Shown: positions 1-64,000 of the stretch, in pieces | How the letters are laid out: each line of letters begins with the position of its first letter | Position numbering within the stretch: position 1 is the stretch's first letter | DNA from: Candidatus Omnitrophota bacterium | Lineage (GTDB): Bacteria; Omnitrophota; Gorgyraeia; Gygaellales; Profunditerraquicolaceae | DNA: 64,000 nucleotides | Direction of reading: 5' to 3' | Assembly: GCA_035402765.1 (NCBI GenBank) | Contig: DAONDX010000003.1 | Span: forward strand, 50,682-114,681 | Made by a program: the position numbers and the translations under genes | Notes under the pieces: generated by a model | What the model saw: only the letters and a program-made list of their open reading frames with translations | What the model was told of the DNA's origin: nothing | Database searches by the model: none

Positions 1-850
1 TAGCGTTAAAAACTCCGTCTACCGAGGATAATAAGTGTTCACTGGGCAAAAGAGTGGGGTGCACCCGAACCTCCAATTCATCAATTTCTTTTTTGGCGAT
101 CGCCAGCAGTTTTATGGTATAGCCTAATTCATTAGCATAAGCAATATCGGCAGCCGATACTTGCGCTATGCCTTCAATAAAAATATCCTTAAGGCTAACA
201 ATTTTTCCAAAAGCCAGGTAAGTAAGCAACACCAGCTTATGCGCTGAATCAAAACCTTGAATATCAAAAGTCGGATCTTTCTCGGCGAACCCCTTAAGCT
301 GAGCCCGCTCCAGGGCATTAGCAAAAGAACAGTTTTCTTTAGACATCTGAGTAAGCACATAATTTGATGTCCCGTTAACAATCCCGATAATGCTATTAAA
401 TTTATTCGCCACCAGCCCTTCTTTGATGGATTTTATAATCGGGATACCCGCGCCGACCGAAGCTTCGAAATAAATATTTTTTCCGCGATCCATCGCTTCT
501 CTGAATAATTCATTGCCATGTTCAGCCAAAAGAGCTTTATTCGCAGTAACCACGTGCTTACCCTTTTTTAAGGCCGCTAAAATAAACTCACGGGCAGGAT
601 TGATCCCTCCCATCAGTTCAACGACAATATCAATTCCGGGGTCATTAATAATTGCGTAGGCATCGCTGGTGAGTAATGATTTATCCAGGGAAACATCTCT
701 TTTTCTGGTCAAATCCTTATCGCAAATCCTTTTAATCACAATTTCAGTTTCTATCTTTTGTGCCAATAAAGATTTTCTGGAGCCTAAGATCTTGACTACT
801 CCACATCCAATATTACCCAGACCAATAATACCAATACTAATCTTTCTCAT
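1..850 (-). CDS. hom: homoserine dehydrogenase, partial (N-terminal ~283 aa; the C-terminal part runs off the left edge of the window). It is absent from the ORF track because no stop codon falls inside the window.
   Basis: Manual minus-strand translation from the ATG at 848-850 gives MRKISIGIIGLGNIGCGVVKIL...VVELMGG...HVVTANKALLAEHGNELF...GAGIPIIKSIKEG...NGTSNYVLTQM..., a Rossmann GxGxxG fold with homoserine dehydrogenase core motifs. Confidence 0.8.
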   Translation of the reverse strand, partial: MRKISIGIIGLGNIGCGVVKILGSRKSLLAQKIETEIVIKRICDKDLTRKRDVSLDKSLLTSDAYAIINDPGIDIVVELMGGINPAREFILAALKKGKHVVTANKALLAEHGNELFREAMDRGKNIYFEASVGAGIPIIKSIKEGLVANKFNSIIGIVNGTSNYVLTQMSKENCSFANALERAQLKGFAEKDPTFDIQGFDSAHKLVLLTYLAFGKIVSLKDIFIEGIAQVSAADIAYANELGYTIKLLAIAKKEIDELEVRVHPTLLPSEHLLSSVDGVFNA

Positions 851-853
851 AAA

Positions 854-1213
854 TTAACCTTTCTTAAGATAATAACCGATTGTTTCACTGATTACTTTGC
901 GATGCTTTTCATCGATGGCTAAGAAAATAAGACGGGTATCATAAATTACCCCCTTAGTGATTTCTCTTGACTCCAGGACTTTAGCAATTGTCATTATGGG
1001 GTCCGGATCGAAAGGCAGGCGGATCTCAAGGGCTAAATTAGTCCCGACCGGAAATTGGCAATTGGTAGTCAAAAGCATTCCGCCCAGGCTTAAATTTTTC
1101 GTTTGCGAGATATCCGCATTACTATTATTCGGAATGACCCTGTAGGAAACAATAAACCTTCCATTAGCACGAGGATCTTTTCTTCTCTCTGCCCCTGCGT
1201 ATTCCTTAGACAT
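854..1213 (-). CDS. PilZ-domain c-di-GMP binding protein
   Basis: 119 aa with the RxxxR motif (RRKDPRANGRF) followed by D/NxSxGG (NLSLGGML), the PilZ signature. Confidence 0.65.
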   Translation of the reverse strand: MSKEYAGAERRKDPRANGRFIVSYRVIPNNSNADISQTKNLSLGGMLLTTNCQFPVGTNLALEIRLPFDPDPIMTIAKVLESREITKGVIYDTRLIFLAIDEKHRKVISETIGYYLKKG

Positions 1214-1448
1214 ATTGCCTCCTTTTATCCGCTTATGCTTAGCTATTTGCCTGTCTTTAAAGAACTTAACTGGATTAATAATTTTACCACAAATCTAAAT
1301 AAAGGAAAACAGAATATATTCTTTTGCAGTCCGGTTGCCTGCCCTGAAAAATTGTTTACCGTTTATATTAATTAAATTAAACTTTGGGGGTTTTCCAGGA
1401 AATAGGCTCCGCGCCCATTTCCATTTAGAAAACCCCCAAAGCCCGATA

Positions 1449-1524
1449 TGGTCGGGGCGACAGGACTTGAACCTGTGACCTCTTGAACCCCATTCAAGCG
1501 CTCTACCAAGCTGAGCCACGCCCC
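1449..1524 (-). tRNA. tRNA-Pro (anticodon GGG)
   Basis: The reverse complement reads GGGGCGTGGCTCAGCTTGGTAGAGCGCTTGAATGGGGTTCAAGAGGTCACAGGTTCAAGTCCTGTCGCCCCG. It forms a cloverleaf with anticodon stem CTTGA/TCAAG and loop ATGGGGT. Ends are approximate. Confidence 0.75.
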
Positions 1525-1599
1525 GTTTTGCCGAAACTTTTAAGTCTTGCAAAACGCTCCGAGCCATCTTTACATGTGGCGAGGAGCCTTTGCCAACAA

Positions 1600-2595
1600 C
1601 TATTCTTCCTTACTCTTCCTGGTCATCAAATCATTGACTGCCTGCCGAGGAGACTTATCTTTATAAAGCAAATGGTATACTTCTTTAATAATAGGCATAT
1701 CTATTTTATATTTCCGGCTTAAGGCATAGGCAGATTTTGCCGTAGGAACGCCTTCTGCCACCATCTGCATATGACGGCAAATTTCTTTTAGGCTTTTTCC
1801 TTTTCCGATCAACTCTCCAACATTGCGGTTACGGCTTTGCTGGCTAATACAGGTGGTCACCAAATCGCCTAGTCCGCTAATCCCGCTGAAAGTTTCCGGT
1901 TTTGCCCCCATAGCCTTGCCTAATCTGGAGATCTCAGCCAGCCCCCGGGTAAGAATAGCAGCTTTAGTATTAGTCCCGAAACCTAAACCGTCGGATACGC
2001 CGCAGGCAATCGCGATGACATTCTTTAAGCTCCCCCCCAGTTCAACACCGGTTACATCCGGGTTAGTATAAACCCGGAATCTATTTGTGCTAAATACCGC
2101 CTGGATAGTTTTACGTATTTGCTTATTATTAGAGGCCGCCACGGCGGTTGTGGGAATCTCTTTAGCTACTTCTGAAGCAATCGTCGGACCGGATAAAACA
2201 GCCAGTTTAACCGGCCCAAGCTCTGCCTGAATTACTTCCGATATCCTTTTAGAAGATTTTACTTCAATGCCTTTGGTTACGCTTAAAAATATAGTTTTTT
2301 TAGCAAAAAGGCCTGTCATCTTTTTCAGCGTCAGACGGGTATACTGCGAGGGAATTGCCAATACGATAATTTCTTTATCCGCCACCGCTTTTTTAATATC
2401 ATTGGTGATGGTGATATTTTGCGGAATTTTTATTCCCGGCAGGAACCTGGGGTTTTGGCGGGTCTTAATCATGACTTTGCTATAGTCGGCGAAAGCCCCC
2501 CAAAGCGTAACCGGATAGCCTTTTTTAGAAAGCAATACCGCAAGAGTTGTTCCCCAGCCACCGTCTCCAATCACTGCAATGCGTAATTTAGACAT
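1600..2595 (-). CDS. gpsA: NAD(P)H-dependent glycerol-3-phosphate dehydrogenase
   Basis: 331 aa with an N-terminal GxGxxG motif (IAVIGDGGWGTTLA) and end-to-end GpsA-family similarity. Confidence 0.9.
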   Translation of the reverse strand: MSKLRIAVIGDGGWGTTLAVLLSKKGYPVTLWGAFADYSKVMIKTRQNPRFLPGIKIPQNITITNDIKKAVADKEIIVLAIPSQYTRLTLKKMTGLFAKKTIFLSVTKGIEVKSSKRISEVIQAELGPVKLAVLSGPTIASEVAKEIPTTAVAASNNKQIRKTIQAVFSTNRFRVYTNPDVTGVELGGSLKNVIAIACGVSDGLGFGTNTKAAILTRGLAEISRLGKAMGAKPETFSGISGLGDLVTTCISQQSRNRNVGELIGKGKSLKEICRHMQMVAEGVPTAKSAYALSRKYKIDMPIIKEVYHLLYKDKSPRQAVNDLMTRKSKEE

Positions 2596-2598
2596 AGC

Positions 2599-3345
2599 TT
2601 ATTTCAAGTCCCTCTTTTTATTTGTTCTTAACATGGCTAATTCCCAGGCATAATCGTAAAGGTGCAAACCCTTGCTCACGGCAATAATTTCTCCGTCCTC
2701 AACTCCGATTTCTTCAGCCATATATTGTTTTACCAGCTGCAAACCTCCCAAATTCGAAGGGAAACCGCCCCAAAGATCCCAGGAACGAAAGTAAAGTATA
2801 AAATGTAATTTACCATAACGCAGCCGCGTATCAATTAACCTTAGGCAAGGTGGATCAACCAGTTTAATATCCGAAGGCATGCCGATTTCCATGACTGCCT
2901 GATTAGTGCCGGGGCCTTTCTCCTTGTACATTTTAATTACTTCTTCCACCTGGTTGACATTTAAAGGCATATCCGAAATCAATTCCCGGCCGTTTAAATT
3001 CTGTTTGATCCTGACTTTAGGATCAACTAATCTTTCTCCGTAAGTATAATCTTCAGTTTCGGTTTTGGCTCCGGTTAAAAGGTAACTTAAATACCCCTGG
3101 ATATAGTCCATATCGGTAGGAGCGGGAATATTCATTCCTTCCGGGATAATCGGAATGATTTGATGGCCGGGCCTCTTCACCCGGACAGAAACAAAATCAA
3201 ACTCCAATCTTTTTTGCCCGGTATAGCTGCCTCGGGTGATAGTATACAAATGCCCTTGGTCTAAGATCGCGGATAAACATTGGAACCAGGCGTCATCAAG
3301 ATCAAAAGCATCGATAAAAACCGGTTTTAAGAATTCTTCGGCCAT
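2599..3345 (-). CDS. thymidylate synthase family protein (ThyA-like; divergent, possibly archaeal/methanogen type)
   Basis: The ThyA core is recognisable: DPPCL...LYFRSWDLWGGFPSNLGGLQLV...GLHLYDYAWE, compared with ThyA PPCH...LYQRSxDxxLGxPFNIASYALL...GDxHIY. The residue after the catalytic Cys is Leu rather than His. Confidence 0.55.
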   Translation of the reverse strand: MAEEFLKPVFIDAFDLDDAWFQCLSAILDQGHLYTITRGSYTGQKRLEFDFVSVRVKRPGHQIIPIIPEGMNIPAPTDMDYIQGYLSYLLTGAKTETEDYTYGERLVDPKVRIKQNLNGRELISDMPLNVNQVEEVIKMYKEKGPGTNQAVMEIGMPSDIKLVDPPCLRLIDTRLRYGKLHFILYFRSWDLWGGFPSNLGGLQLVKQYMAEEIGVEDGEIIAVSKGLHLYDYAWELAMLRTNKKRDLK

Positions 3346-3731
3346 TAAACGCGGGTTCTTTCTTTAGCTTCCTTTACAAATTTTTTAAAGGTAACTATAA
3401 TTTCAGCTACCGGCATATTTTTACCGATGTAGCCGCAACAACCAAACTGCTTACTTTTGCCGATCAATTCCTCGTCGAATCCAAATCCCGTGATCATCAC
3501 CACCGGTAAATCCGAGTATTTTTCCCGGATATCTTTAAGCACATCTAAACCGCTGATTCCGGAAAGCTTAATATCTAACAACACAACATCAAAAGTTTCT
3601 TTTTTCAGTAAAGCCAGGGCTTCTTCGCCGCTGCCGCAGGTCACCGGGACACAATCTTCTTTTTTGAACAAATCTTCCAGCAAATCCCTGACCGGCGGTT
3701 CGTCATCAACAACCAAAATTTTATAGAGCAC
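3345..3731 (-). CDS. single-domain response regulator (CheY-like receiver)
   Basis: 128 aa with DD...D...T...K receiver residues (VVDDEPPVRDLL, VLLDIKLSGISG, MITGFG...K). Its start overlaps the stop of the upstream gene. Confidence 0.8.
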   Translation of the reverse strand: MLYKILVVDDEPPVRDLLEDLFKKEDCVPVTCGSGEEALALLKKETFDVVLLDIKLSGISGLDVLKDIREKYSDLPVVMITGFGFDEELIGKSKQFGCCGYIGKNMPVAEIIVTFKKFVKEAKERTRV

Positions 3732-3743
3732 AGTTACCTCCTT

Positions 3744-5180
3744 TTAAGCAAAAGGTAATTTGACGGTAAAAGTTGTTCCTTGGTTGATCCGGCTCTCTAG
3801 TTCAATGGAGCCGTTATGATTCTTAATAATATTATGACAAATTGACAAGCCTAATCCGGTACCCTGCCCTTTAGTTGAGAAAAAAGGCATAAAAATATTT
3901 TTAAGGTTGGTTTCCGGAATGCCCATGCCGGTATCGGTGATTTGAATTAGAGCATAACGATTCTGAAAATTACTCGTGGTAATTTTAATTACTCCGCCTT
4001 CAGGCATAGACTGATAGGCGTTAATGATGATATTCAGAAAAACTTCTTGCAATTGGTCCAGATCGCCCGAAATTTTAGGTATATTTTTTTCAAAGATCTT
4101 TTCAATTTTAACTTCAACCGATGGTAAATTATTATAGAGCGCTAAAGGCAAAGCCAGTTCAATAATTTCATTAATATCCACAGGCTCAAGGGTAAGGGCG
4201 GATTTACGGGCGAATTTTAAAACCCGGTCAACCAACTTACGTATACGATTTACTTGGGAATCAATCAAATCAATTGTCTCTGCGAATTTAGAAGCGAGTT
4301 TTTCCCCTTTGAGCATTACCAATCTTCCGGAAATGACAAAAAGCGGGTTATTTATCTCATGCGCAATCCCGGCAGAAAGCTGCCCCAGAGCGGCTAATTT
4401 CTCAGCCTGAAAGATCTGGTATTCCAGCTTTTTTGTTCGGGTAATATCTTTAGCAATAAATACATAGCCGGTCAATTTACCCTGGGCATCCAAAAAATTA
4501 TTTACCGTCAACCTGACCGGGATAGTGGAACCGGCATTAGTCAGCAGGTTAATCTCTGATTCATATTTGCCGAATTGATGCACGTGTTTAAGAATAGCTT
4601 CAAGTTCCAAAACAGCTTTATTGCTGCTATGCAGGATACTTGCGTGCTTAAAGATGATCTCCGGTTTACTATAACCGAACATCTTTTCGCAACCCATCCC
4701 GAAATAGGTAATTAAACTATCCAGGTTGATTACATAGAGAGCATATTCGTCAATACTGGAAATAATATTCTTCAGGGAATCATCAATATTCTTGAGCGAA
4801 TTTTTACCTTCCTGGCTTTCAGTGATATCATGGCCCAACAATAAGCTGCCCTGTATCCGCTCATGCTTATCAAGAATAGGAGTGACATTCCAGGATATTA
4901 ATCTGGAATCACCTTGGCTGCTTTTAAGGTGACATTCAAAATCCTTGGTTCTTCGATAAGTTAAAGCGTCATCTAAAACCGCCTTAAACATCTCTCTTTT
5001 AATCGTGTTATCGTCGTTTTTAAAGAGTATGCTAAGCCAGTTTTTGCCTACAATTTCAGCGGAGTTTAGCCCAACCGTACCCTGAGTTTTTTTATTACAA
5101 AGAACGATGTTTCCATTCTGATCTAAATAAAGCACTAATACCGCGGCATCCTCTATCAGTTTAGAAAAAATATCTTTCAT
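3744..5180 (-). CDS. PAS-domain sensor histidine kinase
   Basis: 478 aa with two PAS-like regions, an H-box AHEINNPLFVISG, and N/G1/G2 ATPase boxes (IIINAYQSM, DTGMGIP, GTGLGLSICHNIIKNHNG). Confidence 0.85.
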   Translation of the reverse strand: MKDIFSKLIEDAAVLVLYLDQNGNIVLCNKKTQGTVGLNSAEIVGKNWLSILFKNDDNTIKREMFKAVLDDALTYRRTKDFECHLKSSQGDSRLISWNVTPILDKHERIQGSLLLGHDITESQEGKNSLKNIDDSLKNIISSIDEYALYVINLDSLITYFGMGCEKMFGYSKPEIIFKHASILHSSNKAVLELEAILKHVHQFGKYESEINLLTNAGSTIPVRLTVNNFLDAQGKLTGYVFIAKDITRTKKLEYQIFQAEKLAALGQLSAGIAHEINNPLFVISGRLVMLKGEKLASKFAETIDLIDSQVNRIRKLVDRVLKFARKSALTLEPVDINEIIELALPLALYNNLPSVEVKIEKIFEKNIPKISGDLDQLQEVFLNIIINAYQSMPEGGVIKITTSNFQNRYALIQITDTGMGIPETNLKNIFMPFFSTKGQGTGLGLSICHNIIKNHNGSIELESRINQGTTFTVKLPFA

Positions 5181-5200
5181 ATCGGCGCCCGTAGTAAATA

Positions 5201-5225
5201 AGCGGGTGATCGGAATCGAACCGAC
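5201..5225 (-). pseudogene. orphan 3' fragment of a Gly-like tRNA (T-arm and acceptor 3' strand, no 5' partner adjacent)
   Basis: The reverse complement GTCGGTTCGATTCCGATCACCCGCT shows a canonical T-loop TTCGATT and acceptor 3' strand CACCCGC. That strand matches the 5' acceptor GCGGGTG of the fragment at 5395-5429. Confidence 0.4.
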
Positions 5226-5299
5226 ATAATTGTTGCTTGTCCCGCCACCTCAGATTTTTCATGTACAGCGGGATACCGCCGCTATCTATTATAGTTCTA

Positions 5300-5370
5300 A
5301 GCGGGAGAGGGGAATCGAACCCCCATTCATAGCTTGGAAGGCTATTGTTCTACCACTGAACTACTCCCGC
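5300..5370 (-). tRNA. tRNA-Gly (anticodon TCC)
   Basis: The reverse complement reads GCGGGAGTAGTTCAGTGGTAGAACAATAGCCTTCCAAGCTATGAATGGGGGTTCGATTCCCCTCTCCCGCT. The acceptor is perfect, the anticodon loop is CTTCCAA, and the discriminator is U. Confidence 0.85.
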
Positions 5371-5394
5371 ATTAAACTTTAAGATAGCGGCGGG

Positions 5395-5429
5395 AGAAGG
5401 CTATTATTCTACCATTGAACTACACCCGC
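5395..5429 (-). pseudogene. 5' fragment (positions ~1-35) of a Gly-like tRNA immediately upstream of tRNA-Gly
   Basis: The reverse complement GCGGGTGTAGTTCAATGGTAGAATAATAGCCTTCT is near-identical to positions 1-35 of the adjacent tRNA-Gly, with 3-4 mismatches. It then diverges into CCCGCCGCTATC, which is inverted-repeated (GATAGCGGCGG) on the far side of tRNA-Gly. Confidence 0.5.
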
Positions 5430-5438
5430 AAAAAAAAA

Positions 5439-5524
5439 TGGTGGGCAGGAAAGGATTCGAACCTTTGAAGCACAGGTGCAACAGATTTACAGTCTGTCCC
5501 CTTTGGCCACTTGGGTACCTGCCC
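5439..5524 (-). tRNA. tRNA-Tyr (anticodon GTA), CCA encoded
   Basis: The reverse complement reads GGGCAGGTACCCAAGTGGCCAAAGGGGACAGACTGTAAATCTGTTGCACCTGTGCTTCAAAGGTTCGAATCCTTTCCTGCCCACCA. It has a long variable arm and anticodon loop CTGTAAA. Confidence 0.85.
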
Positions 5525-5647
5525 TAGAATTTTTTGTTTTCTAAAAAATTTTACTTCGAGCGTTTCCTTTGGAGAATATCCAGGCTTAACGAGAAGTAAA
5601 TTAATTCGATCTTAAAGAACAAAAGAGAATTCAAATGCGCGTAATAT

Positions 5648-5936
5648 TTAAGCCGACGAGAGGATTTGAACCCCCGACCCGCTACCAGAGGGGCTCTGCC
5701 CCTATGGCGCTCCTCACTAACGTTCGTCGCTGTTACCCCGAATCCGCGGGGGAAGTTTTCCCCCGCACCCCTTTCGGGTCGGACGTATATTTAAGCCGAC
5801 GAGAGGATTTGAACCCCCGACCCGCTACCAGAGGGGCTCTGCCCCTATGGCGCTCCTCACTAACGTTCGTCGCTGTTACCCCGAATCCGCGGGGGAAGTT
5901 TTCCCCCGCACCCCTTTCGGGTCGGACGTATATTTA
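5648..5936 (-). repeat. two perfect tandem 143-bp units directly 3' of tRNA-Thr; each unit is a ~75-nt conserved module fused to a copy of tRNA-Thr positions 41-73
   Basis: An exact period of 143 bp is seen by eye (TTAAGCCGACGAGAGG at 5648, 5791 and 5934). Each unit contains ...TTCGGGGTAACAGC...GCGCCATAGGGGCAGAGCCCCTCTGGTA followed by GCGGGTCGGGGGTTCAAATCCTCTCGTCGGCTTA on the minus strand. Confidence 0.8.
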
Positions 5937-6009
5937 AGCCGACGAGAGGATTTGAACCCCCGACCCGCTGTTTACAAAACAGCCGCTCTACCAACTGAGC
6001 TACGTCGGC
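5937..6009 (-). tRNA. tRNA-Thr (anticodon TGT)
   Basis: The reverse complement reads GCCGACGTAGCTCAGTTGGTAGAGCGGCTGTTTTGTAAACAGCGGGTCGGGGGTTCAAATCCTCTCGTCGGCT, with anticodon loop TTTGTAA. Confidence 0.85.
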
Positions 6010-6010
6010 A

Positions 6011-6877
6011 CTAGCTACAAATCTTTAGCGCATCCGGAATCCGGCTGATAATATCCGATGCGATTAATCCCATTTGTGTTTTATCGCAAGCGCCGATATC
6101 GCCGGCTAAACCGTGAACATAAGTCGCATACTTTGCCGCGTCAAAAACTTCCAGGCCTTGCGCCAGAAAAGCACCGACCATGCCGCTGAGCACATCGCCG
6201 CTTCCAGCAGTAGCCATTCCGGGGTTGCCGGTATTATTGATATAAAATTTAGAACCGCCATCAGTTACAATGCTGCGATGGCCTTTAAGGATAATTATAG
6301 TATTATAATATTTAGCGTACTTTTTAGCAATCAATTTCCTGTTTTTATTTATAAAATCAAGATCTATCCCAAAAAGCCCGGACATCTCTTTGGCGTGAGG
6401 AGTTAAAACAACTCCTCCTTGATGCTGTTGAATTATTTTCAAATGGTGCGTCAATGCATTTAGGCCATCAGCATCAATTACAGTAGGCAAGCTTGACTGC
6501 TTGATTATTTTTCTTACCAAAGCATCAGTTGACTTATGCTTACCTAACCCCGGCCCGATAATTAAAACGTCAGCAGTTTTAAGAAACAGCTTGATCCTGG
6601 AAAATGCCGCTAAACTTAATGTCCCATCTTTAGTTTGCGGCAGAGGCAAGGTCATTACCTCTTTAATCTTGTTCTTAATGACTGCCGAATTAATACCCTC
6701 CGGTACGCCCACGGTTACCAGACCCGCTCCAGAGCGTAAAGCTGCTTCAGCACAAAGTAAAGCCGCCCCCGAAAACCGTCGACAACCGGCCAAAATCAAG
6801 ATGCTGCCATAATCGCCTTTATGAGAATCAGCTTTTCTTCGTAACAACTGCGTTGGCAACCGCATAAGTTTTGACAT
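6011..6877 (-). CDS. nnrD: ADP-dependent NAD(P)H-hydrate dehydratase (YjeF C-terminal carbohydrate-kinase family)
   Basis: 288 aa showing similarity to YjeF_C / NnrD-type kinase-fold proteins (LIGPGLG, GSGDVLSG motifs). Confidence 0.8.
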   Translation of the reverse strand: MSKLMRLPTQLLRRKADSHKGDYGSILILAGCRRFSGAALLCAEAALRSGAGLVTVGVPEGINSAVIKNKIKEVMTLPLPQTKDGTLSLAAFSRIKLFLKTADVLIIGPGLGKHKSTDALVRKIIKQSSLPTVIDADGLNALTHHLKIIQQHQGGVVLTPHAKEMSGLFGIDLDFINKNRKLIAKKYAKYYNTIIILKGHRSIVTDGGSKFYINNTGNPGMATAGSGDVLSGMVGAFLAQGLEVFDAAKYATYVHGLAGDIGACDKTQMGLIASDIISRIPDALKICS

Positions 6878-7184
6878 GTGATATTGAAATATGTACGTTG
6901 ATATCTTTGCCTTTACCGTTTAAGAATAAACAAACCGGCTTGCCATCTGAATCATTATGTATTTGAATATCCTGCCAGGAAAGCTGGTTATCCCCGACTG
7001 CTTTAAAAATCGCCTCTTTGGCAGCGAATCTTCCGGCTAAATGCTGATAAAAAGAAGTTTTAGTCCGGGCATTCTTTATTTCGGCCGGAGTAAAAACGCG
7101 CTCTAAAAAATCCTGGCCCCACTTTTCGACTGCTTGGCGAATACGCCTTACTTCAGTGATATCTACCCCGGTTCCGATCAGCAT
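6828..7184 (-). CDS. acpS: holo-[acyl-carrier-protein] synthase
   Basis: 118 aa beginning MLIGTGVDITEVRRI, the 4'-phosphopantetheinyl transferase AcpS family. Confidence 0.85.
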   Translation of the reverse strand: MLIGTGVDITEVRRIRQAVEKWGQDFLERVFTPAEIKNARTKTSFYQHLAGRFAAKEAIFKAVGDNQLSWQDIQIHNDSDGKPVCLFLNGKGKDINVHISISHVKTYAVANAVVTKKS

Positions 7185-7897
7185 TATTTAATTAGCTCCC
7201 GCATTTCTTTAACCGCCGAAATTAACCCCGCGTATAAAGCTTTACAAATAATTGAATATCCGATATTAAGTTCCTGAATACCTTTAATTTCAGCGATCGG
7301 TTTTACGTTTGAATAATCCAAACCATGTCCGGCACAAACCAGTAAACCTTGCGCCTGAGCATAATCTACGGCTAGTTTTAACTGATTAAGAAATTGATTT
7401 CTTTGCCGGAAAGTTTTTGCCAAAGCGTATCTGCCGGTATGCAGCTCGACAATCGAGGCGCCGGATTTTCCGGCGGCAATAATTTGTTTCTTATCCGGGT
7501 CGACAAATATACTTACCTGAATATCAGCGCGTTTCAATTTATTTACGGCCGCAGCAATAACTTTAAGGTTGCCAGCGACATTTAAGCCGCCTTCAGTAGT
7601 CAATTCATTTCTTTTTTCGGGCACCAAAGTAGCCTGATCCGGCCTGACCCGGGATGCAATTTTTAAAATCCCCGGGTTAATGGACATTTCAAGATTAAAC
7701 TTAACGGTTATCTTTTTACCTAACAGTTTAACATCTTGATCCTGGATGTGCCGGCGGTCTTCTCTTAAATGCGCCACGATACTTTCAGCTCCGGCCTGTT
7801 CAGCTAAAAAAGCGGCATCCACAGGATCAACAAGATGCCCGCCGCGCGCTTGACGCAAAGTTGCTACATGATCGATATTTACTCCTAAACTAGGCAT
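7184..7897 (-). CDS. pdxJ: pyridoxine 5'-phosphate synthase
   Basis: 237 aa beginning MPSLGVNIDHVATLRQARGG, with PdxJ similarity throughout. Confidence 0.9.
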   Translation of the reverse strand: MPSLGVNIDHVATLRQARGGHLVDPVDAAFLAEQAGAESIVAHLREDRRHIQDQDVKLLGKKITVKFNLEMSINPGILKIASRVRPDQATLVPEKRNELTTEGGLNVAGNLKVIAAAVNKLKRADIQVSIFVDPDKKQIIAAGKSGASIVELHTGRYALAKTFRQRNQFLNQLKLAVDYAQAQGLLVCAGHGLDYSNVKPIAEIKGIQELNIGYSIICKALYAGLISAVKEMRELIK

Positions 7898-8027
7898 ATT
7901 TTGATTTTAAATTCTTTCCCCTTTTGCGTAAAACCAAACGATGATCGCCAGGAGCAAAGAAATCAGTTTCAACCACGGGTGGGTAGAAATCAAACGGATA
8001 ATTGCCGAAAAAATATCATTCTGTTTT

Positions 8028-8792
8028 TTATTCATTTTCTGTTTTAAGTAATTCTTTGATTTTTGTTTCCAGCTGTGCGATTCCCAGATCTTTATAAAAT
8101 TTACCCCGGAAAATAATGGAGATATCATGCCTTTCTTCGGAGACTACGATCAGTACGGCATCCGTCTCTTCGCTTAAACCTAAAGCCGCCCGATGTCGTG
8201 TACCGAAAACCCGGCTTAATTCTTGATTAACCGCCAGAGGGAAAATACATCCGGCCGCAGCCATTCTCCCCCGGCAAATAATCAATCCGCCGTCATGCAA
8301 AGGATTATTGGGGGTAAAAATCGCTTCAATTAAATCCGCCGAAACCAGCGCGTCGATCGGCTCTCCGCTTTGAATATAAGCCACCAGAGAGTCGTTTTTT
8401 TCGATAGCGATCAAAGCTCCCAGTTTATTCTTGACTAAATTTTCACAACCCATCGAAATTTGCCGGCTGAGCAGTATAATATCCTCATCTTTAAGATTAT
8501 TTTTAAAGATTTGCCGTTTACCGATTTGGGTCAGCCCCATTCTTATTTCCGGATGGAAAATAATCAAAATTGCGATAACGGATATCCCGAAGAGTTTTTC
8601 GAATAACCAGCTGAGTACTCCAAAATCAAATTTTTTAAAAACTAGAAAAGCAAGCAAAAGCACAATTATACCGCGCAAAGCCTGCAGCGCCCGCGTGCCT
8701 TCAAAAAATAGCGCAATTTGATAAATAAGAAACCACAAAATCGCAATCTCCGTTGCCGGTTTCCAATATAGAACTAAATTATGAATTAACAT
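8028..8792 (-). CDS. cdaA: diadenylate cyclase (membrane-anchored CdaA/DacA)
   Basis: 254 aa with N-terminal transmembrane helices and a DAC domain (DGGLIICRGR...GTRHRAALGLSEETDAVLIVVSEE). Confidence 0.8.
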   Translation of the reverse strand: MLIHNLVLYWKPATEIAILWFLIYQIALFFEGTRALQALRGIIVLLLAFLVFKKFDFGVLSWLFEKLFGISVIAILIIFHPEIRMGLTQIGKRQIFKNNLKDEDIILLSRQISMGCENLVKNKLGALIAIEKNDSLVAYIQSGEPIDALVSADLIEAIFTPNNPLHDGGLIICRGRMAAAGCIFPLAVNQELSRVFGTRHRAALGLSEETDAVLIVVSEERHDISIIFRGKFYKDLGIAQLETKIKELLKTENE

Positions 8793-9990
8793 TCTTCAGC
8801 ACGCTTTCGGTTATTTTTAAAGCCTGGCTTACTTCTTTTACGTCATGCACCCGCACAATGTTGGCGCCGCGCTCAACCGCCATTACACATGCAGCGATAG
8901 AACCGCTGGAGCGGTTTTCCGAATCAGACTTTAAAACTTTAGCAATAAAAGATTTTCGGGAAGGACCGATAAGTATCGGCTTGCCCAAGGGCTTAAATTC
9001 TTCCAAGTGTTTAATTATTTCCAGATTTTGCCCCGGATTCTTTCCAAAACCTAGACCCGGATCAACCATGATTTTTTCAGGCAAAATCCCTCCCGCTTGC
9101 GCAGCATCAATGGAGTTTCTTAAAAACCCGGTAATATCGTCGATTAATGATTCGTAAACAATATTTTTTTGCATATTTACGGGTTTTCCCAGCATATGCA
9201 TAATTACCACCGCCGCTTTAAAACGGGCAACCACTTTTATCATCCGGCTGTCTCTTAGCCCGGAAATATCGTTAATGATTTGCGCCCCGGCGTCTAAAAC
9301 GGCTTTAGCTACTTCAGGTTTATTCGTATCAACAGAAATAGGTACTTTAATTTTTTTTACTAAAAACTTTACTACCGGTTCAGTGCGTCGCAACTCTTCT
9401 TTAATACTCACGGATTTTGCGCCCGGGCGGCTGGACTGACCGCCTAAATCAATGAGATCGGCTCCATCTTTTACCAGGGCCTGAGCTTTTTTAAGAGCCA
9501 GATCTAAATAGTCGCGGTTAAACCGCTGATAAATACCATCGTGGCTGAATGAATCAGGGGTTAAATTTATAATCCCCATGATCTTGGCTCTTTGTCCGAG
9601 ATCTAAGCGGCCTTTTCTTAAAGCAAGGACAAAATCAGTTTGGGTAAATTTTTTGATACTTCCATCTAAATCCTCTGCCAATTTTTGCAGGCCGAACGGC
9701 TGGATTTTCAATTTACTAATCAGGGCATTAAACTGGGCCAGCTGTCCGATTAAAAGAATATCGGTTTTTTTAATACTACCGGTAAGCGATCCCCGGGCAA
9801 CCGCCGCATCTGCCCCCAAAGCCAGCATTTCCTGCTTAAGGATATTGGCCACTACATTATTCACAGCCTTTAACCGGATCAAAAAAGCCGAGGCCTTAGG
9901 CAGCATGATCTTGATCCCATAAGGATCAGCACCAATCTCGGACATGATTCTGCTTACGTCTTCAGAGCTGCTAAAACGGAAAATGCGCAT
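8779..9990 (-). CDS. folP: dihydropteroate synthase with a ~120-aa N-terminal extension of unknown function
   Basis: The C-terminal ~280 aa form the DHPS pterin-binding domain (MGIINLTPDSFSHDG...). It sits in the conserved ftsH-folP arrangement. Confidence 0.8.
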   Translation of the reverse strand: MRIFRFSSSEDVSRIMSEIGADPYGIKIMLPKASAFLIRLKAVNNVVANILKQEMLALGADAAVARGSLTGSIKKTDILLIGQLAQFNALISKLKIQPFGLQKLAEDLDGSIKKFTQTDFVLALRKGRLDLGQRAKIMGIINLTPDSFSHDGIYQRFNRDYLDLALKKAQALVKDGADLIDLGGQSSRPGAKSVSIKEELRRTEPVVKFLVKKIKVPISVDTNKPEVAKAVLDAGAQIINDISGLRDSRMIKVVARFKAAVVIMHMLGKPVNMQKNIVYESLIDDITGFLRNSIDAAQAGGILPEKIMVDPGLGFGKNPGQNLEIIKHLEEFKPLGKPILIGPSRKSFIAKVLKSDSENRSSGSIAACVMAVERGANIVRVHDVKEVSQALKITESVLKNVNS

Positions 9991-9994
9991 TGAT

Positions 9995-11851
9995 CTAGAC
10001 TAAATCGGTTTTTTCAATTCCCAGTATTTTTTTTACCTCTTCACCGCTTAAAACTTCTTTTTCCAGCAGAGAATCCGAAAGTAATTTAAGTTTACTTTGG
10101 TTAGCTTTTAACAGCTCAAGCGCTTTATTATAAGCATCATCAGTTATTTGTTTTACCTCTTCATCAATGATATGCGCAGTCTGTTCGCTATAGTTTTTTT
10201 CTTCCATGATATCGCGGCCTAAAAATACTAATCCTTCCCTTCTGCCCAAAGTTAAGTTACCTAGCCGTTCAGACATGCCAAATTGAGTAACCATCCGCCT
10301 GGCCATGCCGGTGGCTACTTCCAAATCATTTTGCGCGCCCGTGGTCACTTCGCTTAAATTCAACTGTTCCGAAGCCCGGCCGCCCAGAATCATGGTAATC
10401 TCAGCTAATAATTCTTTTTTCGTCCAATAATGGCGATCTTCCAGAGGAGGGGTAAAAGTATAGCCGCCAGCCAAACCGCGGGGGATGATCGAAACCTTTT
10501 TCAAAGGATTAACTTCGGGTAACAGCAGCGAAAGCAAAGCGTGCCCGGATTCATGTAAAGAAGTAATTTCCTTTTCTTTCTTGGACATGATGTGGCTTTT
10601 CTTTTCCGGCCCCATTAAAACTCTTTCCACGGATTTATCTAAATCCACTTCTTCTACTGATTCCTTATTGTTACGGGCCGCCATTAACGCCGCCTCATTA
10701 CAAAGATTAGCCAGGTCTGCCCCGGAAAAGCCCGGAGTTTGGCTGGCTACAGATTTTAAGTTAACTGATGCGGATAGTTTTATCTTACGGGTATGCACCT
10801 TAAGTATCTCTTCACGTCCCTTAATATCCGGTAAGTTGATAATAATGGTGCGGTCAAATCTGCCCGGACGTAACAGCGCCGGGTCAAGCGTATCCGGACG
10901 ATTGGTAGCGGCGATCAAGATCAAGCCTTGCTGGCCGTCAAAACCATCCATTTCTACTAACAGCTGATTAAGGGTTTGTTCCCGCTCATCATTACCTCCG
11001 CCAATCCCGGAAAAACGTAAGCGTCCAACAGCATCAATTTCATCGATAAAAATTATTGCGCCTTTTCCCGAAACTATTCCGGCTTTACGCCCCTGATCAA
11101 ATAGATCTCTGACCCGGCTGGCCCCCACTCCCACAAACATCTCCACAAAGTTTGAGCCGGAGATGCTAAAAAAAGGCACATTTGCTTCCCCGGCAACTGC
11201 CCGGGCAATCAGGGTTTTACCGCATCCGGGCGGGCCGACTAAAAGCACGCCTTTAGGAATTTTACCTCCTAATTTCTGAAATTTTTTAGGATCTTTAAGA
11301 AATTCAATTACTTCCTTGAGTTCTTCTTTTGCTTCATCCACGCCGGCAACATCGTCAAAGGTAGCCTTTTCATTATTACTTTGAATTTTAGATTTAACTT
11401 TCCCAAAAGACATGATCCGGCTGCCTAATTGTTCTCCGCGGGCAGCCATCATCCACCAAAAAAAGATCAGCAGCAATATCGGACCGAGGTTAAAAAGCAG
11501 GGTCAGCCAAAAGGTGCGCGCCGGTTGGATCTCGAAATTCTTGAGATTTTGGCGCATCAGCGTCAACATTTCCGGGTCATTATCCGGAATATTCACGAAA
11601 AATTTGGAATTATCCGAAAAGTCCCCTTCCAATTTGTTTTCAACCTTGGTAACTTTGCTTATTTTTTCAGGGTTATTTTTTAAAGTTTGATAGAATTGAC
11701 TGTAAGTAATTTCTTTAGGCACTGCGCTCCCCGGCAGATTATTAAAAGAATTAGTTAATATGATCAGTAGAAAAAAAACCAACAACCAACCAAAAGGGAA
11801 ACGCTTCGTAATATTGGTTTTGTCGGATTTAGGTTTCTTTTGTGCGGCCAT
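9995..11851 (-). CDS. ftsH: ATP-dependent zinc metalloprotease FtsH
   Basis: 618 aa with Walker A GPPGCGKT, the AAA second region of homology, and the HEXXH zinc site (HESGHAL). Confidence 0.95.
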
Positions 11852-11958
11852 TTAATTTCTCCGTGGTTTTTAAGAAAATCGCTTCAACAATTTTCATAAG
11901 TGAATTAAGATTAATTATTATATTCTGGAAAACATGTAAAATCAAGTATTTTATGGAT

Positions 11959-12921
11959 TTAGTGCTTTAAAAAACGCAATATATTGCGGGTTTTTTGCAC
12001 GTAGATTCCCTTGGGTAAGTCTACTATTGCCCCTTCGGGACGAAGGTAAATTAAATCTTCCAATTCCTTGATATGCTGAAAAGTTATCCTGCGCGTATCC
12101 CCCTGGAGGCAAGCTATGCTTTGACGCAATTTAAGACGCAGGATCGCCGGATGTAATTTTGAGATTTTTTTAAGCTGGAGCCGTAAAGGATTGCCTTTTA
12201 CGCAGCGCCTGGCAACTTGATCTAAGTATTCATAATCGTAAGAGACACTTTCCGCCAGATTAGCCAGTACCTTTAACATATTAACATTATACTTGCTCGA
12301 AAGCAAAGGAATCAGGTGGTGGCGGATTTTATTACGTAAAAAAATATCTTCTTGATTAGTAGAATCATTGCGGGCTTTTACTGCGCGTTTCTTTAAGTAT
12401 GCGTTTATTTCCCGGCGAGTTGTTTCAAGAAATGGCCGGATAAAAACCACGCCCCGGATAGTTCTTTTAGGAGAAATTCCGGATAAGCCGGACAAACCCG
12501 TTCCCCGCAATAAACGCATGAGCACCGTTTCGGCCTGGTCATTAAGATTATGCCCCAAAGCGACTTTATGGGCCCGGACTGTTTTTGCGGTTTTAATGAA
12601 AAATTTCAATCTTTCTTCCCGGAAGAATTCTTCTAAAGAACCCTTGGCTTTAATCTGCTGGACCGGCAGCTGTTTTATGGTTACGGGAAGCTTAAGTTTG
12701 CGTCCCCATTTTTTTACAAAAAGCGCATCCAATTTTGAATCTTTGCGTAAACCATGATCTACATGCACGATATGCAAAGTTAAACCCAGCTTAAACTTCA
12801 GGCTGTAAATCTTCAAAAGTAACGCCAATGAGTCCGGGCCGCCGGAAACCGCCACCAGGATTCTGTCGCCTTTTTTGATCAAAGAATAACTATTAATTGT
12901 CTTAATAAAATTATCGGGCAT
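11959..12921 (-). CDS. tilS: tRNA(Ile)-lysidine synthetase
   Basis: 320 aa with the PP-loop SGGPDS, positioned upstream of ftsH as in many bacteria. Confidence 0.85.
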   Translation of the reverse strand: MPDNFIKTINSYSLIKKGDRILVAVSGGPDSLALLLKIYSLKFKLGLTLHIVHVDHGLRKDSKLDALFVKKWGRKLKLPVTIKQLPVQQIKAKGSLEEFFREERLKFFIKTAKTVRAHKVALGHNLNDQAETVLMRLLRGTGLSGLSGISPKRTIRGVVFIRPFLETTRREINAYLKKRAVKARNDSTNQEDIFLRNKIRHHLIPLLSSKYNVNMLKVLANLAESVSYDYEYLDQVARRCVKGNPLRLQLKKISKLHPAILRLKLRQSIACLQGDTRRITFQHIKELEDLIYLRPEGAIVDLPKGIYVQKTRNILRFLKH

Positions 12922-13005
12922 GGCTTATCTTACCATAAAATTACAGAATTTATAGTCCGAATTCTGCCGCAGGCTTAGGCTTATTTTTCTTAAACCACAT
13001 TCTCT

Positions 13006-14346
13006 TTGATTAAAATCATTGGTTTAGGCAATTTCGGGTTGACTTTATCCGTTGAAAAGTGTAAATTAGTAAAAATGACTGCTAAAATCATCACCCACAA
13101 AGAAAGAAGAATCGTTCTAGGCAATTTCATTTCTCTTACCACCCTCCAGGGCATCAGCTATATACTGCCGATAATCGTTCTGCCCTATCTTATCCGGGTA
13201 ATTGGAATGGAGAAATTCGGCTTGATCGCTTTTGCGCAAAGCTTAGTTCAATACTTTTTGATCCTCACTGACTACGGATTCAGCCTCTCAGCCACCCGAA
13301 GCATGTCTCTGATCGGAGAGCATAAGAAAAAAACCAGCGCCTTATTCTCATCGGTAATGACCGTAAAACTAATTTTTGCAGCGCTAAGCTTCCTGATTCT
13401 ATGCGCTCTCCTCTATTTCATCCCTAAATTCAGGGAAGAATGGCTGATTTATATCTTAAGTTTCGGTTCGGTGATCGGCAGCACTTTGTTTCCGGTGTGG
13501 TTTTTCCAAGGCAAAGAAAAAATGAGCTACATCGCCGTAGTTAATGTTGTAAGCGGCATAACTTACACCATACTTATCTTTTTCTATGTTACCGGTCCGG
13601 AGGATTACCTGCGCGTGCCGATGTTAGGCTCAATTTTATCTATTACCGGCGGCATACTCGGGCTATATATAGCTTTTAAAAAATTTAAACTGGAATTTAT
13701 CCTGCAAAAATATACCGACCTAAAAAGAGAACTTCGAACAGGCTGGGATATCTTTATTTCTATTTTAGCGGTTAACGCCTATACGACCAGCCGGATTTTT
13801 GCCGTAGGCTTGTTAACCAATAATATAATTACCGGATATTATTCGCTGGCTGAACAGATTGCTAACGTTATTCAAACTTTCCCCATGGATTCATTCACCC
13901 GGGCAGTCTTCCCCAGGTTAAGCAATGTTTTTGCCAGAAACCGGCAACGCGCCATAGCCATCATGTATCGTATCCAAGATGGCATCACTTTAGGGTTTGT
14001 GGTCTGCCTACCTATCGCCTACTTTCTAGCCCCCTGGGTCATCCGCATGCTTGCCGGAACAGCTTATCCAGAAGTTGTATTTACTTTGAGGCTCCTATTG
14101 GCCGCGGTATTTTTTGTAGGAGCCAATAATTTCAAAATCCAATTCCTGCTGGTCTGCGGCAAACAGGATCTTTATGCTAAAATTCATATTATCGCCGCGC
14201 TTATCGGGCTACCGCTTATATTTATATTAATACACCAATTTTCCTACATGGGGGCAGCACTGGCAACGGTACTGACTGAGGCAGGGGTATTTATTCTTAC
14301 TTCGCTTATCGTAGAAAAACTCGCCAAGAAAATTTCAAGGATTTAA
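13006..14346 (+). CDS. Wzx-like oligosaccharide/polysaccharide flippase (MOP superfamily); the true start may be the ATG at 13075
   Basis: About 12 predicted transmembrane helices and family resemblance. A TTGACT-17-TAAATT promoter-like sequence at 13038-13066 would place the start at MTAKIITHK (13075) and give a near-leaderless mRNA. Confidence 0.65.
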   Translation: MIKIIGLGNFGLTLSVEKCKLVKMTAKIITHKERRIVLGNFISLTTLQGISYILPIIVLPYLIRVIGMEKFGLIAFAQSLVQYFLILTDYGFSLSATRSMSLIGEHKKKTSALFSSVMTVKLIFAALSFLILCALLYFIPKFREEWLIYILSFGSVIGSTLFPVWFFQGKEKMSYIAVVNVVSGITYTILIFFYVTGPEDYLRVPMLGSILSITGGILGLYIAFKKFKLEFILQKYTDLKRELRTGWDIFISILAVNAYTTSRIFAVGLLTNNIITGYYSLAEQIANVIQTFPMDSFTRAVFPRLSNVFARNRQRAIAIMYRIQDGITLGFVVCLPIAYFLAPWVIRMLAGTAYPEVVFTLRLLLAAVFFVGANNFKIQFLLVCGKQDLYAKIHIIAALIGLPLIFILIHQFSYMGAALATVLTEAGVFILTSLIVEKLAKKISRI

Positions 14347-14715
14347 TTATTTTTTAATTTGATTTCCGATACAAAGGATTTCCTGGATACTCGCGTCATA
14401 ACCGATTATCGCTTTATTTGTCCATAAAACATGCACCCGCTCGCCATTACTGCGCATATTCTCGTTCTCATTTATGGAATACTCCTGAGGATTGCCGAGA
14501 ATTTTTTTGATCATCTTATCTAAATCTTCACCGGCGGAATTTGACTGAGGCACGATTGTACCGATTACGTTTTCCCCCAATATATCAGTATCCCGGTAGC
14601 CGAAGAATCTCTGGCCGAATTGGTTAAGAAAAATGATCCCTCCCCGGTTATTCATCAATAGGATAATACTATTGGCATTCTCGACTATTTCCTTGTATTT
14701 GCTATCGCTAATCAT
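14347..14715 (-). CDS. stand-alone PAS-domain protein
   Basis: 122 aa with a PAS S-box-like fold (NSIILLMNNRGGIIFLNQ...). Confidence 0.55.
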   Translation of the reverse strand: MISDSKYKEIVENANSIILLMNNRGGIIFLNQFGQRFFGYRDTDILGENVIGTIVPQSNSAGEDLDKMIKKILGNPQEYSINENENMRSNGERVHVLWTNKAIIGYDASIQEILCIGNQIKK

Positions 14716-14735
14716 TTTTCCTCAACAGTTGAAGG

Positions 14736-14768
14736 TTAAAAAAATAACCTCATTTTAAAATGAGGCGG
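14736..14768 (-). terminator. Rho-independent terminator downstream of dgkA
   Basis: On the minus strand the 7-bp perfect stem CCTCATT/AATGAGG with loop TTAA is followed by a U-run (UUAUUUUUUUAA). Confidence 0.6.
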
Positions 14769-14794
14769 TTTCCTAAAATAAGCGTCGGCGCAAG

Positions 14795-15175
14795 TCATAT
14801 TTTTTTCAACAAAAGCACGTATCCCACTCCCAAAGCGTTTAAACAAGCCAGCAAAACTACGCCGGCGGCAATATCTTTAATCAGTTTAATCTTAACCTGA
14901 TACTCCTGGCTGAGCGCATCCATCATTAATTCGATCGCGGTATTGAATATCTCCGCCATAAAAACCAACGTAATCGTAATGCAGACGGCTACCAGCTCAA
15001 TACCTTTTAACTTCAGATAAATACCTGACAAAAATACCAGTACCCCTGAAATAAAAATCAGGCGCATGTTGCGGTGATAAAGGAATAAATAGATTATCCC
15101 CTTAACCGCTAAATTTAAGCTATTCATAAAGCCCCGGGTTTTAAAAATGTTCCTGAATGTATTATTTTTTACCAT
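14795..15175 (-). CDS. dgkA: diacylglycerol kinase / undecaprenol kinase family
   Basis: 126 aa with three transmembrane helices and the conserved motif AEIFNTAIE. Confidence 0.75.
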   Translation of the reverse strand: MVKNNTFRNIFKTRGFMNSLNLAVKGIIYLFLYHRNMRLIFISGVLVFLSGIYLKLKGIELVAVCITITLVFMAEIFNTAIELMMDALSQEYQVKIKLIKDIAAGVVLLACLNALGVGYVLLLKKI

Positions 15176-15226
15176 AGTATTTTATTAAAACATCGGAGGC
15201 CAAAGCAGCAAATATTCTAAAAAACT

Positions 15227-15302
15227 GGTGGCGGAGAGTGGATTTAAACCACCGACCAAGCGGGTATGAGCCGCGTGCTCTATCAGGCTGAGCTACTCCG
15301 CC
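15227..15302 (-). tRNA. tRNA-Met or tRNA-Ile2 (anticodon CAT), CCA encoded
   Basis: The reverse complement reads GGCGGAGTAGCTCAGCCTGATAGAGCACGCGGCTCATACCCGCTTGGTCGGTGGTTTAAATCCACTCTCCGCCACCA. G1 pairs with C72, so it is not a bacterial initiator. Confidence 0.8.
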
Positions 15303-15414
15303 AAATTTAAGTTTTCAAAGCTTCAATTTTTACTACACGCGGCTTGATTTTGGTATCAAGCCGCCAGATCGTTATCTTCTGCGGCGCAGTCCCTGAAGCC
15401 GCAGGCTTCAGGGG

Positions 15415-15449
15415 GAGCCGCGTGCTCTATCAGGCTGAGCTACTCCGCC
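15415..15449 (-). pseudogene. duplicated 5' fragment (positions 1-35) of the adjacent CAT tRNA, ~110 bp upstream of the intact gene
   Basis: GGCGGAGTAGCTCAGCCTGATAGAGCACGCGGCTC on the minus strand is identical to positions 1-35 of the tRNA at 15227-15302, then diverges into a perfect 10-bp hairpin CCCTGAAGCC-GCA-GGCTTCAGGG. Confidence 0.6.
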
Positions 15450-15479
15450 AAAATCGTTTTTAGATGACCAAGGATATGG

Positions 15480-16268
15480 CTATTTCTTGCGATAAGCGTT
15501 TAAATAAGAATCGCAATAAATATTCTTATTTAAAAGCAATTCTGCGGTAATTAACGTATCCATTAACTCTTTATCTTTAGGATCAAGTATAGCAGAATCT
15601 AAGCCGGATGCAACTGCCATTGTTAAAAATGTGCGGTTGAGCAGATTACGCTCCTGAGCCCCTTGAGAAACATTGCTTAAGCCAATAATGGTTTGCGGCC
15701 CGGGAAGCGACATAAGCTTAAATTCATGAATTGATTCCAGGATATCCCGGATTTGGCCTTGGGCCACATTGACCGGCATCAGGATCGGATCAAGATATAG
15801 GTCTTGCGCAGGAAATCCTTTTTCGCTGGCATGCATAAGAATCGTGGCCGCCAATTCCAGGCGTTGATCCTTATTTTGCGGAATACCTTTGGCGCTAATC
15901 GTTATCCCGATCAACTTGCATTTATATTTTTTAGCTAACGGGACAAGTATCTCCAGTTTTTCCGGGTCAGCCGTAGTAGAATTAATGATCGTTCTATTTT
16001 TAGCAGCTTTTAATCCTTCGGCGATCGCTTCAGGCTTGCTGGAATCCAGGCAAAGCGGTTTGTCGGTAACCTCCTGGACTGTTTCGACCAACCAAGGCAT
16101 ATCAACTAAAGAATTTCGGGAAGCCGGCCCGCAGCAAAGGTCTAAAGCATCCGCGCCCCCTTTGATCTGCTCCAGCGCACAAATCTGAATGGTTTTTTTA
16201 TCACGCTCTTTTAACGCTTGAGCGATATTTGAATACATTCCGTTAATTAATTCACCGATCACAAACAT
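15480..16268 (-). CDS. acsE: methyltetrahydrofolate:corrinoid/iron-sulfur protein methyltransferase (pterin-binding domain)
   Basis: 262 aa with a DHPS-like pterin-binding barrel, lying within a cluster of CFeSP genes. Confidence 0.7.
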   Translation of the reverse strand: MFVIGELINGMYSNIAQALKERDKKTIQICALEQIKGGADALDLCCGPASRNSLVDMPWLVETVQEVTDKPLCLDSSKPEAIAEGLKAAKNRTIINSTTADPEKLEILVPLAKKYKCKLIGITISAKGIPQNKDQRLELAATILMHASEKGFPAQDLYLDPILMPVNVAQGQIRDILESIHEFKLMSLPGPQTIIGLSNVSQGAQERNLLNRTFLTMAVASGLDSAILDPKDKELMDTLITAELLLNKNIYCDSYLNAYRKK

Positions 16269-16270
16269 TT

Positions 16271-17206
16271 TTACCTCTTAAATAGCGCCTCTATGTAATT
16301 AGCCACATTTAAAGCGGCTTGCGGATGGCGCATAACTAAAAGATCAGCTCCGGATTGAATAAGACTGGTAGCCGTAAGCGTTTCCCAAATCACTCCTTGC
16401 TGCAAATCAGCTTTTGCCTCTTTGGCCCTCCAGGCCTCCTGGCCCACAAGACAAATAAACGGGGAAGATAGAGTTTTATCCCCGGATAAAGCCGCCAGCC
16501 TGGCTCTTTCCATAATTGAGTAAGCATATTCTAAACCATACCCCAATGCGCCGATCGTGGGATTAATTACAATTCGCTCCAGAGGCAACCCCATATCAGA
16601 AATTAAAATATTGAGTTGTTTAGCGATATTTATATCAATCGGGCTTTCGGCAATCAGACTATGTCCGTCAGCTAGAACGCTGGCGACTAAAGTTTTATAA
16701 TTATCCTGGACTGCGGAACCGATAAGACAGCGTTCTCCGCGGGCAGCTTCCGAGCAAGCCGGCAGAATCAAGTTATCCTTGTCATCCTCACCGCTGCCCA
16801 TAATTATCAAAGGCACGCTGATCTTGCTTAAAAATTTAGAAATAAACTTCGCGGCATCCTGGGGGCTCTTATTCCCGAAATCAGGATGCGTTCCCTGCAT
16901 TTTTAAACAAAGCATCCCAGCTTTAAATTGGTTAATACAGATATCCGCCCAGGTAAAGGGATCATTTATAGCTTTGCCATATGCCTTTATCAATCCCTCG
17001 TCGAAATCTAGCGGCGCAATATCCCAAATTTCAAAAGCAATTTTAGGCTTATAGGGAATGGTGCCTTCCCGGAATAATAACGGCATGACATTTTGCCCGC
17101 CGATTTTAACGGTCGAACTGCGCGAACCACCCTCTGCTTGTTTAGCTCCGATAGTTACGGTTGAAACTTCTTGAGGCCATTTCTCCAATACTAATGGTGC
17201 ATCCAT
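16271..17206 (-). CDS. acsD: corrinoid/iron-sulfur protein small subunit (CODH/ACS delta)
   Basis: 311 aa with family resemblance and operon context alongside acsC. Confidence 0.65.
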   Translation of the reverse strand: MDAPLVLEKWPQEVSTVTIGAKQAEGGSRSSTVKIGGQNVMPLLFREGTIPYKPKIAFEIWDIAPLDFDEGLIKAYGKAINDPFTWADICINQFKAGMLCLKMQGTHPDFGNKSPQDAAKFISKFLSKISVPLIIMGSGEDDKDNLILPACSEAARGERCLIGSAVQDNYKTLVASVLADGHSLIAESPIDINIAKQLNILISDMGLPLERIVINPTIGALGYGLEYAYSIMERARLAALSGDKTLSSPFICLVGQEAWRAKEAKADLQQGVIWETLTATSLIQSGADLLVMRHPQAALNVANYIEALFKR

Positions 17207-17943
17207 ATACGTTCTCCCAATGAATTAAGCGCGGTTAAAACTTGCGCATCTGTTTTTAGGTCAAAAATTGAACCACCCTGTAAACTTAAACGTTCAAGTT
17301 CCGGAGAAACCGGTAACTTACCTAAAAGTTCCAACCCGGCTTCTTTAATCATTTCATCCGGAATACTGTTATTAAAACGATTAATCAAAAGCAGGCTTTT
17401 CTTAATCTCTATTTTCAAGTTAGCCACTAGCTGGACAATTCTTTTAGCGGATCTTAAGCTGACCGCGGTAGCATCCGATACTACAATCATCATATCCGCC
17501 TGAGGCGTAGTGCGTCTGGACAAATGCTCTAATCCGGCTTCATTATCCACAATAATATAATCATAATCTTTGGTCAACTTAACAATTAGCCCGCGTAAAA
17601 TGTTATTGACATAACAATAACAACCCGGACCCTCGGGTTTACCCATATTTAACAGGTCAAAACCATCCTCTTCCTGAATGGCTGCCTGCACCTGGTGTTG
17701 AATAAAACGCTCCTTAGTCATCCCCGCCGGGATCTTGTCCGGGTTAACCGATAGATTATCGAGAATATCACCTACCGCCCGGCCCGGTTTTACTCCGAGC
17801 GTTTCACCTAAATTACTATTAGGATCCGCATCAATGGCTAACACCGAACCTGATTTCCGTTCTTTTAAAACACGCACAATTAAAGCCGCGATCGTAGTTT
17901 TACCAGTGCCACCCTTACCGGCTAAAGCAATAACATATCCCAT
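17191..17943 (-). CDS. cooC: CODH/ACS nickel-insertion ATPase (CooC/AcsF, MinD-like)
   Basis: 250 aa with a deviant Walker A GKGGTGKTT. Confidence 0.8.
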   Translation of the reverse strand: MGYVIALAGKGGTGKTTIAALIVRVLKERKSGSVLAIDADPNSNLGETLGVKPGRAVGDILDNLSVNPDKIPAGMTKERFIQHQVQAAIQEEDGFDLLNMGKPEGPGCYCYVNNILRGLIVKLTKDYDYIIVDNEAGLEHLSRRTTPQADMMIVVSDATAVSLRSAKRIVQLVANLKIEIKKSLLLINRFNNSIPDEMIKEAGLELLGKLPVSPELERLSLQGGSIFDLKTDAQVLTALNSLGERIWMHH

Positions 17944-19869
17944 TTAAAATCCCACCGAAGGAAATTTGGTTAAATCCGTATGCGGAAAAAATAAGGCCTG
18001 GCCATATTCTTCCATGTACCCCGGATCAACAGATAATTCGAAATATGTAATCTTGGAAGCCAAAGCATCGGCCAATTCCATCGCCTGACTGGATAAAAGT
18101 GTTTCCCGGGCACCGGCCAAAGAGCTATTTCCGATAAAAACAAATTTAGTCAGCGGTAAATCCGGCAATAACCCGATATTAATAGCGTGCTCAATATCCA
18201 AATACGTGCCAAAGCCTCCGGCGATAAAAATCTTGGAAATTTCTAAAAATCCCAGGCCCAAATGCTCAACTAAAATCGAGGTTGCTGAATAGATCGCCGC
18301 TTTAGAACGTTTAAGATTTTCAATGTCTGCCTCGTTGATCACAATATCAGCTTGAGCCTGGATATCTTCTTTAAAACAAACTACAAATTCACGGCCGTTA
18401 TCGGTTGAACGGATCCGCTTACCGGTAGCTTTAATTTTTCCGCCTTTATCAATTATCCCGGAGCTTAGCATTTCACTTAATAAATCGATGTAACCTGAAC
18501 CGCAGATCCCCCGCGGCGGTTTATCCTGGATGGTAGAATATTTAACGCTAAAATCATTTTTATCAATACTGACTCTTTGGATCGCTCCGCTAGAGGCACG
18601 CATACCGCTAGTTACGCCACTGCCTTCAAAAGCCGGGCCCGCGGATGCCGCGCAAGCTACCAAAAAATCACGGTTGCCTAAGACGATCTCCCCGTTGGTT
18701 CCGATATCGATCAAAATGCAAGATTGTTCTTTTTGATAGATACCGCTGGATAAAATACCGGCAGTAGTATCGCCTCCCACATAGCTGGAAACTCCGGGGA
18801 CACAACTTAACAGCCCCCGGGGATTAATATTTATTCCGGCCTCGGCAGCCCGGAATACCGGAATAAAATTTGCCGTCGGGACATAAGGCTGGCGCCGGAT
18901 ATGCGCCGGATCCATACTTAAGAGCAGATGGATCATCGTAGTATTGCCTGAGCAAACAACACAATTAACATCATTAAGATCAACCTGATGTTCGCCGGTT
19001 AATTCTTTAATAATCTGGTTCATGGTATCCGAAACAGCGTTGTGCAATTTTTCTAAACCGTCAGTTTTAGCAGCATAAACGATGCGGGTAATTACATCGC
19101 TGCCAAAAGCCGCCTGTTGATTATAGGTAGCCTTGGTCCCGAGAATCTTTTTTGAATTCAAGTTTACCAATTGCCCGGAAATAGTTGTCGTACCGATATC
19201 AAAACAAAACCCGAAATTATTATCCGTCGTGTCGCCCGGCTCAATTAAAACAATTTCCACGGCATCATCGCGCCGGGCCAAAGTTACCGTGACTTTCCAG
19301 GAATAATCCCGCAATAATTCACCGAGCTGGCGGATATTAAACAGACCCGTAGTGATTCTCGGAAATTCTCCTAAAACCCGCAGGGCCCGGTATAATCTCT
19401 CCAGATCGCTGATACTGTCATTAAGCGTAGGCTCGGGTAATTCCAGATATATTTTTGTGGCAAACGGGGAATGTTTAAAAAGTTCTTCTTCCGGACTTGT
19501 TTTTAGCGGATGCACATCCTCTGCTTTAGAGTACAGGCCGCTTAACCGTTCTTCCAGTTCATCCGGAGTAAGTTTGTCAAAATTAATCCGGGAACTATCC
19601 GGAATCAAAACCTCCAAATCACTGTGTACCGTAGTTAGACAAGCCAGGTAAACATTATTCTTTTTCTCTTGCGCGGTAATTATACCGTTTGGCTGGCTAT
19701 TAACTTTGCCCTGTTTAACAATCACTTTACAGCGGCCGCAAATCCCATCTCCCCCGCAATTAGAATTAAGGCTTACCCCGGCAGATATAGCCGCGCCAAG
19801 TATCGTCTTATCCTGTTCCACGGTAACTGACAAATTATCCGGAATAAATGTAACTTTAAACTTTTGCAT
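17944..19869 (-). CDS. corrinoid activation/regeneration protein (RACo-like: 2Fe-2S ferredoxin domain plus ASKHA ATPase)
   Basis: 641 aa with an N-terminal plant-type ferredoxin Cys cluster (CGGDGICGRCKV) and a large ASKHA-fold body, adjacent to the CFeSP subunits. Confidence 0.7.
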   Translation of the reverse strand: MQKFKVTFIPDNLSVTVEQDKTILGAAISAGVSLNSNCGGDGICGRCKVIVKQGKVNSQPNGIITAQEKKNNVYLACLTTVHSDLEVLIPDSSRINFDKLTPDELEERLSGLYSKAEDVHPLKTSPEEELFKHSPFATKIYLELPEPTLNDSISDLERLYRALRVLGEFPRITTGLFNIRQLGELLRDYSWKVTVTLARRDDAVEIVLIEPGDTTDNNFGFCFDIGTTTISGQLVNLNSKKILGTKATYNQQAAFGSDVITRIVYAAKTDGLEKLHNAVSDTMNQIIKELTGEHQVDLNDVNCVVCSGNTTMIHLLLSMDPAHIRRQPYVPTANFIPVFRAAEAGININPRGLLSCVPGVSSYVGGDTTAGILSSGIYQKEQSCILIDIGTNGEIVLGNRDFLVACAASAGPAFEGSGVTSGMRASSGAIQRVSIDKNDFSVKYSTIQDKPPRGICGSGYIDLLSEMLSSGIIDKGGKIKATGKRIRSTDNGREFVVCFKEDIQAQADIVINEADIENLKRSKAAIYSATSILVEHLGLGFLEISKIFIAGGFGTYLDIEHAINIGLLPDLPLTKFVFIGNSSLAGARETLLSSQAMELADALASKITYFELSVDPGYMEEYGQALFFPHTDLTKFPSVGF

Positions 19870-19882
19870 AGGTAAAATAAAT

Positions 19883-21214
19883 TTAATTAAGATTCTTCAA
19901 AAATGCGGGGATACCGGCCGCTTCTTTAGGACCGACGATAATTTTGAAACCGGACTGGTCTTCCAGGTCGCCGCTAATCATCGCCACATAACCCGGAATG
20001 ACTAAATTCTTATGCTTAATTATTTCTTTAACCCCGCAGGCGGATAATGATTTAGTAATCGCTTCCGCGTTAAATTTCTCCGCGGCCCAAGCGGTAAGTA
20101 CTGACATCCCTTGCGTATCTACGCTTAAGATATAGGCGGGTATTTTGCTTGTCTCCACCTCTCCTAAAACAGTATAATAGGTTAAAGAAAAATTTGTCGT
20201 AACCAAGAGCGGGGAATCCTGGCTGACCTTACCGATAGAATAAAGTTTAGGATCGATTTGCAGAGGTTTTTGCGGATCAGTATAAATATTTTGCCTTAAA
20301 GTTAAAATCGCCAGAACCTCCCAGGCAGAAAAACCTCTGATCAGAACGATCCCGGCATATTTAGCGATATAAGCGCTTGCTTCCATAGCCTCTTCATAAG
20401 GATCAGTTTTTTCTACAATCGCCAGGCTGGGATAGCCTAATGCGCGATTGGATTTTTTAAGCGCCTGGCGGCGTAACTGGGTTAAATCCCAAATTTTATC
20501 CGTGATGGGTTTTACCCCTGAATCTAAAATCAGATCCTTGACCCCCAAGTTGTTCAATTCTTTGGCCAGCTGGCCTAATTGAACAATATCCTGCGCAACT
20601 ACCACCAGAGGCAGCTGGAATTCTTTAGCGATGGAGGCGATTTGAGTAAAATTATCCTGATTTGCCCCGTAAAGCAAAGGCTTGCGCTTTTGACTGATTA
20701 TTACCGCTTCTTTTAAAGTGGGCAAATCGCTGCTGATCAACATCAGCGGTAAAACGGTATTATCCATAACCAATTTGGTGGCTTGCAAAAACCTTCCGGC
20801 ATCCTTGCTCTGTTCTAATGCCACCAAATTCACGTTAAGCTCCTGGCCGACCCGCTCAAATTTTAATTGATTAATTTTAGAAAGCCGGTCTTTTATTTCA
20901 TTATCACTAAGATCGGCATTAATAATAAATCCCAACCCCGCAGGATTACGGAATTTTTCTTCATGCCTATACATAACCGTTTCGTTACCAATATCAAATT
21001 TTGATTCATTACTGCCTAAAGTAATCAATTTAATTGCCGGCATGGCCTGCTCTTCCAGGGTATTTTTAGCTTCCGGGGAGATAAAGGGACATTTATCGAT
21101 GGGCAGTGTCTTTTTCGCCAGCTGCATGGCAAAAGCCAAACAAGTAGCCAACCCGCATTGACGGCAATTTGTCTTAGGTAATAACTTGTAGATATCCAAA
21201 CCTGAAAGTGCCAT
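19883..21214 (-). CDS. acsC: corrinoid/iron-sulfur protein large subunit (CODH/ACS gamma)
   Basis: 443 aa with an N-terminal 4Fe-4S motif CRQCGLATCLAF...C and an AcsC-like TIM barrel. Confidence 0.75.
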   Translation of the reverse strand: MALSGLDIYKLLPKTNCRQCGLATCLAFAMQLAKKTLPIDKCPFISPEAKNTLEEQAMPAIKLITLGSNESKFDIGNETVMYRHEEKFRNPAGLGFIINADLSDNEIKDRLSKINQLKFERVGQELNVNLVALEQSKDAGRFLQATKLVMDNTVLPLMLISSDLPTLKEAVIISQKRKPLLYGANQDNFTQIASIAKEFQLPLVVVAQDIVQLGQLAKELNNLGVKDLILDSGVKPITDKIWDLTQLRRQALKKSNRALGYPSLAIVEKTDPYEEAMEASAYIAKYAGIVLIRGFSAWEVLAILTLRQNIYTDPQKPLQIDPKLYSIGKVSQDSPLLVTTNFSLTYYTVLGEVETSKIPAYILSVDTQGMSVLTAWAAEKFNAEAITKSLSACGVKEIIKHKNLVIPGYVAMISGDLEDQSGFKIIVGPKEAAGIPAFLKNLN

Positions 21215-21269
21215 AATTCCTTTCTTTTCCGCAAAGCGCCCGCGGTACTACTCTAATATGAGCAAACAC

Positions 21270-21953
21270 TTACTTCTGTCGCCGGGTATTATTGATCAAA
21301 CTTGCAAAGTATCCGGCTCCAAATCCATTATCAATGTTAACTACGCTGACTCCCGGAGAACAACCGTTGAGCATCGTCAGCAAAGCCGCCAGGCCGGAAA
21401 AACTTGATCCATACCCGCAGCTGGTCGGTACCGCCACAATCGGCGCTTTGACTAATCCGCTGACTAAACTAGCCAACGCCCCTTCCATACCGGCTACTAC
21501 TACGATCACTTGAGCTTTTTTTAATTTATCAAGGTTTTTCATCAAACGGTGTACGCCGGCCACACCTACGTCATAAAGCTTATCCACCCGATTACCCATA
21601 ATCTTCAAGGTTTGTACCGCTTCTTCAGCCACCGGAATATCAGCAGTTCCGGCAGAAACTACCAGCACTAAACCTTGCGCTAAAGATTTTGGCTTATTTA
21701 AATAGTAACCGATTTTTGCCAAGGAGTTATATTTTAAGGCAGGGATGCTCTTTTTTAAATAAGAAAACGCGCTTTTATCCAGTTTGGTTAAAAGTAAATC
21801 TTGTTTAGCAGCAACTATTCTTTTAGCAATCCCTTTTAGATGCGGGCGTTCTTTACCCGGGCAATAAATGACTTCGGCAAATCCTTTGCGGTTTTCTCTG
21901 TCGGTATCAATTTTCGCAAACCCTAAATCACAGAATCCTTTGCCGGATGTCAT
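21270..21953 (-). CDS. larB: nickel-pincer cofactor biosynthesis protein LarB (PurE-like AIR carboxylase domain)
   Basis: 227 aa with a PurE/AIRC fold (VVAGMEGALASLVSGL...). Confidence 0.7.
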   Translation of the reverse strand: MTSGKGFCDLGFAKIDTDRENRKGFAEVIYCPGKERPHLKGIAKRIVAAKQDLLLTKLDKSAFSYLKKSIPALKYNSLAKIGYYLNKPKSLAQGLVLVVSAGTADIPVAEEAVQTLKIMGNRVDKLYDVGVAGVHRLMKNLDKLKKAQVIVVVAGMEGALASLVSGLVKAPIVAVPTSCGYGSSFSGLAALLTMLNGCSPGVSVVNIDNGFGAGYFASLINNTRRQK

Positions 21954-21957
21954 CGCT

Positions 21958-22269
21958 TTATAAACCCCGGTAAACCAAATATCCCAAAAGGATAATAAAA
22001 ATCAGGGCAAAGATATAAAAATCGTTAAAATAAAAAAAATCGCCGATACTGCTGCCTAAACTTTCAGATTCTCCTTTAGCCGGTCCGGGTTTTAAATGAC
22101 CTTGTTTCTTTTTATATTGTTCGACTTGTTCCTTTTTGAATCTCAAATATACTCCGCCTACCTTATAACCCGGGATGACCCCGCTTTCGGTCAAATCCAA
22201 AACATCTTTTTCCGACACCCCCAGCATAATTGAAACATCCCTGACAGTAAGCATTTTTTCTTCAGTCAT
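21958..22269 (-). CDS. small DNA-binding protein: excisionase-type HTH (HTH_17-like) with a C-terminal transmembrane anchor
   Basis: 103 aa with an N-terminal HTH (MLTVRDVSIMLGVSEKDVLDLTESGVIPGYKVGGVYLRFKKEQVEQY) and a C-terminal hydrophobic helix (FIFALIFIILLGYLVY). Confidence 0.55.
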   Translation of the reverse strand: MTEEKMLTVRDVSIMLGVSEKDVLDLTESGVIPGYKVGGVYLRFKKEQVEQYKKKQGHLKPGPAKGESESLGSSIGDFFYFNDFYIFALIFIILLGYLVYRGL

Positions 22270-22373
22270 TTTAAACTCAAGCGGCCTTGGCTTCCGGTAT
22301 TTTTTTTAACCAGATGCGGTATCCACTAATACGAATTCAGTTTTTATAATTAAATCCCGAAGTTTTTTCCGGC

Positions 22374-22877
22374 TTATTTTGCGATTTTGCCAGAAGCCAC
22401 CCAGGAATCTATCGCTTTACGCTCGAATTTCCAATCATTATTTTCTTTACTGGCCGGAACTTTTCCTGAATTGGCCCATTCCATAATCGAACTTAATTCT
22501 ACTTCCAGATATTTAGCCAATTGTTCGGAATTAAGAAAATCATGCAACATAGTACATTGTCCCTCAAAAACTGCCCCTTCGGCAATATTAAGCTTAGCCG
22601 GATAAATATGCCCCTCCACTATCGCCTGAGGAAGCAGGGTAAGCCTTTCTTTAGCCGTAATTTTCCCTTTGACCCGGCCGCCAATAATAATATTATCTCC
22701 GACGATATCGGCGTTAATTGCCGCAGTAGTCCCGATCGTCAAATTACCCCGGGTATCCAGGTTCCCCTCAAATTTACCGTTGATCCGCAGATTAACCGGA
22801 TCTTTAAAGGTTAAGGTCCCCTGCATAGCAGCATCGACATCCAATGTTTTTTCTTCTAAATTCTTTTTAAATGCCAT
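22374..22877 (-). CDS. bactofilin-domain protein fused to a C-terminal excisionase-type HTH
   Basis: 167 aa. Residues ~20-115 form beta-helical bactofilin repeats (GKFEGNLDTRGNLTIGTTAAINADIVGDNIIIGGRVKGKITAKERLTLLPQAIVEGHIYPAKLNIAEGAVFEGQ). The C-terminus reads SEQLAKYLEVELSSIMEWANSGKVPASK..WKFERKAIDSWV, an HTH_17-like fold. Confidence 0.65.
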   Translation of the reverse strand: MAFKKNLEEKTLDVDAAMQGTLTFKDPVNLRINGKFEGNLDTRGNLTIGTTAAINADIVGDNIIIGGRVKGKITAKERLTLLPQAIVEGHIYPAKLNIAEGAVFEGQCTMLHDFLNSEQLAKYLEVELSSIMEWANSGKVPASKENNDWKFERKAIDSWVASGKIAK

Positions 22878-23313
22878 GTTTACCCTCCTTTGAAAGTGGT
22901 GTTTCTACATAGCGTAAAAGGTATAAAACGAACCAAACGAGTAACGTGGCAAAAGCGGCGATTTTAATAAAACCCACACCAACTGCTAAACCAATCCCTG
23001 CCGCCACCCAAAGGCTCGCCGCAGTAGTCAGGCCCCGGATTCCGTCAGATTCACGCATAATCGCACCGGCACCCAAAAAACCAATACCGGTAACTACTCC
23101 GGCAGCAATCCGCGCCGGATCTAAAGCCACCTGATCTTTATATATATCAAAAACATACAAAGATGTCAACATGATAAGGCAACTGCCTAAAGCGACTAAT
23201 ATATGTGTGCGCAAACCGGCATCTCTGCGATGCACCTGCCTCTCCAAACCGATAAATCCGCTTAAAATTAAAGTTACCAATAAACGCATAACCATTTGTA
23301 AATCTGTAGGCAT
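22867..23313 (-). CDS. mgtC: MgtC/SapB family membrane protein
   Basis: 148 aa matching the MgtC N-terminal domain (LIRLVLAGLLGGLIGLERE-like). The gene overlaps the next gene by 11 nt, so the two form an operon. Confidence 0.8.
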   Translation of the reverse strand: MPTDLQMVMRLLVTLILSGFIGLERQVHRRDAGLRTHILVALGSCLIMLTSLYVFDIYKDQVALDPARIAAGVVTGIGFLGAGAIMRESDGIRGLTTAASLWVAAGIGLAVGVGFIKIAAFATLLVWFVLYLLRYVETPLSKEGKHGI

Positions 23314-23422
23314 CTTCTCCTCCTGGTCTACCTAGACGGCACCGACCTAATTCGCCAAACGGCCGAATGACAGTCCATCTTGTTATGCCGGTGCAATTCC
23401 CTTTAGCTCCGGATGATAGTAA

Positions 23423-24397
23423 TTAAACATTAAGATAAAGATCACTTCGAACGCCACGCTGATAAAGATACCCGCCTAATCCGGCAACCATCGCAGCATT
23501 ATCCATGCATAAATTAAACTCCGGAAAAAAACAGTTCACTCCTTCGGCCTTAGCACAAGCATAGAATTTCTTACGTAATTCCTGATTAGCGGACACCCCT
23601 CCGCCGATTAAAAGCTGTTTAACTGAGTTTTGTTTACAAGCCAGCAAGGATTTCTTAATTAAAACGTTGAAGGCGCTCTCTTGAAAAGAGGCAGCCAGGT
23701 CATTTTTCATTTTGATCCCGGATTTTTTGCCTTTTAGATAATATAAAACCGCGGTCTTTATGCCGCTAAAACTAAAATCCAACTCCCTGTTCATCCCGGA
23801 ACAAGCAAATTTAATTTTATGCCGGTTGCCGGATTTAGCCATTTTTTCAATTAATGGACCTCCGGGATAACCCAATCCCATAATTTTAGCCACCTTATCA
23901 AAAGCCTCCCCGCAAGCATCATCTAAAGTTTGCCCCAAAACCTTAAATTTAGAAAAATCTTTTACATAAAAAAGTGAGGTATGCCCTCCGGAAACAACTA
24001 AAGCTACCGCCGGTAATTTTATTTTCTCATGGCAAAGGTAATTAGCATAAACATGCCCGAAGATATGATTGACCCCCAAAATAGGCCTATTTAAAGACAG
24101 GGCCAACGCTTTGGCAAAAGCCACCCCCACGATCAATGAACCCGGCAACCCCGGATGCGTGGTGACCGAGATTAAATCAATCTGCTCAGGTTTTATTTTG
24201 GCAATTTTAAGCGCTTCAGCGAATACCCCGGCTATGCTTTCCAGCTGCATCCGCGAAGCGATCTCAGGAATTACCCCGCCGTGGCAGCTATGCAATTTCA
24301 GGCTGGTGGCCACGACATCCGCTAAAACTTTTTTTCCATCTTTAACAATCGCCACCCCGGTTTCATCGCAGGAGCTTTCCACTCCCAAAACCATCAT
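23423..24397 (-). CDS. tsaD: tRNA N6-adenosine threonylcarbamoyltransferase
   Basis: 324 aa of the Kae1/TsaD family (VLGVESSCDETGVAIV...HSCHGG). Confidence 0.9.
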   Translation of the reverse strand: MMVLGVESSCDETGVAIVKDGKKVLADVVATSLKLHSCHGGVIPEIASRMQLESIAGVFAEALKIAKIKPEQIDLISVTTHPGLPGSLIVGVAFAKALALSLNRPILGVNHIFGHVYANYLCHEKIKLPAVALVVSGGHTSLFYVKDFSKFKVLGQTLDDACGEAFDKVAKIMGLGYPGGPLIEKMAKSGNRHKIKFACSGMNRELDFSFSGIKTAVLYYLKGKKSGIKMKNDLAASFQESAFNVLIKKSLLACKQNSVKQLLIGGGVSANQELRKKFYACAKAEGVNCFFPEFNLCMDNAAMVAGLGGYLYQRGVRSDLYLNV

Positions 24398-25194
24398 TCT
24401 AGCACCTGCGAAAGTAAAACAAATTTATAACCTTCTTTTTCCATCTGAGGAAGCATAGTTTTTAATACCAGCAGGGTATTCTTACGGTCATGACCGATCC
24501 CCACGGCAGTACCCTGCCTCCTGGCTAAATTCTTCAGCTTTAACAGCTGACCTTTAATATATTCAAAATCATTTTGATTATCCAAAAAAACATCCCGTTT
24601 GGCAAATGGAATTTTCATTTTTTCAGCCAAAATCTGACCCAAGGATGCATTAGTCACAAAACTATCAAAAAAATAAAGTTTCCGTCTTTTTACTTCCGCC
24701 AGCACCAAAGCGCAAGCTTTTTGATCTTCGGTAATCCGCGATCCCATGTGGTTAGATACCCCTTTGGCTAAATTAATATCGCCTAAATCTCGGTCAAAAA
24801 TATCCCGGATCTGACCGGCATTCATCTTGGCAGTAATCGTATCTTTTTCCAGATTATACTTTTCTTTCGGCTCCATCGGCAAATGTAAGATTATTTCGAA
24901 ACCTAAATCGTTTAATTTTTGCATGACCGTATTGGAATTTTTTAATCCCGGTAAAATCGCGCAGGTCAAAGGCTGCCGGATTTGCCCGGCGGCAGGCAGA
25001 TTATTCAAACTATACCCCCAATCATCAATTACAATCGCAATCCGTCCGCGGGTTAATTGCGCCTTTTTAACCAAAGCTTTTTTTACCGGCGGTTTTTTTA
25101 CCGGAGGTTTTCTATGCACCGGCGGCAAAATAAGAGCAATAAATACCAATAAAACAAAAATAATCCCCACCACTTCAAAACTTTTATTTTTCAT
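24394..25194 (-). CDS. divergent polysaccharide deacetylase family protein (YibQ-like)
   Basis: 266 aa with a signal/TM segment and a Pro/Lys-rich linker followed by a deacetylase-like domain (IAIVIDDWGY...). Confidence 0.55.
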   Translation of the reverse strand: MKNKSFEVVGIIFVLLVFIALILPPVHRKPPVKKPPVKKALVKKAQLTRGRIAIVIDDWGYSLNNLPAAGQIRQPLTCAILPGLKNSNTVMQKLNDLGFEIILHLPMEPKEKYNLEKDTITAKMNAGQIRDIFDRDLGDINLAKGVSNHMGSRITEDQKACALVLAEVKRRKLYFFDSFVTNASLGQILAEKMKIPFAKRDVFLDNQNDFEYIKGQLLKLKNLARRQGTAVGIGHDRKNTLLVLKTMLPQMEKEGYKFVLLSQVLE

Positions 25195-25219
25195 CGATCA
25201 AAATATTATTAAATTTAAA

Positions 25220-26497
25220 TTATTTAACCTGCTTATAAATTTCAATCGCTTTCAAAGCTTCCACGGCGCGCATAAGTTGCGTATCGGTTTTATAATTGAA
25301 GTCATTTTTGGCGGGCTTATCGTTCTGTTGCATATTCTGAACTTGATCAAATATTTCATCAGAATTTTTAAGTCCTGTTTCACTAACTTTATTATCCGGG
25401 ATCTTCTTGTCTTCCACCGTAATATCCGGAGTGATCCCTTTACCCTGAATAATTTTACCGGAGGGAGTAAAATAATGGCTCGTAGTTAAGCGCAAAGCGG
25501 AACCGTCGTTTAAAGGTATAACTGTCTGTACTGACCCTTTACCAAATGATTTTTTCCCGATAATAATGGCGCGTTTGTAATCCTGTAAAGCACCGGCGAC
25601 GATTTCGCTTCCGGAAGCAGAACCCTCATTAATCAGAATTACCAAAGGCAAGTTCAGATTAGTATTCTGGTCTTCGGAGAAAAATTCAAGGTCCTGATCC
25701 TTCTGCCTGCTCTTAGTATAAGCCACCAGCTTATTGGGAGGCAGGAATTTCCCAGTCACCTTAACCGCCACATCCAGCAGGCCGCCGGGATTATTACGCA
25801 AATCGATAATCAATGACTGCATCCCCTCCTTGGAAAGAATGCTGAGAGCGTTATTTAACTCCGCCAGGGTATTTTCTCGAAACTCGCTTAAACGAATATA
25901 ACCTACTCCGGACTCCAGAATACGCACATATTTTATATCCGTAATCTTGATAATATCTCTGGTGATTTTAAACTCCAAAAGCTTTTTTTCGCTATCTCTT
26001 AATATCGTAAGATCAACCAATGTGCCGGGCTTGCCGCGCATTTTTTTTACCGCTTCCGTAAGGGACATCTCCCTGGTCAGGGCATCATTAATCTTTACGA
26101 TCCGGTCGCCGGCTTTTACCCCCGCCTTCCAAGCCGGGGTATCTTCGATCGGCGTAATCACGGTGAGTAATCCGTCTTTGATCGTGATCTCAATTCCCAA
26201 GCCGCCGAATTTACCCTGAGTATCTACTCTTAATTCCTCATAGGCTTCCGGATCCATAAACTGGCTATGCGGATCAAGCGACTCCAGCATGCCTTTTAAC
26301 GCCCCATAGATCAAATCCCTGGTTTTGGTCTCATCGACATATTCTTTTTGAACGATGGCCAGGGTATCCGAAAATATCTCTACCTGCTTATACAATTTAT
26401 CGTTATTTTTCTTTTTACTTTCAGAAAAACCTAAACGAACACCCGCCAGTACTAATACAGCAAGTAAAAAAATGAGCACGATATTTTTACGCATCAA
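25220..26497 (-). CDS. ctpA: carboxy-terminal processing (tail-specific) protease, S41 family
   Basis: 425 aa with a PDZ domain and an S41 catalytic region (GSASGSEIVAGAL...KSFGKGSVQ). Confidence 0.85.
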   Translation of the reverse strand: MMRKNIVLIFLLAVLVLAGVRLGFSESKKKNNDKLYKQVEIFSDTLAIVQKEYVDETKTRDLIYGALKGMLESLDPHSQFMDPEAYEELRVDTQGKFGGLGIEITIKDGLLTVITPIEDTPAWKAGVKAGDRIVKINDALTREMSLTEAVKKMRGKPGTLVDLTILRDSEKKLLEFKITRDIIKITDIKYVRILESGVGYIRLSEFRENTLAELNNALSILSKEGMQSLIIDLRNNPGGLLDVAVKVTGKFLPPNKLVAYTKSRQKDQDLEFFSEDQNTNLNLPLVILINEGSASGSEIVAGALQDYKRAIIIGKKSFGKGSVQTVIPLNDGSALRLTTSHYFTPSGKIIQGKGITPDITVEDKKIPDNKVSETGLKNSDEIFDQVQNMQQNDKPAKNDFNYKTDTQLMRAVEALKAIEIYKQVK

Positions 26498-27921
26498 CTA
26501 AGCCTCCGTCTGATTATTTCACCGACTACTTTGGGATTAGCTTTACCTGCGCTTTTTTTCATAACCTGGCCGACTAAATACATCAGCGCATTAGTTTTTC
26601 CTGCTTTAAAATCATCTACGGATTTTACATTTTCCCGGATTACCGTTTCAATCACTGCAGCCAGCTCCTCGGTATTGGATATCTGTTGTAAGTTACCCTC
26701 CTTGATTAAAGCTTGAGCGGTTTTTCCGTTATCAATCATTTGGCTTAATACGTTCTTGGCTGAAAGATGGGAAATATCCTGCCTCTGAACAAAACCGATC
26801 AGGCTGATTAATTCTTTTTTATCAAGCTTAAGCTCATGCAATTTTACTTTTCTTAAATTAGCTTCGGATAATAACGGGCCAATGATCCAATTTGCCATTT
26901 CCTTTTTATCTTTACCCGGGTATTCCCGGATGCACTGTTCCGCAAAATCCGCATCATTTTTCGTGCTTACCAGGATCTTGGCATCAGCTTCAGTTAAACC
27001 GTATTCCTTAATGAAACGCTGCATTTTTTCCTGGGGCAATTCCGGCAGTTGCGTTTTTATCCCAGCGATCATCGCCTGGTCAATAATAAAAACTGTCAGA
27101 TCCGGATCCGGAAAATATCTATAGTCTTTTGCCCCTTCTTTGGTACGCATTGACACCGTAATTCCTTGTTCAACGTCCCAAAGCCGGGTTTCCTGAAGCA
27201 TGACTTCCTGCGTTTCCAGTAATTTAGTCTGACGCTGGACCTCAAAAGTTAAAGCATCCTTAACTCCTTTAAAAGAATTCATATTTTTTAATTCAGTTTT
27301 AACTCCCAGCTCTTTTGCTCCTTGAATCCTCAGAGAAATATTTGCGTCACAACGCAGGGAACCTTTTTCCATATCGCAATCCGAAACATCCAGATATTCG
27401 ATTATACTTTTTAAGCTTGTAAGATAATCAAAAGCCTCCTGAGGGCTGTTTAAATCCGGCTCGCTGACAATTTCTAATAAAGGAATGCCGGTGCGGTTAA
27501 AATCCACTAGGCTGGCTTGCGCTTCATGAATAAGCTTCCCGGCATCTTCTTCTAAATGCACCCGGGTAATCCCGATGCGCTTAGGAGTATCATTAGTGAA
27601 AATGTCTAAATAACCATTGCGCGATAAAGGCAGGTCATATTGCGAAATCTGGTAGTTCTTGGGCAGGTCCGGGTAAAAATAATTTTTTCGGTCAAATTTA
27701 GTATGCTCTTGGATCTGGCAATTAAACGCCAAAGCCAATTTAATCGCGGAATTTAAAGCTTCACGGTTATAAACCGGTAAAGATCCGGGAAAACCCAGGC
27801 ATACCGGGCAAACGTTAGAATTAGGCGCTTTTCCAAAATCCGTAGAGCAGCCGCAAAAAGCCTTAGTTTTGGTGTTAAGCTGCACATGAACCTCTAATCC
27901 AATGACGGTCTGATACTTCAA
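26494..27921 (-). CDS. gatB: Asp-tRNA(Asn)/Glu-tRNA(Gln) amidotransferase subunit B
   Basis: 475 aa beginning MKYQTVIGLEVHVQLNTKTKAFCGC. Confidence 0.95.
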   Translation of the reverse strand: MKYQTVIGLEVHVQLNTKTKAFCGCSTDFGKAPNSNVCPVCLGFPGSLPVYNREALNSAIKLALAFNCQIQEHTKFDRKNYFYPDLPKNYQISQYDLPLSRNGYLDIFTNDTPKRIGITRVHLEEDAGKLIHEAQASLVDFNRTGIPLLEIVSEPDLNSPQEAFDYLTSLKSIIEYLDVSDCDMEKGSLRCDANISLRIQGAKELGVKTELKNMNSFKGVKDALTFEVQRQTKLLETQEVMLQETRLWDVEQGITVSMRTKEGAKDYRYFPDPDLTVFIIDQAMIAGIKTQLPELPQEKMQRFIKEYGLTEADAKILVSTKNDADFAEQCIREYPGKDKKEMANWIIGPLLSEANLRKVKLHELKLDKKELISLIGFVQRQDISHLSAKNVLSQMIDNGKTAQALIKEGNLQQISNTEELAAVIETVIRENVKSVDDFKAGKTNALMYLVGQVMKKSAGKANPKVVGEIIRRRLS

Positions 27922-27961
27922 TTCCGCTCCTTTATTATATTGATTATTTAATCTTACAATC

Positions 27962-29422
27962 TTACAGTTTAGGTTTAATTTTATGCCAATCCGTATTCTG
28001 CTCGAAAGTATGCGCTACCCTAAAAAGCATTTCTTCATTAAAGGGTTTGGCCATGATCTGCAACCCCACGGGCAGGCCTTTCTTTGTAAATCCGCAGGGG
28101 ATAGAAATCGCCGGTATTCCTGCCAAGTTTACGGATATCGTATAAATATCCGAAAGATACATTTTTAAAGGATCCTGCGCCCGCTCGCCGATCTTAAAAG
28201 CAGGAGTAGGAGAAGTTGGGGCGACAATACAATCAAAATCCTGAAAAACTTTGTCAAAATCCTGTTTGATCAGAGTGCGCACCTTTAAAGCCCGTAGATA
28301 ATATGCATCGTAGTATCCGTGTGACAAAGCAAAAGTACCCAATAAAATCCTGCGTTTAGCCTCCGGGCCGAAACCTTGCGCGCGGGTCATTTTATACATC
28401 TGGATTAGGTTATCAGATGCTACCCGGTATCCGTATTGCACGCCATCAAATCTGGCTAAATTTGAGCTGGCTTCGGCGGTAGCAATAATATAGTAAACCG
28501 GCACAGCATATTCAGTATGCGGCAAAGACACCGGATCGGTAAAGGCGCCCAGAGTTTTAAGCTTATCAATCGCCTCTTCAATGATCGATTTAACTTCCGT
28601 ATCCAATCCGGCAACAAAATATTCTTTAGGAATACCGATTTTAAGGCCCTTGATATCTCCGGTCAGACTTTTAGTATAATCCGGAACTTCCTGATTTACT
28701 GAAGTGGAATCCCGGGGGTCATGCCCGCAGATAATTCCGGATAAAATTGCCGCATCTTGAACATCTTTAGTGATTGGCCCGATCTGATCAAGGCTGGAAG
28801 CAAAAGCAATTAAACCAAAGCGCGAAACCCGGCCATAAGTTGGTTTTAATCCGACTACCCCGCAAAAAGATGCCGGCTGACGGATCGAACCGCCGGTATC
28901 GCTCCCTAAAGCCCAAATCGCTTCATCGCTTGCTACAGCCGCGGCGCTTCCTCCGGAAGAGCCTCCGGGCACACATTCCAGATCCCAGGGATTATGCGTC
29001 GGGCCGAAATAAGAATTTTCACAAGAGGAACCAAAAGCAAACTCATCCATATTCGCTTTTAACGCAAAGATCGTGGCTCCGTTTTCTTTTAATTTGCTAA
29101 TTACCGTAGCATCATAAGGCGGACGAAAACCGCGCAGGATCTTAGAACAACATTCAGTAGTTAATCCTGCGGTACAAATATTATCTTTAATGGTAATGGG
29201 TAAGCCTTTAAGCAGACTTAACGCAGAAGGATTTGCGGCAGAATTTTCAACCTCCCCTACTCTGGCATAAGCCTTAACTTTAGGCTCAGTCTTATGAATC
29301 CGCTCTTGCAGCGAGAGCAAGATCTTTTCAGCAGACACTTCCTTATTTTTCAGCTTAGCCAATAATTCGTGAGCAGTAAATTGGTTTAATTCCATAATTA
29401 TTCTAATATTTTGGGAACACAA
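27962..29422 (-). CDS. gatA: Asp-tRNA(Asn)/Glu-tRNA(Gln) amidotransferase subunit A
   Basis: 486 aa with the amidase signature [12 protein letters not shown]. Confidence 0.95.
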
Positions 29423-29685
29423 AAGAAGTTGCCCTTTTTATCGGGGGCATTATCTAAAGCCATTTCCGGGGTCAGAGAAACCTGGGGCTTATCCTCCCGC
29501 AGCACATTACTAATGGGTAAAATATGGCTGGCAGGCTTAACTTGATCGACATCCAAAGCGCTGAGTTTATCTATAAAATCCAAAATCTTTTGCAATTCTT
29601 CCGACAGTTTCTCTAACTCACTTGGCTGCAGATCGATACGCGCTAAATGCGCGACATGTTTAATTGTTTCTTTATCTAACGACAT
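29398..29685 (-). CDS. gatC: Asp-tRNA(Asn)/Glu-tRNA(Gln) amidotransferase subunit C
   Basis: 95 aa, GatC family, first gene of a gatCAB operon. Confidence 0.85.
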
Positions 29686-29756
29686 TTTCCCTCCAGAATT
29701 TATTTATTCTAACATTTTTCTTTTTAAAAGTCAACATTACTGCCCATCCATATGAG

Positions 29757-29784
29757 TTGACAAATTCTTAAAAATGTGTAAAAT
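29757..29784 (+). promoter_or_regulatory. strong sigma70-type promoter for the 1065-aa plus-strand gene
   Basis: TTGACA (29757-29762), a 16-nt spacer ending in TG, then TAAAAT (29779-29784), about 25 nt upstream of the ATG at 29810. Confidence 0.6.
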
Positions 29785-29809
29785 ACTTTTAATTAACTTT
29801 AAATAAAAA

Positions 29810-32800
29810 ATGAGCGCCACGCCGACTAAAGCTAAGTATTATTTAAACAAGCAAGGTGAATTTGTAATTCAAAATTACAATTACGCCAAGCCATTCGCTA
29901 ATTTCTTCCCGGGAATCGCCGGAAAATTCGGCATCCCGATGTGGGTTTTCTATGTTAACCGCGGGCAGTGTGTCTGCAGCTTCGGTACCAAAGATAAAGA
30001 CCGCGCCATCCTGGAGTTTTTCCCGGCGAATAAAGCCTGGGAATTAACTTCTTCCCTGGGTTTCCGCACTTTCTACAAAATTAAAAACGCCAAGTCCAAA
30101 CCAATCTATTATGAACCATTCCATAACGGCTACAGCAATCTAAAATATCAAATTACCAATTCCATGCGGATCGGTTCTGCCGAGTTGATCCTGGAAGAAG
30201 AAAATCGCTCCCTAGGCATTAAAACCCTGGTTAAATATTTTAATATTCCTAACGATACCTTTGCCGGCCTAAGCCGGATTGTCTGCGTAGAAAATACCGG
30301 ACATAAACTTAAATCCCTCCAGATGATTGACGGATTACCCCAAATCATCCCTTTCGGCACAAATAATTTTTTCCTTAAAAAACTCGGACGCACCATTGAA
30401 GCCTGGATGAAAATAGTTAACCTGGAGAATTCTGTCCCTTTTTATAAACTTGAAGTTGACCCGGCTGACCGGCCGGAAGTCGTCCATATTAACGATGGCA
30501 ATTTTTATCTGGGTTTCCATTTCAAAAACCAAAAGCTTCAACTACTTAAACCCATTGTCGATCCGCAAGCTGTTTTTGGAGCGGTAACCGATTTTTCTTA
30601 TCCGGCCGAGTTTTTAGCTAAACCAAAATTTTCATATCCGGCCGAACAGCTAATCCAGGGTAAAACCCCCAGCGCCCTGCTTTTGATGGATCTGGAGCTC
30701 AAGCCCGCTGAACAAAAAATCTTTTATTCAGTTATTGGCCAGGCCCGCGACAGTAAAACCCTGAATAATTCGGTTAAAAGAATCATCGTACCCGGCTATC
30801 TAGATGATAAAATGCGCCAAAACCGGGAATTGATCGAAAAATTAAAAGCTGATATAGCAACTAAAAGCAGCTCTGCCGAATTTGATTTATACGCCGGGCA
30901 AACCTACTTGGATAATATTATGCGCGGCGGATACCCGGAAGTTTTTAAATCCGGATCGGTAGTCTATCTTTATTCTCGTAAACACGGCGATTTAGAACGT
31001 GACTACAATAAGTTTCAGCTACAACCTACCTACCTTTCTCAAGGCAATGGCAACTACCGGGACGCTAACCAAAACCGGCGTAGCGATATCTGGTTCAACC
31101 CGGATATACAAGATGAAAATATTATTTCTTTCATGAATTTAATCCAAGCTGACGGCTTTAATCCTCTGGTAGTAAAACCGGAAAGTTTCCTTATTAAAGA
31201 AAGCGCGGATTTACAAAAACTACTGGAAAACGTAGCTAAACAAGAGGATCTTGACCGGTTGGGCCATTTTTTAAAAAAACCTTTTACTCCCGGAGAACTT
31301 ATCTTTTTCATTGAGGAAAATAAAATTTTGCTCAACACCTCCTATGATATTTTTCTGGATCTGATCCTCTCGGCTTCCTTAAAAACCCAGGAAGCCGAGC
31401 ACGGTGAAGGTTTCTGGACGGATCATTGGGCTTATAATTTAGATTTAATCGACAGCTACCTGGGTGTGTATCCGGAAAAAGCTAACACGCTGTTTTTCGG
31501 AAGAAAAATTTTCTCATTCTTTGATAACGCCGAAATTGTCAGGCCCCGGAGTGAAAAATATGTTCTTTATAACGGGCAACCGCGCCAGCTGCATTCCCTT
31601 ATGCTGGATAATAACAAAAAGGAAATGCTGCGTAAGCGGCTGGCTGACCCGCATTCTTTAAGGACGCTTCACGGAGAAGGCCCGGTCCATTACACGACGC
31701 TAACCGCTAAACTTTTGTGCCTGGCGGCAAATAAACTCGCCTCTCTGGATGCATCCGGAGTTGGCATTGAGATGGAAGCCAATAAACCTAACTGGTTCGA
31801 TTCGCTTAACGGCCTGCCTGCCCTCTTTGGCTCATCAATCTGCGAAACCTTTGAATTAAAACGCCTGCTTATAACGATAAAACAGGCGCTAGAAAAATCC
31901 CCGGTAAAAGAAATTGAGATGGCCGAAGAAATAGCTAAATTTATTGAACAACTTAGCGGCCTGTTTGCGGAAGAAACTTTTTCTTATTGGGACAAAAGCA
32001 ACACCGTCAAAGAAAATTACCGCTATAATATCCGCCTGGGGTTTTCCGGGACCCTGACCAATGTCCCGGTGAATAAACTGCTTGATTTCCTGAAATGCGG
32101 CCTGGAAAAAGTGGAGACCGGCTTAACTAAAGCATTTGATAAAACTAAACACGTTTATAATTCGTATTTTATCAATGAGGTTTCCGATTATAGTATTGTA
32201 AAAGATCACTACATAAAACCGCTTAAATTTACCCAAAAACCTGCTCCGTTATTCCTGGAAGGTCAAATGCATGCTTTAAGGCTTACTTCCGGAGGCCAAC
32301 AAAGTTTAGATCTATACCAAGCGACTAAACAAAGCGCGCTTTTTGATAAAAAACTAAAAATGTATAAAGTAACCGCCCCGCTTGGCGCCATGCCGGAAGA
32401 GATCGGCAGATGCAGGGCATTTAGCCCCGGATGGTTAGAAAATGAATCAATTTGGCTGCATATGGAATACAAGTATATTCTGGAGATGCTTAAAACCGGT
32501 CTCCATGAGGAATTTTACGCCGAATTTAAAAATGTGCTCATTCCTTTTCTAGACCCGAAAATTTACGGCCGTAGCATATTAGAAAACTCTTCTTTTCTGG
32601 TCAGCAGCGCATTCCCTGACAAAAGATTGCATGGAAACGGATACGTAGCCAGGTTATCCGGGTCAACCGCAGAATTTATACATATCTGGTTGATCATGAA
32701 CTGCGGGGCTTCTCCTTTTTCATTGGATGAATCCGGCCGGCTGAATTTAACTTTTAAACCATGCTTAGCGGGATGGCTATTCAATAAAAATGGCGAATAT

Positions 32801-33007
32801 GTTTTTAATTTCTTAAGTCAAATTCAAATAACCTACCATAACCCTAAAAGAAAGAATACCTACGGCAAGAATTCCGCCAAAATCCGTAAAATCATCCTCC
32901 AAAATAAAAACCAATCCCAAGAGATAAATTCCACGGTCATACCTGCGCCTTATGCTGAAGCAATCAGGTCGCGTCAAATCAATAAGATTGACATCTATCT
33001 GGATTAA
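29810..33007 (+). CDS. large hypothetical protein (1065 aa). It has weak, unconfirmed resemblance to six-hairpin glycoside hydrolase/phosphorylase-type proteins.
   Basis: A long uninterrupted ORF on the opposite strand from all its neighbours, with its own promoter and terminator. Motifs such as GNGNYRDANQN and EGFWTDHWAYNLD are reminiscent of (alpha/alpha)6 glycosidase families, but I cannot place it. Confidence 0.5.
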   Translation: MSATPTKAKYYLNKQGEFVIQNYNYAKPFANFFPGIAGKFGIPMWVFYVNRGQCVCSFGTKDKDRAILEFFPANKAWELTSSLGFRTFYKIKNAKSKPIYYEPFHNGYSNLKYQITNSMRIGSAELILEEENRSLGIKTLVKYFNIPNDTFAGLSRIVCVENTGHKLKSLQMIDGLPQIIPFGTNNFFLKKLGRTIEAWMKIVNLENSVPFYKLEVDPADRPEVVHINDGNFYLGFHFKNQKLQLLKPIVDPQAVFGAVTDFSYPAEFLAKPKFSYPAEQLIQGKTPSALLLMDLELKPAEQKIFYSVIGQARDSKTLNNSVKRIIVPGYLDDKMRQNRELIEKLKADIATKSSSAEFDLYAGQTYLDNIMRGGYPEVFKSGSVVYLYSRKHGDLERDYNKFQLQPTYLSQGNGNYRDANQNRRSDIWFNPDIQDENIISFMNLIQADGFNPLVVKPESFLIKESADLQKLLENVAKQEDLDRLGHFLKKPFTPGELIFFIEENKILLNTSYDIFLDLILSASLKTQEAEHGEGFWTDHWAYNLDLIDSYLGVYPEKANTLFFGRKIFSFFDNAEIVRPRSEKYVLYNGQPRQLHSLMLDNNKKEMLRKRLADPHSLRTLHGEGPVHYTTLTAKLLCLAANKLASLDASGVGIEMEANKPNWFDSLNGLPALFGSSICETFELKRLLITIKQALEKSPVKEIEMAEEIAKFIEQLSGLFAEETFSYWDKSNTVKENYRYNIRLGFSGTLTNVPVNKLLDFLKCGLEKVETGLTKAFDKTKHVYNSYFINEVSDYSIVKDHYIKPLKFTQKPAPLFLEGQMHALRLTSGGQQSLDLYQATKQSALFDKKLKMYKVTAPLGAMPEEIGRCRAFSPGWLENESIWLHMEYKYILEMLKTGLHEEFYAEFKNVLIPFLDPKIYGRSILENSSFLVSSAFPDKRLHGNGYVARLSGSTAEFIHIWLIMNCGASPFSLDESGRLNLTFKPCLAGWLFNKNGEYVFNFLSQIQITYHNPKRKNTYGKNSAKIRKIILQNKNQSQEINSTVIPAPYAEAIRSRQINKIDIYLD

Positions 33008-33026
33008 ATACCAGCCTTTGGATCAA

Positions 33027-33058
33027 CTAAAAAAGCCAGGCTAAAAAATTGCCTGGCT
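33027..33058. terminator. probable bidirectional Rho-independent terminator between convergent genes
   Basis: A perfect 8-bp stem AGCCAGGC/GCCTGGCT with a 9-nt A/T loop is flanked by an A-tract on one side. It reads as hairpin plus U-run on the minus strand and has an A/T-rich loop on the plus strand. Confidence 0.55.
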
Positions 33059-33086
33059 GGCCTTAACTAAGCTTAAATAACTACCG

Positions 33087-33425
33087 CTAACCGATTTGTT
33101 CGCTTATCTTTATAGTCGAGGTAAGGTTAACGTTTAAAGTATGCACAAATAAAATCTGAAAAAAGTTTCCCTGATTAACCGCTAGAATACTCCCCTTAAC
33201 TTTGCAAAAGAAATGCTCCCGTTTTTCCTTGGTATTCTTTTCCTTAATAACATATAAATACGGCTGCGGGTTAACCAACTGATCGGCTTTAATAGGCCTG
33301 ATGATATAAGCAAAATGCCGGCGCACTACGCTATGCACTCCTTCTTTATCAGCAATCTCGGAAGTGGCGATAATCTTACGTCCCCGGTCAGAAAAAGTCA
33401 AATTTTTATAAAGTAGATCTCTCAT
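33087..33425 (-). CDS. hypothetical protein (112 aa)
   Basis: An ORF with no family I recognise, preceded by the 4x tandem repeat array. Confidence 0.45.
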   Translation of the reverse strand: MRDLLYKNLTFSDRGRKIIATSEIADKEGVHSVVRRHFAYIIRPIKADQLVNPQPYLYVIKEKNTKEKREHFFCKVKGSILAVNQGNFFQILFVHTLNVNLTSTIKISEQIG

Positions 33426-33537
33426 CTGGCTCCTGCTTTTACCAAACCTTTAATAAAATAACCGATTTCTAATAAAGTATGCAAGCCAGCTGAGGTTAAA
33501 TCAATACAATTTCACCTTAAAAAGAAAGCGCTTCCTC

Positions 33538-33725
33538 GTCCACCTGGACGACACCAACGCAATACCACTTAGCGTTGGGTGTATTGTCTACCTAGACGAC
33601 ACCAACGCAATACCCCTTAGCGTTGGGTGTATTGTCTACCTAGACGACACCAACGCAATACCGCTTAGCGTTGGGTGTATTGTCTACCTAGACGACACCA
33701 ACGCAATACCGCTTAGCGTTGGGTA
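33538..33725 (-). repeat. tandem array of four 48-bp units; each unit is a bulged ~10-bp hairpin followed by the near-palindromic 12-mer GTCTAGGTAGAC (the gene-proximal copy varies to GTCCAGGTGGAC)
   Basis: The period is 48 bp (palindromes at 33586, 33634 and 33682; variant at 33538). Each hairpin is CCAACGC-N11-GCGTTGG. The units differ only at one loop position (A/C/G). Confidence 0.8.
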
Positions 33726-33820
33726 TGCCCCTACCCTTGGCAGATAACGCCGATTTAAAATTCACTAGCGAAAGCGGCAGCCTTGCCATTAAACGGGTCT
33801 AATTAGATTTAAAGGAGAAA

Positions 33821-34462
33821 TTATTTTTCTGACTTTTTAAAATAAAGGCGAGATTCTTTACCTTGGAATATTCTAACCAGATTGGATTTATGACGAAACA
33901 CAACAAAAATAGAAAGCAATAAGCTTAGATAAACAAACATCGGGGATTGTTTCAGAAAAAACGAAGCCGCCGGGAAAGCGATTGCGCTGCAGATGGAAGC
34001 CAAAGAAACCATTCTAAAAGCAAAAAAAACAATAAACCAAACTAAGATTAATATTCCGATCACAAAATTTAGACCGGCAACTTTCAGGGATAATCCGATT
34101 AAAACACCAAAAGTAGTAGCAATCCCCTTACCGCCTTTAAACTGCAGAAATATCGTCCAGTTATGGCCGCAAATACAAAACAGGCCCATAAGTATACATA
34201 AATTCTGGTTTGATAACAATGTTACCTTATCCGCAAAATAACTGCCCAAAACAACCACTGTCACGAATCCTTTAATTATATCCAAAAGTAGAACGGTGAT
34301 CCCTGCTTTACGGCCCAAAACCCGCAAAGCATTAGTCGCCCCCACATTGCCGGAACCGACTTTACGGATATCCACTCCCTTAAGGGCTTTGCCGAAAAGA
34401 TAGGCCGTGGGAATAGAACCGATAAGATAACTAATTATTAACGCGATAAATATCAGAACCAT
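33821..34462 (-). CDS. plsY: glycerol-3-phosphate acyltransferase PlsY
   Basis: 213 aa with the GSGNVGATN motif. Confidence 0.9.
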   Translation of the reverse strand: MVLIFIALIISYLIGSIPTAYLFGKALKGVDIRKVGSGNVGATNALRVLGRKAGITVLLLDIIKGFVTVVVLGSYFADKVTLLSNQNLCILMGLFCICGHNWTIFLQFKGGKGIATTFGVLIGLSLKVAGLNFVIGILILVWFIVFFAFRMVSLASICSAIAFPAASFFLKQSPMFVYLSLLLSIFVVFRHKSNLVRIFQGKESRLYFKKSEK

Positions 34463-34994
34463 ATAAAATCTTAAATCCTTTCCTCACATAATCTGCACCG
34501 GAAATAACCGTAAAGATCACCGCTGGCCACCAAATTAAAAGCGACAGCTTCCATTGTAACAAAACGCTGATTACTGAAAGCATTTGAAAAGTAGTAGTCA
34601 ATTTACCCCAGCGGGTAGGATAGACTTCCAAATTCTGCTTAACCATATAAATAACCACGGCGCCGATGATAATAATCAAATCTCTGGAAATCACAATAAA
34701 ACTTACCCACAGCGGGAAAGTTAATTCCAAACGGCAAGCCGGAGATAAAAATATAAAAGCGCTCATCAATAAAAGCTTATCCCCTAAAGGATCTAAAATT
34801 AATCCGGCTTGTGACTGCATCTTGGCTTTTCTGGCGACATAACCATCTAAACCGTCGGAAATAACACCGAAAATAAATATCGCTAAAGCTACATTCTTTA
34901 AGTACGCACTTTCCGGAGTGCAATATAATAAAGCGGCAATAAAAAAAGGAACGCTTAAAATACGTAGGGTTGAAATTTTATTAGCGATATTCAT
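34431..34994 (-). CDS. CDP-alcohol phosphatidyltransferase (PgsA-like)
   Basis: 187 aa with the DGxxAR...G...D motif (DGLDGYVARK...DPLGDKLL). Confidence 0.75.
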   Translation of the reverse strand: MNIANKISTLRILSVPFFIAALLYCTPESAYLKNVALAIFIFGVISDGLDGYVARKAKMQSQAGLILDPLGDKLLLMSAFIFLSPACRLELTFPLWVSFIVISRDLIIIIGAVVIYMVKQNLEVYPTRWGKLTTTFQMLSVISVLLQWKLSLLIWWPAVIFTVISGADYVRKGFKILYGSDIYRVNN

Positions 34995-35070
34995 TAAGCG
35001 GCTGCTCCTGATTACTTAACTTGTAAAACACACCTGTCTTTAGTAATAAAATACTTAGCCGGTGCGAAAT

Positions 35071-35646
35071 TTATTTGATGATCCTGATACGCTGCGGCGG
35101 CCAATAGATGATCATCGCCTGGCCCAATAAATTATTTTTGGGTACAAACCCCCAATACCGGCTATCTTTAGAAGTAGCGGAATTATCGCCTAGAACAAAA
35201 TAGCTATCCGGTGGTACCACCAATTTTTCACCCGATGCAGCCAACTGTCCTTGATTATAATAATAGATCTGGTTAAAGATTGCCTCCGGAGCAGGCTTGT
35301 TATTAATATAGATTGAACCGCCTTTGATCTGGATTACATCTCCGGGAAGGCCGACCAGCCTTTTAATGAAATCTTTACTTTTATCTTCCGGGTAAATAAA
35401 AACAATCACATCCCCTCTTTTAGGCTCATGCAGCGCCGGCAACCTGAAACCGGTAAAAGGAACTTTAGCCCCATAAACAAATTTATTCACTAAAATCAGG
35501 TCGCCTTCGATCAAAGTCATACGCATTGACCCGGTAGGGATCTTAAAAGCCTGGACCAGAAACGCCCGGATCACTAAAGCCAGAAAAAAAGCGATGATAA
35601 TTGATTCGACCCAATCTCGAATTACGGATTTATTTTTCGAACTCAT
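35071..35646 (-). CDS. lepB: signal peptidase I
   Basis: 191 aa with GSMRMTL (Ser box), KRLVGLPGD, and GDNSATSKDSRYWGFVP. Confidence 0.9.
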   Translation of the reverse strand: MSSKNKSVIRDWVESIIIAFFLALVIRAFLVQAFKIPTGSMRMTLIEGDLILVNKFVYGAKVPFTGFRLPALHEPKRGDVIVFIYPEDKSKDFIKRLVGLPGDVIQIKGGSIYINNKPAPEAIFNQIYYYNQGQLAASGEKLVVPPDSYFVLGDNSATSKDSRYWGFVPKNNLLGQAMIIYWPPQRIRIIK

Positions 35647-37442
35647 ATTTTTAATATCTCCAGAAAAGCTTCTTGCGGTATTTCAACTTTACCGAACTGC
35701 TTTAACCTTTTCTTACCCTTTTTTTGAGTTTCCCAGAGTTTACGTTTGCGGGTGATATCTCCGCCGGAACATTTACTCGTGGCATTCTTGCCCACCGAAC
35801 GCACTCTTTCAGAAGCCAAAATCTGGCTGCCCACTGCCGCTTGAATGGTTACTTCAAAAAGCTGACGCGGAATTAGATCTTTAAGCTTAGAAACTAAAAG
35901 ATGCGCCCGGCTGGTCGCTTTTTCCTTAAACATTAACGATGAAAAAGCATCACAAATCTGCCCGTTTAACAATATATCCAGCTTGACTAGCCTGGTCGGA
36001 AGGTACTCTTTCACCTCATAATCCATTGAGCCATAACCCCGGGTGATCGATTTCATACGATCATAAAAATCAACTATAATTTCAGAGAGCGGAATAGAAA
36101 AAACTACTTTTACCCGGTCCTCACCTAAATATTCGTTAGAAACAAAAACACCCCGCCGGGATTTTGTAAAATCACAAACGGCTTCTATAGAATCAACCGG
36201 AACAATCATTAAGAGGCTGGCAAACGGCTCCTGGGCTTCCTGGATATCTCCCGAAGCGCTCAATTTCATTGGCGTGTCTATCTCCAAGAGTTCACCGGAC
36301 TTTGTTTTTATACGGTAAACAACGTTGGGCACGGTAAGGATAAGGTTTAGGTTATACTCACGCTCCAGCCTTTCCTGCACGATTTCCATGTGTAAAAGTC
36401 CCAAGAAACCGCAGCGAAAACCGGTCCCGAATGATTGGGAATTTTCGGGCTCAAACACAAAAGAAGCATCAGAAAGTTTAAGCTTATCCATCGCATCGCG
36501 CAACTCCGGAAAATCCGCCGGGTTGACCGGATAGATCCCGCAAAATACCAAAGGTTTTACATTACGGTATCCGGGTAAAGCTTGAGCGCAGGGGTTTTTC
36601 GGGTCGGTAATCGTATCACCGATAACTACTTCCCGCGGATCGCGCAGATTGGCGGTGAAATAGCCGACTTCACCGCAAGTTAAAGTATCAACCGCGGAAT
36701 ATTTCAGATCTTTAAAAACACCCAGCTCTTCAATTTTATAAACCTTACCGGTATGGAACATTTTTAATTGGGTCTTGGGCGTTATCTGACCGTCAATAAC
36801 CTTGACAAAAACTACCACTCCTTTGAAAGCGTCAAACCGGCAATCAAAAATTAAAGCTTTTAACGGATGTTCTACCTGCCCGCCGGGGCTGGGAATCGTT
36901 TCAATAATCCGGTCTAAAATCTCGATCACCCCCCGGCCTTCTTTAGCGGAAGCCAAAATAATTTCTTCTTCCTTGAAGCCTAAGACCGTCTGGACCTGAG
37001 ATTGGACTTTAGGGACATCCGCAGATATCAAATCTATTTTATTAATTACCGGGATCACGTGCAGGTTATTCTCCAGAGCCAGATAATAATTAGCTACGGT
37101 TTGGGCTTCAATTCCTTGGCCGGCATCAACCACCAGCACCGCGCCTTCACAGGCAGCTAAAGACTTAGAGACTTCATAAGTGAAATCCACATGGCCGGGA
37201 GTATCGATAAGGTTTAGAATATATGCCCGGTTAAATTTTTTAGAAAAATAGCTTAACCTGACCATGGAAGCCTTTATCGTAATACCCCGCTCTTTTTCCA
37301 AATCCATATCATCTAACAGCTGATCGCCTTTATGCCGTTTATCCACCGCTCCGGTTACTTCCAATATCCGGTCAGCCAAAGTGGATTTACCGTGATCAAT
37401 ATGCGCAATAATCGAAAAATTCCTAATTAACGTTTTATCCAT
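35643..37442 (-). CDS. lepA: elongation factor 4
   Basis: 599 aa with the GTPase motifs AHIDHGKST and DTPGHVDF, and the LepA C-terminal domain. Confidence 0.95.
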   Translation of the reverse strand: MDKTLIRNFSIIAHIDHGKSTLADRILEVTGAVDKRHKGDQLLDDMDLEKERGITIKASMVRLSYFSKKFNRAYILNLIDTPGHVDFTYEVSKSLAACEGAVLVVDAGQGIEAQTVANYYLALENNLHVIPVINKIDLISADVPKVQSQVQTVLGFKEEEIILASAKEGRGVIEILDRIIETIPSPGGQVEHPLKALIFDCRFDAFKGVVVFVKVIDGQITPKTQLKMFHTGKVYKIEELGVFKDLKYSAVDTLTCGEVGYFTANLRDPREVVIGDTITDPKNPCAQALPGYRNVKPLVFCGIYPVNPADFPELRDAMDKLKLSDASFVFEPENSQSFGTGFRCGFLGLLHMEIVQERLEREYNLNLILTVPNVVYRIKTKSGELLEIDTPMKLSASGDIQEAQEPFASLLMIVPVDSIEAVCDFTKSRRGVFVSNEYLGEDRVKVVFSIPLSEIIVDFYDRMKSITRGYGSMDYEVKEYLPTRLVKLDILLNGQICDAFSSLMFKEKATSRAHLLVSKLKDLIPRQLFEVTIQAAVGSQILASERVRSVGKNATSKCSGGDITRKRKLWETQKKGKKRLKQFGKVEIPQEAFLEILKI

Positions 37443-38097
37443 CTAGTTTACAAAAATTAAGCATCTTTTCTACCACTTGCTCTATAGAAAGATCCGAGGT
37501 ATCAATATAGATCGCATCCGGAGCTTGGCGTAAAGGCGAAGCTTGCCGGGTAGAATCAATTCTATCGCGATTGGCCAAATCATTAGCAACATCATTCTCG
37601 GCAACTTCCTGGCCTAAACCTTTTAATTCCTTGAAACGGCGACTTACCCGCACCTGCGCGGAAGCATCGATAAAAAATTTTTTCTCTGCCTGAGGGAAAA
37701 CCACCGTGCCGATATCTCTGCCGTCTAAAACACAGTTTCCTTTTTGGCCAAACTCTCTTTGGATCTTCACCAGTATCTGGCGCACCTCTTTAATCTTGGC
37801 CACCTCTGAAACAAACTGCGTAATTCTGGGCTGCCGGATAGCCAAAGAAACATCCCGGCCATCAAGGATAACGGTCAACGGCCCTTCCGGATTATTCTTC
37901 AGATCAATCTTAATTCCATTAGCCAGCCGGATAATCGCCGGTTCATCGTCCATCGAAACATGATTATCCAAAGCTTTCAAAGTCAAAGCCCGATACATCG
38001 CCCCGGTGTCAATATAAAGATACCCCAGGCGTTTAGCTAGAATTTTAGCCACCGTACTTTTTCCCGCACCCGCTGGACCGTCAACAGCAATAATCAT
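37435..38097 (-). CDS. cmk: cytidylate kinase
   Basis: 220 aa beginning IAVDGPAGAGKSTVAK. Confidence 0.9.
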   Translation of the reverse strand: MIIAVDGPAGAGKSTVAKILAKRLGYLYIDTGAMYRALTLKALDNHVSMDDEPAIIRLANGIKIDLKNNPEGPLTVILDGRDVSLAIRQPRITQFVSEVAKIKEVRQILVKIQREFGQKGNCVLDGRDIGTVVFPQAEKKFFIDASAQVRVSRRFKELKGLGQEVAENDVANDLANRDRIDSTRQASPLRQAPDAIYIDTSDLSIEQVVEKMLNFCKLDG

Positions 38098-38924
38098 CCT
38101 AATTTTTCTCGTTTTTGTTTGGCCTGCCGAAGGATTTTTGTTAGGCGTTCTTTATCTTTATTTTTTAGAGCAAATTTTAAAGCGGCGAGCTTTATCTGAA
38201 AAACCGATAAAGCCTTCAATAAATTACCGCGATTACTTAAAAATATCTCACCCCACAGATCGGCATCGGAACCGGCGATTCGCGTGGCGTCCCTTAACCC
38301 GTTGGAGCTCAAACCCAAAAATTGTTCCGGAATTGCGCTGATCAAAGAAAAAGCGATAGCGTGCGGAAGATGGCTGGTCAAGGCCAAAATCTGATCATGT
38401 TTTTTTGCAGGAAGAACCGTTATTCTTGCCCCGAGCTTCTGCCAAAGCCGTTTAATCTTATCCAAAGTAATTTTACTGGTCTTTTTTGTGGGGGTAATCA
38501 CGCAAATCGAACCCTTAAAAATACTATCCTGTAGATTAACAATCCCTTTCTTCTCTGAACCGGCTAACGGATGACAACCCACAAAGTTAGGAATTAAAGC
38601 GCTAAATTCGGAAACAATACGCTCTTTAGTACTGCCGACATCGATTACCAAGCACTCTTTTTTTATTTTTTCCGCAATTTCAGGAGCAATCCGGATAATG
38701 GCATCCACCGGCATAGCTAAAATAACTAGATCTGCATCAGCTAATACCTTTAAAGACGCACCAACAACATCAATCGCACCGATTCTTTTAGCAAACCTGG
38801 CATTCTTCTGATGCCGGCTTAAACCGATAATTTGACCGGCTAAATGCTGTTTCCTTAAAGCCAAACCCAGAGATCCCCCGATCAGACCGGTACCGATAAT
38901 CACGACTTTATTAAACATTTTCAT
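38094..38924 (-). CDS. tyrA: prephenate dehydrogenase
   Basis: 276 aa with a Rossmann N-terminus ([14 protein letters not shown]) and the TyrA family fold. Confidence 0.8.
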
Positions 38925-39967
38925 AAAATTTTTCTTCCTACAGCCCCAGCCATAACCTTAAGTTCGTCCATCAGATTAGAAAATCTATCCGGAAGAAGCG
39001 ACTGCGCTCCGTCAGAAACTGCTTCTTCGGGATGATTATGCACTTCAACAATTAAACCATCAGCTCCGGCAGCGATCGCCGCTCTGGATAAAGCCGGGAC
39101 CCAGCTCCATTTTCCGGCGGCATGCGAGGGATCAACGATAATCGGCAGATGCGAAAGCCGCTTAGTTACCGGCACTGCGCTAATATCTAAAGTATTACGC
39201 GTAGAATCTTCAAAAGTACGGATACCTCTCTCGCAAAGAATTACCGAAAAATTACCGCCGCTTAATATGTATTCTGCAGACATCAGCAGATCCTTAACCG
39301 TAGAAGCCATCCCGCGTTTTAAAACTACAGGTTTTTTAGTGGCGCCAACTTCTTTTAAAAGATTAAAGTTCTGCATATTCCGGCAGCCGATCTGCAAGAT
39401 ATCCACGTAATCAGCTACCAACCCCACATCACGGCTATCCATAACTTCACTGACCGTGACTAAACCCAGTTCATCCCCTACTTTCTTGAGCATTTTCAAA
39501 CCCGCCTCGCCTAATCCCTGAAAGCTATACGGAGAAGTACGCGGCTTAAAAGCTCCGCCCCGCAGGACAGTCGCACCGGCAGCTTTAACTGCTCTGGCGA
39601 TTTCATATAAACTATCGATATTTTCGATGGTACAAGGCCCGGCCATAATCACTACCTCATTACCGCCGATTTTAACACCTTTGCCCAGATCAATTACCGA
39701 ATCCTCTGATTTAAATTCCCGGGAGACCAGCTTAAATGGCGCAAGCACCGGGATTACGTTTTCTACTCCCGGAAAAACCTCCAGAGGCGTAACCCGCAGT
39801 ACATCCTCAGGGCCGATCACCCCGATAATTGTCCTTTCGGCGCCTTTAGAAACATGAGTAGTTAAACCAAGAGCTTTTACTTTTTCAATAATATGTTCAA
39901 CTTGTTCATTGCTAGCACCAGGTTTTAAAACGATAATCATTATTTTCTCCTCATTGGCCAGGGACAA
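38921..39967 (-). CDS. aroF: 3-deoxy-7-phosphoheptulonate (DAHP) synthase, type I-beta, with an N-terminal regulatory domain
   Basis: 348 aa with the KDO8P/DAHP-synthase barrel (AGPCTIEN...[19 protein letters not shown]). Confidence 0.85.
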
Positions 39968-40003
39968 CCGCGCAAATCCGCATCAATGCAAAACGGTTTT
40001 TTT

Positions 40004-41095
40004 CTATTTAAACAACACTTTTTTTAAAACTTGTATAAACCTTTGGTTTTCCTCGGCGGTGCCAATCGTCACGCGGATAAAATTAGCCAGCCCGCTTTGG
40101 CGCATTTCCCGGACAATTACCCCGTACTTAAGACAAGACTTAAATACCTGGCGGCTATCCCGACCCACATCCACAAGTATAAAATTTGCCGTCGAAAGCA
40201 CATAACCCAGACCCATCTTTGACAACTCCCGGTAAATAAAATCTTTACCCTCTAAAGTCAAACGGCGGATTTTCGTTAAGAAAACTTTATCTTCTAAAGC
40301 CGCCACCCCGGCAACCTGCGCCAGAAGATTAACATTAAACGGCTGCCTGATGCGTTCCATAAAATTGACCAATTCCGGTTGAGCGATGGCGTATCCCAGG
40401 CGCAAACCGGCTAAACCATAGGCTTTAGAAAACGTCCTTAAAATAATCACTTTCTTTCTCTTGTTCAAATAGCTTAAGGAATCCGGATAATCATCCACAT
40501 CAATAAAAGTACCATAAGCCTCGTCAAAAACAACGATTACCGATTCCGGCAACGCGTTTAGAAATTCTTCAACCTCATTTTTGGCAACATAGGTTCCGGT
40601 AGGATTATTGGGATTAGCGATAAAAACCAACTTGGTCTTTTTGTCTACTAACTTCAACATACCTTTTAAATCATATTTAAAATAACGTAAAGGCGCCTTT
40701 TTCACCTTACGGTCATTAACCTGGGCAATAATTTCATACTCGGCGAAAGTACCTTCGGAAGTCAGGATATTTTCATCCGCTTCCATAAAAGTCTTAATCA
40801 CCACATCGATTAATTCATCAGAACCGTTCCCTAAAACTAAGTTGCCAGGTTTCAACCCCAAAGATTTAGCCAGGCGCTGCTTTAAATAAAATCCCTGCGC
40901 ATCCGGATAACGATTAATCCCCGGTAGCGCCCTTTTGATTGCCGCGATTGCTTTCGGCGACGGGCCCCAGGAATTTTCATTAGAAGCCAGCTTGATCACG
41001 CTTTTTAACCCAAACTGCCGCTTAGTTTCCTCAATCGGCTTACCGGGCACATAAGGATTGACCGACAAAACACTTTTACGAATTAATTTTTTCAT
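40004..41095 (-). CDS. hisC: histidinol-phosphate aminotransferase
   Basis: 363 aa, a class-II aminotransferase with a PLP Lys region (FSKAYGLAGLRLGY). Confidence 0.85.
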   Translation of the reverse strand: MKKLIRKSVLSVNPYVPGKPIEETKRQFGLKSVIKLASNENSWGPSPKAIAAIKRALPGINRYPDAQGFYLKQRLAKSLGLKPGNLVLGNGSDELIDVVIKTFMEADENILTSEGTFAEYEIIAQVNDRKVKKAPLRYFKYDLKGMLKLVDKKTKLVFIANPNNPTGTYVAKNEVEEFLNALPESVIVVFDEAYGTFIDVDDYPDSLSYLNKRKKVIILRTFSKAYGLAGLRLGYAIAQPELVNFMERIRQPFNVNLLAQVAGVAALEDKVFLTKIRRLTLEGKDFIYRELSKMGLGYVLSTANFILVDVGRDSRQVFKSCLKYGVIVREMRQSGLANFIRVTIGTAEENQRFIQVLKKVLFK

Positions 41096-41103
41096 TTTAC
41101 AGT

Positions 41104-42201
41104 TTATTCTCCAATCGGATAAGAACCTAATATTTTAAGATAGCTGCATTTGTGTTCTAACTCCTTGAGCGCTTTCTTAATCAAAGTATCATCCTGATGA
41201 CCCAAAATATCCACAAAAAAATAATATTCCCAAGCCTTCTTTTTCGAAGGGCGGGATTCAATCTTAGTCAGGTTAACCCCGTATTTACGAAAAGGCAGAA
41301 GCATCTCATATAAAGCCCCGACCCGGTCTTTAATCGAAAAAAGCAAGCTGGTCTTATCTTTGCCGGTGCGGGAAGCAACATTTTTGCCCACCACCAGAAA
41401 ACGGGTAATGTTATGCGATAGATCCTGGATACCCGACGATAGCACTTTCAAGCCGTAAACCTTAGAAGCCAAAAGTGAAGCGATCGCCGCGGTATTTTTT
41501 TCTTTTTTAGCCATCTCCGCTGCCCGGGTAGTGCTGGAAACATCTACTAAACGCGCATTGGGTAAATTTTTCTGTAACCAGATCCGGCACTGTCCAAAAA
41601 CATAAGGGTTAGAATAAACCACCCGGATCTTGTTCTTGGAGCAATTGGCCAGTAAATTATGGGTTATTTCTAAAATAACCTGCGAACAAATTTTTAAATC
41701 CGAATCCACCAAAACATCCAGGGTATGGCTAACCGCCCCTTCAATTGAATTTTCAATAGGCACTACCCCATAATCGGCACTTCCTAATTCCACCTCTTGA
41801 AAAATATCGGCGATACTGTTACAAGCAACATAGTTGACCTGTGAGCCGAATTTTTTTATGGCTGCCAAATTAGTAAAACTTGCTTGAGGCCCCAAATAAG
41901 CAATTTTAAGCGGCTTCTCTAAAGCCAAACTGGCTGACATTACCTCCCGATAAATCGCCTCCAAAGCGCCCTTTTTTAAAGGCCCTTTATTTAAGCTGGC
42001 GATCTTTTTTAAGACCTCCATCTCTCTTTCCGGCACATAAATACTTTTGCCGGCATTAATCTTTATTTTACCGATATTTTTAGTTGCTGCGGCACGCTGA
42101 TTCAGTAAGTTAATCAGTCTCCGGTCAAGCAGATCGATTTTTTTACGCAATTTGTCCAGACTCATTTTTAACCTCCAGGTCATCTTGGGCAATCGGCTCA
42201 A
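41104..42201 (-). CDS. pheA: bifunctional chorismate mutase / prephenate dehydratase (ACT domain at the C-terminus)
   Basis: An AroQ chorismate mutase N-terminus, a PDT domain (TRF/ESRP motifs) and an ACT domain. The annotated start overlaps scpB by ~59 nt, so an internal ATG (MSLDKL...) is the more likely start. Confidence 0.85.
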   Translation of the reverse strand: MSRLPKMTWRLKMSLDKLRKKIDLLDRRLINLLNQRAAATKNIGKIKINAGKSIYVPEREMEVLKKIASLNKGPLKKGALEAIYREVMSASLALEKPLKIAYLGPQASFTNLAAIKKFGSQVNYVACNSIADIFQEVELGSADYGVVPIENSIEGAVSHTLDVLVDSDLKICSQVILEITHNLLANCSKNKIRVVYSNPYVFGQCRIWLQKNLPNARLVDVSSTTRAAEMAKKEKNTAAIASLLASKVYGLKVLSSGIQDLSHNITRFLVVGKNVASRTGKDKTSLLFSIKDRVGALYEMLLPFRKYGVNLTKIESRPSKKKAWEYYFFVDILGHQDDTLIKKALKELEHKCSYLKILGSYPIGE

Positions 42202-42757
42202 TATCAGCTTGGGCTTCCTTCTCTTCAGCTAAAACCTTAAAATCTTCCATTTTAGGCAGATCCTGCAAACTTTTTAACCCAAAATGCTCGAGAAATTCCC
42301 GGGTAGTACCAAAAACGAATGGGCGGCCGGGAACCTTTTTTCTACCGCAAATCCGGATTAAATTCTTTTCCACCAGGCTTTTCATCACGCCATCGACATT
42401 TACATTTCTTAAAGATTCAATTTCAGCTTTCGTTAACGGTTGTTTATAAGCGATAATCGCCAAAGATTCAAGGGCGGGCTTGGATAATTTATCGCTATAG
42501 CGGTTTTTAAAAAGCTTTTTTAGAAAAGGGGCAAAATTACTATTGGTGATCATCTGAAAACCACCGGCGATCTCAATGATTTTAATCCCCCTATTCTGCA
42601 GATCAAATTCGTTTTTTAATTCCTCAACGATCTTATTAATGCTAGCCGCATCCAGATCCCCTAAAACCTTTTTAATCTGTTCCGTAGTGATCGGTTTCTC
42701 AGACGCAAAAATTAAAGCTTCCACCGCTGACTTTATATTATTCTCTTCCATTTTCAC
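42143..42757 (-). CDS. scpB: segregation and condensation protein B
   Basis: 204 aa of the ScpB winged-helix family. Confidence 0.85.
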   Translation of the reverse strand: MKMEENNIKSAVEALIFASEKPITTEQIKKVLGDLDAASINKIVEELKNEFDLQNRGIKIIEIAGGFQMITNSNFAPFLKKLFKNRYSDKLSKPALESLAIIAYKQPLTKAEIESLRNVNVDGVMKSLVEKNLIRICGRKKVPGRPFVFGTTREFLEHFGLKSLQDLPKMEDFKVLAEEKEAQADIEPIAQDDLEVKNESGQIA

Positions 42758-43378
42758 CTATCTCTTTTTTTGTTTATAAACCAGGTTTAATAATTCTTCG
42801 GTCGTGTTTACCTGCGGCTTGGCTTCTAAAACCTTTTTGATCATGCCCAGGGCCTCACTCCTTTTATATTCCAATTGCAGCAAAACTTCCAATGCTTCTT
42901 CAGCTATATTTTTAGCTTCGAGTTTTATTCCGCCGGCGCGTTCCTGAATCAACCCGAATTTGCCTACCTTATTCTGCAGTTTAGCCACAATCTCTTTAGC
43001 TCTTTGTTCGCCGATACCCGGAAGCGACTTTAAAAAAACCAAATCGCCTTCATCAATAGCCTTAGCAATCAAAGAAATAGGTTTATTCAAAGCCTTCAAA
43101 GCCGCCCGCGGGCCGATACCGGAAACCGTAATAAATATCTCGAAAAAATCCTTTTCTACCTGGCTCAGGAATCCGATCAAGATCGGAATACTCTTGGCCT
43201 GGTCAACCTGATAATAATGATAAGTCAGAAGAGAGATTTTTTCCTCTTGCCCTAAGACATTATCCAGTCCCTGCATAACACAAGCCGGGATAAAAACCTC
43301 ATAACTTAAACCGCCTAAATCCAGGATTAAAAAGTTGGGGCCTTTCTCTGTAACGCGCCCGGTAATTTTAGAGATCAT
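42758..43378 (-). CDS. ruvA: Holliday junction branch migration complex subunit RuvA
   Basis: 206 aa of the RuvA family (HhH motifs). Confidence 0.9.
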   Translation of the reverse strand: MISKITGRVTEKGPNFLILDLGGLSYEVFIPACVMQGLDNVLGQEEKISLLTYHYYQVDQAKSIPILIGFLSQVEKDFFEIFITVSGIGPRAALKALNKPISLIAKAIDEGDLVFLKSLPGIGEQRAKEIVAKLQNKVGKFGLIQERAGGIKLEAKNIAEEALEVLLQLEYKRSEALGMIKKVLEAKPQVNTTEELLNLVYKQKKR

Positions 43379-43857
43379 AATTTTGCTTTCGAAATATAGC
43401 TATGTCCGATAGCCAAGGCCAAAGCGTCAGTAACATCCATGTACGGGGTTAAAGTTTTCAAACCTAAAGTATGGGTAACCATTCTTTGCACTTGCGCTTT
43501 AGAAGCCAGCCCCTTACCGACAATCGCCTTCTTAATCCGGGTCGCTGAATACTCAAAAAAAGGAACTTTAGCTGTATAAGCCGCCAGGCAGATAACCCCT
43601 CTAGCCTGACCTAGGATACAAGCCGTTGCCGGATGTTTGTAATGTGAATATATTTTTTCCAGAACCAAACAGTCTGCTTTTGTATCACTGACCAGTTTAA
43701 TTACCCCGCGGTATATTTTATCTAGCCGGCAGCAAACAGATTCTTTGGCGTTAGTTTTGATTATCCCGGCTTCAATCAAACTGAGCGATGTTTTATTAAC
43801 CTGAATCACACCGTAACCGCTAACCGCTAAAGCCGGATCAACCCCTACAATAATCAT
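43375..43857 (-). CDS. ruvC: crossover junction endodeoxyribonuclease RuvC
   Basis: 160 aa beginning MIIVGVDPALAVSGYGVI. Confidence 0.9.
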   Translation of the reverse strand: MIIVGVDPALAVSGYGVIQVNKTSLSLIEAGIIKTNAKESVCCRLDKIYRGVIKLVSDTKADCLVLEKIYSHYKHPATACILGQARGVICLAAYTAKVPFFEYSATRIKKAIVGKGLASKAQVQRMVTHTLGLKTLTPYMDVTDALALAIGHSYISKAKL

Positions 43858-44609
43858 TCCTCAGAAGCAACCTCATCTAGGATCTCATCCGGAATATCGA
43901 AATTGGCATAAACCTGCTGGACATCATCATGCTCTTCCAAAGTTTCAATTAAACCTAAAACTTGTTTTGCTTCATGACCGGTGACCTTAATCGTTGAGGA
44001 CGGAATCATGGTTAATTCCGCATCAACCCACTTAATGCCTTTCTCGGTAAGGGCCTGCTTAACCTTCTCCAAATCCGCTATTGCTGTGTAAATTTCATAA
44101 ACCTCGTCTTCATGTTTCATATCTTCAGCCCCGGCATCCAGGACAATATTCATCAACTCATCTTCTTTGACATTTTCTTTAGCTACTGAGATATAGCCTT
44201 TTTGGGTAAACATCCAGCTCACTGAACCGGCACCGGCCATATTACCGCCTTTTTTTGACATGATATTACGTATTTCAGCGGTAGTCCGGTTCTTGTTATC
44301 GGTAAGAGAATCAATTAGAATCGCCACCCCGCCCGGTCCGTAAGCTTCATACATTACAGCCTCATAAACTACTCCGGGAAGCTCCCCGGTTCCTCTCTTA
44401 ATCGCCATCTTTACGTTATCCGAAGGCATATTGGCTCTTTTGGCCTTTTCCATTATGGCACGCAGACGGGGGTTAGAGTCCGGGTTTCCGCCGCCATCTC
44501 TGGCTACCACCACCAACTCTTTAATAATTTTAGTAAAGGTCGCCCCGCGCTTAGCATCCGCAATACCTTTTTTACCCTTATTTGTTTTCCATTTCGAATG
44601 ACCTGACAT
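43854..44609 (-). CDS. yebC: YebC/PmpR family DNA-binding transcriptional regulator
   Basis: 251 aa beginning MSGHSKWKTNKGKK, the conserved yebC-ruvC-ruvA arrangement. Confidence 0.9.
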   Translation of the reverse strand: MSGHSKWKTNKGKKGIADAKRGATFTKIIKELVVVARDGGGNPDSNPRLRAIMEKAKRANMPSDNVKMAIKRGTGELPGVVYEAVMYEAYGPGGVAILIDSLTDNKNRTTAEIRNIMSKKGGNMAGAGSVSWMFTQKGYISVAKENVKEDELMNIVLDAGAEDMKHEDEVYEIYTAIADLEKVKQALTEKGIKWVDAELTMIPSSTIKVTGHEAKQVLGLIETLEEHDDVQQVYANFDIPDEILDEVASEE

Positions 44610-44751
44610 AACTCCTCCTCATCTACCTAGACGACACCCGCGTAGAGTGCCCACTACTGTTTATAATATCTCCTCGATACTGCGTTAATCAACACACATT
44701 AAGTGCAATTTCAATTCACCCGGAGTGTCTTGAATTAATTTTTAATAAATA

Positions 44752-45154
44752 AAGCAGGCAGAATAAGCCGGGTTCTGTCTTGATGCCTGCCTGCCGGCAG
44801 GCAGGCGAATGCTACATCGCAGTGGCTATTCCTCTCAATTCCCGCGTTACCACGGGAACTTTAGCAGTTTACCCGAGATTGTTTTCCGTTGAAACGGAAA
44901 GCGCGCCGAATCAGCACTCATCTCCTATTCTACTTTGCTCCACGTAGAGATTGCCCGTTTCACCTCTCCGCTTGGAAGCGGATACTCGTCTCTGTGGCTC
45001 TCTTGCGCTTTTGGCGCAAGATCCCAAGGGATTATCCTCTTAGCGGTTTTCTCAAACCGCTAAGGACGGGAATTACCCGTTACGTTATTCTCCGGAGCCC
45101 GGACTTTCCTCCCGCCATTGAAACAATGACGGGCAGCCACATCCTGCCTGCTTA
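44752..45154 (-). ncRNA. rnpB: RNase P RNA (bacterial type A)
   Basis: The minus strand contains GGAGGAAAGTCCGGGCTCC (the universal P4 5' strand), ACAGAACCCGGCTTA (P4 3' strand), GGTAACGCGGG (the P10/11 region), and a terminal P1 helix AAGCAGGCAGG/CCTGCCTGCTT. Total length is ~403 nt. Confidence 0.8.
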
Positions 45155-45568
45155 TATCAAAGATTTACCCAGAGTAGAATTAACGGCTTGTGTTGCCAAT
45201 TTATCCGCCAAACTGTTCTCTTCCCGGGGTATATGGTTAATTAAAACTTTTTCAAAACCCGTTAAAAGATGCACCGCCCGGTTATACAAATTTATTATTC
45301 CGGCATTTTTAACTTTATAAATTTTATTCAACTGCCGGGCTAAAAGCTGACTGTCAGTATTTATTTTTACGCTTTTAGCTTTTAACAGCAGGGCTTCTTC
45401 AAGCGCATAAATAAGGGCCGTATATTCAGCGATGTTATTAGTAGCCAGACCGATATAGCTTGAGATGTTCTTAATCCGCAAACCATCCCGGTAAATTACA
45501 ACCCCTACCCCGCTATGCCCCGGGTTACCCTGGGAGGCCCCATCTATATAAATCTCTAAATGGTTCAT
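45152..45568 (-). CDS. rnhA: ribonuclease HI
   Basis: 138 aa beginning IYIDGASQGNPG...TNNIAEYTALI. Confidence 0.9.
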   Translation of the reverse strand: MNHLEIYIDGASQGNPGHSGVGVVIYRDGLRIKNISSYIGLATNNIAEYTALIYALEEALLLKAKSVKINTDSQLLARQLNKIYKVKNAGIINLYNRAVHLLTGFEKVLINHIPREENSLADKLATQAVNSTLGKSLI

Positions 45569-46284
45569 TCCTGAATATAAAGAATCCGGTTACAAACTTC
45601 GCAGGTAACAATACGTTCATACATCTTAATCAAATTAATTACCTGAGGCGGGACTAACATATGGCATCCCCCGCAAGAATTATCTTTGACCGGAACGATT
45701 GCTAAACCATCCCGGCTGTGCAAGATTCTTTCATATTCCTGCAGCATCTTAGGATCAATACCGGGAATAACCTGCTTCCTTTGAGCATCCAGCTGGCTTA
45801 TCCGTCCGGCTATTTCTTCGATCCGCGTTTCAACAGACTTTTTTTTCTGCAAAAAAATCTTTTCTTCATCTTTTAGTTTTAAATTTTCAGCATCAATCTG
45901 AGCTTTAATTTTATCCGACTCTTCGAAAGAAATAAGAATTTTTTCTTCGATTACCGACCCATCAGCTTTAGCATCCGCGATCTGCTGTTGCATAGTCTGA
46001 AATTCTTTATTCGTCTTAAGTGAAAAAAGCTGGCCGCTAAGTTTTTTAATTCCTTCGGCATTGGCAGCAAGCTCCAGCTCTTTTTCTTTGCGTTGTTTTT
46101 GCAGGTCTAAAGACTTTTTTTCCAGAGCTAACAAATCCTGTTTTTTAAGCTCAAAAGCTGCCTCCAGGATTTTAATTTCCTGAGGTTTATTGTTTTTTTC
46201 ATTTCCTAAAGCGTAAATCTCGCTATCTAGTTCCTGTAGCTTCACTAAACCGGTAATCTGAGCTTTTAAGTCTACGTTGGGCAA
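45565..46284 (-). CDS. coiled-coil protein with a C-terminal C4 zinc ribbon (COG1579-like)
   Basis: 239 aa with a long coiled coil and CGGCHMLVPP...CEVCNRIL at the C-terminus. Confidence 0.6.
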   Translation of the reverse strand: MPNVDLKAQITGLVKLQELDSEIYALGNEKNNKPQEIKILEAAFELKKQDLLALEKKSLDLQKQRKEKELELAANAEGIKKLSGQLFSLKTNKEFQTMQQQIADAKADGSVIEEKILISFEESDKIKAQIDAENLKLKDEEKIFLQKKKSVETRIEEIAGRISQLDAQRKQVIPGIDPKMLQEYERILHSRDGLAIVPVKDNSCGGCHMLVPPQVINLIKMYERIVTCEVCNRILYIQE

Positions 46285-46364
46285 TTTTTCTCCTCTTCTA
46301 GCTATTGTTAGGCGTAATTGTACTGGAACCTATAAAACCTCTACAATCCTCACCAATATAATAA

Positions 46365-46438
46365 TGGGCGATAGAGGACTCGAACCTCTGACATCTACAA
46401 TGTGAATGTAGCGCTCTAACCAACTGAGCCAATCGCCC
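46365..46438 (-). tRNA. tRNA-Val (anticodon CAC)
   Basis: The reverse complement reads GGGCGATTGGCTCAGTTGGTTAGAGCGCTACATTCACATTGTAGATGTCAGAGGTTCGAGTCCTCTATCGCCCA, with anticodon loop TTCACAT. Confidence 0.85.
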
Positions 46439-46606
46439 TCAAATTTTCGAGTGAAACGAGAAAATTTTACTCCGCGCTTTACCTTAATCTGGAAATCTAG
46501 GTCAAGCGATGAGAAATCGTATAATAACCTGTTAAACTTTATCCCTCGTCAGACCGATATTTATTTAATAAGGTATCCTCGGAGTGATTTTGTGAAGCAA
46601 AAATCA

Positions 46607-46700
46607 TGGGCCCACAGGGACTCGAACCCCGGACCAATTACCAAAGGGGCTCTGCCCCTATGGCGCTTTGCTGTTACCCCGAAATCGTGGGGAAAAGTTT
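46607..46700 (-). repeat. single copy of the conserved ~75-nt module fused to a duplicate of positions 41-73 of the adjacent CAT tRNA (homologous to the units at 5648-5936)
   Basis: The minus strand reads ...CGATTTCGGGGTAACAGCAAAGCGCCATAGGGGCAGAGCCCCTTTGGTA followed by ATTGGTCCGGGGTTCGAGTCCCTGTGGGCCCA. The tRNA-derived part is identical to tRNA 46787-46860 positions 41-73. Confidence 0.6.
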
Positions 46701-46786
46701 AATTACCTTTATAGCTCCTTCGAGCTTGAACCTGGATAAATTCTTTAGGTATCGCTCGAAGTGAATTTTTACTTCGTAAAAATTCA

Positions 46787-46860
46787 TGGGCCCACAGGGA
46801 CTCGAACCCCGGACCAATTGATTATGAGTCAACTGCTCTAACCGACTGAGCTATGGGCCC
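46787..46860 (-). tRNA. tRNA-Met or tRNA-Ile2 (anticodon CAT), elongator type
   Basis: The reverse complement reads GGGCCCATAGCTCAGTCGGTTAGAGCAGTTGACTCATAATCAATTGGTCCGGGGTTCGAGTCCCTGTGGGCCCA. Confidence 0.85.
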
Positions 46861-47025
46861 CATAAAATTAGCTTTATTTCACCTAAAGCCAAATCTTTGC
46901 TAGATTTACAGCTGCCATTCTAAGCTAATTTAGTTGACTAGATTAGCCATAAAATAATACTATATATTACTATTTTTAGGGAATTTTGGCAAGTTAAAAC
47001 TTATTTAATTCAGGGGCAGGAAAAT

Positions 47026-50000
47026 CTACTTTATCTTACCCACTACTCTAAGAAAAGCACTGACAATGCGGGGATCAAACTGAGTCCCGGAAGATTTCTT
47101 AATTATATCTATGGCCGCGGTTTTAGTAAACGCTTTATGATATGGCCGGTCACTGATCAAAGCCTGGTAAACATCGGCAATCGCGATCACCCTGGCCCCC
47201 AGCGGGATATCTTCACCTCTTATTCCGCTGGGATACCCTTTACCGTCCCAACGCTCATGATGGTAAAAAATAAACGGGATAAGATCGTGCAAAAACTGAA
47301 TCGGCCGGATGATATCAGCTCCGATTTGAGGGTGCTTTTTTATCTCTTCAAACTCTTTTTTATTAAGTTTACCTTTTTTAAGTAAAATGTTCTCGCTAAT
47401 TCCGATTTTACCTAGATCATGCAGCATAGAGGCCTGCTTAATCAATTCCACATCCTCTTTTGGCAAATTCAATTCTTTAGCTATTCCAACGGCAAAATGC
47501 ACCGTATTTTCAACATGCTCGCCGGTATAATGATCCTTCAATTCTAATGTTTTAGCAAAAGCAAAGATTGATTCGCTTAAACCCTGTTTAGATTGCTTGT
47601 TCAATTTATCAATAGTATTCTTTAATGATTTTATACCTACGGATTTAGTAATCTTCTCGATTCCTTTTTTTATTGGATTTTTTACATCCAATGAAGAATA
47701 AACCCGGTTACCGCCGCCTTCTTTAACTTTATTCAACAACATATCCGCCAAATTCACTAAATCCATCCCGTTTTTTGCCCGATCTTCGGGAAATGAAACC
47801 ACCGAAAGACTGATTTTTAGCTTAACACTGTGCTTTCTATTCCCGAAATTGATAAAATTCAAGGAATCCAGCAATCTTTGCGCCATATTAAAAGCCACGT
47901 TACGGCTTAGACGCGGAGAAATAACAATAAACTCCTCGCCGCTATAACGCACCAAGACATCATAGCGCCTAACCATACGCTTAAGCTGCTTGGCTAATTG
48001 TTTCAGAACTAAATCCCCAAAAGCGATTCCATACACATCATTGATCGATTTAAAATAGTCAACATCCAGCATGATAATGGCTAAGTTTTGGGCATACCTT
48101 CTGGCTTGATGGAACTCAACCTCGATTGCCTCTTGCAGATAGCGATAATTATATAAACCGGTATGCGCATCAATTAATGAAATACTTTTTAATTTTTCAT
48201 TAATTTTGATCAATTCACGGTTGAGCTTGCTTTTTTCCAATTCCGCGGCTTTATAGCGATTAGTTTCCTGTAGAAGATCGCGGGTACGTTCCCCTACCAG
48301 CTCTTCCAGATCATTACGGTAACGCTTAAGCTCTTCGTCAATCTTCTTTTTTTGCGTTATATCCACATTCACTTCAGCGACATACCACTTGCCGTCTTTA
48401 CCCTGGTAAGGTATAGAAGTAATCTGAATGGGACGATTGCCTTCTTTCTCTAAAATTTCTTCACTTACCACAATCTTCTTAGTTCTCAAAGCCTCTTCAA
48501 TAGCGCAAGTAGGACAGCGTTCCTTGCGCCCCATAAAATACTCAAAACATTTCTTCCCTTTCCACTCGCCATACACGCTAGACCAAGCAGGATCTATGTA
48601 GATAACATTGTATTCCTGATCGATGATATCTAAACCGGTTTTAGTTACTCCTAAAGTATACTCTAACCGCTGATGCACAAGATTTGCTTTTTCTTCGATC
48701 TCCTTTCTCGAGGCGATTTCCAATTCCAGAGATTTTGTCCGCTGCTCAACCAAGATTTCCAGCTTTTCATGATAAACCTTTAATTCATTTTCATATTCTT
48801 TTCTTTTACTAACATCTTCCATACATCCCAGCATCCGGAAAGGTTTACCATTTTTATCTTTAAGGAACATCCCCCTGTCTTTCATATAAGCATAACTGCC
48901 GTTTTTTTGTAAAAAACGGTATTCTACTTCATATACTCCGCCCGATTTGATTGTCTGATTCAATAAATCACTGGCCATTTTTCGGTCATCAGGATGGATC
49001 ATCTCTTCCCAGCGCCTAAGATCTACTTTGGAAAACTCTTCATGAGTAAATCCGGTAATTTTCTCAATCAAACCACTCCAGATTATCTCCTGTGTTGATA
49101 AATTCAAATCGTAAATAAGCTGGCCGGTTTGCTCGGTAACCAAGCGGTAACGTTCTTCAGCAATAGTTAGTTTCTCACTATTTTCTTTTTGCAAAGAGAT
49201 ATCTTCGAAACTTCCCAAAACAGACAGCCGCCCATCTAAAGTTAACATTGAGGCGGTAATATTAGCAAAGAAAATACTGTTGTCTTTCCTTTTAACCGGT
49301 ATATTTATAACGTTAATCAGTTCACCCTTTATCAGCCGTTCAAATTGTTCAGCGGCAAAAGACCAATCTTTTTTGGCATGAATATCCCTGACGCCTAAAT
49401 GAGACAATTCATCTTTGCTATAACCCAGCATCTTTTGGACCGCTTTATTGCTTAAAACAAAGTCGCGGGTTTGTATATCAACAATCAGCATCCCAATGTT
49501 AGAATTCTCAAAAATAGTCTTAAATTTTTCTTCGCTATAGCGTAAAGCCTCTTCGGCAGTTTTACGCTGGGTTATATCACGCACATATTCAATCACTCCG
49601 CTAATTTTTTTAGTTTTTTCATCAAACATCGGGAAGCTGTAAAGATCAAAATAACCGACAATTTTTCCTTCTTTGTCATGCTTCGGAGAAACATTAACGG
49701 CGGGCTTTAAAGTTTTAAAGGTCTCTTTCACCGGGCAATTTTGGCAAGGCTCATTTTTTCCATGAAAAGCCGCGTAACATTTTTTTCCAACCAGAGGCAA
49801 ATTATGTTCATGCCATTTTTCTTTAGTCAGATTGCACCAGACAACGTTCATTTCCGGATCTAAAACGCTTAATCCATCCTGGATGCTGTTAAACACATTG
49901 GTTGAAAAAGCAGTCAACTTACCCAGCTCTTTTTGGGTTTCTTGTGCCAGGCGCATCTCTTTACGCAAAGCCTCGTTGGAGCTGGCCAACTCCGCCGTCC

Positions 50001-50466
50001 TGACTTTAACCCTAAGCTCAAGCTCCGCGCGGACATCTTCCAACCTATCTGTCTGGCTCTTATAAAGGGTAATATTTCTGGCAATTCCGGTTGTGCCGAT
50101 TACGTTGCCATGATCATCAAAAAAAGGAGTTTTTATCGTCTCGATCCACTGTTCACCTGTTTCTTGATACATTAATCTTTCCTGAACACATTTACGTTTC
50201 TTGCTCTTAATTACTTCTTGATCATCAGCCTGGTAACTTAAAGCTAATTCTTTAGGCCAGATATCCAAATCAGTTTTTCCGATAATTTCCTCGACCTTAA
50301 AACCGCAAGCTTTAACAAAAGGCCCGTTAACAGCAATAAACCTGCCCTGGAGATCTTTAAGCCAGGCGATATCCGGGATATTATCCAAAATAGCCTTCTG
50401 CTGGAATTCTACCTTGCGCAGCTTAGCAAGCGTAATTTCAAAATTTTCGTTTTTAGAATCTTCCAT
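47026..50466 (-). CDS. multi-PAS signalling protein with GGDEF (diguanylate cyclase) and HD-GYP (c-di-GMP phosphodiesterase) domains
   Basis: 1146 aa with at least four PAS/PAC regions, a GGDEF core RYSGEEFIV, and an HD-GYP motif HHERWDGKGYP. Confidence 0.85.
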   Translation of the reverse strand: MEDSKNENFEITLAKLRKVEFQQKAILDNIPDIAWLKDLQGRFIAVNGPFVKACGFKVEEIIGKTDLDIWPKELALSYQADDQEVIKSKKRKCVQERLMYQETGEQWIETIKTPFFDDHGNVIGTTGIARNITLYKSQTDRLEDVRAELELRVKVRTAELASSNEALRKEMRLAQETQKELGKLTAFSTNVFNSIQDGLSVLDPEMNVVWCNLTKEKWHEHNLPLVGKKCYAAFHGKNEPCQNCPVKETFKTLKPAVNVSPKHDKEGKIVGYFDLYSFPMFDEKTKKISGVIEYVRDITQRKTAEEALRYSEEKFKTIFENSNIGMLIVDIQTRDFVLSNKAVQKMLGYSKDELSHLGVRDIHAKKDWSFAAEQFERLIKGELINVINIPVKRKDNSIFFANITASMLTLDGRLSVLGSFEDISLQKENSEKLTIAEERYRLVTEQTGQLIYDLNLSTQEIIWSGLIEKITGFTHEEFSKVDLRRWEEMIHPDDRKMASDLLNQTIKSGGVYEVEYRFLQKNGSYAYMKDRGMFLKDKNGKPFRMLGCMEDVSKRKEYENELKVYHEKLEILVEQRTKSLELEIASRKEIEEKANLVHQRLEYTLGVTKTGLDIIDQEYNVIYIDPAWSSVYGEWKGKKCFEYFMGRKERCPTCAIEEALRTKKIVVSEEILEKEGNRPIQITSIPYQGKDGKWYVAEVNVDITQKKKIDEELKRYRNDLEELVGERTRDLLQETNRYKAAELEKSKLNRELIKINEKLKSISLIDAHTGLYNYRYLQEAIEVEFHQARRYAQNLAIIMLDVDYFKSINDVYGIAFGDLVLKQLAKQLKRMVRRYDVLVRYSGEEFIVISPRLSRNVAFNMAQRLLDSLNFINFGNRKHSVKLKISLSVVSFPEDRAKNGMDLVNLADMLLNKVKEGGGNRVYSSLDVKNPIKKGIEKITKSVGIKSLKNTIDKLNKQSKQGLSESIFAFAKTLELKDHYTGEHVENTVHFAVGIAKELNLPKEDVELIKQASMLHDLGKIGISENILLKKGKLNKKEFEEIKKHPQIGADIIRPIQFLHDLIPFIFYHHERWDGKGYPSGIRGEDIPLGARVIAIADVYQALISDRPYHKAFTKTAAIDIIKKSSGTQFDPRIVSAFLRVVGKIK

Positions 50467-50590
50467 TTTAGCCTTAGGGTTGTTTATTTACCGGTTAAGA
50501 AAAAAAAACAGCTCCTTTTTTAATTAAGAAGCTGCTTTTTTAATCTTATCTTTTGAGTAAATCATCTAATATCCCCGGTCAGATTATCTT

Positions 50591-52150
50591 TTAATATTCC
50601 CTCTGATGCGCCAAAGTCATATCCATAAAAGTACGTAAACGCCGCGAACGTGACGGATGCCTGAGTTTCTTTAAGGCCTTAGCTTCGATTTGCCTGACCC
50701 TTTCGCGCGTAACTTTAAACACATTGCCCACCTCTTCCAAAGTACGGGCGGAACCATCATGAATGCCGAAACGCAAAACCAGGATCTTTTTCTCCCTTTC
50801 GGTTAAAGTACTTAAAGCCGAATTCATTTCATCCTTTAACATTGAACGCACCGTTTCATTAGCCGGAGAGACGGCTTTTTTATCCTGGATAAAATCTCCG
50901 AAGTGCGTATCACCTTCATCGCCAATCGGCATCTGCAGTGAAATCGGCTCCTGGGCAATCTTGAGTATTGATTTTATTTTGCCTTGCGGAAAACGCATTT
51001 TATGAGCGATCTCCTCCGGTGTAGGCTCCCGGCCGTTTTTTTGCACAAAAACCCTGGAAAAACGGATTATCTTGTTAATCGTTTCAGTCATATGTACGGG
51101 AATCCTGATGGTACGGGCCTGATCCGCGATTGAGCGAGTGATCGCCTGGCGTATCCACCAAGTAGCATAAGTGGAAAATTTATAACCACGTTTATATTCA
51201 AATTTTTCTACCGCCCGCATCAAACCAATATTACCCTCCTGGATCAAATCCAGAAAAGAAAGACCGCGGTTGGTATATTTTTTAGCGATACTTACCACCA
51301 GTCGTAAGTTTGCTTCTACTAATTTCTTTTTTGTACGGCTGAATTTAAGATGCGCGGATTTAATCAGCTTCATCTGCTCTTTGATTTTACCGTAAGGCTG
51401 GGCCAATTCTTTGAGAATTTGGCGGCTGCGCAGATTATCCCGTTTATTTAACCGCTTAATATGCTCTAGCTCACGCAATAAAAGGCTCAACTTGCGTACT
51501 GCCGCTTCGATCACCGAAGTAGTAAAATTCAACTGCAAAATTAAATTTATCGCGTTACTATCGCTGCGGGTTTGCTTAATTTTAGCTAAAATACGCTTAA
51601 ACCTGCCGATCACGCTGTTCTTCTTTATATGGATATCTTCTTTAACTACCTCCTCCATATTGATCTTATCATCTAAAATATTGGCCGCCACGATTAAGAC
51701 TTCATTCCTGGCAAACTTAGTCACTAAAACTGCCCGCTTGAATTTATCTTCGGCATCTTCGATCTTTTTAGCCAGTTCAATTTCATTTTCACGGCTGAGC
51801 AAAGAGATCGAACCCATTTGCTTCAAATACATTTTTACCGGATCATCCAAAGGCATAAAACGCTCTTCGCTTTTAAGCTGCTCGGTGAGCAGCTCCTCAC
51901 GCTGCTGCACTAAATTTTGCTTATCCTGCTGGGTAGCGCGGTTTGCCGATAAACCTGCGTCAGTTTCACCCTCGACCACTTGAATATCTTCATTCCCCAG
52001 TAATTCAAAAAGGTGATCAATCGCCACGGTACTAGAAAGGTCCTCAGGCAACAAATCATTAACTTCATCATAAGTTAAAAAGCCCTTCTGTTTACCCAGG
52101 GCAATTAGTTTTTCCATATCTTTGGTGGGCTGCTGCTGATTCTTTTTCAT
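50591..52150 (-). CDS. rpoD: RNA polymerase primary sigma factor (sigma-70)
   Basis: 519 aa with conserved regions 1.1 through 4.2 ([28 protein letters not shown]). Confidence 0.95.
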
Positions 52151-52152
52151 AC

Positions 52153-53919
52153 TTAGTCGCCTTTCTTTATAAGATTATCAAATTCCTGAATAAGACTGTT
52201 TAACTTTTCCTGATCGCCTTGAGATTCAGCGCTCTTAATCTGTTTATTTAAATTCTCACGCCGGGATCTTAATTTTTGGGTTTTAATCCGCGCGATGCAA
52301 TCATTAACCGCTTTCTCCCTGCCTTGATCCGTAAGCGCCGGCATAAACATAGTTTCACAAACCAACTGGCTGGCATCATCTTCGCTAAAATAATTCATCA
52401 GTACGCTTGGCTGAATACTTTTTCCCTGAAGAACTAAATCATGCATTACAGAAACAATTTTAGCCGTGCGCGCATCCGCAAAATCGGCAGGCGCCAACTC
52501 ATGCATAATTCTTTCAATCAGATCTTTTTCCTCGAGCATAAATTTGATCAAAAGTTTCTCCGCCGGATTGATCGGCATAGAGTTTTTCACCGAAACAACA
52601 ACAGGATCCGCAGGAATAGAAACAACCGGTTTGAATTTACGCAACTCTTCAAGAATATCTGCCTGCGGTATCCGCATTTCTTCAGACAATTTTTTTGTAT
52701 ATTCACCTCTTAAAATAGCATTATCGAACTTGTTAATCGTAAAAAGCATTTCCGCGGCAATTTTAGCTTTACCATGCGCATCTTTTATATCATGCCGGCT
52801 TTTTAAAATCTCCAGTTTATAATCAAAGAAACTGGCCGCTTTTTCTACTTTATCTTTTAAGGTATTGACACCCTGCTTGCGCACCAAAGTATCCGGATCC
52901 ATCCCGGCAGGCAAAGTAACAACTTTTACCTGCAAACCTTCATCGATCAGAATATCCAGGCTTCTTAAAGTAGCCAGCTCTCCGGCGGCATCTCCGTCAT
53001 AAACCATTACAACATTATGCGTATAACGTTTAATTAGTTTAATCTGCTCCAAAGTAAGCGCCGTGCCCTGTGAAGCAACGATATTTTTCAACCCCTCCTG
53101 AAAAGGAATAATGAAATCCAAATAACCTTCCACGATCACTACCCGGTCGCCATCCCGGATAAAATCCTTGGATAAATTCAACCCGAAGAGATTTTTGCCT
53201 TTAGTGTAAACCGGCGTCTCCGGAGAATTAATATATTTAGGCAGAGTCTCATCCAACACCCGCGCACCGAATCCGATCGAACGCGCCCGCACATCAAAAA
53301 TCGGGAATATAATACGCTGGCGAAAACGATCATAATAACCACCGGAATCTTTAGGTAAAATCAAGCCCGCCTGCTCCATCAAAGCCAGACTGATATTCTT
53401 GCTTCTTAAAAAATTAATTAAACCATCCCAGCCCAAAGTAGCTAAACCTAAATGAAACTCTTTAGCGGTAGCAAGCTTAATCCCTCTGTTTTGTAAATAA
53501 TTTACCGCGGCTTCCGCTCCCGGAACATGCAGGTTATTTTCATAAAAACTTACCGCGAGTTCATTAATTTTGTATAATTGGCTGCTTAAACTGGCAGCCT
53601 GAGCTAATTCCGGACGATTCTGATCAGGCAGAATAATTCCGCATCTTTTAGCCAGCATTTCAACCGCTTCGGGAAATTCCATCCGCTCATGACGCATCAG
53701 GAACTTAAAAGCATTGCCGGATTCACCGCAGCCAAAACAATGGTAAATCTGGCGTTCCGGAGAGACCATAAAAGAGGCTGTCTTTTCATGATGAAAAGGA
53801 CAATTGGTTTTAAAGTTCGAACCGGCTTTCTTAAGCGGGATATAGCTAGAAATAATCTCCACGATATCTACCCGCCCAAGGATATCCTCTAATATATTTT
53901 CTGGTATACGCCCAAACAT
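52153..53919 (-). CDS. dnaG: DNA primase
   Basis: 588 aa with the zinc ribbon [11 protein letters not shown]...CFGCG, a TOPRIM domain, and the conserved dnaG-rpoD order. Confidence 0.95.
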
Positions 53920-53923
53920 TTCT

Positions 53924-54808
53924 CTACTTTCTTTTTATTCTAGTAAAACCGGAGCAGGCAATAATTTCAAAACGTTCTCTGGCGGCTTGTTCAATATTAT
54001 CTAAAAGTAAATTCAGGCCCAGAGTATCCGACGAAATATGGCCGGCAATCACTACATTTAAATTAGCATCTTTAACTTTTTTAAAATGCCCTTCACTCAA
54101 ATGCATGGAAACTAAAGTCCTTACCCCGGCTTTATATAATTTGTCAAAAACGTCTTTTGAGCCCTCAGTACCTCCGGTCATCTCAAATAAAATTTTGCCG
54201 GCCGGACGCTTAGGATTACCCAAAATTATACGCGGCCCGGTATTAAATTTACCGGCGATCTGATACTCCGGTATAGTGTTTAATACTTTTACCACATCTT
54301 CGACTAAACGCGGGATACGGGATTTCTGCTTAAAAATCGCTTCCAGGTACCTGTGCACATGATTATCAGCCGGAGTATGCAAATTCATAAAAGGAATCTT
54401 TAACAATCTGGCAGCATCTACCGGCCGGGTATGATTCTGCGGCAATACCCCGCGCTGGACCTGTGCCATTCTTTCCTCAACTAATCTGGTTGCGGCGGGC
54501 TTAGCCAGACCGGCTTGCGTCAATAGATCAACCTGCAATCTCATCACTTCATATAAACCGGCATAAGCTTTTCCTTCGGGATGATGCGCAAGCACTAAAT
54601 CCAACCCTTCCTTTTGCCGGATACGGTCAGCCAGCAAAAGCTCCGGGGTTTCAATATCTATTCCAACCAGAATTTTTTTAACCTCTAAATCCGGCTGGCC
54701 GAAAAGTATCGCTGAATCGGGAAAAGATTTTATTTTTGATTTAGCTTTACGCACATCCGCTAAACGGCCAAAACGCACGGCCTGATTATAAAAGTTTATC
54801 AGCTTCAT
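53924..54808 (-). CDS. possible Nif3-like (DUF34) dinuclear-metal protein (weak assignment)
   Basis: 294 aa with two His-containing segments (LAHHP..., IAGHISSDTLG) loosely matching the Nif3 metal-ligand motifs. It neighbours dnaG/rpoD as yqfO does in Firmicutes. Confidence 0.4.
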   Translation of the reverse strand: MKLINFYNQAVRFGRLADVRKAKSKIKSFPDSAILFGQPDLEVKKILVGIDIETPELLLADRIRQKEGLDLVLAHHPEGKAYAGLYEVMRLQVDLLTQAGLAKPAATRLVEERMAQVQRGVLPQNHTRPVDAARLLKIPFMNLHTPADNHVHRYLEAIFKQKSRIPRLVEDVVKVLNTIPEYQIAGKFNTGPRIILGNPKRPAGKILFEMTGGTEGSKDVFDKLYKAGVRTLVSMHLSEGHFKKVKDANLNVVIAGHISSDTLGLNLLLDNIEQAARERFEIIACSGFTRIKRK

Positions 54809-55389
54809 CAGCGATAGAATTTATCCATGGTTTCGGCAACGGTAGAATTAAATTTTTCATGAGCGGAGAACTTAGAAAAGATATTGCTCCAAAGCCAATC
54901 GTAAGTCCGGGGAGAAATAGCAAAAGCCCGGCTGCCTAAATAAGAATGCCGTACGGAATTACTAATATAAGTAACCGTGGAAATACTCAAAGTAAAAGAA
55001 ATTAAACCGACTATCAAAAAACTCCGGAAAATGCCTAAAATCAACCCGGCGACCTGGTTGATCCTGGGAACAGCGTTTAATTGAACAAAACGGAAAAGCA
55101 AGCTGCGTAAAAGTATAAAACAGGAGTATCCCACAATAACCAGCAAAATAAAAACTATAAAATCCATGAATGCTAAAGGCATAATTTGGGAGAAAAAACG
55201 CCTCTGGATAAGATCTGAAACAGCGACATAATAATGCAGCGATATATAAGTTGAAAAAATTACACCTGCAAGCTTGAAAAGTTCGATGGATAAACCCATT
55301 TTAGCAGCAATGTAACATATTCTAAATAAAACAATTAGGATAATGAAATCTAAAAAATTAAACTTTGCTAACGTCTCGGCTATCATCAC
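54808..55389 (-). CDS. cvpA: CvpA family membrane protein
   Basis: 193 aa with four transmembrane helices and family resemblance. Confidence 0.7.
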   Translation of the reverse strand: MMIAETLAKFNFLDFIILIVLFRICYIAAKMGLSIELFKLAGVIFSTYISLHYYVAVSDLIQRRFFSQIMPLAFMDFIVFILLVIVGYSCFILLRSLLFRFVQLNAVPRINQVAGLILGIFRSFLIVGLISFTLSISTVTYISNSVRHSYLGSRAFAISPRTYDWLWSNIFSKFSAHEKFNSTVAETMDKFYR

Positions 55390-55457
55390 TCTCTCCTATT
55401 TTTTTGGGAATTAATGCTTGTTCTTGGTATAGTAGGATTAGCTGCAATTTATCAAAA

Positions 55458-55487
55458 AGTATAACATATATCCGACCGGATTGTCAA
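55458..55487 (-). promoter_or_regulatory. sigma70-type promoter upstream of cvpA (the cvpA-nif3-dnaG-rpoD unit)
   Basis: On the minus strand: TTGACA, an 18-nt spacer, then TATACT, about 70 nt upstream of the cvpA ATG. Confidence 0.5.
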
Positions 55488-55501
55488 GGAAACGGGCAGA
55501 T

Positions 55502-56434
55502 TTATATCCTAAACCAGGCTATGGTGCGCTCTAACCCGTTTTCCAGGGAAACCTTGGGTTTCCAGCCAAGAAGCTTCTTGGCTCTAGTAATATCCGGCCG
55601 GCGTTGCTGCGGATCATCTTGAGGCAATTCTTTAAAAACAATCTTACTTTTAGAACCGGTCAATTTTAAAACAAGCTTTACCAGCTGCATAATAGTGAAT
55701 TCGGCAGGATTACCCAGATTAACCGGTAGATTCTGGTGAGCAACCATTAAACGCAATAAACCATCCACCAAATCATCAATATAACAAAAACTTCTGCTCT
55801 GCTTGCCCCTCCCGTAAACCGTAATCGCCCGGCCGGCTAAAGCCTGACTGATAAAATTAGGGACTACCCGGCCGTCATTATGACGCATTTTCGGACCATA
55901 AGTGTTAAAAATACGGACAATCTTAGTGTTTACCTTATGTTCACGGCAATAAGCCATCGTTATGGCTTCCGCAAACCGCTTGGATTCATCATAACAGCTA
56001 CGCACACCAATAGGATTCACATGTCCCCAATAATTTTCGGTTTGCGGATGAACCAGAGGGTCGCCATAAACCTCCGAAGTAGAAAAAAGCATAAATGCGG
56101 CTTTTTTCTTTTTAGCCAGGCCTAAAGCATTATGCGTACCTAACGCACCGACTTTTAGAGTTTGGATGGGAAAATCTAAATAATCCTTCGGAGAAGCTAA
56201 AGAAGCGCAATGCAGGACATAATCTAATTTACCGGAAATATTAATATGGTCGGAAACGTCACAAACCTCTAATCTGAAATTTTTATCTTTAGAAAATCCA
56301 TCCAGATTGCTGGGAGTACCGGTAATAAAGTTATCCAAACAAATAACCCGGTAATTTTCGGCCAGCAGCCTCTGGCACAAATGCGAACCGATAAAACCCG
56401 CTCCCCCGGTAATCAACACTGTCTGTTTAGGCAT
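55502..56434 (-). CDS. UDP-glucuronate decarboxylase (UDP-xylose synthase), SDR family
   Basis: 310 aa beginning [11 protein letters not shown], with the YDESKRFAE catalytic region typical of UXS. Confidence 0.8.
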
Positions 56435-57362
56435 TTTGTTTCCAAAAATCCACAGTAATTTTTAAACCATCGATAAAACTGACTTTCGGCTTAAAATTCA
56501 AAAATTTTCCGGCTTGTCTTATATCAGCCAAAGTCCTAAATACATCACCCGCCCGCACAGGAAGTAATCTAGGTTTAATATTTTTGCCTAAAATCTGATT
56601 AAGGATTTTAACTAAATCCAGAACCGAAGTGTCTTTACCGCTGGCGACATTAAAAACTCCATGCTTAACTTTACAAGCAGAAGCGGCCAACAAATTGGCA
56701 GCTACCACATTTTGCACAAAGGTGAAATCCCGGGACTGGCGACCATTACCAAAAATCGGCGGAGATTGATTATTCAAAAGACAATTAATAAACTTGGGAA
56801 TTACTACCGCATAATCATCATCTAATGCCTGGCGCGGCCCGAAAACATTGAAATATCGCAAGGCAACCGTAGGTAAAGCAAAATATAGACTGAATATCTT
56901 ACAGTAATATTCTCCGGTTATCTTACTTAAAGCATACGGGGAAATCGGACCGGGGAGGAAACTTTCTTTTTCCGGATAATCTTTTACCTCACCGTATACC
57001 GAACTCGATGAAGCAAAAACAAAACGTTTTATCTTATTTTCCCGGGAAGCCTCCAGCATATTAAGCGTTCCGTCGATATTAACGCGATTATAGGCATGCG
57101 GTTCAACCATGCTCTTAGGCACGCTCCTTAAAGCCGCTTGATGTAAAACGAAATCCACCCCTTTGGTCGCTTTAACACAAGCAGCATAAGAACAAATATC
57201 CCCTCTGATTAAATCAATCTTTTTTTCCAGCCCCTTAAGGTTACTTAATTTGCCGCTAGAAAAATTATCCAGGACCCGCACATTCTTGCCCTGTTTAACC
57301 AAAGCTTCGACAATATGTGAACCGATAAAACCTGCCCCGCCGGTAACCAAAAACCTGCTCAT
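56427..57362 (-). CDS. NAD-dependent nucleotide-sugar 4-epimerase (WbpP/TviC-like)
   Basis: 311 aa beginning [10 protein letters not shown], with a YxxxK region, paired with the upstream WbpO-like dehydrogenase. Confidence 0.7.
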
Positions 57363-58669
57363 AATCTCTCCACCTTATCCTGGTATTTTCCTTTATAAAC
57401 GTTTCTTGAATCAAAAATAAATTTCGCGTTTTTTAATAAAGCTGCGTAATCTACCTGAGTATGGTCGGTAGCGATAAGACAGCAATCAAATTTCTTAATT
57501 ATTCTAGGGGTCAGCGGCACTGACTCTAAATTTAATCCTCCCCATTTTAAAAAGGGTATCAATGGATCGGAATAGCAAACTTCAACCCCTTGCCTTTTTA
57601 AACTGTTGATTACATCGATACTTGGGGATTTACGCAGATCTTTGATATCTTTTTTATAAGTAACCCCCACCACTAATATTTTCGCATTTGCCAGTTTGCA
57701 GCCAACCCGCTGCAAACCATTTTCTATTCTTTTTACAATATATTCAGGCATGTATTCGATCACATCGGAAGCCAGCTTAATAAAACGTGAATGAAAACCG
57801 AAACTTTTAGCTTTCCAATGCAAATACAAAGGATCCTTCGGGATACAATGGCCTCCTACACCCGGCCCGGGATAAAAAGGCATAAAGCCAAACGGCTTGG
57901 TGCTGGCAGCGCCGACTACTTCCCAAATATCAATTTTCATTTTATGCGCCATCATCGACAGCTCATCAATCAATCCGATATTAATCAGGCGAAAAGTATT
58001 CTCCAGCAATTTTACCGTTTCCGCAGCCCGGCAGCTGCTGACCGGAACCACCTGCTTAAGAATAATCCGGTAAACTGCCATGGCCAGGCGGGTAGCTTGA
58101 GGATTGAGTCCGCCAATAACCTTAGGGATCTTGTGCACGGGGAATTTCTTATTACCCGGATCAATACGTTCAGGTGAAAAACATAAGTAAAAATCTTTAC
58201 CATGCCGGCACCCCTGCCGGTTAAAAATCGGCAGGATTTCTTCTTCAGTTGTCCCGGGATAAGTAGTACTCTCCAAAACTACCAAAGCTCCTTTTTTTAA
58301 ATGCAAAACCACCTGGCCCACCGCGTTCTTAATAAAAGAGATATCCGGCAGATACTTTCTCTTCAAAGGAGTAGGAACGCAGATTAAAACAGCATCCTGC
58401 ATCCGGATATCCTCAAAACTGCCGCTGGCCTTAAAATATCCGCTCTTTAACGCCCTTTTTAATTCCAAGCTGCTTATATCGCTGATATATGATTTACCGC
58501 CGGCAATGGATTTCAGGCGGTCAGCATCAATCTCAATCCCGGTGACTTTTACCTTTTTTTTAGCAAATTCCAAAGCCAAAGGAAAACCCACGTAGCCTAA
58601 GCCGACTACCGCGACTCTAATTTGTCTATTTTTTATTTTTTTGTTTAAATCCGCTAAAATTTTATCCAT
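57359..58669 (-). CDS. UDP-N-acetyl-D-glucosamine/mannosamine 6-dehydrogenase family (WbpO/TviB/WecC-like)
   Basis: 436 aa of the nucleotide-sugar dehydrogenase family, with an N-terminal Rossmann fold VAVVGLGYVGFPLA. Confidence 0.75.
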   Translation of the reverse strand: MDKILADLNKKIKNRQIRVAVVGLGYVGFPLALEFAKKKVKVTGIEIDADRLKSIAGGKSYISDISSLELKRALKSGYFKASGSFEDIRMQDAVLICVPTPLKRKYLPDISFIKNAVGQVVLHLKKGALVVLESTTYPGTTEEEILPIFNRQGCRHGKDFYLCFSPERIDPGNKKFPVHKIPKVIGGLNPQATRLAMAVYRIILKQVVPVSSCRAAETVKLLENTFRLINIGLIDELSMMAHKMKIDIWEVVGAASTKPFGFMPFYPGPGVGGHCIPKDPLYLHWKAKSFGFHSRFIKLASDVIEYMPEYIVKRIENGLQRVGCKLANAKILVVGVTYKKDIKDLRKSPSIDVINSLKRQGVEVCYSDPLIPFLKWGGLNLESVPLTPRIIKKFDCCLIATDHTQVDYAALLKNAKFIFDSRNVYKGKYQDKVERL

Positions 58670-59960
58670 TTCCCGATCCCACTCCGATATAAGTAAAACC
58701 TTGTTTAGTAAGCAGCTTAGAATCGTAGATATTCCTGCCGTCCACGATGAGAGCGCGTTTTAACTTCTTTTTCAATTTCATGAAATCCAACTCTTTAAAT
58801 TCGTTCCATTCAGTAGCCACAATCAGGCAATCGGCTTGGCTAGCTGCCTGATAAGCATCTTTACAAAAAACAACTTTTTTTAAAATCTTCCTGGCTTTCT
58901 CCATAGCTTGCGGGTCATAAACCTTGATTTTGGCTCCCTCTTGGATTAATAGCTCGATCAAATCCAAACTCGGTGAGTTTCTTAAATCATCCGTATCCGG
59001 TTTGAAAGCCAGCCCCAGGACCGCAATCGTTTTACCCCGAATGATCCAGAGAGCATCTTTAATCTTTTTCAAAACAAATACCTTCTGCTCTCGGTTAGTA
59101 TCTCTAACCGCTTTAAGGATCTGAAAATCATAACCTAATTTTTCGGCAATCCCGATAAAAGCATCTAAATCTTTAGGAAAACAAGAACCCCCGTAACCAA
59201 TACCGGCATGCAGGAAATGCCGGCCGATACGATTATCCAGCCCCATACCGCCAGCCACTTCTTTTACATCCGCCCCCACCAAATCACAAATACAAGCCAA
59301 AGCATTAACAAAAGAGATTTTAGCCGCTAAAAAAGCGTTGGAGGCATGTTTGATCAATTCCGCGGATTTTATATTGGTAACCAGGACCGGACGATTCAAA
59401 GGCTGGTATAAATTAGTCATGGTCTGGGTAGCCCTGGTAGTTTCCACCCCCAAGACCACTCGATCAGGATGATTAAAATCATTAATCGCTGAACCTTCCC
59501 GCAAAAATTCCGGATTTGAAACTATATCAAATTTATATTTCTTTTTATTATAAGTTAAAATTGTTTTTTTGATCCAAGCGCAAGTCTCTACCGGTACGGT
59601 TGATTTCTCGACAATCAGCCGGTAGCCATCCATATTCTGGGCAATTTCACGGGCAACATTCTCGATTCCGGTTAAATCCACCTCTCCGTTTTTAAGCGTC
59701 GGAGTTCCGACCGCAATAAAAATTATCTCGCTCTGTCTTACTGCCTCAGGAATACTGGAAGTAAATTTAATTCTTTTATTTTTAAGGTTGTTAGTGATTA
59801 ATTCTTCCAAACCCGGTTCATAAATGGGAAGCACCCCTTTTTTAAGGCCGGCGATCTTTTTTACATCATTATCAGCGCAGATCACCTGATTACCTAGTTC
59901 GGCAAAACAGGCGCCGCTAACCAATCCCACATGACCGGAACCAATAATTGAAATATTCAT
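58662..59960 (-). CDS. ugd: UDP-glucose 6-dehydrogenase
   Basis: 432 aa beginning ISIIGSGHVGLVSG, with a catalytic Cys region GGSCFPKD. Confidence 0.85.
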   Translation of the reverse strand: MNISIIGSGHVGLVSGACFAELGNQVICADNDVKKIAGLKKGVLPIYEPGLEELITNNLKNKRIKFTSSIPEAVRQSEIIFIAVGTPTLKNGEVDLTGIENVAREIAQNMDGYRLIVEKSTVPVETCAWIKKTILTYNKKKYKFDIVSNPEFLREGSAINDFNHPDRVVLGVETTRATQTMTNLYQPLNRPVLVTNIKSAELIKHASNAFLAAKISFVNALACICDLVGADVKEVAGGMGLDNRIGRHFLHAGIGYGGSCFPKDLDAFIGIAEKLGYDFQILKAVRDTNREQKVFVLKKIKDALWIIRGKTIAVLGLAFKPDTDDLRNSPSLDLIELLIQEGAKIKVYDPQAMEKARKILKKVVFCKDAYQAASQADCLIVATEWNEFKELDFMKLKKKLKRALIVDGRNIYDSKLLTKQGFTYIGVGSGNG

Positions 59961-60013
59961 TTAGATTGTACTTTTAGATCTTCCTGTTGATATTACGCAA
60001 GAGAACGTGAATT

Positions 60014-62248
60014 TTATTGCGAACCGGATTTCCCTTCACTCATCTTCTGATCAAAACCGAATTCATTTTCAGGAAAAGCCTTAAGCCGGAAGGTAAAAAA
60101 CACCGTTGTCCCGGAGTCTTCTTTCCTATTCAGAGTAATGTCCAAATCCCAGCAATGCAAATCCCGGGTTAGAGTATATTCTTGTTCCTGAGAGCCCTTA
60201 TCCAAATTGGGAGTTTGTTTAAGATTATACCGCTGGTAAACGCTAAACTTCCATTTCGGACTTAGGCGCCAGTTGAAACCGGCGGTAATTTCATTATAAC
60301 CTTTTCTTTCATAACGCTGTCCGATGGAAAATGAGCGTTCTGGCCCCAAATCGAAGTTTAAACTATAGTTGGCTACTGAAAACTTGTTGTAGTTAGCCAA
60401 GTCATGATTCGAATGCTGGAAAGTTGCTTCCGATTCCAATCTTAACCAAGAATACGGCAACACTTTTAGCCTGAACAAAATATCCGAAAGCTGGCTTTCT
60501 AATTTATTACCGGTATTGGTAAGAATGCTATTCTGATTGATACCGCTTTTAGGATCAAACACGTATTCCGAGGTAATTAAAAAATCTACAAAATCTACGC
60601 TTTGACCGTTACGTTTAGTTTGTAATTTATTCGATAAACTTAAAGCCGCGGTGTTGCCGCGGGTAATTGTATCTACCGCATCAATTTGCCTTAAATTACC
60701 CATCGGAATAGTTGGAGCATGCGTATACAAATACCCCACGCTAGGAGTGATAATATGACGCAGGCCATTGATATCTAATCCCATAAAATTTGTTTTGGCG
60801 TTATAAATACGGTAGAACTTAGTACTCAGATCAACTCCGCCATAAAAAATTGTGCGCACTATCCCGCTTTGACCGTTTGCGCCTTGATCGTAATAAGTCT
60901 GGCGGCTTGCCAGGAAAGGTTTAAACTGTAAAAAAGCTAATTTCATCGGCAAAGAAACCTTATTAGTAGTATCCAAGCGGGTTACCGTAACGTCATCAGC
61001 CGTAACCGGCGCGGTAGCTGCTTTTTTATTATAAACCCCCAGTTGGCTGGAATTTTCAAAATAAAGCGGAGTTTGCCCCACCTGCAGACTGGGTAAACTA
61101 TAATTTATTTCCGGCATTTTATCCAGCTGGTCAAACCAATGGTTAGTCCTTTTCTGAAGAAATATATCCAAACTGGAATAATCAAAACTGTGATGAAATA
61201 ATGCATAGGTCAGCGGCTCAGAATCCTTTTCGTATTCACGGAAAAAATAATCCTGAAAAAGATTGTGGGCTTCAGAATTAGGAGCCGGATAATTTTCATA
61301 CTTTCGGCGGTGATCTGAAATTTTATAAAATTCGGTGATAAAGTTAGTCCGCGGGTCAATATCCCATTTATGACGCCAGCGCAAGAAATAACGCTGAAAC
61401 TCTGTCGGGTCTCCGGGTATGCCGGTAGGTAAATTTTTGGCTTTTTCATCCGTATAGTAAAATTTAAAATCACCCCGGCCCAGCGCAGGCTGCTTATAGT
61501 TTAAATCAAAACCTTCGGCCAGGCCCAGTTTGGTACGGTAATCCAAAAATAATCTCAGATTGGAATTCTCCGTAAGATTATAGCGCCAGGTGCTCAAAAG
61601 GTACGGGCCCCAATCCTTACGCTTACCCGGTTCCACCTGGACATGCATAATCGGATCCTTCATTGAATAATTAAACCGTGGCAGGTAAATTAAAGGTATG
61701 CTCCACAAATAAAGCGTAGTACCTTTAGCCTGAATTTTATCCTGCGGGAACATATTGATCTTTTTGGTAGCAAAACGGTAATGCGGATGATCCAGGCTGC
61801 AGGTGGTAAAATAGCCGTTCTTAGATACAAATTCACTGTCGCTTAATTTTTCGACTTTTTTGGCTTTTCCAAAATAAGGATTGGCGCGAAAATCCGCGTC
61901 GTAAATAACCCCGACTTTATTTGCAAAATCATAAGCGATTTTATCGCCGGTAACAACACCCTTGGCATCTTCAATTTTAGCATTTCCTTCGGCCAGGCCT
62001 TCCTTAGTTTGCATATTAACTTTTAATCTATTGCAGGTAAGTTTAGCGCCTTTATAGATAACTTCAATATTGCCGGTTGCCACAACTTCTTTGCTATCGG
62101 CAGAATATTCTACGTTATCACCGTTTATAATCATCGGCGATTCTTTGGCTGTTTCAGCAAAAACTAAGTTTACCCCAAAGATAAAACCCAAGATGATACC
62201 CAGAGCCAATCTTTTAAACGGTTGGATTTTTTCTGATTTATTTGACAT
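60014..62248 (-). CDS. lptD: LPS-assembly protein LptD (OstA family)
   Basis: 744 aa with a signal peptide, an N-terminal OstA/LptA-like beta-jellyroll, and a large C-terminal beta-barrel rich in aromatic residues. Confidence 0.7.
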
Positions 62249-62897
62249 TATTTCCTTGGGGGATCTTTTTAGAATCTTCCAGAAACTTGTTTATCCCGAT
62301 TTCGGTCAAAGGATGCTTAATTAACTGTTCAATCACCAAATATGGAATAGTGGCAATATCCGCTCCGATCAAAGCAGCATCAACTACATGCATCGGATTA
62401 CGCACGGAAGCAACAATAATTTGAGTGCTAAAATTATAATTAACGTAAATCTTCTTTATATCTCTGATTAAATTCATGCCCTCCTGAGCTATATCATCAA
62501 GCCGGCCGATAAAAGGCGATACATAGGTAGCACCGGCCTTAGCCACCAGTAAAGCCTGGGCAGCGGAAAAACAAAGCGTAACATTGGTTTTAATCCCTTC
62601 TTGCGCCAAAACCTTCACCGCTTTTAACCCTTCTTTGGTAAGCGGGATTTTAACCACAATGTTCTTAGCTATTTTTACCAATTGACGCGCTTCGCCGATC
62701 ATACCCATCGATTCCAGACTGATTACCTCCGCGCTGACCGGACCGGCCACCAATTGGCATATCTCTTCTAGTACCTGTTGAGGACTACGCCCCTCGCGAG
62801 CCATAAGCGAAGGATTAGTAGTCACGCCGTCAATTAACCCTAAACTAGCAGCTTCTTTTATTTCTTTAACATTCGCAGTATCAATGAAAATCTTCAA
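62238..62897 (-). CDS. tal: transaldolase / fructose-6-phosphate aldolase (short-type Tal)
   Basis: 219 aa beginning [16 protein letters not shown]...GVTTNPSL. Confidence 0.85.
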
Positions 62898-62970
62898 TCC
62901 GCACCTTCTTTCTTCTTAGATTCATTAAATCATTTACTTTTAACAGTTAAATTTACGGAAGGCGCGGATT

Positions 62971-63897
62971 TTATCCTTCAACCGCCCCTTTAATTAAAAT
63001 TCCGGCTCCGATAATCCCGGCATCGACCCCTAATTTGGCGTTAATCACTTTTACTCTTTTTGCCTGCACCCGCATCGCCCGCAAAAGGATTGTCCGCCTG
63101 ATATTTTCCAATAACACCATTCCGGCGCAAGCTACCCCTCCGCCGATTACAACCGCATCAAGGTTAAGCAAATTAACTATACCGCTTAAAGCCAAACCCA
63201 GTTTTTCACCAACCTGCTTCCAAAACTTAATTGCCCTGAGATCATTTTTCCGGGCCAAAGCGCTTACTTCTTCCAGAGTAATCTGCGGCCCAAATATTTT
63301 TCTCGCCTCTTTGATAATTTTATGATTGCCGACATACGCCTCTAAACACCCCTGCGCTCCGCAGCCGCACAAGGGGCCTTTTTCATTAAGCGGAAAATGA
63401 CCGGCTTCGCCGGCGGCGTTATCTAACCCCCGGTAGAGGGAATTATTAATAATTAAACCTCCGCCTACCCCCGTACCCAAAGTCAGACATAGCACATTTT
63501 TTAATTTTTTCGCCGCTCCGAATTCATGCTCGGCTAAAGTCATTAATTTAGCATCATTATCGATCGCCACCGGTAACCCGGTACTTTGCTCTAGAATTTT
63601 TTTAAGTTTTACTTCTTTCCATCCCGGAATATTCGGCAGGAAATGCACAATCCCGGCTAAATTATCCACCGGCCCGGGAAGACCGATACCAACTCCCAAG
63701 ATCGCAGAGGTTTTAAGTTTCTGGCTTAAAATGAAACTCTCAACCGCTTCGATAATTCCCCGGATAAGCTTTTGCTGATTATCAAAACTCTTTGTGCTAA
63801 AAGAGCTTCTGGCTTTAATTTTTAAATTATTATCCAGTAAAGCGCATTTTAAATTAGTCCCGCCTAAATCTATGGCAATGATAAATTTTTTAACCAT
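62971..63897 (-). CDS. glk: ROK family glucokinase
   Basis: 308 aa beginning IAIDLGGTNLKCAL, with the ROK Cys motif CGCGAQGCLE. Confidence 0.8.
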   Translation of the reverse strand: MVKKFIIAIDLGGTNLKCALLDNNLKIKARSSFSTKSFDNQQKLIRGIIEAVESFILSQKLKTSAILGVGIGLPGPVDNLAGIVHFLPNIPGWKEVKLKKILEQSTGLPVAIDNDAKLMTLAEHEFGAAKKLKNVLCLTLGTGVGGGLIINNSLYRGLDNAAGEAGHFPLNEKGPLCGCGAQGCLEAYVGNHKIIKEARKIFGPQITLEEVSALARKNDLRAIKFWKQVGEKLGLALSGIVNLLNLDAVVIGGGVACAGMVLLENIRRTILLRAMRVQAKRVKVINAKLGVDAGIIGAGILIKGAVEG

Positions 63898-64000
63898 GGG
63901 TGGTATTTTATATTAAAATGAATGGATTTTCAAGGAATAATCTTTAAATTTAGGTGGGAGAAAAACACACCTTATTCTTTCCGGTTTCTTTAGCCAGATA

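Follow-up and report, generated by a model that had tools for sequence, protein, structure and literature searches.

Two perfect copies of a short, non-coding sequence follow an intact tRNA gene in the Candidatus Omnitrophota window studied here (the whole 64-kb stretch of DNA that was analysed), and the question that they raise is what kind of genetic object they represent. The gene, tRNA-Thr(TGT), is located on the minus strand at 5937-6009 (ARAGORN; Rfam tRNA model, 69.5 bits), and its positions 41-73 recur in each of two head-to-tail units of 143 nt directly 3' of it, unit 1 at 5794-5936 and unit 2 at 5651-5793, likewise on the minus strand. Exact string matching and Tandem Repeats Finder agree on 100% identity between them, the latter reporting 5644-5969 with a period of 143, 2.3 copies, 100% matches, and a score of 652, and a third period opens after unit 2 with the 7 nt TAAATAT (5644-5650, minus strand). 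A previous reading made from the sequence only had placed the tandem at 5648-5936, which is accurate to within 3 nt. The inserted DNA (110 nt) contains no ORF, the direct repeats around the units measure 40 bp (33 from the tRNA and 7 from its trailer), and an integrase, sought around both unit-bearing sites of the window, was not found, the neighbors being housekeeping genes. The best explanation is that the units are two copies of one member of a phylum-wide, ORF-less family located at the ends of stable-RNA genes in Ca. Omnitrophota, mostly 3' of tRNAs, which appears to constitute an undescribed kind of site-specific insertion element.

Read in the direction of the tRNA, each unit consists of a spacer, a short antisense segment (S*), a core, and the tRNA copy (X). 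S* (CCGACCCG; 5918-5925 in unit 1, 5775-5782 in unit 2) is antisense to tRNA-Thr positions 44-51 (CGGGTCGG), which comprise the variable loop and the start of the T-stem. It is followed by an AAAGGGG junction and hairpin P2, UGCGGGGG-AAAACUU-CCCCCGCG (5888-5917 and 5745-5774), then by the conserved junction GAUUCGGGGUAACA and hairpin P3, GCGACGAACG-UUA-GUGAGGAGC, with two tandem G·A motifs (5852-5887 and 5709-5744), and finally by hairpin P4, GCCAUAGGGG-CAGAG-CCCCUCUGG (5828-5851 and 5685-5708), the block of highest conservation. P2 and P4 are the two GGGG/CCCC hairpins noticed in the sequence-only reading, and its assignment of the unit end to tRNA-Thr 41-73 also holds, as the 33 nt of X (5794-5826 and 5651-5683) are identical to this part of the gene and span the end of the anticodon stem, the variable loop, the T-arm, the acceptor 3' strand, and the discriminator. 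Its module of ~75 nt has to be enlarged to a conserved non-tRNA part of ~100 nt (S*, AAAGGGG, P2, the junction, P3, and P4). Similarly, the junction does lie at position 40/41, but positions 39-43 form the anticodon stem's 3' strand, so that it is within the stem and not immediately 3' of the loop.

A 22-mer of the core, GCGCCATAGGGGCAGAGCCCCT, occurs three times in the window and in none of 100 shuffled versions, the third occurrence (46645-46666) being located behind tRNA-Met(CAT) (46787-46860). Here, a decayed family member occupies 46607-46696 on the minus strand (nhmmer E = 2.7e-15, model positions 28-103 only; E = 2.8e-24 for unit 1 against the same family profile) and consists of a 5'-truncated core (46640-46696) and a repeat of tRNA-Met positions 41/42-74 (46607-46639). 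The AAAGGGG junction and the P2 5' strand are missing, only a few nucleotides are left of P3, and ~45 nt of trailer are also duplicated in diverged form. The recurrence at 46607-46700 described previously is therefore a genuine family member, but not a full module.

The earlier suggestion that the module is a family rather than a local accident is confirmed. A 19-mer of the core is present at 79 genome loci in Ca. Omnitrophota, 74 of them with full conserved flanks, and at further metagenome loci. In most loci, a same-strand tRNA ends ~75-140 nt before the 19-mer, and the units, ~100-190 nt in length, almost always share the orientation of a tRNA that ends 8-25 nt before them, with >15 tRNA identities represented. 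Nearly always, the module abuts a 3' copy of the tRNA just upstream. The fetched DNA includes 134 tRNAs; the core follows 66 of them, 58 have their own last 16 nt duplicated, and a duplicated tRNA end without the core was encountered in only two cases. The units are not a general trailer of all tRNAs, the case that the sequence-only reading had named as refuting it, as only two of the seven tRNAs in the window carry the module and eight related tRNA-Thr loci lack it. The next tRNA of the operon often follows within 12-90 nt, and syntenic unit positions are common to many genomes (Thr-unit-Tyr-Gly, Lys-unit-Leu-Gly, and Met-unit-Val). 5S rRNA genes are also targeted: the architecture is the same at their 3' ends and appears in inverted form at their 5' ends, and each such gene is intact, with the unit reading outward. 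Two genomes have retained the 5'-end unit, which runs antisense to the rRNA operon. The tRNA copy is missing from some members; some stand immediately before a full tRNA, and others belong to mRNA leaders and have promoter-like sequences of their own. The genes behind these leader-type units encode an MS-channel-like protein, RecA, a CpxP/Spy-like protein, and an unknown 77-aa protein, among which no functional theme was found. A comparison of the units of one MAG showed differences in P3 and P5 and no near-identical copies at separate sites; the window itself contains the tandem pair and one decayed copy. No gene association was found for the units either, their neighbors being syntenic housekeeping genes. 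The element is not described in the literature consulted on Omnitrophota, tRNA and structured RNA, partial tRNA repeats, and Velamenicoccus, in a 2026 complete-genome preprint, or in the 224-motif paper.

Across the family, the core comprises three to five helices (P2, P3, P4, and an optional P5) and the invariant single-stranded motifs AAAGGGG, YUUUCGGGGUAACAG, and GCCAUA. P2 shows two-sided compensatory changes at four pairs (51 units), with TGT/ACG (30) and TGC/GCG (23) as the main variants besides TAT/ATG, CAT/ATG, TCT/AGG, TAC/GTG, TTT/AAG, and AGT/ACT, and its outer U·G wobble is kept in 41 of the 51 units. Such changes also occur within orthologous sets, where one P2 pair is C-G in the window and in L087 but U-A in L005, L085, and L090. 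P3 exists in 69 distinct sequences, every one of which forms a hairpin, with a closure of either GCGA/GAGC or GUCC/GGAC; the tandem-G·A closure GCGA/GAGC returns in P5, which has GNRA or C-GAA-G loops. In divergent members, P4 covaries as well (UUCAGAGGGG/CCCCUAUGAA, UUAGGAGGGGG/CCCCCUCCUAA, and the extended GGGGAAACC/GGUUUCCCC). Compensatory changes, peripheral hairpins of variable length, conserved junctions, and strand-specific G·U pairs, the general marks of a structured RNA, are thus all found at the level of sequence and argue that the core evolves as a folded RNA. Folding energies of the single sequence are weak (z = -1.7 in RNA sense, -2.35 antisense, and -2.5 as DNA), and the structural case therefore rests on covariation. 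An AAAGGGG/CCCCUUU pseudoknot and an HDV-like double-pseudoknot fold, judged by eye, were rejected because divergent members covary for the local P4 hairpin. Two other candidates were also discarded: an extra helix that would pair YUUUCGG with the end of S* and AAA, taken from the single-sequence MFE fold, shows no own-versus-other specificity (p = 0.43), and in a tRNA-like fold of the unit the acceptor 3' strand has no partner, with neither ARAGORN nor Rfam recognizing a tRNA or tmRNA there.

At gathering score, Rfam 15 (4227 models, including the hammerhead, HDV-like, twister, pistol, and hatchet ribozymes, tmRNA, Y RNA, and riboswitches) matches only the tRNAs and the RNase P RNA in the window, and the scan that had been proposed as a check thus assigned the unit to no family. 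In E-value mode, the best match on the unit is RF02937 (Clostridiales-2 RNA), with 20.7 bits against a gathering score of 58.6. Both share A-GGGG-UG followed by a GGGG/CCCC hairpin, but the alignment is limited to AAAGGGG and P2, and RF02937 comes from a different phylum. This sub-threshold and partial match was taken as a chance or very distant resemblance.

The two target-matching parts of the unit are S* and X. S* is a 5' segment of 8-19 nt antisense to the variable loop or T-arm of its own target, and the S* flank fits the tRNA copy of its own unit better than the copies of other units (p = 2.6e-11). At differences between X and the tRNA, the better partner of S* is the true T-arm of the tRNA in 24 cases and X in four. 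In the Thr and Met units, the duplex of S* with the start of X comprises only 8-9 bp. X itself starts between tRNA positions 41 and 61, in the variable loop, T-stem, or T-loop, and the direct repeat of the target extends from there to the 3' end (+0 to +11), giving 17-40+ bp across the family. Along X, mismatches to its own tRNA become fewer: the T-stem 5' strand has 13.8% and the T-loop 7.3%, with insertions in the loop of 14 of 55 copies, whereas the T-stem 3' strand has 3.3% and the acceptor 3' strand only 1.8%. Such polarity is the pattern expected if the left part of X were owned by the element and the right part were target DNA. X runs through the discriminator and sometimes includes 5-26 nt of trailer, which is the signature of a duplication at the DNA level. 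CCA is present in X only where the gene encodes it; lacking post-transcriptional CCA and sometimes carrying trailer, X was not copied from mature tRNA.

Occupancy varies among related loci, with zero, one, or two units as well as scars, in line with the copy-number variation foreseen in the sequence-only reading. Of 23 metagenome loci with the identical tRNA-Thr 39-mer, eight are empty, two have a single unit, two contain diverged tandems, and others are scars or hybrids. The same trailer follows X in L090 (occupied) and the tRNA in L092 (empty), and occupied and empty states interleave in a tree of the flanking gene. Diverged tandem units are found in the relatives L086, L061, and L087, and those in L061 and L086 represent different subfamilies behind one tRNA. 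The exact pair is present in the window contig, yet the count of two is insecure: L081, an independent assembly of the same strain with an identical upstream flank of 600 nt, has only one unit, lacking unit 2 and being otherwise identical in sequence, which makes the doubling either a recent unequal recombination or an assembly ambiguity. The self-identical tract of ~183 nt (143 + 40, period 143) exceeds usual assembly k-mers, and two further contigs, L082 (k141) and L083 (JGI), stop inside the unit. That the second unit is an assembly artifact, the real genome having one unit or another number, is nevertheless somewhat doubtful, since it needs reads joining core-X-spacer-S*-core, which a one-unit genome would not yield, and unequal recombination is easy with direct repeats of 40 bp. 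The diverged pairs in L086, L061, and L087 cannot be artifacts. A genuine doubling may have arisen by unequal recombination or slippage between the 40-bp repeats, or by a second insertion.

In our judgment, there is an even chance that the units are non-autonomous, guide-bearing, RNA-structured insertion elements that recombine within the last 13-25 nt of stable-RNA genes. The element would join the gene in the T-stem 3' strand and acceptor 3' strand and would supply a complete new 3' end; through this position of the crossover, the tRNA would keep an intact end, and the original one would be pushed ~100-190 nt downstream, where it would form the right-hand part of X. Located 8-25 nt behind the tRNA and in the same orientation, the element would be co-transcribed with the tRNA operon, and in the transcript S* could pair either with X (helix P1) or with the T-arm of the tRNA itself. 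The enzyme that moves the element would have to act in trans, as no recombinase, reverse transcriptase, or nuclease partner was identified among the neighboring genes. A large serine recombinase located between two unit copies in L072 was considered as an autonomous form, but, present in one of ~75 loci and inserted where X ends, it looks like a separate element. Several observations weigh against mobility. Every presence/absence difference could be explained as precise deletion between direct repeats, the compared flanks being 70-89% identical, and the units of one genome have diverged, unlike those of active MITEs or IS elements. The syntenic positions and the compensatory changes in orthologous sets would fit in-place selection on a host-useful RNA equally well, and members without a tRNA copy, before full tRNAs, or in mRNA leaders, together with the folding z-score of -1.7, also speak against insertion. 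A stronger version, in which the units form a new class of RNA-based mobile element whose small structured RNA is catalytic or a cofactor of a trans-acting recombinase or reverse transcriptase, whose S* guide homes to tRNA and 5S ends, and whose replacement gene end preserves the host gene, seems rather improbable at present.

The two main alternatives read the same features differently. The units may be a dispensable, immobile host RNA of tRNA operons that is co-transcribed and released by tRNA-processing nucleases, its S* invading the T-arm of the nascent tRNA and X serving as a decoy for S*, thereby tuning the maturation or turnover of that tRNA or playing another cis-acting role in processing or stability. 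Which of the S* pairings forms would depend on the conserved core, perhaps together with a ligand or protein. We consider this possible but unlikely. It would account for the constant tRNA orientation at a distance of 8-25 nt with the next operon tRNA often close by, for the conserved syntenic positions with compensatory changes inside orthologous sets (C-G versus U-A in P2), for the absence of recent intragenomic bursts, and for the subtypes that serve as leaders of tRNAs and mRNAs. The preference of S* for the real T-arm, where X has T-loop changes or insertions, points the same way. On the other hand, eight of about 21 related loci with an identical tRNA-Thr are empty and scars exist, so that any function of the unit must be dispensable, and only two of the seven window tRNAs have a unit. 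Running antisense to the rRNA operon, the 5S 5'-end unit cannot act on a co-transcript, and two genomes have kept it all the same. Moreover, a decoy needs only the T-arm of X, whereas the copy extends through the discriminator and at times into the trailer, and two units of different subfamilies behind one tRNA are not readily explained.

Much less probable, and in our view very unlikely, is that the units are inert scars or deletion derivatives (CIME-like) of tyrosine-integrase islands, the module being an attP arm beside attR. An insert enclosed by direct repeats of the tRNA 3' portion with the tRNA left intact, an identity that, as in attL/attR pairs, peaks toward the 3' gene end, tandem accretion, and the one large-serine-recombinase element at the X end in L072 agree with this origin. 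However, no integrase is located between tRNA and module in any of ~95 loci, and Phage_integrase is the nearest ORF in only 2 of 112 neighbors, one of which (in L044) is a gene upstream of the tRNA and outside the unit; the integrase adjacency that had been proposed as a check is hence missing in and next to the units. The RNA-type covariation, hairpins of variable length, and conserved U·G are foreign to protein-binding att arms, S* would be left unexplained, and one core serves 15+ tRNAs, 5S rRNA, and mRNA leaders. The idea of an attP identity block in the anticodon loop also fails, since X starts at positions 41-61 across the family, outside that loop, and near-perfect identity is limited to the T-stem 3' and acceptor 3' strands. 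Finally, 2.9 million viral contigs contain no match to a 21-mer or to a gapped two-block pattern. The alternative offered in the sequence-only reading, a miniature derivative or small structured RNA, comes close to the guide-bearing insertion element favored here, in contrast to its anticodon-loop integrase scar. S*, the RNA-type covariation, and the 5S rRNA targets were absent from that reading.

Comparison with known systems places the guide-bearing insertion element between several of them. Like tRNA-targeting tyrosine-integrase elements, prophages, and CIMEs, the units have a tRNA 3' direct repeat at both ends (33 + 7 nt in the window), a regenerated tRNA, 3'-end identity, tandem accretion, and presence/absence differences among relatives. 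They differ in their size of 100-190 nt, in having neither an integrase inside or beside the insert nor a crossover in the anticodon loop, in their structured, RNA-like core and target-antisense segment, and in using the same core for 15+ tRNA species and 5S rRNA. The integron attC site and the CTX-phage attP(+) hairpin (XerCD) offer another parallel: the inverted S* and the start of X could fold into a duplex imitating a double-stranded target, in which T-stem, T-loop, and T-stem would correspond to the arm-spacer-arm layout of recombinase core sites, with a mismatched or bulged center (tandem G·A, or a T-loop with an extruded hairpin), and after integration the inverted arm, loop, and hybrid site would lie together at one end. 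In the units, however, a highly conserved core of several helices, marked by a conserved U·G, tandem G·A, and GNRA loops, takes the place of the "loop", the Thr and Met duplexes are short (8-9 bp), and no ssDNA replicon or phage was found. This likeness is architectural only.

Group I and II introns (IGS, EBS-IBS), IS110 bridge/seek RNAs, and TnpB/IscB omega RNAs share with the units a structured scaffold with short target-matching segments near the joining point, and a target specificity that varies by lineage while the scaffold stays constant. The units are far smaller than group I/II introns, match no Rfam family, have no adjacent recombinase or nuclease gene, and give a target duplication of 17-40 bp, which none of those systems does. 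R2 retrotransposons, SIDEs, and Neurospora retroplasmids are parasites of stable-RNA genes that are co-transcribed with the host RNA; a folded 5' RNA element takes in host-gene sequence, and the retroplasmids integrate via acquired tRNA sequence, leaving tRNA repeats. The units would resemble them in these respects but differ in that no linked or adjoining reverse transcriptase was found and X does not derive from CCA-bearing mature tRNA, although a reverse transcriptase acting in trans is conceivable. Small, non-coding, structured, multi-copy, and dispensable, the units are also similar to MITEs and REP-like repeats. In contrast to these, they have no fixed terminal inverted repeats, as S* and X, their sole inverted pair, are specific to the target and change with the tRNA, and no short target duplication of fixed length; they are strictly specific for stable-RNA ends, and their copies within a genome are old and diverged.

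If the guide-bearing insertion element is real, the Omnitrophota, a poorly known and uncultured phylum, carry a widespread, unannotated structured RNA family tied to tRNA and 5S genes, which would account for partial tRNA "genes" in their genomes and for a class of assembly breaks. For RNA biology, it would add a conserved core of three to five helices with invariant junctions and no known function. For mobile-element biology, it would be a candidate for guide-directed targeting of stable-RNA genes, protein-free in cis, standing between integrase att sites, folded single-strand att sites, and guide-RNA systems. Were the host-RNA alternative true instead, the units would represent the first cis-acting antisense-plus-decoy device against an individual tRNA. 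One further feature concerns the form in which the element may be copied. The mRNA-leader copies have a circularly permuted order, S-loop-S*-core instead of S*-core-S, and perfect head-to-tail doublets are present both in this window and in L001, which together leave room for a circular intermediate copied by rolling circle.

The tRNA-Thr(TGT) gene of the window (5937–6009, minus strand) heads an array of two 143-nt non-coding units on the same strand, arranged head-to-tail, with unit 1 (5794–5936) directly after the tRNA and unit 2 (5651–5793) running into a third period that breaks off after 7 nt. Tandem Repeats Finder reports a period of 143 with 2.3 copies and 100% matches, and the last 33 nt of each unit are identical to tRNA positions 41–73, confirming, for the sequence as assembled, both the perfect doubling and the tRNA-derived unit ends described in an earlier sequence-only reading. 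That reading had placed the junction at position 40/41 at the edge of the anticodon loop and sized the non-tRNA module at ~75 nt; position 40/41 in fact lies within the anticodon stem, and the module measures about 100 nt. Three copies of the most conserved non-tRNA block are present in the window, against none in shuffled sequences. The third copy, at 46.6 kb behind tRNA-Met(CAT), bears out the recurrence at a second tRNA and is a family member, but it is truncated and decayed. Housekeeping genes surround both the Thr site (NAD(P)H-hydrate dehydratase, ACPS, PdxJ, FtsH, PAS histidine kinase) and the Met site (rpoD, GGDEF/HD protein, RNase H, RNase P RNA, ruvAC), and no integrase, transposase, or reverse transcriptase was found near either site in the window. 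The RNase P RNA is of the bacterial class A type (44748–45153, minus strand; 158 bits, Rfam) and lies ~1.2 kb from the tRNA-Val/tRNA-Met cluster. A second small hairpin repeat (ACTTCGAGCG...ATCCAGG...CTCGAAG) is found in tRNA spacers (window 46717–46762, minus strand, and 5553–5597, plus strand; 4455–4507 in the metagenome locus L094), and at tRNA-Met it occupies the place of the decayed unit's missing 5' part.

From 5' to 3', the unit consists of a short, AT-rich spacer; a 6–19-nt segment (S*) in antisense to variable-loop or T-arm sequence of the adjacent upstream tRNA; an invariant AAAGGGG; hairpin P2; an invariant YUUUCGGGGUAACAG; hairpin P3, which is very variable in length; GCCAUA followed by hairpin P4 (CCAUAGGGG-CAGAG-CCCCUNUGG); in most members, hairpin P5 (AGCGA-stem-GAGCGAC); and X, which repeats the tRNA from a start at position 41–61 through its last nucleotide, sometimes with 5–26 nt of trailer. 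The Thr units of the window represent a short form without P5. The three outer pairs of P2 are TGT/ACG in 30 units and TGC/GCG in 23, and also occur as TAT/ATG, CAT/ATG, TCT/AGG, TAC/GTG, TTT/AAG, and AGT/ACT; nearly all units have U·G as the outermost pair, and RNAalifold detects two-sided changes at four P2 pairs among 51 units. All 69 distinct P3 sequences (7–45 nt) form a hairpin. The closing motif is GCGA...GAGC (C-G plus tandem sheared G·A) in some and GUCC...GGAC in the others, GNRA or C-GAA-G loops are frequent, and P5 has the same closure. P4 is invariant by construction among the loci collected with the 19-mer GCCATAGGGGCAGAGCCCC, a conserved core string, and covaries in divergent members (UUCAGAGGGG/CCCCUAUGAA in L061, UUAGGAGGGGG/CCCCCUCCUAA in L050 and L104, and an extended GGGGAAACC/GGUUUCCCC in a subtype located directly upstream of tRNAs). 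Single-sequence folding energies of the unit were uninformative. The pattern of change across these helices is that of a folded RNA, and the conservation of U·G together with the tandem G·A pairing would point to RNA rather than single-stranded DNA.

Scanning one genome per species with the 19-mer yielded 79 loci, 74 of which also have the conserved flanks, which establishes the module as a family and not a local accident, as had been proposed. Nearly all loci carry the label Ca. Omnitrophota, and the complete Ca. Velamenicoccus archaeovorus genome is among their sources; the remainder are labeled PVC group or Planctomycetes, and the few oddly labeled loci are probably binning errors. A same-strand tRNA ends about 75–140 nt 5' of the 19-mer in most loci, and the host tRNAs include Arg (five anticodons), Lys (two), Thr (two), Met, Trp, Gln (two), Gly, Phe, Asp, Ser, and Val. 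Across all fetched DNA, the core lies downstream of 66 of 134 tRNAs, and 58 of the 134 have their own last 16 nt copied within 350 nt, only two of these copies being without a core. Since neighboring tRNAs of the same operon (Val, Leu, Gly, Tyr) rarely have the core and only two of the seven tRNAs in the window carry it, it is not a general tRNA trailer, an explanation that the sequence-only reading had itself raised against its proposal. Two scans of 2.9 million viral contigs gave no match to the family. A search of Rfam, suggested at the time, returned no family matching the unit, and the element is undescribed in the literature as far as this was searchable. A sub-threshold match to the Clostridiales-2 RNA (RF02937; 20.7 bits vs. 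a gathering score of 58.6) at 5717–5780 and 5860–5923 (minus strand) covers only AAAGGGG and P2.

A metagenome scan with a 39-mer of the window's tRNA-Thr (anticodon to 3' end) recovered 23 loci from related species, with flanks mutually 62–89% identical. Eight of them are empty, the tRNA-Tyr starting 15–35 nt past the tRNA-Thr. One unit with X is present in L085 and L090, two diverged units in tandem in L086 and L087, a scar or degenerate copy in L095 and L099 (in the latter only the remnant ...CCCGAAGGGGTG), a hybrid without X whose core adjoins tRNA-Tyr in L104 and L105, and the upstream-of-tRNA subtype in L094, L101, and the second unit of L105. The occupied L090 and the empty L092 come from one metagenome and have a common trailer, after X in the former and after the tRNA in the latter; thus, they differ by exactly spacer, S*, core, and X. 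Occupied and empty states are interleaved in a tree of the flanking gene. It follows that the element is dispensable, is cleanly gained or lost at direct repeats, forms tandems, and decays. Copy number, which had been proposed for checking, thus varies among related loci, and it may also vary in the window's own strain, of which an independent assembly (L081) contains a single unit and a flanking-gene gap of 688 nt vs. 831 nt in the window; two further contigs stop inside the unit. Two units are present in the window sequence, but their true number is uncertain, and the perfect doubling reflects either very recent unequal recombination between the 40-bp repeats or an ambiguous loop in the assembly. 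The upstream subtype (L094, L101, L104, and the second units of L087 and L105) lacks S* and P2, has the extended P4, and ends with GCGAC 0–3 nt short of the +1 nucleotide of a complete tRNA-Tyr or tRNA-Gly, thus forming the tRNA 5' leader; its hybrids with the downstream type are without X.

Units are also found at 5S rRNA genes (L050, L064), where one unit, oriented as usual, comes after the 3' end and a second lies at the 5' end in opposite orientation, its X being antisense to 5S nucleotides 1–38 and its S* matching. Neither arrangement disrupts the gene, and both units read outward. A host function based purely on co-transcription can hardly account for the antisense unit, which agrees with an insertion rule at the DNA level, "end of a stable-RNA gene". 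Four units (L020, L038, L056, L075) have no X and start with a local hairpin (GGTTCTTTCGC-loop-GCGAAAGAACC), such that S-loop-S* is a circular permutation of S*-core-S. Promoter-like hexamers were seen by eye just 5' of three of these (L038, L056, L075), and the genes downstream of all four are unrelated.

S* fits the X of its own unit better than that of other units (Mann–Whitney p = 2.6e-11). X differs from the tRNA by 13.8% in the T-stem 5' strand, 7.3% in the T-loop, 3.3% in the T-stem 3' strand, and 1.8% in the acceptor 3' strand, and 14 of 55 X copies contain a T-loop insertion of 1–20 nt, often a whole hairpin (GGUUC-UAG[hairpin]CG-GAGUCC). Among units whose X deviates from the tRNA, 24 have an S* that pairs better with the T-arm of the tRNA itself, 4 have one that favors X, and 7 show no preference, by a simple duplex measure that underestimates hairpin-bearing X copies; in this hairpin-bearing class, X departs from the tRNA toward pairing with S*, giving a three-way junction. 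We take the left part of X to be the element's own mimic of its target, the T-stem 3' strand and acceptor strand on the right to be target DNA or kept identical to it, and S* to be kept complementary to the target itself.

On both sides of about 70 units, the closest ORFs are housekeeping genes in conserved synteny (RRF 10, CT398-like 6, PTS EIIA 6, NAD(P)H-hydrate dehydratase 4, NusG 3). A search for adjacent integrases, likewise suggested earlier, gave little: Phage_integrase is the nearest ORF in 2 of 112 cases, and the only case located (L044) lies upstream of the tRNA, outside the unit. In L072, a large serine recombinase of 488 aa (Resolvase + Recombinase + Zn_ribbon_recom) lies together with two small ORFs (1586–3052) between two nearly identical unit copies, the insertion having apparently occurred where the tRNA-Arg 3' copy (X) ends, with CA at both junctions; we regard this as a separate element with X as its target.

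Taken together, the 3'-end direct repeat, the undamaged tRNA, the polarity of X, clean differences in presence or absence, repeated occupation of one tRNA by different subfamilies, and the 5S cases indicate that the unit is an insertion element, which we file as a miniature site-specific one. Recombination would take place inside the last 13–25 nt of stable-RNA genes, and, like tRNA-targeting integrative elements, the element would supply the gene with a new end. Unlike these, the unit is about 100–190 nt long without an ORF and has a conserved RNA-type core and an internal target-complementary segment beside the joining region. Based on its small size, this core, and the complementary segment, we propose a non-autonomous, guide-bearing element, moved by a putative trans-acting enzyme and co-transcribed with the tRNA, and give this proposal an even chance.

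Plain integrase scars, one of the candidates of the sequence-only reading, agree with the direct repeat and the intact tRNA but leave the covariation, S*, and the absence of integrases unexplained; this origin seems very improbable. The strongest rival, which we consider unlikely, is a dispensable cis-acting RNA of tRNA operons whose antisense segment and internal decoy would act on the neighboring tRNA. The conserved synteny of units, compensatory change inside orthologous sets, and the absence of recent intragenomic bursts argue for such a role, but the antisense 5S unit, the full-length gene-end copy including the trailer, and the numerous empty sites argue against it. An insertion element of the proposed kind follows the logic of tRNA-targeting integrative elements and of folded single-strand att sites and resembles guide-RNA systems, but does not have all the defining features of any of them; we see a small but real chance that it constitutes a categorically new RNA-based mobile element.

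Several further arrangements were observed at other sites. In the window, tRNA-Gly(TCC) (5300–5370, minus strand) sits inside a second tRNA-Gly-like gene (5200–5430) that is split into a 5' piece (GCGGGTGTAGTTCAATGGTAGAATAATAGCCTTC, then ...CCGCCGCTATC; 5381–5430, minus strand) and a 3' piece (AGATAGCGGCGG...TCGGTTCGATTCCGATCACCCGCT; about 5200–5290, minus strand). The acceptor halves of these pieces match, and 11–12 nt on either side of the inner tRNA-Gly are complementary; ARAGORN, with introns allowed, makes no call for the outer gene, and the outer pieces are absent from the relative L090. An intergenic tandem repeat at 33538–33724 (48 bp, 3.9 copies, 97% identical) lies between two minus-strand ORFs and contains a 7-bp inverted repeat (CCAACGC...GCGTTGG) in each copy. 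In L102 (metagenome contig Ga0268280_1000021), a tRNA-Tyr about 135 nt past the tRNA-Thr has a ~230-nt insertion in its anticodon loop, possibly a group I intron. Several hundred nucleotides separate tRNA-Thr and tRNA-Tyr in L088 and L102, with an apparent ORF of ~120 aa in a by-eye translation. Finally, L089 (metagenome contig Ga0265297_10002728) contains four tandem copies of a 41-bp repeat (atcgcgggatactcccgcgatgtgcttaaaattt...) between tRNA-Tyr and tRNA-Gly, just 5' of the latter, and the start of each copy resembles the tRNA-Gly 5' end.

Follow-up and report, generated by a model that had tools for sequence, protein, structure and literature searches.

A 147-nt unit upstream of a tRNA-Met(CAU) gene in an Omnitrophota-like bacterium is probably a decayed tandem duplicate of the gene and its spacer

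The window, the whole 64-kb stretch of DNA analysed here, carries a working tRNA-Met(CAU) gene of 77 nt with an encoded CCA end; the label tRNA-Met(CAU) covers elongator Met, Ile2 or initiator. The sequence of this tRNA recurs unchanged in most relatives. Upstream of the gene lies a Wood-Ljungdahl set consisting of RACo, CooC, CdhD/AcsD and an AcsE-like methyltransferase, and downstream follow a diacylglycerol-kinase-like (DAGK-like) gene and genes for a PAS protein, a polysaccharide synthase and a PP-loop protein. No open reading frame of 40 aa or more was present between 15176 and 15479. The features of the locus are listed in Table 1.

Table 1. Features at the tRNA-Met(CAU) locus, in positions of the window
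Feature	Position	Strand	Evidence
Diacylglycerol-kinase-like gene, downstream of the tRNA	14795..15175	minus	Pfam DAGK_prokar, 1.5e-26
Working tRNA-Met(CAU) gene	15226..15302	minus	ARAGORN; Rfam tRNA, 59 bits
AT-rich tail (leader of the working tRNA)	15303..15338	minus	Alignment
Hairpin 2, GCGGCTTGAT-ACCAAA-ATCAAGCCGC	15339..15364	minus	Perfect 10-bp inverted repeat
AT-rich linker, box A to box B	15365..15380	minus	Alignments; sequence differs between species
Box A, ACTGCGCCGC	15381..15390	minus	Directly after hairpin 1; RNAalifold pairing
Hairpin 1, CCCTGAAGCC-TGC-GGCTTCAGGG	15391..15413	minus	Perfect 10-bp inverted repeat
Putative pseudo-tRNA, 5' part (leader TTT and tRNA nt 1-35)	15415..15452	minus	Direct repeat, BLAST
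acsE-like methyltransferase gene, last of the upstream Wood-Ljungdahl cluster	15480..16268	minus	Pfam Pterin_bind

The start of the working gene is part of a 38-nt direct repeat with 100% identity (15268-15305 and 15415-15452) and a spacing of 147 nt. When the tRNA was compared with the window by BLAST, nt 1-35 were found at 15449-15415 with an E value of 3.9e-15, which confirmed the exact 35-nt copy of the tRNA 5' part reported on the same strand in the preliminary description. The distance from the acsE stop codon to the start of the fragment is 30 nt, and an interval of 112 nt separates the fragment from the working gene; neither ARAGORN nor Rfam called a tRNA at this place. An identical AcsE protein was encoded on eight independent contigs from NCBI, JGI and ENA. 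The intergenic region was read in five contigs, one of which stops within hairpin 2, and was either the same or different by one base upstream of the fragment. As the independent contigs agree, the arrangement of repeat and hairpins is real and fixed in the species, and not an artefact of assembly.

An inverted-repeat search showed both hairpins to be perfect 10-bp stems, as first described. The arms of hairpin 1 lie at 15391-15400 and 15404-15413 with a loop of 3 nt, and those of hairpin 2 at 15339-15348 and 15355-15364 with a loop of 6 nt. Perfect stems of at least 10 bp with a loop of 3-8 nt were present at four places in the 64-kb window, while first-order Markov simulations gave an average of 0.8; the other two stems are located inside the RNase P RNA and after tRNA-Met2. 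Each hairpin was present in one copy in the window when up to 3 mismatches were allowed. The fold of the 150-nt unit had a free energy of -58.6 kcal/mol (z = -4.5 relative to shuffled sequences). Both strands were scanned for Rho-independent terminators and no T-run was present after either hairpin, so that neither is a canonical terminator and the suggested role of the hairpins as terminators was abandoned. A canonical terminator is located nearby at 14747-14766.

The locus was compared with 40 loci of relatives, which are labelled with L-numbers. The closest relatives by AcsE were Omnitrophota metagenome-assembled genomes with up to 82% identity. A tRNA-Met gene was located just downstream of acsE in 29 of 30 related loci, and the DAGK-like gene lay between acsE and the tRNA in L004, L019, L023, L025-L027 and L029. 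A homologous unit composed of fragment, hairpin 1, linker, hairpin 2 and tail was present in the species of the window and in L012, L013, L014, L015, L032, L033/L034 and L035, so that at least 8 species-level lineages have the unit between acsE and tRNA-Met. Searches with an nhmmer profile of the spacer gave matches only at acsE-tRNA-Met loci of the window and the 40 loci. Metagenomes were scanned for tRNA nt 16-35 with C, G or T as the next base, a pattern that should detect every 5' fragment with this end irrespective of the sequence behind it. Five contigs were obtained, in each of which the junction lay immediately after acsE and led into a spacer of the same family. The candidate of many independent junctions was rejected, as a single family at a single locus accounted for all five. 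No second copy was present in the 64-kb window or the 40 loci, so that a dispersed REP or MITE family was rejected as well.

The number of units varied between the relatives. At least two tandem units were found in L033 (period of 146 nt) and L035 (144 nt), copy numbers above one being seen only where the contig ends inside the array. The two copies of L035 differ (GGCACAG versus GGCGGAG) and are therefore true copies and not a loop of the assembly. L034 has an upstream flank identical to that of L033, yet it contains one unit. Remnants of further units also precede the first fragment in several relatives: hairpin 2 and the tail in L012, a hairpin-1-like stem and the tail in L033/L034, and the tail CTTGATAATTTAAATTG in L013, in keeping with the occurrence of sequence similar to the AT-rich tail before the first fragment in relatives. 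In 14 relatives without a unit the tRNA starts 7-41 nt after the acsE stop codon. This range includes the 30 nt at which the fragment of the window starts, which fits a clean loss of the unit by recombination between the repeats.

The tRNA part of the unit varied too. Fragments identical to the gene were present in the window, L012, L015 and L033/L034. The fragments of L013, L014, L032 and both L035 copies had the D arm GCTTGAGCC instead of GCTCAGCC; in L014 a 15-nt palindrome, CCCTGCCGGTAGGCAGGG, is inserted in the D arm, and the acceptor strand of L035 unit 1 carries two changes. Even strongly decayed copies retained the first 8-9 nt of the tRNA. On an AcsE tree (neighbour-joining, 193 columns, no bootstrap), which may differ from the species tree, gene-identical and variant fragments were interspersed, and lineages with the unit were mixed with lineages lacking it; given these limits of the tree, the unit may also have spread horizontally. 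Interspersion of identical and variant fragments is predicted by gene conversion or unit turnover. The perfect identity of the fragment in the window thus appears to reflect concerted evolution and is no evidence for a recent event; selection does not constrain the fragment. An identical, unvarying arrangement in relatives had been named beforehand as the finding that would speak against a recombination origin. The arrangement is indeed shared by relatives and therefore old, but its copy number and sequence vary. The unit is a locus-specific tandem repeat that is inherited, varies in copy number and has a decaying tRNA part.

The pairing within the unit was analysed in eight homologous units with RNAalifold, which predicted both hairpins independently. 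For hairpin 1, 97.7% of cells were paired, and three compensatory pairs were found in two sequence types. In position this hairpin replaces the segment of the pseudo-tRNA from the anticodon 3' strand through the variable loop to the T arm, and dissimilar hairpin sequences hold the same position before box A in units of the L004, L019 and L029 types. Hairpin 2 had 87.5% of cells paired and no compensatory changes; it reaches a perfect 10-bp stem only in the species of the window among the eight units compared. Two pairings of box A were also predicted. It is complementary to the acceptor 5' strand of the fragment, and RNAalifold paired ACTGCGCCG of box A with UGGCGG-AGU of the fragment in the eight units. 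This helix was paired in 95% of cells and invariant; since it never varies, covariation says nothing about it. The duplex had a free energy of -12.9 kcal/mol, which was matched by 100 of 2000 shuffles. The alternative helix between box A and box B was paired in 89% of cells with two double changes, and it competes with hairpin 2. An attenuator-like choice between these pairings may be possible on paper.

Comparison with the relatives pointed to a tRNA origin of the spacer. In the L019 unit, which lies downstream of the tRNA, box A reads TCGCCGCC; the other tRNA-Met allele of the group has exactly this acceptor 3' strand. The sequence GGGAYTKCGCY adjoins tRNA-Met in the species of the window (five contigs) and in L006, L019, L023, L029 and L034. 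From these sequences, box A is likely what remains of the pseudo-tRNA's acceptor 3' strand. Box B, the 5' arm of hairpin 2 with the conserved TTGATA, resembles the anticodon arm of the tRNA itself (GCGGCTCATACC): hairpin 2 reads GCGGCT-TG-ATAC...CCGC and the gene GCGGCT-C-ATAC-CCGC. In the window alone this similarity is not significant, as box B with ATACC was matched to tRNA nt 28-40 by 803 of 2000 shuffles. L004 contains two longer degenerate tRNA-Met copies with the same module of hairpin, box A and box B, and in one of them box B leads directly into tRNA nt 36-57. Box B also follows the module in L019, there in the context of a T loop. The module similarities of L004 and L019 were matched by 0-2 of 1000 shuffles. 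We infer that hairpin 2 would be reworked tRNA material; the link between spacer and tRNA is weak in the window alone and would depend on the intermediate forms in L004, L009 and L019. The module of hairpin, box A and box B is conserved across a deep divergence, which counts against a plain pseudogene, as such conservation is not predicted for one.

Duplicated tRNA end-pieces were also present near other tRNAs of the window and the relatives, which agrees with the earlier statement that they have been duplicated repeatedly in this lineage. The Gly fragment at 5396-5429 had 31 of 34 identical positions and is directly followed by TCCCGC, the acceptor 3' strand, which identifies it as part of an internally deleted pseudo-tRNA-Gly. 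The likeness between the Met and Gly loci that had been remarked on, a duplication boundary in the anticodon loop, is therefore only partly right; the Gly copy has the form of a pseudo-tRNA with an internal deletion, as proposed here for the Met unit. Units downstream of tRNA-Met in the relatives end with its last 14-20 nt; their sequences suggest that they may have been duplicated via CTCTC microhomology between a terminator arm and the tRNA 3' strand. The 20-nt palindrome CCTGCCTGCCGGCAGGCAGG is present in the RNase P RNA gene of the window and, in identical form, in a unit flanking tRNA-Met in L034.

One element is common to the front of the 3' halves of two different tRNAs of the window, Thr and Met2, and is located at 5651-5936 and 46607-46786. 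Local duplication does not explain this shared element. Its exact 21-mer gave 0 matches in viruses, and the 14-mer gave 97 chance matches in viruses, none of them with the second half of the element.

The unit was further searched for promoters and for known RNA families. TTGATA was present in hairpin 2 in 8 of the 8 aligned units. With TTGACA-like and TATAAT-like hexamers at a distance of 16-18 nt as the criterion, sigma-70-like sites overlapping hairpin 2 and directed at the tRNA were found in L032 (TTGATA-17 nt-TATAAT, 11 of 12 positions) and L013 (TTGATA-17 nt-AATAAT, 10 of 12); these were the only sigma-70-like sites of their region. In the window and in L034 the site in hairpin 2 was below the threshold. 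Searches with the covariance models of Rfam 15 at the gathering thresholds and at E values up to 10 gave no family matching the unit and detected only the tRNA itself, the best other scores being 15 bits for YrlA (E = 2.4) and 12 bits for PreQ1-III.

The 147-nt unit is probably a decayed tandem duplicate of the tRNA-Met(CAU) gene together with the spacer between the genes, rather than a scar left by recombination. Taken together, the fragment, hairpin 1 and box A are best read as one internally deleted pseudo-tRNA that has kept both acceptor strands. The tRNA-Met gene would have been duplicated in tandem in an ancestor of the Omnitrophota-like group, and the duplicate would have lost its middle, keeping nt 1-35 and a diverged acceptor 3' strand, box A, with hairpin 1 in between. 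The next approximately 75 nt would comprise hairpin 2, itself apparently formed from altered tRNA sequence, with the AT-rich leader of the working gene behind it. Unequal or illegitimate recombination between tandem copies would have multiplied, truncated and removed units, and a crossover between the 38-nt repeats would delete one unit cleanly. Gene conversion or unit turnover, with no part for selection, would keep the 5' part of the unit identical to the gene. More speculatively, the conserved spacer segments might influence the working gene in cis. Hairpin 1 might then be a stable, insulating or stabilising stem at the end of the acs transcript or between operon and tRNA, and TTGATA of hairpin 2 might be the -35 box of a tRNA promoter.

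The arrangement had originally been ascribed to recombination in tRNA anticodon loops, and the hairpins had been named as possible arm sites of a recombinase. Islander predicts genomic islands from a terminal tRNA fragment in the orientation of the gene, with a 5' fragment lying upstream, from a tyrosine integrase and from a size of at least 2 kb (Hudson et al. 2015, PMC4383910). The layout of the locus corresponds to this signature, nt 1-35 being located 147 nt upstream on the same strand, and islands with 5' fragments do exist, although they are rare (159 versus 3760; PMC4383910). The element shared by Thr and Met2 shows in addition that some non-local process occurs. The interval is only 112 nt instead of 2 kb, however, it contains no foreign DNA, and no integrase was found beside this or any other tRNA locus of the window. 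Viral contigs gave 0 matches to the tRNA 5' half or hairpin 2, and when phages and plasmids were searched with the spacer by BLAST, the only matches were short and due to chance. Moreover, all metagenome junctions come from a single family at a single locus, elements of this kind would be much larger than tandem units of 144-147 nt, and the spacer module occurs also in the degenerate tRNA-Met copies of L004 and L019. Box A is probably an acceptor 3' relic, although the evidence within the window alone is weak; as the fragment is followed by such a relic, the boundary in the anticodon loop would mark where an internal stretch of a pseudo-tRNA was deleted or replaced, as at the Gly locus. The reading in which an integrative element with the tRNA 5' half recombined in the anticodon loop and was later deleted, leaving the unit as its scar, is thus largely refuted and extremely improbable, and neither site-specific recombination in the loop nor the arm sites were substantiated. 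A REP- or MITE-like palindrome may instead have entered a duplicated copy of the tRNA gene at its anticodon loop. The foreign DNA between nt 35 and 36 would then be hairpin 1, either alone or together with the linker, and the repeated GCGGCT would be a target duplication. GCGGCTC does precede the putative insert, GCGGCTTG and then ATACC follow it, the module of L004 is directly followed by tRNA nt 36-57, and GC palindromes enter RNA genes in this group, as the inserted palindrome of L014 and the one shared by RNase P RNA and L034 demonstrate. But the hairpins are single-copy in the 64-kb window, the spacer profile found no copies away from the locus, and terminal inverted repeats are absent. 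The occurrence of box B after the L019 module makes it look like a part of the module and not like a target duplication. As an insertion also leaves the duplication of the fragment itself unexplained, it would be only an added step within the tandem duplication, and we regard it as very unlikely.

Conservation within the spacer raises the alternative that the unit is a functional structured RNA or cis leader, which would serve as a processing or punctuation signal, as a stabiliser of the mRNA 3' end or as a switch, its tRNA-like 5' part, hairpin 1 and the segment of box A, box B and hairpin 2 being transcribed with the acs operon or the pre-tRNA. A switch would alternate between the helix of boxes A and B on the one hand and, on the other, hairpin 2 together with the pairing of box A to the anticodon 5' strand of the fragment (GCGGC). 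The compensatory pairs of hairpin 1 argue for a function, as do the very different hairpins that stand before box A, the conservation of both boxes in distant lineages, the double changes in the competing helix, the low fold z-score and the retention of the first nucleotides of the tRNA in strongly decayed copies. These observations come, however, from 8-11 sequences of two main types, and palindromes can stay symmetric by processes at the DNA level. The D arm of the fragment tolerates an indel and a 15-nt insertion, no Rfam family matches, and the missing T-run after hairpin 2 leaves a classical attenuator without its read-out. Many close relatives manage without the unit, their tRNA abutting acsE, which shows that it is dispensable. 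We therefore consider a functional RNA unlikely. It is decidedly unlikely, too, that the module, i.e., the variable hairpin, box A (ACTKCGCCGC), an AT-rich loop and box B (GGCGGCTTGA), is a lineage-specific functional element built from parts of tRNA-Met and not debris. One possibility for such an element would be a tRNA-mimicking leader or punctuation that separates the expression or processing of tRNA-Met from the acs operon, possibly by a switch between the box A-box B helix and hairpin 2; another would be a small module that inserts itself into the 7-nt loops of tRNA copies.

For the tandem duplicate that we favour, the closest known case would appear to be the tandem repeats beside the tyrT gene of E. 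coli. These 178-bp repeats distal to tyrT were reportedly described by Egan and Landy in 1978 and by Rossi et al. in 1981, and each is said to begin with the last ~19 nt of the tRNA. The tyrT repeats and the unit described here both consist of a terminal piece of a tRNA plus a spacer, are arranged in tandem beside the intact gene, would arise and be resized by unequal or illegitimate recombination and vary in copy number. The unit differs from them in that it contains the 5' 35 nt, lies upstream and forms an internally rearranged pseudo-tRNA with both acceptor strands; it is also common to at least 8 species-level lineages, in which it decays. We know of no product of this unit that would resemble rtT RNA or Tpr. 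A literature search gave no usable account of a tRNA-fragment phenomenon in Omnitrophota.

Other known systems resemble the unit in part. Displaced tRNA fragments that mark integrated genomic islands are said to have been described by Williams in 2002. Like the fragments detected by Islander, the one described here combines an intact tRNA with a terminal fragment in the same orientation, a 5' piece upstream and a boundary in the anticodon loop; unlike in those islands, there is no integrase and no foreign DNA, the interval is 112 nt, and tandem units of about 145 nt occur, all cases found belonging to the same family and locus. Pseudogenes of tRNAs in tandem tRNA gene arrays evolve in concert. 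The unit shares with such arrays a part identical to the gene next to a diverged rest, and variants that are mixed across relatives, but plain pseudogene arrays lack the GC hairpin in the middle with its compensatory changes and the spacer boxes conserved in distant lineages. The palindromic elements of Rickettsia are an example of small palindromes that land in RNA genes. Short perfect GC-rich palindromes in or beside genes for structured RNAs are common to REP-like elements and the unit; in contrast to those elements, hairpins 1 and 2 are single-copy in all available sequence.

The unit probably comes from local duplication and copy-correction and not from a mobile element, which is a fairly ordinary origin. 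It calls for caution, because a tRNA gene with a terminal fragment can mimic the signature of an integrated element; here the island-like signature would have arisen from local duplication, internal deletion and gene conversion. In these bacteria, tRNA genes are bordered by rapidly changing arrays of their own end-pieces. Such arrays could be used to mark strains, and they may be the reason why contigs break in assemblies. If the module is functional, tRNA debris would have been reused as a cis signal beside a central carbon-fixation operon.

An element of about 75 nt (AAACTTCCCCCGCGGATTCGGGGTAACAGC..AGCGCCATAGGGGCAGAGCCCCTNTGGT) was present in the units trailing both tRNA-Thr and tRNA-Met2, a second tRNA-Met gene, and lay immediately 5' of the tRNA 3' half in each case. 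The two copies matched with a score of 54, which was reached by none of 1000 shuffled sequences. Local duplication does not explain this distribution, because the element is carried by two different tRNAs 40 kb apart. The shared element was not found in viral contigs and had no match in Rfam.

Features of the window and of two related acsE-tRNA-Met loci
Feature	Position	Strand	Remarks
T-arm and acceptor-like stretch (GTCGGTTCGATTCCGATCACCCGCT)	window 5200-5235	-	downstream of tRNA-Gly
Gly 5' fragment	window 5396-5429	-	between tRNA-Tyr and tRNA-Gly; 31/34 identity
tRNA-Thr trailing repeats	window 5651-5936	-	two identical 143-nt tandem units, each with tRNA-Thr nt 41-73 at its end
PP-loop (TilS-like) gene	window 11959-12921		2.3 kb from CAU tRNA
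CAU tRNA with unusual elbow	window 15226-15302	-	D and T loops
20-nt palindrome (CCTGCCTGCCGGCAGGCAGG)	window 44786-44805		within RNase P RNA gene (44748-45153)
tRNA-Met2 trailing unit	window 46607-46786	-	single 180-nt unit, tRNA-Met2 nt 42-74 at its end
tRNA-Met 3' pieces of non-resident allele	L019 7642-7900; L030 524-580		downstream of tRNA

The Gly 5' fragment was directly followed by TCCCGC, the acceptor 3' strand. Since this strand adjoins the fragment, an origin as a recombination-derived half was rejected; the fragment is a pseudo-tRNA-Gly from which about nt 35-64 were deleted. The GTCGGTTCGATTCCGATCACCCGCT stretch occupies the slot of the fourth tRNA in the conserved bacterial Thr-Tyr-Gly-Thr cluster; neither ARAGORN nor Rfam called a tRNA gene there.

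Short units of 52-70 nt, numbering from one to three and arranged in tandem, trailed the tRNA-Met gene downstream of acsE in 11 related loci (L006, L007, L008, L010, L011, L013, L015, L016, L018, L021 and L032), and no such units were present in the window. Each unit consisted of (A)GAGAGGCAGTCC or a ..TAGGCAGTCC variant, a GC hairpin and the last 14-20 nt of the tRNA (CCACTCTCCGCCACCA), in this order, and the final unit in L008 formed a perfect long hairpin (AAGAGAGGCAGTCCTGCG..CGCAGGACTGCCTCTCTT). The terminator arm shares the motif CTCTC with the 3' strand of the tRNA, and the arrangement suggests that the units were duplicated through this motif. At two further loci, the 3' pieces downstream of tRNA-Met did not match the allele of the resident gene but the other one: in L019, CCAGTCGCCGCCACCA lay next to a GGCGGAG-type gene, and L030 showed the reverse combination. 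The tRNA-Met gene seems to have been replaced at both loci, with older debris left behind. The gene order also differed, acsE being followed by tRNA-Met and then the DAGK-like gene in the window, as at the majority of the other loci, whereas the DAGK-like gene, together with other genes, preceded tRNA-Met in L004, L019, L023, L025-L027 and L029. The two orders would be accounted for if tRNA copies flanking the DAGK-like gene on both sides had been lost differentially.

The CAU tRNA itself had A in place of the expected G19 in its D loop (AGCCTGATA) and T in place of the expected C56 in its T loop (TTTAAAT), so that the G19:C56 pair of the elbow could have been swapped to A19:U56. Because of its G1:C72 pair and GC-rich anticodon stem, this tRNA could be Met, Ile2 or an initiator.

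The palindrome CCTGCCTGCCGGCAGGCAGG of the RNase P RNA gene recurred in identical form in another species (L034, 1535-1554), within a unit that trails tRNA-Met. Variants occurred within other tRNA-Met pseudo-units, the decayed copies, in L004, L006 and L014, the last of them in the D arm of the fragment that copies tRNA-Met nt 1-35. The palindrome may be a small insertion that spreads among structured-RNA genes.

Follow-up and report, generated by a model that had tools for sequence, protein, structure and literature searches.

Introduction

Bactofilins are scaffolds that recruit separate clients, such as PbpC, PadC-ParB and BacR. A locus of an Omnitrophota bacterium, a member of a candidate phylum of mostly ultra-small cells, raises the question whether a bactofilin can carry a DNA-binding domain of its own and, if so, what this domain would hold. 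The locus lies in a window of 64,000 nt, the whole stretch of DNA that was analysed. A preliminary description, made from the sequence alone, had recognized there a bactofilin joined to an excisionase-type helix-turn-helix (HTH), encoded together with an MgtC-family protein, a membrane-anchored HTH protein and LarB. It was proposed that the bactofilin tethers DNA directly to a polymerizing scaffold and that a palindromic motif, found in the operon leader and in an array at 33.5 kb, could be its binding site.

Results

Organization of the mgtC-bactofilin locus

Open reading frames and profile HMMs bore out the proposed gene order, mgtC, bactofilin-HTH fusion, membrane-anchored HTH and larB, all four frames lying in the expected places on the minus strand. 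The features of the locus are the following (wHTH, winged helix-turn-helix; HTH-TM, the tail-anchored wHTH protein):

21270-21953, minus strand: larB, nickel-pincer cofactor biosynthesis (NF033503, 283.8 bits, cut-off 175)
21958-22269, minus strand: HTH-TM, tail-anchored wHTH protein, 103 aa (HTH_17, TIGR01764, hydrophobicity, AlphaFold)
22357-22372, minus strand: weak terminator-like hairpin straight after the fusion stop codon, within a 104-nt spacer (terminator scan)
22374-22877, minus strand: bactofilin-wHTH fusion gene, 167 aa (PF04519 and PF12728)
22389-22538, minus strand: C-terminal wHTH of the excisionase/MerR type (HTH_17), fusion residues 114-163 (PF12728, AlphaFold, Foldseek)
22554-22844, minus strand: predicted bactofilin beta-helix domain, fusion residues 12-108 (PF04519, phmmer, Foldseek)
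22845-22877, minus strand: N-terminal tail of the fusion, MAFKKNLEEKT, residues 1-11 (basic, pLDDT <50)
22867-23313, minus strand: mgtC, MgtC/SapB-family integral membrane protein, 148 aa (PF02308, 139.5 bits)
23316-23372, minus strand: dispersed double-hairpin element, the copy preceding mgtC (covariance model R1)
23423-24397, minus strand: tsaD, conserved upstream neighbour (kept synteny)
24394-25194, minus strand: YibQ-type divergent polysaccharide deacetylase, conserved upstream neighbour (kept synteny)

The fusion gene and the 3' end of mgtC overlap by 11 nt, the ATG of the fusion being preceded by a AAGGAGGG Shine-Dalgarno sequence within mgtC, and only 4 nt separate the HTH-TM stop codon from the larB start. 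The spacer between the fusion and HTH-TM measures 104 nt in the window, as compared to a median gap of 7 nt in its relatives. Scans for sigma-70 promoters and for terminators gave counts no higher than expected from shuffled sequence, the spacer hairpin included, thus the operon is deduced from the spacing of the genes and from their synteny. Further upstream, beyond the deacetylase gene, lie genes for a CtpB-like S41 protease, gatB and gatA. Among the genes from gatA through acsC, ten in all, no ParB, ParA or PadC domain was found, in agreement with the earlier view that the fusion stands without a separate DNA-binding partner.

The mgtC product matches PF02308, the membrane domain of the family, over residues 11-137 (cut-off 31.4), but lacks the C-terminal soluble domain of full-length MgtC. 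The longer NCBIfam MgtC models (215-231 positions) match residues 6-138 with only their first ~138 positions, at scores under their cut-offs.

The fusion and its two partner genes are conserved in Omnitrophota

Homologue searches with the fusion returned 1,797 and 2,616 clusters. Every match listed (120 per search) carried the same two Pfam domains, and every organism-named cluster with the fusion architecture among these listed matches belonged to the Omnitrophota. For comparison of gene neighbourhoods, we used 80 related loci, with fusions 73-98% identical, and in addition the deep lineages L081-L083. The fusion was the most conserved gene of the neighbourhood in all but one of the 80 loci, its median identity reaching 85% versus 56-77% for its neighbours. 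HTH-TM followed it wherever the contig reached past the fusion (78 of the 80), and did so again in L081-L083. The 11-nt overlap with mgtC was kept in 33 related loci. Synteny on the upstream side, that of tsaD and the YibQ-type deacetylase, was kept in the 80 loci as well as in the deep lineages.

The downstream side was less stable. LarB is missing at this position in L032, L065, L069, L071, L081 and L083, and in the deep lineages the gene following the core encodes a PDZ protein or ExbB/ExbD. MgtC, the fusion and HTH-TM stay together there even at ~50% identity while the downstream genes change, and the MgtC orthologues of L081-L083 are 223 aa long. The four-gene operon of the preliminary description must thus be narrowed: mgtC, the fusion and HTH-TM form a conserved core, and LarB, which is replaced in the deep lineages, is a clade-level neighbour outside it. 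As judged from sequence comparison, the fusion module is conserved across the candidate phylum and probably vertically inherited.

The N-terminal half is a predicted bactofilin beta-helix

Profile searches of the 167-aa protein supported both the bactofilin and the HTH_17 assignments made for it, and the predicted fold agreed with them. Residues 12-108 match PF04519 with 88.1 bits (curated cut-off 27.9; E 4.8e-25), covering profile positions 3-97 of 98, and phmmer found the bactofilins TtBac (6RIA) and BacA (2N3D). In the AlphaFold model (overall pLDDT 83), residues 21-110 reach 84-94 and residues 11-20 about 70. Foldseek matched the modelled beta-helix to BacA (2N3D; TM 0.84, rmsd 2.0) and to 6RIB (TM 0.77). 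The bactofilin domain is therefore predicted to be a right-handed beta-helix like those of BacA and TtBac.

Two features bear on polymerization and membrane contact. Residue F104 aligns with BacA F130 and TtBac F105, the residues whose Arg mutants block polymerization, and this position is always hydrophobic in the family (Leu in 29, Phe in 25, Ile in 5, Met in 1 and Val in 1 of the 61 members). The N-terminal tail is modelled as disordered. Family tails carry a hydrophobic residue at positions 2-4 in 51 of 61 cases and a median of 4 Lys or Arg among the first 12 residues; their sequence is variable, however, and only partially matches the published membrane-targeting motif, whose global consensus in bactofilins is MFSKKKK (PMC12448750).

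Canonical bactofilins (Caulobacter crescentus BacA, 2N3D; Thermus thermophilus, 6RIA/6RIB) resemble the fusion in their DUF583 beta-helix, their hydrophobic interface residue and their short basic N-terminal tail. They end in short disordered tails, whereas the fusion ends in a folded 55-residue wHTH. The linker between the two domains is 3 residues long in the clade of the window and 9-15 in other clades, and the inter-domain geometry of the model is uncertain (pTM 0.60). With so short a linker, the wHTH might interfere with tail-to-tail polymerization in the clade of the window.

The C-terminal wHTH resembles DNA-binding domains but is acidic to neutral

Residues 114-163 match HTH_17 (PF12728) with 37.3 bits (cut-off 27); the score against TIGR01764 was only 19.5 bits, under the cut-off of 28.8. 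The domain is modelled with the topology a1-a2-b-b-a3, and its nearest structures in Foldseek were BldC (rmsd 1.5, TM 0.73-0.79), RdfS, RacA and the Pukovnik Xis. A search of its profile against the PDB pointed in the same direction (BldC, E 0.008; RacA, E 0.016). BldC, Xis and RdfS (6AMA, 4J2N, 8DGL; PMC5859096) are thus its closest relatives in fold and sequence, and domains of this type bind DNA as head-to-tail multimers, a mode that a polymer scaffold could enforce. Since the nearest structures are RacA, BldC and Xis, direct tethering of DNA by the fusion is plausible as far as the model goes.

The charge of the domain and its recognition-helix residues tell against such a role. BldC, Xis and RdfS are free-standing and basic, with Arg or Lys on the recognition helix, whereas the fusion domain is acidic to neutral and without those residues: its net charge is 0 in the window protein, the family median is -1 (range -5 to +1) and the median pI 5.3. 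In BldC, the mutation R30A abolishes DNA binding (PMC5859096); RacA relies on the corresponding Arg. The equivalent position is E133 in the fusion, with Glu in 40, Asp in 16, Asn in 2, Ser in 2 and Gln in 1 of the 61 family members and never Lys or Arg; at the positions of BldC Lys26 and Lys33, most residues carry no charge. The case for DNA tethering is therefore weakened by an acidic HTH that has Glu or Asp where the base-reading Arg sits (56 of 61).

This substitution throughout the family is in line with another reading, namely that both wHTH domains are protein-protein adaptors that no longer bind DNA. The polymer would then dock on the tail-anchored wHTH, on MgtC or on some other client, and the module would serve envelope or physiological functions as a scaffold at the membrane rather than tether DNA. 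Indeed, CbpM (3UCS), a MerR-fold binder of proteins rather than DNA, is among the Foldseek matches. Moreover, W134, invariant in the fusion family, is equivalent to a Trp in the hydrophobic head-to-tail interface of BldC (PMC5859096), and two conserved neighbours, the CtpB-like S41 protease and the YibQ-type deacetylase, are envelope-related. However, the closest structural relatives of the domain (BldC, RacA, Xis, RdfS and the MerR regulators) all bind DNA, and the basic wing residue at the position of BldC Arg47 (Lys or Arg 150) is kept in 59 of 61 fusion members. On balance we consider a purely adaptor role rather unlikely, but a serious competitor.

A second wHTH protein is predicted to be tail-anchored

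The 103-aa product had been described as an HTH protein with a C-terminal membrane helix, and this held true on each count. Residues 6-56 match HTH_17 (37.6 bits, cut-off 27) and the excisionase domain TIGR01764 (37.1 bits, cut-off 28.8). This domain is followed by a variable linker, a conserved DFFYFNDFYI motif (residues 77-86) and the putative transmembrane helix (83-101): a hydrophobic segment starts at residue 81 (Kyte-Doolittle mean 2.13 over 19 residues), and in the AlphaFold model residues 83-101 are helical (pLDDT 83-93). The HTH itself is modelled less confidently (pLDDT ~60-68), and on that model RacA, BldC and Xis lead the Foldseek matches.

A search of the HTH-TM profile against PDB sequences gave no match, hence the mapping of its residues rests on a profile-profile alignment with the fusion HTH. 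By this mapping, the BldC Arg30 position is D25 in the clade of the window (Asp in 63, Glu in 8 and Asn in 6 of 78 sequences). The recognition helix is likewise acidic in this clade (SEKDVLDLTE), which again fits a protein-protein adaptor, as does the invariant juxtamembrane DFFYFNDFY motif, suggestive of a specific membrane partner. In the deep lineages L082 and L083, however, the Arg30 position is occupied by Arg or Lys, as expected of a DNA-binding domain.

A recent duplication of the two HTH domains was rejected: BLASTP gave no alignment between them, and profile comparison detected distant homology only, at 16% identity. An anti-phage defence function, prompted by matches to the MADS1/mad1 HTH, was discarded as well. 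These matches are weak and at the level of the domain (38.5 bits, cut-off 80; PADLOC E 2e-4), and further defence genes are lacking.

The constant presence of an HTH gene behind the bactofilin gene recalls Bacillus subtilis, where BacR (YhbD), a DUF4004 protein, is encoded with bacE and bacF, and where the bactofilins recruit BacR to the membrane and lower its DNA binding (PMC13649987). By analogy, one or both Omnitrophota wHTH domains could be transcription factors held inactive at the membrane or polymer and freed when polymerization or anchoring changes. We find such a regulatory switch improbable. BacR is a soluble, separate protein, freed from DNA by bactofilin binding, whereas in the Omnitrophota module the bactofilin carries one HTH covalently and the second HTH is self-anchored; their release would need proteolysis. 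Moreover, the leaders of the 80 related operons contain no conserved operator-like sequence, and a degree of conservation above that of the housekeeping neighbours is more easily reconciled with a structural than with a regulatory role.

The leader motif is a general element of many genes

It remained to be seen what the palindromic motif of the leader represents. The 12-mer GTCTAGGTAGAC occupies minus-strand positions 23326-23337 and lies 12 nt upstream of the mgtC ATG. The 48-bp x 3.9 array at 33538-33724 contains three copies of it, and the fourth copy is a compensated variant, GTCCAGGTGGAC. The sharing of a motif between leader and array was therefore confirmed: the common stretch is 18 nt long, GGTG[C/T]CGTCTAGGTAGAC, an imperfect palindrome with 5-nt arms and a GG centre, and it has 6 matches in the window versus 0.02 expected. 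In the mgtC leader this 18-mer spans 23326-23343, with an AGGAGGA Shine-Dalgarno sequence at 23318-23324.

It had been suggested that leader and array are the cognate sites of the fusion, forming with it a self-contained module of DNA site and binder. The position just before mgtC and the repetition in the array would suit this idea, and element and fusion are both present in Omnitrophota genomes. However, this idea failed the comparative test. The 12-mer is missing from 79 of the 80 related loci, and L010 carries its copy before acsC, not mgtC. The motif proved to be part of a double-hairpin element of ~57 nt, abutting the Shine-Dalgarno sequence of many unrelated genes. Its covariance model (R1) recovered the leader copy with 29.9 bits (E 2e-6) and matched a second site, 23375-23418, less strongly; among the 80 relatives, it placed the element before acsC in 10 and before mgtC in 2 (L056 and L078), leaving 78 mgtC leaders devoid of it. 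A metagenome locus (L147) also has it before mgtC.

In metagenomes, a scan with the 17-mer returned 118 loci, more than half of them chance matches inside GC-rich coding DNA, and only loci with the extended element were used. The genes behind it encode DnaK, ClpP, SSB, ribosomal proteins, GlyA, ferredoxin, YebC and others. In hairpin 1, both compensatory changes and G-U pairs occur, a pattern that an RNA structure on the sense strand would produce. Rfam gave nothing at gathering scores on the window, nor at E <= 1 on four element-carrying loci, and no paper containing the motif sequence was found in the literature. We conclude that the motif belongs in general to the leaders of many genes and is not a private binding site of the fusion. 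As the recognition helix of the fusion also lacks the base-reading Arg, the notion of cognate sites in leader and array appears very improbable.

Discussion

The bactofilin-wHTH fusion is real and uncharacterized: our literature searches returned no description of a bactofilin-HTH fusion, no paper that pairs a bactofilin with MgtC, and none that mentions Omnitrophota and bactofilin together. The best explanation at present, to which we give a probability of about 0.4, is an Omnitrophota membrane module in which an array of wHTH domains on a bactofilin polymer most likely tethers DNA.

Such a module would comprise three gene products, the integral membrane protein MgtC, the bactofilin-wHTH fusion and the tail-anchored wHTH, the first two probably being translationally coupled. 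Its N-terminal tail, and perhaps MgtC, would help the bactofilin to polymerize at the inner face of the membrane, and wHTH domains would thereby be displayed on the polymer in a regular array. This array and the wHTH protein with its own anchor could jointly hold DNA at the membrane, through contacts that would be many, weak and cooperative, in the manner of Xis- or BldC-type domains, rather than through one high-affinity operator. We propose more tentatively that a single polypeptide is both cytoskeletal polymer and DNA-binding protein and that, with MgtC and the RacA-like tail-anchored wHTH, it pins the nucleoid or a chromosomal region to the membrane. A chromosome anchor of this kind would be minimal and bactofilin-based, with no adaptor and no ParB.

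The DNA-tethering module would thus be a one-polypeptide analogue of RacA-DivIVA or BacP-PadC-ParB. In Myxococcus xanthus, a bactofilin scaffold likewise positions DNA-bound proteins in the BacNOP-PadC-ParB/ParA system (PMC5703909). There, however, DNA binding and the adaptor function fall to two distinct proteins, ParB (a CTPase with a ParB-type HTH) and PadC, whereas in the fusion the putative DNA-binding domain is covalently attached and of the Xis/MerR type. RacA combines a wHTH with an oligomerizing domain and ties the chromosome to a scaffold at the membrane (PMC6593407). The RacA-DivIVA system of B. subtilis (PDB 5I44) shares with the present one a MerR-like wHTH and a self-associating module at the membrane, and RacA is a top structural match for both wHTH domains. 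It differs in its coiled coil and its separate scaffold, DivIVA, and has kept the base-reading Arg that is Glu or Asp in the fusion.

A folded domain of the nucleic-acid-binding type on each bactofilin subunit would be a novel means of linking a nucleotide-independent polymer with DNA or with a client. The leader motif is a widespread structured element, not in Rfam and directly upstream of ribosome-binding sites, which merits its own study. The fusion is conserved phylum-wide, more strongly than the adjoining tsaD, larB and acsC, and the module singles out MgtC as a probable partner, at the membrane, of a cytoskeletal element. With its 167 aa, the fusion provides a clonable test case in which to ask if a high-affinity DNA-binding surface can be dispensed with once a filament offers multivalent display.

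Gene neighbourhood of the bactofilin-HTH fusion

The fusion gene lies in the row of minus-strand genes listed below. For the stretch from mgtC to larB, the description in the preliminary account (genes and domains) proved correct, as judged from ORF coordinates and from Pfam and TIGR01764 profile matches:

Genes around the fusion in the window
27962-29422, minus strand, gatA
26494-27921, minus strand, gatB
25220-26497, minus strand, CtpB-like S41 protease
24394-25194, minus strand, YibQ-type divergent polysaccharide deacetylase
23423-24397, minus strand, tsaD
22867-23313, minus strand, mgtC
22374-22877, minus strand, fusion (167-aa ORF)
21958-22269, minus strand, HTH-TM (103-aa ORF)
21270-21953, minus strand, larB
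19883-21214, minus strand, CdhD/AcsC-type CODH/ACS subunit

Both domains proposed for the 167-aa protein were assigned by profile search: residues 12-108 match Bactofilin (PF04519, 88.1 bits) and residues 114-163 match HTH_17 (PF12728, 37.3 bits). The fusion ATG lies 11 nt inside mgtC and is preceded by the Shine-Dalgarno sequence AAGGAGGG. Residues 6-56 of the 103-aa HTH-TM protein match HTH_17 and also the TIGR01764 excisionase domain, and its C-terminus is hydrophobic. This part of the window contains only one large gene on the plus strand, a 1,065-aa ORF (29810-33007) without a Pfam match (E <= 1e-5). Elsewhere, the last ~33 nt of tRNA-Thr(TGT) (5937-6009) and ~110 nt of GC-rich, hairpin-rich downstream DNA are repeated head to tail at 5644-5969 (2.3 copies, period 143, 100% identity); this could have arisen from integrative elements, as an att-site-like duplication, or from faulty assembly.

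Synteny was compared in 80 species-level Omnitrophota genomes, some of which are recorded under labels of other taxa. Gene order (deacetylase, tsaD, mgtC, fusion, HTH-TM, larB, acsC) was almost invariant; three loci lacked mgtC at this position and four lacked larB. Compared with the window proteins, median identity was 85% for the fusion (range 73-98), 77% for LarB, 75% for MgtC, 71% for AcsC, 68% for TsaD, 63% for HTH-TM and 56% for the deacetylase, and the fusion ranked first in conservation in 79 of the 80 loci. In 33 loci mgtC and the fusion gene again overlap by 11 nt. Wherever the contig continued past the fusion gene (78 loci), HTH-TM followed directly (78/78), with a median gap of 7 nt among the related loci. 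Three deep lineages, one of them the 1.14-Mb record CP070655.1, encode fusions ~50% identical to that of the window and keep the block deacetylase, tsaD, MgtC (223 aa), fusion and small HTH_17 protein; downstream of it we found a PDZ protein, LarB with LarC, or ExbB/ExbD. Judged by synteny, the conserved core is therefore MgtC, the fusion and the tail-anchored winged helix (wHTH) protein, LarB being a neighbour in some clades only. In the deep lineages (L081-L083) the 223-aa MgtC does not overlap the fusion gene, whereas in the window's clade MgtC has 148 aa and the membrane domain only, and its gene overlaps the fusion by 11 nt, which means that this clade has lost the C-terminal domain.

The small HTH proteins of the deep lineages keep the plan of the window's HTH-TM: wHTH, variable linker, a (K/R)DFxYFNDFY motif and a transmembrane helix. 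This juxtamembrane motif (HTH-TM residues 77-86, DF(F/L)YFNDFY(I/L)) is almost invariant in all 83 related loci, even in lineages with a fusion only ~50% identical, and is covered by no Pfam model; the motif may serve for specific docking at the membrane interface.

A conserved family with predicted bactofilin and wHTH folds

A search of 5.8 billion proteins returned 1,797 clusters of fusion homologues. The best 120 of these were all 167-169 aa long, carried both Pfam domains and were 86-98% identical to the window fusion; organism names, where given, were Candidatus Omnitrophota/Omnitrophica, save for one MAG that bore the label Candidatus Pacebacteria. HMMER, run exhaustively on 1.84 billion representatives, added ~20 further 50%-identity clusters aligning end to end, and a profile built from these divergent members retrieved 2,616 clusters (E <= 1e-10); both domains were present in all 120 listed, and the named organisms among them were all Omnitrophota. 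In the family alignment the window's clade has a 3-residue linker between bactofilin and wHTH, against 9-15 residues elsewhere, and the N-terminal tails are basic. The fusion is a conserved family rather than an accident. In a literature search no paper turned up on a fusion of bactofilin with HTH or on a pairing of bactofilin with MgtC; the fusion with its membrane-anchored partner is real, conserved and undescribed.

An AlphaFold2 model of the fusion (61-sequence alignment, mean pLDDT 83) predicts a beta-helix at residues 11-108 and a C-terminal domain made of a1 (117-124), a2 (128-137), a beta-hairpin (143-152) and a3 (153-161). The top Foldseek PDB matches were BacA (2N3D; TM 0.84, rmsd 2.0) and the T. 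thermophilus bactofilin. Canonical bactofilins, among the closest known systems, have the polymer domain in common with the fusion. F104 aligns with BacA F130 and TtBac F105, where Arg substitutions block polymerisation, and the position is always hydrophobic in the family. The C-terminal domain matched BldC (rmsd 1.5), a phage terminase-type HTH, the RdfS excisionase, RacA and Pukovnik Xis, with MerR regulators and CbpM lower down; by sequence, its profile finds BldC (E 0.008), RacA (E 0.016) and Xis (E 0.097). The HTH-TM model is weaker (pLDDT 66): its wHTH has the topology of the fusion's, the linker is disordered, and the C-terminal helix (83-101) is predicted with confidence. The top structural matches of HTH-TM were again RacA, BldC and Xis.

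The mgtC leader carries a widespread hairpin repeat

The operon leader had been said to carry the motif of the 33.5-kb array, and it does. The 12-mer GTCTAGGTAGAC, 12 nt upstream of the mgtC ATG, is found again in the 48-bp x 3.9 array (33538-33724). An 18-nt stretch is common to both and matches 6 times in the window, where chance would give 0.02 matches. A third window copy (44621-44638) lies 1 nt before the yebC Shine-Dalgarno.

Copies of the leader element
33538-33724, window
23316-23372, window
44611-44730, window
7519-7575, related locus L010
Metagenome loci L086-L199

The last array copy is a compensated variant, GTCCAGGTGGAC, followed by GAGGAAG and not by a start codon at the usual distance; ~115 nt downstream lies a 112-aa minus-strand ORF (33087-33425) with no Pfam match.

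The further proposal, that motif and fusion form a module of DNA site and binder, did not survive comparison. The mgtC leaders of the relatives lack the 12-mer, which occurs in 1/80 loci, L010, where a complete unit with compensatory changes in the first hairpin lies between larB and acsC. A covariance model (R1), scoring 29.9 bits on the window mgtC leader, detected the element in 14/83 related loci, directly before acsC in ten and before mgtC in two (L056, L078). Close relatives (loci L002, L006, L010 and L040) carry another long palindrome, GGGGACGGTTCTATTTTTC...GAAAAATAGAACCGTCCCC, ~30-70 nt upstream of mgtC, in the tsaD-mgtC spacer that holds the leader element in the window; hairpin elements seem to be exchanged especially readily in this spacer.

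A metagenome scan with the motif gave many chance matches, along with ~50 contigs that have an extended element of fixed geometry in common. Its 5' part reads ACACCC-NN-CGC, an 11-nt loop and GCG-NN-GGGTGTT, and its 3' part GTCTAGGTAGAC, AAGGAG(G), 5-9 nt and a start codon. The element is ~57 nt long: a 9-bp hairpin in which compensatory variants occur, then the mini-hairpin GTCTA-GG-TAGAC, then a Shine-Dalgarno. Copies sometimes stand in tandem, spaced at 47-49 nt, the last abutting the ribosome-binding site where sequence reaches far enough. Over 26 distinct copies, 99.7% of cells paired, versus 24-57% with the partner slid; pair 9-29 varies as CG10/AU7/GC7/GU1 and pair 10-28 as GC17/AU8/CG1, and several G-U pairs occur on the sense strand. 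This covariation supports RNA structure on the sense strand, and the repeat is most likely a structured RNA.

The element stands immediately upstream of the start codons of many unrelated genes, which also speaks against the array motif being the fusion's site: elsewhere it precedes, among others, DnaK, ClpP, SSB, ribosomal proteins S3, L16, L31 and L35, GlyA, ferredoxin, PurF, PurE, aspartate kinase, a hydrogenase-type large subunit, an OmpA-like protein, YebC and one MgtC. It is a general leader repeat and not a private operator of the mgtC-fusion operon. No Rfam family matches it, and a literature search turned up no paper; found in Omnitrophota genomes and metagenome contigs, it appears to be a leader or intergenic repeat not described before.

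Possible function of the wHTH array

The nearest structural relatives of the fusion wHTH are DNA binders, and two kinds of them are suggestive: RacA, which tethers the chromosome to a membrane scaffold, and BldC/Xis/RdfS, which bind as head-to-tail multimers. The wing position K/R150 (BldC Arg47) is basic in 59/61 fusion members. However, the fusion, a member of both the bactofilin and HTH_17 families, lacks the basic recognition-helix residue of its DNA-binding relatives. BldC relies on Arg30 and Lys26 to read bases; its R30A mutant no longer binds, and RacA employs the equivalent Arg (PMC5859096). E133 of the fusion aligns opposite Arg30 in the HMM alignment, and this position is never basic in the family (E40, D16, N2, S2, Q1; n=61); the Lys26 position holds S/N/G/A and the Lys33 position mostly N/S. 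The domain has a median net charge of -1 and a pI of 5.3, while a free-standing HTH_17 protein on Omnitrophota contig L082 is basic and carries Lys at these positions. It is a serious possibility that the fusion wHTH has lost canonical DNA reading. The partner's recognition helix is also acidic in the window's clade (D25 position: D63, E8, N6; n=78); we do not generalise from this, since two of the three deep lineages have R or K there.

These residue and charge data count against a DNA tether, and the main rival, only somewhat less probable, would make the wHTH domains protein adaptors. Tethering stays plausible though unproven, and only fold, architecture and analogy make it the leading idea. 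Among the closest known systems, RacA-DivIVA has a MerR-like wHTH that is carried by an oligomerising module and located at a membrane scaffold, BacR-BacEF pairs an HTH protein with co-encoded bactofilins that hold it at the membrane, and BldC/Xis/RdfS domains multimerise on DNA. In BacNOP-PadC-ParB, the bactofilin positions DNA-bound proteins via separate adaptor proteins; the fusion module is not a system of this type. We tentatively propose, with a probability of about 0.4, that a membrane-associated bactofilin polymer would display an array of wHTH domains which, with MgtC and the tail-anchored wHTH, would tether DNA by multivalent weak binding.

Follow-up and report, generated by a model that had tools for sequence, protein, structure and literature searches.

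The 17-nt motif (17-mer) lying against the Shine-Dalgarno sequence (SD) of yebC is, with a probability of about 70%, the end of a clade-specific interspersed repeat of Omnitrophota, which is transcribed and conserves its structure, and is neither a repressor operator nor a regulator specific to yebC. A transcribed, structure-conserving interspersed repeat is also the description best supported by the data. In the window (the whole stretch of 64,000 nucleotides that was analysed), six sites matched the 17-mer at ≤3 mismatches, all on the minus strand, whereas 0.05 were expected from shuffled sequences and none of 100 shuffles reached six. The occurrence of the motif is thus real and beyond chance. 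The six sites are located in the yebC leader, in the mgtC leader (23326-23342), and in four copies forming an array (33538-33698), and the motif is not free-standing, being the 3'-terminal module of a two-hairpin unit of about 50 nt.

This unit starts with a long hairpin. Above its basal helix, (R)CACC/GGUG(Y), which is almost invariant, come a bulged C, an upper helix that covaries, and a loop of 11 nt with GGWAUU at its end. The long hairpin is followed by one C, a mini-hairpin of 4-5 bp with a 4-nt loop, and a purine-rich GAGG tail. Of the 17-mer, GGUGU forms the 3' side of the long hairpin, and the separate mini-hairpin corresponds to GUCU-AGGU-AGAY. Outside the yebC leader, the window contains the following copies:

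23398..23323, minus strand: unit in the mgtC leader (27.3 bits with the covariance model)
33724..33535, minus strand: plsY-ORF112 spacer, with four 48-nt units arrayed head to tail (period 48; 71-74 bits each)

Each array unit reads AAUACACC-C-AACGC / UAAGNGGUAUU / GCGUU-GGUGU-C-GUCUAGGUAGAC, with a long hairpin of 11 bp, and the fourth and last one carries a compensated mini-hairpin, GUCC-AGGU-GGAC, followed by GAGGAAG. In the mgtC copy, the basal helix is GCACCG/CGGUGC. Its GCACCG, where the array has ACACC, is a compensated change, an A-U pair being swapped for a G-C pair, and it matches the GGUGCC variant (versus GGUGUC) of the 17-mer. A 40-nt apical insert replaces the apical stem of this copy. 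The mini-hairpin GUCU-AGGU-AGAC comes next and is separated by a single C from the SD AGGAGGAG, after which the ATG lies at 23313. The conserved apical loop is missing from both the yebC and mgtC copies.

Several neighbouring genes are worth mentioning in their own right. The 112-aa ORF that gives the array spacer its name (ORF112, 33087-33425, minus strand) has no Pfam match and about 245 homologues, of which all named ones are from Omnitrophota, and it directly follows plsY in every locus fetched. A 1065-aa ORF (29810-33007, plus strand), for which no Pfam family is on record, is encoded on the strand opposite to almost all of its neighbours, and its position is conserved in relatives (1065-1070 aa). 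Downstream of mgtC (21958-22877, minus strand), an unusual bactofilin-HTH_17 fusion is accompanied by a second small HTH_17 protein.

A covariance model trained on 14 units and searched against about 270 kb of Omnitrophota loci (designated L below) detected 30 copies, a sample biased by the fact that most family members were found via the 17-mer itself. In the alignment of these 30 matches, 95% of the cells were paired and 12 of the 15 pairs showed changes on both sides; none of 500 shuffles equalled the observed values, and slid partners were only 24-51% paired. Both helices of the unit covary in this alignment. Across the pairs of the family, G·U/U·G combinations outnumbered A·C/C·A combinations by 24 to 3, which indicates that pairing is kept on the sense (RNA) strand, with the caveat that the model itself prefers G·U when choosing matches. 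The fold of the mini-hairpin persists with unrelated sequences (GUUUACGUAAAC, UCGCCAGGUGGCGA, CGCCCUUGUGGGCG, and GGCCCAGUGGCC), and its loop varies as well (AGGU, ACGU, UUGU, CAGU, AUGU). The unit lies in transcribed spacers and is in sense orientation in nearly all copies, a bias that could partly mirror the strong co-orientation of genes in these genomes. No Rfam family matched the unit at gathering score over the whole window. At E ≤ 10, only miRNA-family noise, well below the gathering score, was obtained on the array, and at E ≤ 1 nothing overlapped the unit in four complete copies. A literature search found no report of the sequence of the unit or of Omnitrophota repeats.

The region upstream of yebC, which encodes a 251-aa product with YebC/TACO1 Pfam domains and precedes ruvC and ruvA in the gene order, is organized as follows:

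44748..45153, minus strand: RNase P RNA gene (RF00010, 158 bits), immediately upstream of the yebC leader
44731..44693, minus strand: first repeat unit in decayed form, AAGACACUCCGGGUGAAUUGAAAUUGCAC...GUGUGUU, following the RNase P RNA gene directly and aligning to the complete first unit of L117
44692..44663, minus strand: putative sigma-70-like promoter, TTGATT-18-TATTAT (consensus match only)
44657..44642, minus strand: originally proposed upstream hairpin, GUAGUGGGCACUCUAC (4 pairs, GUAG/CUAC), which competes with the basal helix of the family
44654..44618, minus strand: truncated repeat unit (26.8 bits with the covariance model, E about 3e-4; centroid fold)
44637..44621, minus strand: 17-mer, GTGTCGTCTAGGTAGAT, in which GUGU is the 3' side of the basal helix and is followed by C and by the mini-hairpin GUCU-AGGU-AGAU
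44620..44612, minus strand: SD of yebC, GAGGAGGAG, starting right after the mini-hairpin with zero gap from the 17-mer
44609..44607, minus strand: ATG of yebC

On the minus (mRNA) strand, the leader reads ...GUAGUGGGCACUCUACGCGGGUGUCGUCUAGGUAGAUGAGGAGGAGUUAUG or, in a fuller form, ...ACAGUAGUGGGCACUCUACGCGGGUGUCGUCUAGGUAGAUGAGGAGGAGUUAUG. The original prediction, made from the letters of the sequence, placed the 17-mer directly against the SD with TAGAT instead of TAGAC as its last half-site, and both readings were confirmed; one GAG had been dropped from the SD as it was written. A short hairpin was also described within 44610-44645, but this interval does not contain it, and it did not withstand analysis, as the 58-nt leader folded at −10.4 kcal/mol against a mean of −13.3 kcal/mol for dinucleotide shuffles (z = +1.27) and 184 of 200 shuffles were as good or better. 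A flank of the L122 locus, GGUAGUGGGACUACACC, is related to this sequence. The pairing aligned with the family, on which the centroid fold and the model alignment agree, joins GCACUC (44650..44645) with GGGUGU (44639..44634), so that one strand of a hairpin, the 3' one, is formed by the first third of the 17-mer. The truncated unit, which scored 26.8 bits versus 70-78 for complete units, retains this basal helix, a 5-nt loop, and then the mini-hairpin, and is devoid of the apical stem and the conserved loop. The architecture of hairpin, motif, and ribosome-binding site (RBS) had been described as mirroring the array at 33.5 kb; this is right only in part, as the hairpin originally singled out has no statistical support and is not homologous to that of the array.

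The spacer between the RNase P RNA gene and yebC is 138 nt long and houses repeat copies. When the spacers of relatives were aligned, the order in the window was a decayed first unit, whose score fell under the threshold of the covariance model, then the promoter-like block, and then the 3' portion of a second unit. A TATTATAAAC block of the promoter-like region is common to the window, L110, and L122. The yebC leaders of L117 and L110 (YebC of the latter being about 93% identical to that of the window) contain one or more complete units ending in an identical GGUGUCGUCUAGGUAGAC-GAGGAGGAGUUAUG, and, as read from these alignments, the yebC copy corresponds to the 3' part of a unit that both loci have in full at this site. 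The leader is identical to the window in four conspecific contigs. A decayed remnant of the unit is found in L146-L148, and no unit was detected in the yebC leaders of L149 and L150, whose YebC proteins are 86-90% identical. The expected recurrence of the motif in the yebC leaders of relatives was thus observed only in part, and such a patchy presence fits a gained-and-lost repeat better than a conserved regulator of yebC.

The RNase P RNA gene is located directly upstream of yebC-ruvC-ruvA throughout the clade. In L149 and L150 (about 9900-10000), the yebC SD is found only 20-35 nt after the 3' end of the RNase P RNA with nothing in between, which leaves no room for a promoter and implies a ribozyme-mRNA co-transcript. 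In the lineage of the window, the rnpB-yebC spacer has grown by repeat insertions and carries the promoter-like TTGATT-18-TATTAT. A palindrome, CCUGCCGGCAGG(CAGG), forms part of the RNase P RNA (44786-44806) and is also found as an insert within a repeat unit of L116 (about 11100-11130); it may be a second small palindromic repeat.

The original prediction had left the choice between an operator and an RNA-level element. The second term of this choice is favoured by the covariation of both helices, by the 24:3 wobble ratio, and by the sense copies in transcribed spacers. Under the first, a dimeric transcription factor would bind the inverted repeat GTCTA-GG-TAGAC (double-stranded GTCTAGGTAGAC) downstream of a promoter and block RNA polymerase, and the array would be a high-affinity cluster. 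In the predicted yebC transcript, a 12-bp inverted repeat would indeed fall at about +25, the predicted promoter at 44692..44663 being such that the truncated unit and its 17-mer would fall within the first ~50 nt, and the same sequence occurs before mgtC and four times in the array. However, the dyad covaries: the palindrome is replaced in other copies by the unrelated mini-hairpin sequences given above and yet stays self-complementary, which a sequence-specific operator would not tolerate. Furthermore, GGUGY, the conserved flank, lacks symmetry and pairs with an upstream strand, nearly all copies have the same, sense, orientation relative to the gene, and many intercistronic copies (L098, L068) have no promoter nearby. 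The position follows the SD and start codon, not promoters, the yebC site itself lying in the leader downstream of the promoter-like element, and the asymmetry of the wobble pairs also argues against an operator. We thus consider an operator to be very improbable.

Other candidates were rejected. A promoter inside the unit (TTGGAA-16-TAGGTA) has a "−10" that is not conserved in copies with other mini-hairpins, and sigma-54 and ECF spacings did not fit when inspected by eye. A terminator is contradicted by the lack of a U-tract and by the SD that directly follows, and a small ORF or translational coupling by stop codons in two to three frames. The features that generally define a LexA/SOS box, which was considered for yebC-ruvCA, were absent, as were those of TRAP-like (G/U)AG repeats, integron attC sites, and CRISPR.

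The unit is also characterized by its placement. At about two thirds of the loci, 10-14 nt separate its end from the start codon. Eleven copies, comprising the two window copies of yebC and mgtC and nine found via the 17-mer, have their mini-hairpin at this distance, with GAGG or GGAGG directly after it. Among the seven copies found by the model only, which have other mini-hairpin sequences, four were also RBS-adjacent (L145 3844, L158 5247, L158 6791, and L160 17022). Outside the window, the genes behind the unit encode GYD-domain, MarR, cold-shock, NuoD-like, RsfS, and YebC proteins; in the case of rsfS, a two-unit array abuts AAGGAG. The GAGG tail of RBS-adjacent copies coincides with the SD of the gene. 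As GAG(G) also trails copies with no gene behind them (the tRNA spacer of L146, the last array unit, and L158 2926) and true empty plsY-ORF112 spacers contain no GAGGA, the purine tail seems to be part of the unit. The unit would either carry an SD with it or join resident SDs via the common GGAGG. The predicted unpaired probability of the SD in 14 unit-bearing leaders did not differ from that of leaders with shuffled upstream sequence, and there is thus no computational support for occlusion or insulation.

In L111 (about 1500-1530), rsfS lies behind its two-unit array with no ATG, GTG, or TTG at the expected distance from AAGGAG, and the in-frame codon is AUA, which suggests a rare start codon or a mis-assembled junction.

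Such a placement would also be expected if the unit marked a post-transcriptional regulon, in which a clade-specific RNA-binding protein or the 30S subunit would read the basal helix and the mini-hairpin by the SD and control the translation of yebC, mgtC, csp, the GYD and MarR genes, and others. The arrays would then serve as sponges or decoys, in the manner of CsrB towards CsrA, and the unit would have spread by recruiting genes, as proposed for Neisseria REP2/CREN. Consistent with this proposal are the fixed distance of 10-14 nt to the starts of many unrelated genes, the conservation of structure on the RNA strand, the invariant basal helix and GGWAUU loop motif, the GG-containing loops, which look like Csr/Rsm sites, and the precedent set by REP2, whose repeats mark a group of co-regulated genes (PMC3184786). 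The strongest hint comes from the MarR leaders of L048 and L104, whose last ~30 nt before the start are nearly identical, whereas the coding DNA is, by eye, visibly more diverged. This near-identity could reflect strong purifying selection and hence a specific binding function, which would speak against a passive repeat. However, neither the loop nor the stem sequence of the mini-hairpin is conserved, the yebC and mgtC copies have lost the conserved apical loop, and the presence of the unit at a given gene is patchy among relatives. In addition, whereas a sponge gene would be conserved, the arrays vary between strains and are missing from close relatives; the window encodes no candidate for the binding protein, such as CsrA, and no systematic effect on predicted SD accessibility was seen. 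A regulon of this kind is thus unlikely.

The interspersed repeat, in turn, multiplies as DNA, as shown by variable tandem arrays, nesting in loops, and gain and loss between close relatives. The array contains four units in the window and in L151, and three in the conspecific L152-L155, which originate from different samples. At the same plsY-ORF112 site, the nearest other species (L156/L157) has only half of a decayed unit, and none was detected in L149 and L146; likewise, the mgtC leader of L156 (tsaD-mgtC spacer) has no unit. The GYD leader carries it in L068 and L145 and is without it in five other genomes. Whole units are nested in the loops of other units in L110, L116, L122, and L158. 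When 185k species genomes were scanned with a 16-mer, 86 of the 88 matches were due to chance, being inside ORFs of unrelated taxa, and the genuine copies came from two Omnitrophota MAGs only. The two-hairpin unit was found in nine distinct metagenome contigs (ten loci, L103 being the same as L111), and the viral contigs scanned gave chance matches only. Protein searches assign the window to Candidatus Omnitrophota, and its ORF112 and YebC have exact matches on contig CAZRBT010000001.1 of GCA_964598445.1. No target-site duplication was visible when filled and empty sites were compared, the window genes, which are housekeeping only, include no transposase or mobilising enzyme, and neither a RAYT (Y1 transposase) nor a TnpA was seen among them or in the gene tables of the fetched loci.

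These data also bear on a selfish single-stranded DNA element of the REP/RAYT or IS200/IS605 type, whose DNA hairpins would be recognised by an HUH or tyrosine transposase and whose RNA would be functionless. The sense bias would then result from targeting of the lagging-strand template, and RBS adjacency from a preference for the SD complement. The hairpin with a conserved foot, GTAG and CGTC in the 17-mer, the arrays and clusters, and the presence/absence polymorphism could all be understood in this way; REP families have such tags by definition, and their mobilisation is assumed to be due to RAYTs (PMC3733652). However, GTAG does not sit unpaired at the 5' foot as a tag would; it lies 8 nt 3' of the hairpin and is paired inside the mini-hairpin, and CGTC is on the wrong side for CGTC families. 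REP families rarely form head-to-tail arrays and are mostly found downstream of genes, not against start codons (PMC3733652). The failure to find RAYT or TnpA in the window or copies in viral contigs, and the predominance of G·U over A·C (24:3), which is a prediction of RNA-level selection, make such an element quite improbable.

In kind, the unit would belong to the interspersed intergenic hairpin repeats, from which its RBS-adjacent placement and loop nesting appear to distinguish it. Closest to it in kind are Neisseria REP2 (contact regulatory element, CREN) and Borrelia IR-A/IR-B, which have two predicted stem-loops and a 3' RBS and are located immediately upstream of unrelated ORFs (PMC3184786). 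The Omnitrophota unit resembles them by its two covarying helices and by a GAGG tail that coincides with the SD 10-14 nt before starts and is present even where no gene follows. However, REP2 is 120-150 bp long and includes a promoter and an ATG (PMC3184786), whereas the Omnitrophota unit is about 50 nt long and has no ATG. By eye, no −10 conserved at a fixed spacing was seen across its copies, and the ATG is the gene's own. The unit further differs by its head-to-tail arrays and nested copies, and it shares no common sequence with REP2 and comes from a different phylum.

In REP/BIME sequences (GTAG- or CGTC-tagged; REPIN/RAYT), which are short intergenic hairpins rich in GC, the stems covary and G·T pairs are frequent; these sequences are transcribed, clustered, and variable between relatives (PMC3733652). 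The Omnitrophota unit shares with them the hairpin, covariation, G·T pairs, clustering, and the GTAG and CGTC tetranucleotides. A REP is defined by an unpaired GTAG (or CGTC) at the foot of a single hairpin of 6-13 bp, and REPs occur mostly downstream of coding regions as inverted (head-head/tail-tail) dimers linked to RAYT transposases (PMC3733652). In the unit, GTAG is paired in the mini-hairpin and CGTC comes after the 3' strand and not before the stem; the copies are head-to-tail or nested, about two thirds of them abutting the start of the downstream gene. Two hairpins and an SD-like tail further set the unit apart from REP/BIME.

MIRU-VNTR are units of 40-100 bp located in the intercistronic spacers of operons, transcribed, joined to flanking translation signals, and strain-variable in tandem number (PMC3184786, which cites Supply et al. 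1997). MIRUs contain short ORFs overlapping the stop and start codons of the adjacent genes. The intercistronic tandem units of the window, with four versus three 48-nt units in conspecific contigs, are of this type, but the Omnitrophota unit contains no ORF and its defining feature is the covarying two-hairpin fold. Every canonical unit has UAG in two frames, and the units of the window have UAA in the remaining one.

A resemblance to the Csr/Rsm system in the way of working only is given by the small GG-loop hairpin by the SD and the tandem multi-hairpin array elsewhere. That system combines GGA-loop hairpins at SDs with multi-hairpin sponge RNAs, CsrB acting as a sponge for CsrA. The loop of the unit is AGGU and variable, the array is not conserved even between close relatives, and no CsrA was found within the window; membership of Csr/Rsm is not supported.

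The most likely role of the repeat family would be that of a portable "hairpins plus SD" cassette shaping the 5' end, the stability, or the initiation context of downstream genes. Comparison with known repeats suggests that it may stabilise, or set, the 5' end of the cistron that follows. In the yebC mRNA, the copy would act, if at all, as a small structural 5'-UTR module against the RBS, and, as a remnant, it probably has a small effect. Slippage or unequal exchange would explain the formation of arrays, and microhomology at GGAGG, or a transposase, could explain new sites. Two bolder readings, which we hold to be rather unlikely, are a portable translation-control cassette wiring yebC, mgtC, the cold-shock, GYD, and MarR genes, rsfS, and the NuoD-like gene into one post-transcriptional circuit via an RNA-binding factor, or a new mobile element homing to RBSs.

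With this repeat family, the "motif" findings made for yebC, mgtC, and the 33.5 kb array collapse into one, which is a warning against reading such sites as the operators of a regulon. Omnitrophota are uncultured, and neither Rfam nor the literature searched yielded intergenic repeats or RNA elements described for the phylum. A repeat that keeps an RNA fold and preferentially ends at RBSs would be a natural movable 5'-UTR/RBS module. It would offer a handle on the origin of new translation signals and leaders, including the apparent passage of yebC from an rnpB-yebC co-transcript to a gene with its own promoter. The variation in array copy number could serve as a strain marker in metagenomes.

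Finally, other features were noticed elsewhere in the window. A tRNA-Thr gene is followed by two 100%-identical 143-nt repeats (5644-6009, minus strand; also L146, 7640-7880), each composed of a 112-nt GC-rich structured insert and a copy of the last 31 nt of the tRNA. Only weak noise was obtained with Rfam on them (Clostridiales-2, 20.7 bits versus 58.6 needed). A related insert with a duplicated tRNA-Met 3' end was found in another Omnitrophota contig, and the 143-nt repeats look like a small element targeting tRNA 3' ends. A partial copy of the 5' half of tRNA-Gly lies just upstream of the complete tRNA-Gly gene (5380-5430, minus strand). The region 15480-21214 (minus strand) encodes delta-type subunits of CO dehydrogenase/acetyl-CoA synthase, the corrinoid activator RACo, and a CooC-like ATPase, a cluster that points to a Wood-Ljungdahl-type module.
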